The notes under the pieces were generated by a model, which did no database searches, had not been told where the DNA came from, and saw only the letters and a program-made list of their open reading frames with translations. Source: Bugula neritina (taxonomy: Eukaryota; Animalia; Bryozoa). From it: DNA of 18,571 bases. The first letter of the stretch is position 1. Each line of letters begins with the position of its first letter. Below, piece by piece: positions 1 to 18,571 of the stretch. The DNA is taken from the NCBI GenBank assembly GCA_964035545.1, contig CAXIUT010000206.1, positions 1 to 18,571 of the forward strand. Direction: 5' to 3'. Position numbers and translations under genes: made by a program.

Positions 1-98
1 CCCAACCCCAACCCCAACCCCAACCCCAACCCCAACCCCAACCCCAACCCCAACCCCAACCCCAACCCCAACCCCAACCCAACCCCAACCCCAACCCC
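1..98. repeat. Left telomere, (CCCCAA)n
   Basis: About 16 CCCCAA units from base 1 (one CCCAA variant near 78-82). This is the Tetrahymena-type ciliate telomeric repeat. Confidence 0.98.
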
Positions 99-145
99 TA
101 TTGAATATAATATAGGGTATATATATATATTTATTTTAAGAGGAG

Positions 146-1227
146 ATGATTCATTCATCTTACATCCTTTTCAAGGAATTCTTACCTCAATAAAAATAAC
201 TAATCCATTTGAAGTAAAAAAAAATATTCACCTCTCAATTCCACAATCAAAACTCTAAAAAAAAGTTAATACTCATCATAAGTTTAATCGTTCTAAAAGT
301 GAATTTGAATCTCATAATAATGCTAGCTCTCATCTTTTTTTGTCAACAAATACAGGGATCAATACGACCAAAAACAAAGCATTTAACTAACTCAGTTTCT
401 TAAAATTAAATGATGAAAAATTCTGTTTTGTAGTTAAATGTTAAAAAATAGAACAAAAAACAATAGTTTCTTTGGTTAAATCTTAAGAACAATCGAAAAA
501 ACAAATTAGTATACTCTCAAAACGCACAATTCATAATTTTAGTAATAAGAGTAATTGTACTCTTTTCTCGATCAAAAATAGACATATAGCTATGAAAAAG
601 CAATCAACTTCTCAAACTTAAATCAAATTTAAAATAAAACCTAAAAAAAATAAAATCAAGACTTTAAATATAAAAAATTAAATTAAAACAACTTTTAAGA
701 AAAAAACAAAACAAACTATAACTAATTTAAAACTTTTACTTAATCCTAAAGAATAAAAATAAATAAAAAGAAAAAAAGTTAAAGAAGTAATAAACTCTCT
801 CAAATATTTTTAAAGAAGAAATAAAAGTCAAGAAAGTTTATAAAAATTTGATAAAGTTTAAATTAACAAAATGAAAAATTAAAATGAGAATAAGATAATA
901 GGTCTAAAATACTCCTGAGTTAAGATTTAAAAAGGCTATTATTCAGAAAAAGAAGAAGAGTACTAATAAAAAACTATGATCAAGATTATATAAAAAAATA
1001 TAAGAAAGTTAAAATAAGAATAAAATAATTTTAAAGCAATTGAAAAGAGAAATAAATTGTAAATAAATTCAAAAACTTAGAGAATGAGAAATATCAACTC
1101 TACCTTTAGCATGTATATTGAGTAAAAAGATAATTAAGAATAGCATTAGAAAGCCAGAATTAAAACAGAGTTTTTAAAAGCTGATAAAGAATGGTTTTTA
1201 ATGAATAGACCAATTGATCCATGGTGA
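146..1227 (+). CDS. Hypothetical K/N/E-rich protein (TAR=Glu)
   Basis: Long open frame ending ...MNRPIDPW-TGA(1225-1227). The ATG at 146 joins this frame only with one extra base, probably in the A run at 216-224. One in-frame TGA at 916-918 (see findings). No recognisable domain. Confidence 0.55.
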
Positions 1228-1295
1228 TTAAATATTTTATTTAATATTTTAAATATCTAATTATTATATATATCTTTTGGGAACAAATAATGAAT

Positions 1296-2231
1296 TCAAT
1301 AAATTTAGGTTGAACACTCCTTCTATTTATCATAACGAGTTATGCTTCTTCGATTTTTTCCCTTGTTTTTTAACATTCGTTTTAATTCAGTGATACTTGG
1401 TCTTTTTAACTCATCTCTTTGCAACATTCGAACTAAAATAGCTTCAATATCTTATCCATAAAGATCTGCAACTTCTTGGCAAGCTTAACTGACTTTATCG
1501 TAATCAATTCCTTCAGTAGAGTTTCTCATATATCATAGAAAGGTCTGCTAAGAGAAGTAATTCCATAAAAACCAAGTCCTAGAGTAAAATACTACTGATG
1601 ATTATCTATTAACGATCTATTTAACTCTTAAATTTTATCCATTTAAAGCTAATCTATGAGCTTCAGGAGAATAATACCCAAAATCCATATCATCATCAAT
1701 GTCTTATTGATAGTTTTTTGAAAGCTGGTTCTAGAGATTTCAATTACAGAATAGGAGAACATAAAAACTGACTGTTACTGATAGCAAATCGATATGGTTT
1801 ATTTGTTTTCAGGATTAATTTTTTTGTCTAAGTAGAAGAACTATCTATATCTGTTGAACAAAGATGCTTAGAGCTTCTTATCTTTTAAAGGCTCGACCTT
1901 ATTGCATTCTTTACATGATTTCTTGTTCGAGATTATGAGGAGCAAAATCAAAGATAAGATAATAAAGTCTTATATCAGAGCACATAGATAAGTCGCATTA
2001 ATAATAGTTTTAAGGTTTAAGTAATAATGGTTAGTGGTTATTTGGTTATAATAATTCTTTTAGTGTTGAACTGGCTTTGAGATATGTTTTTTCAATAAGT
2101 GCATAAGGTCTTTTCGAAGCTTTGTGATGCACGACAGTTATTTAGCCATAAACAGGATCGCAGTACTTTCTAAGAGATTTATATTATTGTTCGATTTTAG
2201 TCAATATGCTTTTACTGTCTGTTATGCCCAT
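1296..2231 (-). CDS. Protein kinase-like (probable pseudokinase) with N-myristoylation-like start; several apparent frameshifts
   Basis: Starts MGITDS. Kinase-fold remnants: LIFDFAPHNLEQEI (hinge), GYYSPE (APE-like), VF.TLGL.VFMELL (helix F), RML..D..KRPS (subdomain XI). No clear HRD or DFG. Several single-base shifts between about 1500 and 1870. Confidence 0.6.
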
Positions 2232-2396
2232 CTTAAATGTTATATGGAACTATTAATATTTTTAAAGAAAAAATATTAGTCTAGCTTTAAGGAGCGTTTA
2301 AATAAAAATCAATTTATTTGTCGTCATTGACAAGTTTAGATATACTGAATCATTATTTAAGAGTGATATATTAATTTATATTTAAATATTTATTGA

Positions 2397-2997
2397 TCAT
2401 TCAGGTTTATATTCAGGTGGTTGGAAGAAGGAAACTGCTGGTTTAGCTGGCTAAAATCCTATATTACTAATATTTTACCAAATATTTTTTTGAGATTACT
2501 TCTCCAGATGAAAGCTACAAGAATATATGGCAAAAGATAGGCTGCTTCATAATAATTTTATCCTGCAATATTTCGATGAGTAATTCCTCTGATCAAAGAA
2601 AAAGGTTCGAATGGTAGAATGGCCATAACTTGTCCGCTAAAGAAAGTTCCAATCATATTGATTACAACAATCATAAGTAAACCTACAATAATAGTACTTT
2701 TGAATGAAGAAAAAGTCATTTATTGACTGAGTGCTTTTAGTTGTCCTTCGACAGCCGCAATCTTTTTTTAATGTCCTTTGTTTTGAGCTTGAATAACATG
2801 AGTGCTCTTGAGTTTATCAAGTTTTTTATTGAGTTTTTCAACTTCAACTTGCTTAAAAGATATTTACTTTTGTTAAGTTTGTAGTCTTCTTTTCGATAGA
2901 GAAGGAAGTAGCTGATCAGCTCGCTGAGAGTAGATGCACAAATAGCTGCTGCAACTATCATTAGAAACTTTAAAGGTTCAAACACAAACTGACTCAT
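2397..2997 (-). CDS. TMCO1: TMCO1/EMC3-family (DUF106) ER membrane protein, 2 introns
   Basis: Removing 20-nt introns 2848-2867 and 2459-2478 gives 187 codons: ELISYFLLYRKEDYK..K.EVEKLNKKLDK, FSGQVMAILPFEPFSLIRGITHRNIAGE, KKIFGFEP. These match TMCO1 motifs (LPF.P...HRN). Confidence 0.85.
2459..2478 (-). other. 20-nt spliceosomal intron (TMCO1)
   Basis: GTAAAATATTAGTAATATAG; removal restores the frame. Confidence 0.85.
2848..2867 (-). other. 20-nt spliceosomal intron (TMCO1)
   Basis: GTAAATATCTTTTAAGCAAG; removal restores the frame (LNK-IEVEK). Confidence 0.8.
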
Positions 2998-3077
2998 ATG
3001 TTGATTTGTTTTTATTATAATCAACTCAGAATTTAGAGATCATTTATAAATATATATTAATTTATCAACTTGAACTC

Positions 3078-3509
3078 ATGAATACTCGATCAAGTAATCA
3101 ACAGAGAATTCCAATGTAACCTTAACTTGAAGAATGCGAGGCTGAAGGCATAAGAGATCGAAAAATATATTTTGGAAAGTACTATTATCTGATTAAATGG
3201 AAAGGACATCCAGAAAGTTCAAACAGTTGGGAACCCAGAGAGCATCTCTAGTAAATAATTCAATCTATTTTGAGTTATAATTACTTAGAAGAGAAGTAAT
3301 TCAAAATTCAATTATATGAATTTCAAATTGCAAAAATTACCAAGAAGATAAAATAGTTGGAAGAGAAAAAGAGAAATTCTACCAGAAATAAAGAAAAATA
3401 TCAAGAAAAAATCGATAAACAAATCTAAAAGAGGAATAACATATAAAGCTAATTTTTTCAGATAGTTCAAATAAAACAATCAAAGACAAAAAAATATATC
3501 ATTTATTGA
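3078..3509 (+). CDS. Chromodomain protein, 143 aa
   Basis: Uninterrupted frame to TGA, containing EAEGIRDRKIYFGKYYYLIKWKGHPESSNSWEPREHL (chromodomain signature) followed by a coiled-coil tail. Confidence 0.85.
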
Positions 3510-3572
3510 CCGTAAAAAGTGATTTAGTTGATAGTTTATGAGTTTTGAATAATCAATATCTTGAAATAAATA

Positions 3573-4199
3573 TCATTTAGTCCTACTTTAAATTGTAGGA
3601 ACTTTTCGTCTACTTTGTTTTACATGTCGAACAGTCAACGATATTCTTTAAAAATCAGCTTATTTGTACTTTTATCCTTGAACAGTTCTTGAAATACCAT
3701 GTTTCCATTTGAAACGAACTTATTCTGATAATACATAACAACTTCTATCATTTATTTCTAGAAGATATTAAAGATTTTTGTCTTAAACATTGATTAATCG
3801 AAGATATTCAGTTGATCCCAGAGAAATTCCTACAATTATATCTCCAAAAGAATCAGTATCTTAGACATGCATTCCGAGGCGGTCTTTTTGACAATATTTA
3901 TTGACTAGTATTTGATTAGGAGGATCTTTTTATTAAAAGATTTTTTGTTTAATTGTTTAATTGACGATAAAGTTAAATTATTGAAGAGGGTAGTGTGAAT
4001 TAGATTAAATAGGCTGAAGATATTAATTTTCAATTTTAGTTTGAAAATATTTGATACCATAGTATTGTTGTTATCTTCTTAATTCTTTACACCATGCATG
4101 ACTATTAATTATTGCGAAGGACTTTTGTTTTTGTTCAATTGAAATAAAGTTTTCAAAATATTTTAATCCTGGAATCAAAGAAGGTTGTTTAAGGATCAT
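3573..4199 (-). CDS. AlkB-family 2OG-Fe(II) dioxygenase, 208 aa
   Basis: Intronless, clean frame: IPGLKYFENFIS, LRREQQYYG, PNQILVNKY, GMHVEDTDSFGDIIVGISLGS, SCYVLSEEVRFKWKHGI, RISLTVR. This gives the NxY, Hx(D/E), H and RxSxTxR motifs. Absent from the supplied ORF track. Confidence 0.9.
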
Positions 4200-4262
4200 A
4201 TTTAATGTGATAAGATTCTGAACTAAATTATGAATAAGCTAATAATAGATTATATTTACTCC

Positions 4263-4916
4263 ATGTACTTAGGAAATTCTTCAATAAAAAGAGTAGATAA
4301 ACAAAAAGTTGAGCAGAGTTAACTATTAAATGAGATAGAGGAACAGTTGAATCTAACTTGTTTTATATGCTCCCATATTTTTAATACTACTAATCGTATC
4401 CCTAAAATGATTTGTAAAAGACAACATACATATTGTGCTGAATGCATTAACCTTATACTGAGATCTCGACCACTGAAATGTCCTTAGTGTAGATTTAGAA
4501 TATCAGAAGTTAATATATCAATAAACAAAACAATTCTCTCCTTTTTGGAACATTTTCCTGCCCTTCAGAAAGAAATAGATATTAAAATAGAAGCTACCCA
4601 ACAGCTTAAACAATAAAATTATGATCTTATGGCCTAAATTCTTAAATTGAAACTACAATTGACTAGAATAAATCGTTAAAATCCTTAAAAAAATGAAATA
4701 TAAGATGAAATAAAACCTTAATAAAGTGCATAAATTCCCAAGTCAGTTAAAACTAATAAAAAAGAAGTAAGTTTATCACAAAAAACTAATTAATATTCTC
4801 TTTCAAAGGGAACTCCAATAACTAAAAGCGATAGAAAATCAATAAATAATGAATTTAATCAAATGTTCAGTCCAATTATTCGTGGCTTCAAAAGACCGAC
4901 AAACTTACTTTTATGA
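4263..4916 (+). CDS. C3HC4 RING-finger protein (probable E3 ligase)
   Basis: CFIC...PKMICKRQHTYCAECI...KCPECR followed by coiled coil; clean frame to TGA. An alternative in-frame ATG lies at 4230. Confidence 0.85.
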
Positions 4917-4984
4917 TTATTGCTTCACTTTAGTTATTTAATATTTATAGTAATGTTTAAATTATTTTTAAAGATATATTTGAA

Positions 4985-5624
4985 TCAATAGATATTTTTG
5001 ACCATCACTGCATAGAAGTCATCGAAACTTATGTGTCCATCTTTATTGCTATCAGCCTTCTCAACCATCATAAGAAGAGTTTCGGAGTCTACGTTTTCTT
5101 TAAGATGCGAGTTCATATCCTTTAAGTCTTCCAATGTTAGATAGTTTTTGTTATGTCTGTCATATTTCTTGAAAATTGAGGCAATCATCTTTTTACTTTA
5201 ATTCTTGTAAGGACGAGTATCCATAGCCTTCATAAACTAGATAAAACTGATTCCTCCTGTTTCTTCACTATCAAATTAAGCCACAATCTAATAAGTTGTT
5301 TTACGATTTGGTTCAAAGTTGTTTTGAGTCAGTAAAAGCTTAATATCATTTGGAAGCAAAACTCCCATACCAGTTGAGTCATATGAATCAAAAACTTCCT
5401 TTAAATCTATCACATCTTGATAGTTCAGACTGCCAGTCACATAAAGAGAAGGTTCAAACTATCTCAAATCTTTTCTTTAAACCTGACTCCATACATATCA
5501 CTTCTATCTATCTTTGATTCACTTTTATCAGGACTATAGCCGAACTTTGAGAAGAGTTGCGCATCTCACTACTTCTACCAGTTCTGAAGGAACTAGTTTG
5601 ATTTTTAGGTACTCTCATAGACAT
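4985..5624 (-). CDS. Centrin-like EF-hand protein with N-terminal extension
   Basis: DLKEVFDSYDSTGMG, FDSEETGGISFIEF, IFKKYDRHNKNYLTLEDL, ADSNKDGHISFDDFYAVMVKNIY: four EF-hand-like units with a centrin-type C-terminus. The 5' part needs either a 19-nt intron (5483-5501) or two single-base corrections. Confidence 0.8.
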
Positions 5625-5832
5625 TTTTTTTCCTTAGATATCTTAAAGTAATAAAAATTAACAATAAATCAGTTATTCTTTGATAAATCAAAAAAAACTT
5701 ATTATTTATCATTTGAACTGCATAATAATCTTTCTTAGAATGATATTTTTGATAAATTAATTTTAATCAGTAAAGAAATAGCACTTGTTTATCAGCTACG
5801 TATTTAAATAATAATTAATATTACTTTAGAAA

Positions 5833-6420
5833 ATGACTAAATCATTGTTGCTGGTAGCAATCTTAGCCCTATACTCAGTTGAAGCACTCTACTTTGGAAT
5901 TACAGCTAAGCCTTTCTGCTTCGATATTGAAGAATAGCCTGGAAAAACCATTAAATTCTTTTACGAAGTCACAGGGGAAAAACCAGAAGAAACTCAAGTT
6001 CATATTGTTAGTGACAATAAAGTAGTTCAACTAAGTCTTACAGGTTAGAATAATAGAACCTAAATTAGTGGTGACAGTTCTCTTAATGTTTGTTTTGTTT
6101 CAACTGATGGTGGATATAAATCAGTTTCTGTAGATTTCTTTACTCATGATAAGGCTCATCTCTTAGAATTAGCAAAGAAAAGTTAAATTTATTAACTCCA
6201 TACTAAGCTAATTGATGTCGGAGAAGGACTCAAAGAAATTACCAAGAACGAACTTTTCGAAGAACAAAGACAGATAATTCAAGCTGAGATTATCACAAAC
6301 CATGAAAATAAGGTCAAAAATTTCGCTATCATTAAACTACTAGCTATTATAGTAGTTGCTGGAGGACAACTATACCTACTCAAGAAAATGCTTGACAAGC
6401 AAGGTTATCAACCAGTTTGA
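5833..6420 (+). CDS. p24/emp24/gp25L (GOLD domain) cargo receptor, 195 aa
   Basis: Signal peptide, two Cys (FCF...VCF), coiled coil, C-terminal TM ending GGQLYLLKKML, and a terminal V. Clean frame. Confidence 0.8.
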
Positions 6421-6494
6421 TGATTCATTATCGTATAATTGTGATAAAATAAAATCATACTCATATAGAAATTATTAGAATCAAATAATATCAT

Positions 6495-9400
6495 TCAAAG
6501 CTTTTCTCCAGAAAGAATTAATAAATTCATTGCTTCTTTTTGAGCTTGATATAGTTTGGCATTCAACTATTAGTTTTCTTCTTGAAGTGATTAGCAAGTG
6601 AATTCTTTCTCTAAGATGAGTTTCGAAAGGAGATCTCTTTCTTCAGTTATTCTCTTAACCATTTCTGCTATATCAAGAGCTTCTCTGACTGCTTGTTAAA
6701 GCTTTTGATTGTTGAGTCGTAAATCTTGCTCTGTATCTTCAAATCTATTAACTTCATCTTATAGATTAACAATTTTAGCATTTCCTTGATCTTCTAAGTT
6801 TTCAAGTTCAGCTTATTTTAGTTCTCGGACTCTATCTTTCCAGGTGATCATAGTATACATCTTAATTTTTCTCAAGTTTTTTAGAAGTAAATGAGCACAA
6901 AGTTTTTCTTTTCGATCTTCGTGATAAGAAAGAATTTTATGAACTTTCATTTCATCTTGAATTTTCTCTTCTAGACTCATTTTTTTACTATATTCCATTT
7001 CCATTTTATCTTTTTGCCTATTTAATATTTTGATTAATCCTTTACGTTCCATTGTATCGAAAAGTTTATTAAAATCTGAGGAGGCTTTATGCCATATTCT
7101 AAATGCATAGAAAACATCTGGTTTTCTAAGATTATTTCTTACAAATTTGGCATATTTTCTATATTTTTATCTAACAAGCATATATGTTTTGAGATTATTC
7201 CAAGCTTTTGCTGGAGCTGAGTAACCATTCATTGAAAGAATTAATCTAGAAATAAATCGATATCGAAGATTATTATCTTTCTTTACTTGTTGATCTTTTT
7301 TCTCTTGGAAACGAGGAGAAACAACAAATTTACCGCCATCATCTTCTAACAAAAGACCCTTTTACTTTTTAAAATCTTCAAGGAATACTTTGAGCCGATT
7401 AATTTCAATTTTCTCTTTTTGACCTAACCTTCTTCTTCATGCATTTGTTTGACTCTTTTGGCTTATGTTTCCAGTTTCCATGAGAAAAATAGATCTTTTA
7501 CTCTCCAATTCATTGCATTTCTTGTAATTTTTCTCATTAAATTTTTAGCAATTCTCATTTAATATTAATTTCTTCTCCATTTTCTTATATTAAAGCTCAA
7601 AATAGCCTTTCTTTTCTTTTCAAAAGTTTAAATTACATGTTGGATTCTGTTAGTTAAATCACTTTTTTTCAATACATCTTTATTATTGGCATAATTTTTA
7701 GCTCTTGTGAAGAAGCCTTCTAAAGTATTATGGATCATAAATGGACAGAACTTGTTAATAAACAATCTGTTAATAGATTTTCTTCTATATTTATTTTGAG
7801 AGGTATATTAAATAAAAGATCTCATTCTTAACTCTTGCCATTTTTTAACAAATTTATTAAATCTAGCTTTAAATTAAATTTTCTTGTTTACTTTTTTCTT
7901 AATCAATGATATTAATTATGATGAATAGCCTCTAAAAAGCCAAGTACTTAATTTATTCTTTTTTATGTTATTGAAAATCTTTTTTTGAGTATATTGTCTC
8001 CAGACATTCCATAATCCTCTGATAGTAGGATCATATTGTCGATAGGTAACTTGACCATCATGTAAATTGATTGCATAATTATATTTTTTCTAAAGTCCTT
8101 CAAATCTTTTCATTTGTCTTTTTCTTCATCTGTCCATAATATTACTCGTTTATCTAGAAGTGTATATCTCCAAGTTCTGAAAGCAAAACCGGCATTAAAC
8201 CTGAATTTTTTTGTGTAAATACGATCCAAATTATCTCTTAATTTCTTATGAAAAATTTATTCTTTCATCTACTTGACAAAATATACAAAAGTTTCTTTGA
8301 GAACTCTATTGCTGAGTTGTTTATCGATATTACTCCATTTTTAGATAAAATTATCTGTAGTTTTTCTCCAATCTCTAAAACAAAATTTGAGCATTTTCTT
8401 TCCCCAAGCTTTTGCATAACTTTTAAGTTTTAGTTTAGTCATGAATTATGTTTTCTTTTCAAATATTTAACCGTCTTTTTTGAAGAATTAATTTTCAGAC
8501 TTCATTCTAACACTTTATTTTTCACTTTGTTCGACAAATATTTCCTGATTTTTTGCCATATTTTAATATTCAGTTTGAAATCTTTTATGTTTATCTTGGA
8601 GATCTGCTAAGTTAAAATCTTCTTCTTTTTTATTGAAACTTGATACAAACTTATTCTTGAGCATTATCCTTGACTTTCTTTATAATATTTATGCAAAATT
8701 TAGAACATTATGCTCTCTTTTTACCCTTGCTCTCCATCTTTGAATATAAGATCCAAATTTCGATTTTATATTTTTTACGAAAATAGATACAATCCTAATA
8801 TTTTTCTTTCCTCTAAAGTTTATTCTTTATCTTTAAGTCTATTTTTAAGAATTTATATTTTACCTTATTCTTCAGTTGAAACTGCATCAATTTTATTTAT
8901 TTATTCTTTGAGCTCATCAATATCTGCCTGAATCAAACCTCTTTCGTATAGATGTTCTTAATTTCTGATTTTTCCAAATCCTACATAGAAATCAAGTTAA
9001 AGATTTCTTTCAAAGACACCTCCAAGAGTTCTTTTAAGTCTTTTGTTTTTATCTTTATTTAATTGAAATGCATTGAAGCCTTTTCTAGCTAGTCTATCTT
9101 GAATGATTTTTTCTTTACTTAAGACAAAATATTAAACTCTATTTTATTCATTGGTTATTTTATTATCTTATTTAAGAATCCACATAAATACCTGTTTAAC
9201 TTTAGTTTAAGTCATCTAGTTGATTCTATGACAAACTTTTCTGAATCTCCAAAATTTATATCCACTTCTCATAAATTTATATAAAAATTTTAACTTTATT
9301 TCTTTTTCATTTCTACAAATTTTCTTCAAGAGGTTCATAAACTTAGTTTTCTCCAGTTAATGTGTTTTAGTATCTAAAACTTCTTTGATATGCTTGTTCT

Positions 9401-11237
9401 AGTCAAGAAGATAATTATAACTGAATTAACAACTCTGAATCTTGTCGTTAATCGATTTCTTCAGCATCGCGAATCTCTTCTTAAGAATTTTTGCAAAACC
9501 AAAATTTTATCAAATGATTTTTTACTCTAAATCATATTCATTATAGTCAAAATAACTTTGCTTTGTTGCTTTCTAAGACGCCAAATATCAAAAGCTTTCT
9601 GCATTTTAGTCTTTAAGTATCTTGAAATTTTCATTAAGGCCAGATCTTGATAGAGAATCTTTTTTTATGAATGCATCTCCTTAACATCATCTTCTAATTG
9701 CTACTTTTTTTCATTTATATTGATTTTTTCTTCTTTAAGTCCATCAATTTTAGAAAGGGTACTAAATAAAATAAAATATACGTTTATTTTTTGATAGAAG
9801 TTAAAGTTTTCGATTTTGAATCGATTTAATTAATTTTTAGATTTGTTCCTATAAGTAATTATCCAAGTATTCTTCTCTTTTTTAAGGCTAAAAGTTTTTT
9901 TAGTTCTTTGAAATACTTAATAAATAAATAAGTACCCGTCTTTTTATATTTTTATTTTCTAATCCACGTGATTTAGATAGTTTAGCCCAAGCTGTGAAAA
10001 AGAGACTCATTACTAAAAATTGACTCTGTTATTTTGAACTAGTCTAAATCTATTGATTAATATCATATTTTCTTGTAGCTATCCTAAGAGAACTGAAGAA
10101 ATGAACTTTAGTTCGATTCATAAAGGTGTTCCAAACATGATTAATGGTCAAGATAGACTTTTGATGGAAAGGATTTGATTTATAGTACTTAAGCATATTG
10201 AAACTAGAATATAGATTGCTTTTGAAAAAAGATTAACTAATTTTTTGGAAGACATTTTGAACTTCAAACCTTCTAGTTGTAGTAAATTAAGCATTTTTAG
10301 CTTCAGTTCTCCATTGCCTCCATACCTGAGCTTTTATTCTTCTTTTCTGAGTTGCTGATATGATTCTACTAGCCGTTTCTTGTTCTTCTAGAGGTTTAAA
10401 ACTGCTTCTAAGTAAGCCGAGAATTCTATTTTTAACAGAAAGAATATATTTTTTGCGAATAAGAGATAGTTGAAATACTTTTTTCTGGGCCCATTTTCTA
10501 AGCATACTATATCTCTGCATTTTAGAAAAGTTTTTTCTCAGCTTATTACCATATATTATTGACATTAATGAACCTATTAACTTTGCAGTTTATCCTTTTT
10601 TAAATTAATTAAACTCTGTTGCTGATTTTTAATATACCTTATTTTTTATTAAATTTAAAGAGATATTTCTTTTTATTTAGGTTAGTGAACTTTTCTTTTA
10701 CTGACTAGTATTTAATTTTCTGCTCTTAGACGTTAGTTTTAATTTTCTATATTTTGAAGTACAATCTTGGTGCCTTAATTTTGTGCTTTAAGACTTAATA
10801 TTTCCATTTAAATTCCTTTCCTATCATTTTGTATTTGTGCTATTTTTTGTTCTTCAAAAATGGTAGCTTATCTTGCTTCTTTGATTTTTCTTAACAAAAT
10901 TTATTCAGAAGATTTAAGTACATTTAGTTTATCAATAAGTAGTTTCTTTTAATTCTCGATTTCCATATCTTCTTTGTAGATAGTTGATGATATCTTTGAC
11001 TTGATATTATTGATCTCAGTTTCTGTGAGTGCGATATTGTCAGTGGTGACTTGCAGTTATAATTGTAGTTCTTTAATTTTTGTGTTTGTTTATGCATTTC
11101 TGTATAAGTTAAATGATACTTCATGCGGAGGACATCGTTTTAATTTGGATGAGGTAAACTGTATCAGTTGAAGGATTTTCTTTATTCTTTTGAGACCCTC
11201 TTCTAGTTTATTACCTGCTATTTGATGACCGGTGCAT
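6495..11237 (-). CDS. ~1,560-aa helical protein with Sfi1-like (F/L)xxW(K/R) repeats and terminal coiled coils
   Basis: Reads as one frame after removing 20-nt introns 9916-9935 and 9762-9781 and correcting several homopolymer deletions (about 7350-7980 only spot-checked). Repeats include MLRKWA, VWRQWR, KAFDIWR, YKFWR, YIQRWR, LKFCFRDWR, AFRTWR, LWNVWR, AFRIWH. Ends ...LQEENEELNAKL...GEKL-TGA. Confidence 0.7.
9762..9781 (-). other. 20-nt spliceosomal intron (Sfi1-like gene)
   Basis: GTATATTTTATTTTATTTAG; removal restores the frame. Confidence 0.85.
9916..9935 (-). other. 20-nt spliceosomal intron (Sfi1-like gene)
   Basis: GTACTTATTTATTTATTAAG; removal restores the frame. Confidence 0.85.
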
Positions 11238-11603
11238 TTTTGAATTATTTAAACTTAAATATAATCATAACGACTACAATCTTTTTGATTTCTGAAACTT
11301 CATAAATCATCCTTTATTGTATATTGTTATCATATTAATATTATCTTCAATTTGATTTAGCATAAATAAATATAGTTTATAGATGATCAGTCTTTCTAAA
11401 TTATTTGTAAGCTATTTAAATTTAAATATATCCTGTTTTTGAGTTAAGTATGATTGGAGGCTAAATATTCTGATGAATTGAGGAATTTTACCACTAGATT
11501 ATTGATTAAGGTGATAGTTCAAGTTGAATTGCCTTATGTTTGTTTCGTATAAATTGACTTTTTTTCAAGGCTTGCCTATAATTAGAAATTCTTCCATTAA
11601 GTC
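11238..11603. promoter_or_regulatory. Divergent intergenic region, probable bidirectional promoter
   Basis: Longest non-coding gap in the window (366 bp), AT-rich, between two head-to-head ATGs. No specific motif identified. Confidence 0.35.
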
Positions 11604-13107
11604 ATGGAGTTTTTTGATGACGTCAATAACCAAAGAATAGGCGAAGAAGCTTAAGTAATAGGTTCTAACTGCTCGATAGAAGGTTCTCCCCAAGCTTTGT
11701 CTAACAAGAACATCTATGGGCATACACCTGGATCTATTTCCGGTAGGGACTTACAAGATAAATCAATGAAATATATTGCTGATCGCTTCTTGCCTATCCG
11801 AAAGACACCCTGCTCAGCTAAAGAGCTATTCAATGACCAATTAGAATGGATGGAAGACTAGGAGAATGAAGATGAGAAAGCCAAACGCAGTGAACGCAGA
11901 GGAATGACAGTCAAAGATGTGTATAAAATGGGTGTACTTGGTGAAGGGAATATATTTAAAGATCACGACATTGAAACTTTTTCCAATGAAAATTTGCTAA
12001 GATTCAAGTACATCTTCCTTTATTCAGTCATAAAGATTAAAATAAAAGCGAGAATGATTACAAAAACCTTTTCTCGAAGGGATTCTTACAGCTTCCTGAA
12101 GATTGTGTCCCTGCATACAAACAAAAAGATCGCAAGATTAGCAAAGTTCCCACCAAAGTTCTAGATGCTCCTGCTCTCTATGATGACTTTTATTTGAACC
12201 TTATCGACTGGTCTGCCTCAAATATGCTGGCAGTTGGATTAAGTAACAGTGTTTATTTATGGAATGCTGGTAATTCTAAAGTTGTGAGATTGGTTGAGCT
12301 AGCTTCAAATGATCTGGTTACTAGTTGTTCATCCAGTCCTTCATCAAATATTTTGGCTGTTGGAACACATATGGAGAAGTACAGCTTTGGGACTGTATTC
12401 GTCATAGAAAAATAATGACTTGCAAAGGTCATACTGCTAGAGTAGGTGCTATTGCTTGGAATTCAAATAATCTTTTTGCAAGTGGTTCAAGAGATAAAAC
12501 CATTCTCACAAGAGATATTCGTACTAAAGACGAATTCGCAAATAAAATGATAGGTCATAAACAAGAAGTCTGTGGATTGAAATGGTCTTTTGATCAGCAG
12601 CAATTGGCTTCAGGAGGTAACGATAATAGACTTAATATCTGGAGTCCTCATTCTAGTGTACCAACTTTTAGTTTATTGAGACACACTGCAGCTGTGAAGG
12701 CGCTAGCTTGGTCTCCTCATCAACACGGCTTGCTTGTATCAGGAGGAGGCACAGCTGATAGAACCATTCGATTTTGGAACTCAATGTCAGGAGAGGAAAC
12801 TAAATGTCTCAATGTTGGTTCACAAGTTTGCAATCTAATGTTTGCAAAGAATGTTAACTAACTTGTGAGCACTCATGGATATTCTCTGAATGAAATAAAT
12901 GTCTGGAAGATGCCACAAATGCAAAAAATTGAAACTCTCACAGGACACACATATAGAGTACTTTATTTGGCCATGAATCCTGACGGAACTACAATAGTCA
13001 CTGGAGCTGGAGATGAAACACTTCGCTTTTGGAATATTTTCCCTAAAAAGGAAAAATAAACAAAAGATAAATCCAATCTCAATACAGAATCAATCTGCCT
13101 TCGTTGA
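11604..13107 (+). CDS. FZR1: Cdc20/Fizzy-related (Cdh1/CCS52-like) APC/C activator, WD40
   Basis: C-box DRFLPIR, KVLDAPALYDDFYLNLIDW, GHKQEVCGLKW, AAVKALAWSPHQHGLLVSGGGTADR, NVNELVSTHGYS, TGAGDETLRFWN, and an IR-type tail (CLR-TGA). One 20-nt intron at 12008-12027 and one missing base at about 12372. Confidence 0.95.
12008..12027 (+). other. 20-nt spliceosomal intron (FZR)
   Basis: GTACATCTTCCTTTATTCAG; removal joins the C-box frame to the WD40 frame. Confidence 0.85.
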
Positions 13108-13182
13108 TCTTTTAATTGATGCATATGCTTTTTTAATTAGAATCAATCAAATAGTATAATTCAATTAAATCATATTTTCAAT

Positions 13183-13269
13183 GGGGTTGGGGTTGGGGTT
13201 GGGGTTGGGGTTGGGGTTGGGGTTGGGGTTGGGGTTGGGGTTGGGGTTGGGGTTGGGGTTGGGGTTGGG
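13183..13269. repeat. Internal (GGGGTT)n tract, the right telomere of the first chromosome
   Basis: About 14 perfect repeats, 75 bp after the FZR stop, in right-end orientation. Length is similar to the terminal tracts. Confidence 0.95.
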
Positions 13270-14907
13270 ATCTGGACATTCTTCAGTCAGTAAGAGAAAT
13301 AAATCAAAGGAAATTCAGAATTCTGAAATAAAACAAAGAATTAAAGAGATTCTTTACACAGTGAAGGATTAGAGGCAGCATATAGAAAATATTTTACACT
13401 AAAATGATCTTGAAATCATCAATCTACAACAAAGTTATTCATAAATGGTACAAAAATTTTTATTCAGAAATATGAACATGATTTTGATGATCTTTAACCG
13501 AAAGAAATACTGATTCTTCAGGAATTATCTGAAGGGCTTAAAGAGATGAATATTGACCCGACACAAATTTTAGGCCATTCAGCGTCAATCAAGGAAGAAC
13601 CTTTTAAAGGAAGAAATCTCTCAAAATAGGAAATAATTAAAATCCAATAAGCAGTTCTTGATAAACTTGGGGCTCAATTAGAATAATGATAGAAATATAA
13701 TGATGGAAGAAGCTTTTTCATGCAGTCTTAATGTATGTAAATTCATAGTTGATCATACAATAGTTGGGAAGGCAGCAGCCAACCTTCCCCCGAATAAAAA
13801 ATAACTAACTCTATATAGCTCCAAACTTCCTCAATCCATCTCCAATCTTCTTGTTAAATCTTCAAAAATTTCCCATGATGTTCCTTCCATACCAATATCA
13901 GAAGATACTTAGTCAGATTATCTTGTTATAAAAAATCATTTGTGTCTTCAATGAAGTCTTCTTCAGTTATGACCGAAAAATCATTTAAGAAAAAAGAATA
14001 AAATTACTCAAATAAAAGTTCTTAGGTCAGATAACTTGATTAATTAAAGCAAACTCAAGAAGCAAAATGTTTAAAATTAATTCCTTTAGTAACAAAGTAA
14101 GAAGAAGAAGATAGTACAGATGAAAATAATGAAGAAGATATTGAGTCACAAATGAGGGATATAAAAATTCATCAAGAAGAGATAAGAACAAAATATATGG
14201 AAAATTTTAAGAAAAAAAGAGAAAAGAATAAAATTAAGACCAAAAATGAGGGAAAAAATAATCAAAAAATTCCATCTTATAATTATGATGGTTCCCTTAT
14301 TACTCCCCTTAAAAATGAATTTGTTCAATATCCTCCTCATTATCTTAATCTTTAAATTCAACTTCAATAGAAAGAATAGTTCAATTCAAACTCTAAGAAT
14401 TAGAATAAAAAAAGTAAACCTAAAAATTTAGTTCCTATTTAAGTATTACCTGATAAAAAATAAGAATTTTAGATTTATTAAAGCTAATTTATCAAAGAAG
14501 TAGAGAATGTGAAGTGGGTTGAAGGAGTTAAAAGTTCTTCTAAAAAATAATAAGCAAAATAAAGTCCAGGACATCATAATATAAATAACTTTAGAAAAAG
14601 AAAGATAAATTTATTCAAAGAAAATAATGAACCTCGTAGAATAAAATTCGGAGATCTCTAAAACTATAAAAACATATTGATGGACAATATGACAACTGAG
14701 ATGTCTAACATGAATATGCCAACAATAAAAAGTTCTGTTTTTAGTATAATTTCTTAGAAAGAAGAGCTTCAAGAACGTAAAATTAAGATAGCTAATAACA
14801 AGGCTTTACAATTTTTATTGAATGAATCACATTCAGAAAAATCTGGATTAAAAACAGGTTAAATTAATAAAAAGAGTTCTTTTTTTGGAAGTTTTTTTCC
14901 CAAGTGA
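13270..14907 (+). CDS. 5'-truncated hypothetical low-complexity/acidic protein
   Basis: Coding-like sequence begins immediately after the telomere tract with no ATG. Includes KEEEEDSTDENNEEDIE and ends ...FFGSFFPK-TGA. A few single-base shifts between 13430 and 13950. Confidence 0.6.
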
Positions 14908-14985
14908 TTTTTAACTGTAATAATATATATATTATGCTTGTTTTAATAATTCTTATCATCATCATAATATAACTAATTGATCAAA

Positions 14986-15478
14986 ATGAGTTCTAAGTTA
15001 AGTGAGGAGCAAATGGAAGAGTTCAGACAGGCTTTTAAATTGATAGATGTTGATGGTGATGGTAAAATTAGTGCAGTTGTATCAATTTTATAAGTTAGGA
15101 ATTGCAGGGAATAATGAAGAACTTTAACTATTCGATTACGTAAGAAGAGGTTAAGGTGATAATTAAAAAAATAGATACAGATGGCAATGGCACAATTGAA
15201 CAACATTAATTTCTTAACTTCATTGCAAGGTAATCAAATTATAATTAAGTCAATCTCATGAACTTAAAGACTAAGCAACTGATCTTAAACAAGTGTTCAC
15301 TATGTTTGACAAAGATGGAAATGGACTTATAACAAAAGAAGAACTAAGGCAGGGTCTTAAATAAATGGGATAAACTTTAAGCAATAGTGAACTATAAGAC
15401 TTGTTTTCTGAGGCCGATCTTGATGGAGATGGTCATATAAGTTTCCAAGAGTTTGTTTAACTAATGGGTGGCAAATGA
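14986..15478 (+). CDS. Calmodulin-like protein (4 EF-hands), 150 aa, 2 introns
   Basis: Removing 20-nt introns 15079-15098 and 15230-15249 gives loops DVDGDGKISAVE, DTDGNGTIEQHE, DKDGNGLITKEE, DLDGDGHISFQE. Too divergent to be canonical calmodulin. Confidence 0.92.
15079..15098 (+). other. 20-nt spliceosomal intron (calmodulin-like)
   Basis: GTATCAATTTTATAAGTTAG; removal completes EF-hand 1. Confidence 0.92.
15230..15249 (+). other. 20-nt spliceosomal intron (calmodulin-like)
   Basis: GTAATCAAATTATAATTAAG; removal restores the frame. Confidence 0.9.
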
Positions 15479-15591
15479 TCGGATAAATATTAATCAAAAC
15501 TTAATTATTAATCTAAACTTATAAAAATCCAATCTTTTATGAGCTATTTTAATAGAAAATCCAAAGCTTTACTTTAATTATATTCGAAATA

Positions 15592-17562
15592 ATGCTTTAT
15601 ATACCCACTTATACTGAAGGAGATATTCAAAAGTATCAAAATCCACAAAGAAGATATCCCTGGATTCAGTCTAAAGAGTAATTGGGAGTTTATTAGAACT
15701 GTTAGACCAAACAACAAGTTCAATCTCACATAATAACTCTTCCTCAAAATAGATTAAAACTTTAAAAATCACTTATTGAAGGACGAATACATAATAAACA
15801 TCCCTTTATATGTTCTATTTATGACTATCACATTCTAAATAGAATTGTCAAGAATAATGAACATTAAAAATAGGAATAATTATCTATAGAAATCTATTGT
15901 GACCGTTTATTTTTTTTCGCTGAAAGAGATTGGACTTTTCAAAACATTTTAAATGCTCTTATAGGACTCAAAAGACTTATTTTAATTTATGGTCCTTTTG
16001 CTGTGACAGAAACTTCCTTTCGAAAAAACCAGGAATAATAAATAAAAATATGGATAAGTAACTAGCCTAGTAATAATCAGCCTGATCGATCTCTTGCTAA
16101 TGAACAAGAAACTCTGAATAGTTTTTTGACTATTATTTCTAATAAAAATGTAGAAGTAAAGAGAATTTTATCTAAGAGTCGATCATTAAGATAAGCTATT
16201 TCTATTTTACAAGATTTAGGTAATTATCCACAAAGCAGATACAAAAATAGTCCCTCAATAAATAAAAACATTGCTTAGGTTTTTCAGCACTAGGAAAGCC
16301 ATGAAAATCCTTTTTTAACATTTCAACATCAAACATTCAAGAAAGTAGTCAATAAGAAAATAGATAAACCTTTATCACATCATCCAACTTTATTTCATGA
16401 TTTATCAAATTATGGTTTCTTTAAAAAAAATAAGTTTTAAAAAGGTAATAAAAATCGTTCTATTTCTAACTTTACTGGCTGCAATAGTTCATCTCATTAC
16501 TTATTGAATACCTTATATGATGCTAATAGATTTTCAGCATACAGTGGTTTAGTTTCTTAGTAAATAAGTCCTAGAAAAACCTAACAAATTCACAAAAAGT
16601 TTATTAATAGTTCTAAGATGAAACCCGTTTATTCTACCCAAAAAAATAGTAGAATCAGTAGTAATTGGAATTCGAACATTAATGGCAAAAATATGAATAA
16701 GAATTCATGCAACGCTACATTTAATGATAACAATAGAAATACTAGTTATAGCAGTATTTCAAAGAATAATTATGAAATAGGAAATATTTAAAAAAAGAGT
16801 CTTCAAAGACGAAAAATACCTTCTTTTATTACAAATATTGTTCAAAAAAATAATATTAAACAAGAAATAAATAATAACAGTCAAAAGTCTTCTCCTAAAT
16901 TTATTATTTCTTCAAAGAATAACAAAATATGGTTTAGTCCAAGTCATAGTTCTAAATAAAGATATCATCTAAATAAAGCTGATAAATAAAGATTTTAATC
17001 TAACTAAAATAGCAATAAGAGATCTAGAAAATAAATTAAATTTTTTACATTTTGTCAGACAGAAGAAGGTCAAAAAAATAGAAAATCCAATTATAGTAAC
17101 AGTTCAAAACCTAAGTTAATAAACTTCCAAGATTCTTTTATTGAAAATAAAACAAATAAAAGTCTATCGAATTATATTTCTTCAAAAAAACAATATCAAT
17201 CAGGAGAATTAATATAGCCATTCAAAGGTCCTGTAGCAATCAAATAGTAGCAAGAGAATCCATTTGTTATTAACATAAGTGATATTCATCAAAGATAGTC
17301 CTTAGTTCAAAAAGGAACAGACAAAGCTTCTCGATTACTAAAAGAATAGATGACGAAAGATTTCGATAATATTATGGGCGAAGTAGATGAAGAAAGTACT
17401 GCAACTTAAGAGGCGACTCATAAAAAAGAACAATATGAATCAATAAAAATCGAATAAGATGATAATCTGAAATAAAGTTTATTAAAAGATAGAATAAAGA
17501 AGAAACAACTTGCTTTTGCTTAACTTAAAAAAGAAGCTTTGAAAGTTTTAACTGATTTATGA
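15592..17562 (+). CDS. Hypothetical protein, 656 aa (globular N-terminus, long N/S/K-rich region, C-terminal coiled coil)
   Basis: 1,971-nt frame with no TGA until 17560-17562. The N-terminus (HPFICSIYDY...IYCD...KIWIS) may be a highly degenerate kinase-like fold; this is weak. Confidence 0.75.
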
Positions 17563-17623
17563 TTTACTATTTTGAGTTAATTATATTAATGTAGTCACCA
17601 TCAAGGGTTATACAGATTTTTTG

Positions 17624-18438
17624 TCACTTTTTTGGTGCTTTTTTTGCATCTTTTCCTGCTGGTGCTGCTTTTTACATTCTTTAGAAAAATGTGTCAGGAT
17701 CATTCCATTTTGGATTTGCCTACTTTAAGATAGTTTGTTCCCAGTCATCTACATCATTTACTACTCTTTGTTCTTCTTGTTTTTATTCCATTTTAACTTT
17801 CTCGGTCCACATAGGTTTAGTAAAGATTGATTTTAGTTTATTCGGGTCAAGAGTAGTACTTTATCCAGTTCTAACTCTAAAACCGGTGCAACCTGGAATA
17901 AGTCCTCCAGCATTATAGAAGTTAGACTAATATTAAGGATATTTATAGCTTTTATCGCCCAAAGAAGCAACAGTAAGATTATTTCGTTGACCATCTAATC
18001 CAAGTACTTTCATTTTGGTTTGCATTCTTGACTAAACTTCATAGTGATTTCCTTTACTCTGATTAGCACCTGAATAAACTCTAATTCCTTAATTACTATT
18101 AAAATACCTTTATTTTGTATTTCAGCATTTGTTTCTCTTCCTCCTGATATATGTCCCTTTTCCATTCTTTTTCTTTCAACTTGTTAAGGCAAAGGAATAT
18201 GTTTTATGCCTCTTAAGTCAATATCTTTGGTTTGCGAGTAATATTTTTATTCGTAGACTTTGAGGCAAGGTTTGAATTGATATTAGTTTGATAGTTTTTA
18301 TTGATAAGTTTTTATTCTGTTTTGCTGTGGGATGGATGAAGGTTGTAAGAGGTTATTTAGTTATCCTTCAGGCTTAAGATGCACTTTTCCTCCTGAAAAG
18401 CGTTGTGAATGAGCTCCTTTCCACTCTGGTTGTTGCAT
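17624..18438 (-). CDS. SASRP1/SPATS1-like protein, 264 aa, 1 intron
   Basis: Removing the 20-nt intron 18088-18107 gives a clean frame. RNNLTVASLGDKSYKYPEYESNFYNAGG and WTEKVK.EEKQEEQRVVNDVDDW resemble the SASRP1 domain as recalled (GD..Y..PE....F...G; V..LD.W). Confidence 0.65.
18088..18107 (-). other. 20-nt spliceosomal intron (SASRP1-like)
   Basis: GTATTTTAATAGTAATTAAG; removal restores the frame. Confidence 0.85.
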
Positions 18439-18496
18439 AAATACTATATATATTATTACAATAAAAATCAAAATTTTGTGGCATGGAAAATAAATC

Positions 18497-18571
18497 GGGG
18501 TTGGGGTTGGGGTTGGGGTTGGGGTTGGGGTTGGGGTTGGGGTTGGGGTTGGGGTTGGGGTTGGGGTTGGG
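18497..18571. repeat. Right telomere, (GGGGTT)n
   Basis: About 12.5 perfect repeats running to the end of the window. Confidence 0.98.

Follow-up and report, generated by a model that had tools for sequence, protein, structure and literature searches.

What do the codons TAA and TAG mean in a stretch of DNA where they recur inside recognisable genes that themselves end in TGA, and to which organism does this DNA belong? The stretch, called here the window, is the whole of contig CAXIUT010000206.1 (positions 1-18,571, forward strand) of the Bugula neritina assembly GCA_964035545.1, and its base composition is 27% GC. Telomeric repeats cap both of its ends, which identifies it as a complete macronuclear chromosome of 18.6 kb (contig C215), belonging to a ciliate that lives with the sequenced host; the assembly combines its DNA with the much larger genome of the latter. 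The same (CCCCAA)n repeat also begins many other small contigs in the assembly. We propose, with a probability of about 0.9, that in this ciliate UAA and UAG both encode glutamate while UGA is the only stop, that is, that its genes follow NCBI translation table 30, the nuclear code already described in peritrichs. The code itself is known and not new.

The features of the window, together with the tRNA genes discussed below, are collected in Table 1. Gene identities given by Pfam were taken from stop-free pieces, and a pair of EF-hands was also found in this way; Rfam and ARAGORN returned no match in the window, and none of the RNA runs that were compared with it contains it. The ciliate has introns of 20 nt and the assembly harbours homopolymer indel errors, both of which break reading frames. 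In an earlier note, made from the letters of the window, 14 genes were said all to end in TGA; a TGA end was seen in the eight or nine genes that are recognisable, and with frames broken in this way the count of 14 was not confirmed. The six in-frame TAA or TAG codons which that note had singled out, in the FZR, calmodulin-like, AlkB-like, PG-rich and centrin-like frames, lie exactly where it had placed them and in the peptide contexts that it gave, and this is also true of CP-TAG-CR in the RING-finger gene and of ED-TAG-ENEDE at 11859-11861. Two of its gene names fared less well: Pfam gives no family match that would justify the name 'SASRP1' for the PG-rich ORF, and the stop-free pieces of the AlkB-like ORF are too short for a match in Pfam or PDB, so that AlkB is a putative family name suggested by motifs.

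Table 1. Features of the 18,571-nucleotide window and tRNA(CUA) genes on other contigs of the ciliate.
Feature	Position	Strand	Evidence	Remarks
Telomere (CCCCAA)n	1..98	.	direct reading	
Chromodomain gene	2928..3509	+	Pfam PF00385, E 4.3e-10	in-frame TAA and TAG; ends TGA
AlkB-like ORF	3573..4280	-	translation	16 in-frame TAA; TAA 3861-3863 at acidic position of H-x-D/E; ends TGA
RING-finger gene	4143..4916	+	weak Pfam RING matches, E ~2e-4, below cut-offs	TAG 4485-4487 in CP-x-CR; ends TGA
Centrin-like EF-hand gene	4985..5497	-	Pfam EF-hand_7, E 1.8e-13	TAG 5237-5239 (loop position 12); ends TGA 4985-4987
p24/emp24 GOLD-domain gene	5830..6420	+	Pfam PF01105, 28.1 bits, above cut-off	in-frame TAA and TAG; ends TGA
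Codon GAG in window, TAG in contigs of two public runs	8913..8915	-		C>A at 8915 in X1 and X3
FZR/Cdh1-type gene, WD40 part	12325..13107	+	Pfam PF24807 (CDC20/Fizzy WD40), 205 bits, above cut-off	in-frame TAA 12859-12861; ends LR-TGA 13105-13107
Internal (GGGGTT)n tract	13183..13269	.	direct reading	~75 nt past FZR stop codon
Calmodulin-like EF-hand gene, three exons	15001..15478	+	translation, EF-hand loops by pattern	TAA 15207-15209 (loop position 12) and 15371-15373; ends TGA
PG-rich ORF	17624..18121	-	translation	TAA 17933-17935, TAG 17927-17929; ends TGA
Telomere (GGGGTT)n	18497..18571	.	direct reading	
tRNA(CUA) gene	C10:16787-16858			
tRNA(CUA) gene	C256:3981-4052			

The length of open reading frames does not, by itself, tell TGA from TAG as a stop in a window that is so rich in A and T, and the meaning of the codons has therefore to be deduced from conserved positions rather than from ORF statistics. 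Not every site lends itself to this exercise: the TAG of the RING-finger gene is uninformative, because the residue that it would encode in CP-x-CR is variable. The last residue of the Ras/Rab motif DTAGQE and position 12 of the EF-hand loop, on the other hand, are glutamate positions. Genome-wide, DTAGQ followed by TAR was found 26 times, with 23 of the matches (18 TAA and 5 TAG) on contigs C41-C307 and the remaining three on multi-megabase contigs, at about the level of chance. The pattern DTAG-TAR-E, where TAR would stand for the glutamine of the same motif, has no match in the genome, and the reversed control patterns have none either. At EF-hand position 12, TAG was seen three times and TAA once. 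It had been suggested in the earlier note that a preponderance of these codons on conserved glutamine columns would speak against its reading; within DTAGQE the count is 23 at the glutamate codon against none at the glutamine codon.

This distribution must be set against table 6, the code of Tetrahymena and Paramecium, in which UAA and UAG mean glutamine. The resemblance is real: in both codes UAR is sense and UGA the only stop, the C4A2 telomere is that of Tetrahymena, and both repeat and class are common to ciliates that use table 6. A few UAR sites also align with glutamine of distant homologues, as in a Rab-GDI column with E20/Q10, and one TAA of the calmodulin-like gene sits where calmodulin has glutamine. 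Yet the glutamine positions that were tested here never carry UAR: the conserved glutamines that were checked, among them the three named in the earlier note, are CAA, and in the Rab-GDI comparison that follows glutamine fits less well than glutamate, the gap being 38.7 log units at TAA sites and 7.7 at TAG sites. We accord next to no probability to glutamine as the meaning of the two codons.

In that comparison, the columns of Rab-GDI from the ciliate (contig C11) and from two related ciliates (L078 and L079) were examined against 47 full-length references. For TAA, at 22 sites, the log likelihood was -34.9 for glutamate, -54.3 for aspartate and -73.6 for glutamine; for TAG, at five sites, the corresponding values were -6.2, -9.5 and -13.9. 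The ciliate itself provides three of the TAA sites and one of the TAG sites, and most of the weight is supplied by its two relatives. Control codons were all correctly assigned (GAA to Glu, CAA to Gln, AAA to Lys, GAT to Asp and AAT to Asn), and TAG is found on two strongly glutamate columns, with E28/32 and E35/46. The same figures make aspartate the second-best fit for both codons, with a deficit of only 3.3 log units for TAG at its five sites, and one may ask whether one or both codons could stand for aspartate, or be ambiguous between the two acidic residues. Some UAR sites do lie on columns rich in aspartate (D41/E3, for example), and the TAA of the AlkB-like ORF occupies a position where this family normally has aspartate. 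Against this, glutamate leads by 19.4 log units for TAA, the DTAGQE and EF-hand sites are glutamate positions, and it is GAA or GAG, not GAT or GAC, that close relatives show opposite UAR. An aspartate or ambiguous reading is in our opinion very improbable.

Orthologues and strains give a further view of the glutamate reading. The column of the TAA in FZR is glutamate in nine of nine close relatives (at least 72% identity), and among orthologous codon pairs TAA stands opposite GAA or GAG 13 times, opposite CAA twice and opposite a lysine codon twice. Most of the differences between strains fall on third codon positions of the predicted frames and are synonymous, and GAG/TAG (at 8915) and TAG/TAA (at 8607) are both found among the strain differences; among relatives and strains, then, TAA and TAG swap with GAA and GAG and with each other. 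This interchange argues against a split code, where UAG would be glutamate while UAA had another meaning, lysine for example. A code of this type is known from the same class: Oligohymenophorea sp. PL0344 reads UAG as glutamate and UAA as lysine by means of a lysine-derived tRNA(UUA) (PMC10553269). The present ciliate is akin to PL0344 in UAG as glutamate, in its tRNA(CUA) genes, in UGA as the only stop and in class, and the fact that the tRNA genes found are of the CUA kind, with no tRNA(UUA), might be taken in favour of a split. It departs from PL0344 in UAA, which would here be glutamate: TAA holds the glutamate position of DTAGQE 18 times and is also present at EF-hand position 12, lysine is outside the five best fits for TAA in Rab-GDI, and the orthologous pairs just mentioned oppose 13 glutamate codons to two lysine codons. 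A split code is thus extremely improbable.

The strain differences bear equally on the proposal that the in-frame TAA and TAG escape translation altogether, being located in pseudogenes, in unrecognised introns or in places where the assembly is wrong. The indel errors and the short introns described above lend it some substance. The predominance of synonymous changes in frame, however, indicates purifying selection, UAR occupies conserved positions inside conserved domains in three related ciliates, and the pattern is repeated on 23 contigs, so that we give the proposal virtually no credence. That both codons specify glutamate, as the earlier note had held, is upheld by tests that are independent of the sites on which it had relied: the DTAGQE scan, the Rab-GDI likelihoods, the relatives of FZR, the orthologous codon pairs and the differences between strains. 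It had also cautioned that TAG was less well supported than TAA; this remains so, and the evidence for TAG is now adequate, with five occurrences in DTAGQE, three at EF-hand position 12, the two GDI columns, one GAG/TAG difference between strains and two tRNA(CUA) genes.

These genes, of which the ciliate genome carries at least two, are what was recovered of the tRNAs with CUA and UUA anticodons, predicted to accept glutamate, that had been anticipated. No tRNA(UUA) was detected on the ciliate contigs by two genome pattern scans aimed at the anticodon or by a covariance model for which the pair of tRNA(CUA) genes served as template, and neither tRNA-Glu nor tRNA-Gln from the nucleus of the ciliate came out of the pattern scans and the same model. 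The candidates that emerged from three genome pattern scans and from the model turned out to be host tRNAs, tRNA-Pro, one organellar tRNA-Glu and chance matches; two metagenome scans for tRNA(UUA) gave nothing, or only GC-rich suppressor tRNAs of bacterial type, and eleven loci of related ciliates contain no tRNA gene. The copy on C10 is 72% identical to the tRNA-Gln of the host and 71% to its tRNA-Glu, with an anticodon arm like that of tRNA-Gln and an acceptor end and T arm like those of tRNA-Glu; similarities that are nearly equal do not separate glutamate from glutamine parentage, and tell nothing of the amino acid carried. We may picture the decoding as follows: tRNA(CUA), and a tRNA(UUA) yet to be found, would be charged by glutamyl-tRNA synthetase, and eRF1 would no longer recognise UAA and UAG. 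In Carchesium, a changed GTS motif has been reported for the N domain of eRF1 (PMC10089648).

Termination was judged from the sample of genes examined. TGA is the stop of beta-tubulin, of GDI in all three ciliates and of the recognisable genes of the window, it comes directly after each conserved C-terminus that was inspected, and none of these gene ends is UAR; the longest frame devoid of TGA among the loci examined, a small sample, reaches 2587 codons. There are codes without a dedicated stop, in Condylostoma and in karyorelicts, where UAR can close a gene as well and UGA can be read as sense, and this behaviour was not seen in the small sample considered here.

Table 30 was described from Vorticella and Opisthonecta, Campanella umbellaria and Carchesium polypinum, and the classic evidence for the peritrich code came largely from transcripts. 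The present ciliate has in common with these organisms the assignment of UAA and UAG to glutamate, UGA as the only stop, and a lineage in or beside Oligohymenophorea, while the evidence is here genomic, made of gene-dense, telomere-capped chromosomes and of tRNA(CUA) genes. In a Rab-GDI tree, a quick tree of one gene that includes no peritrich sequence, the clade of the ciliate joins Paramecium and Ichthyophthirius (SH-aLRT 97). In this tree the ciliate groups with Oligohymenophorea, a position that fits a peritrich, and we consider it likely that it belongs to the Peritrichia, for which UAR as glutamate has been published (PMC10553269, PMC10089648). Peritrich genomes exist for Vorticella campanula, Epistylis hentscheli and Campanella sinica (PMC13685798). 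Beta-tubulin is too conserved to help in placing it, and its exact sequence was absent from the record searched. A universal 18S motif matched only GC-rich rDNA on C6 and C135 (~59-63% GC), which is not ciliate-like and was taken as that of the host.

It is rather unlikely that the ciliate is an oligohymenophorean outside the peritrichs in which UAR came to mean glutamate a second time. In a weaker variant, equally unlikely, the tRNA(CUA) of the ciliate would descend from an old glutamine suppressor whose amino-acid identity changed; the composite character of the copy on C10 would agree with such a descent. Were the organism indeed not a peritrich, this would amount to a second origin of the code.

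Whether or not table 30 is here a peritrich heritage, its use has an immediate bearing on annotation. About 300 small contigs of the host assembly belong to the ciliate, and they need table 30: the standard code would turn them into meaningless fragments, and table 6 would mistranslate them. They provide genome-level material for a ciliate with UAR as glutamate, including telomere-capped chromosomes, 20-nt introns and tRNA(CUA) genes, although the scientific gain is modest.

Synteny between the window and related contigs is limited to FZR. The internal (GGGGTT)n layout noted next to that gene is also present on other small contigs. Finally, sequencing runs deposited with three different organism labels contain the same ciliate or close relatives, as do freshwater metagenomes, and a relative is present in assembly GCA_041192925.1.

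The genetic code used by the ciliate to which the window belongs is NCBI table 30, the peritrich nuclear code, which has already been described; its defining features, UAA and UAG both read as glutamate and UGA as the only stop, were each tested and found. This code differs from that of table 6 in the amino acid assigned to UAR (UAA or UAG), which is Glu and not Gln, and from that of PL0344, an Oligohymenophorea species with UAA=Lys and UAG=Glu, in the meaning of UAA. Five tests together reject both Gln for UAR and Lys for UAA. Only Asp comes near Glu, which is preferred both by the motif sites and by the close relatives. The value of the material lies mainly in annotation and in genomic sequence for a UAR=Glu ciliate.

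In the switch-II motif of Ras and Rab proteins, DTAGQE, a conserved glutamine adjoins a conserved glutamate. A DNA pattern encoding DTAGQ and then TAR was matched 26 times genome-wide, 23 times on small contigs (C41-C307; 18 TAA and 5 TAG) and three times on large ones, the latter being about what chance would give for the information content of the pattern in approximately 200 Mb. Genome-wide, the pattern for DTAG-TAR-E had no match, and neither did the reversed control patterns of the scan. With 23 small-contig matches at the glutamate and none at the glutamine, UAR therefore replaces Glu codons, not Gln codons, in the ciliate genome. At position 12 of the EF-hand loop, a bidentate glutamate ligand, TAG occurs three times, in one loop of the centrin-like gene of the window and in two on another contig, and the calmodulin-like gene has TAA.

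The small contig C11 carries a Rab-GDI gene. Public assemblies supplied orthologues of two related ciliates, L078 (in a Logan-assembled run) and L079 (in a freshwater metagenome); these match the query piece at approximately 80% identity, and all three genes have in-frame UAR and end in TGA. In an alignment of the three with 47 full-length GDI references, log frequencies were added up across the columns in which 20 or more of these references were present; the sites came mostly from the two relatives, the C11 copy giving three TAA and one TAG. The 22 TAA sites scored -34.9 for Glu, -54.3 for Asp and -73.6 for Gln, and the five TAG sites -6.2, -9.5 and -13.9, respectively. The control codons returned their own residues (GAA/GAG Glu, CAA Gln, AAA/AAG Lys, GAT Asp, AAT Asn).

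The earlier note had read the TAA of NVN-x-LVSTHG in FZR as glutamate, and this is borne out by the relatives: Glu stands there in all nine fragments at least 72% identical, among 120 homologous fragments. When the orthologues of GDI and FZR are aligned, TAA lies opposite GAA/GAG 13 times, CAA twice and a Lys codon twice, and TAA and TAG also lie opposite each other. Contigs of four public runs, compared with window 3500-9499, differ from it mostly at synonymous third positions of the predicted frames, which shows selection on these frames; among the differences are one GAG/TAG and one TAG/TAA exchange. In a related ciliate (L080-L088, from ENA and Logan assemblies), a second CDC20/Fizzy-type gene follows the FZR orthologue on the opposite strand. 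None of the other window genes was found on the examined parts of these contigs and, as FZR alone is common to both, gene order is not conserved at approximately 80% protein identity.

As to termination, a TGA stands directly after the conserved C-terminus in beta-tubulin, in all three ciliate GDI genes and in eight genes of the window (FZR, centrin-like, calmodulin-like, p24, RING, chromo, the AlkB-like ORF and a PG-rich ORF). Proteins of the Cdh1/Cdc20 family end in an 'IR tail', and FZR has LR immediately before its TGA. The complete beta-tubulin gene uses 32 GAA and 5 GAG with no TAA or TAG; reassigned codons may be avoided in a highly expressed gene such as this one. Long TGA-free frames are only slightly commoner than long TAG-free frames in this AT-rich window, and it is therefore on conserved positions, not on ORF length, that the evidence rests.

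Direct translation found each codon cited in the earlier note in its place and peptide context. On stop-free pieces, Pfam recovered the CDC20/Fizzy WD40 domain above cut-off (205 bits) and confirmed the EF-hand pairs, emp24/GOLD and the chromodomain, with weaker RING matches; the AlkB-like and 'SASRP1' identities went without confirmation, the pieces between in-frame stops being too short. The frames are broken by introns of approximately 20 nt and also by single-base homopolymer errors of the assembly, on which contigs of four public runs agree. At six sites, agreeing contigs of two to four runs have one extra A or T, and the window probably carries single-base deletions there; some apparent frame shifts between neighbouring ORFs (for example near 8118) are thus assembly errors rather than introns. 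The C11 GDI gene (L044 and L045) has three introns, each of approximately 20 nt and running from GT to AG, and the two junction gaps of the calmodulin-like gene are compatible with the same size.

Coordinates of features in the window and on other contigs
Feature	Location	Remark
Telomere (CCCCAA)n	window 1-98	read directly
Telomere (GGGGTT)n	window 18497-18571	read directly
Internal (GGGGTT)n tract	window 13183-13269	approximately 75 nt past FZR stop
Extra A or T in public runs	window 4211, 5475, 5545, 7408, 8118, 8779	one base each
Calmodulin-like junction gaps	window ~15070-15100, ~15230-15260	26 and 23 nt
Strain difference TAG/TAA	window 8607	
Strain difference GAG/TAG	window 8915	
Beta-tubulin gene	C10; L042:1519-2841, minus	
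tRNA(CUA)	C10:16787-16858 (= L057:1501-1572)	local ARAGORN
tRNA(CUA), second	C256:3981-4052	75% identical to C10 copy
Duplicated tRNA-like stretch	C73, at 6135 and 17707	
Host stretches	C3:15297373, C6:3641411, C8:5561207, C8:8507169	near-identical

The assembly comprises 216 Mb in 321 contigs, and the window (27% G+C) is the whole of one of them, C215. With (CCCCAA)n at its left end and (GGGGTT)n at its right, it is a complete ciliate macronuclear chromosome with telomeres of the Tetrahymena type; many small contigs have the same repeat at both ends. Nine multi-megabase contigs are taken as host chromosomes; an rDNA array of 12-13 kb and most of the ordinary tRNA genes lie on them. The window sequence is present in public DNA runs of three studies, which carry three organism labels (0.92, 0.74 and 0.33 of sampled words), and among public RNA runs none was found to contain it. 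This recurrence makes the ciliate a companion co-sequenced with its host, not the assembly target, and several sequenced samples are accompanied by the same ciliate or close strains. The internal tract of the window passes directly into unique sequence; contigs C10, C11, C14 and C15 show a C4A2 start, several internal G4T2 tracts and a G4T2 end, L051 is a further case at ~6700-7050, and in C15 a telomere tract adjoins a run of N. Such internal tracts could be alternative telomere-addition sites or assembler joins. Contig C73 (70.6 kb; L010, L077), with 19% G+C, a tRNA-Phe, an organellar-looking tRNA-Glu(UUC) and a duplicated tRNA-like stretch, is probably the mitochondrial genome of the ciliate.

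C4A2 telomeres, introns of approximately 20 nt and the Rab-GDI tree point to a source in the class Oligohymenophorea, of which peritrichs are members. In this quick single-gene tree, built without peritrich sequences, the ciliate groups with L078 and L079 (support 100); their clade joins Paramecium and Ichthyophthirius (SH-aLRT 97), apart from Euplotes, Stentor, Blepharisma, Protocruzia and one further clade, taken as rumen ciliates from one mis-binned record. UAR=Glu has been published only for peritrichs (PMC10553269, PMC10089648), and three peritrich genomes are reported to have narrow intron-length distributions (PMC13685798). Class membership, code and intron lengths thus make a peritrich the likeliest source.

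The earlier note had called for a search for Glu-derived tRNAs with UUA and CUA anticodons. Two tRNA(CUA) genes turned up, both folding into cloverleaves; three pattern scans, a covariance model built from these two genes and two metagenome scans recovered neither a tRNA(UUA) nor any ciliate nuclear tRNA for Glu or Gln. The C10 tRNA(CUA) is 72% identical to host tRNA-Gln and 71% to host tRNA-Glu, values so close that sequence fixes neither its descent nor its amino acid. It looks mixed in character, with an anticodon arm near host tRNA-Gln, and a 5' TCC start and T arm like those of tRNA-Glu, which could bear on the origin of a Glu decoder from an older Gln suppressor. Since tRNA(CUA) cannot read UAA, a UUA decoder must exist, and it was either missed or lies outside the partial assembly. 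By analogy with other codes of this kind, GluRS would charge the decoding tRNAs and eRF1 would be narrowed to UGA. Four stretches of host chromosomes match the pattern of an anticodon loop reading UAA with a T-loop, and may be a tRNA-derived repeat.
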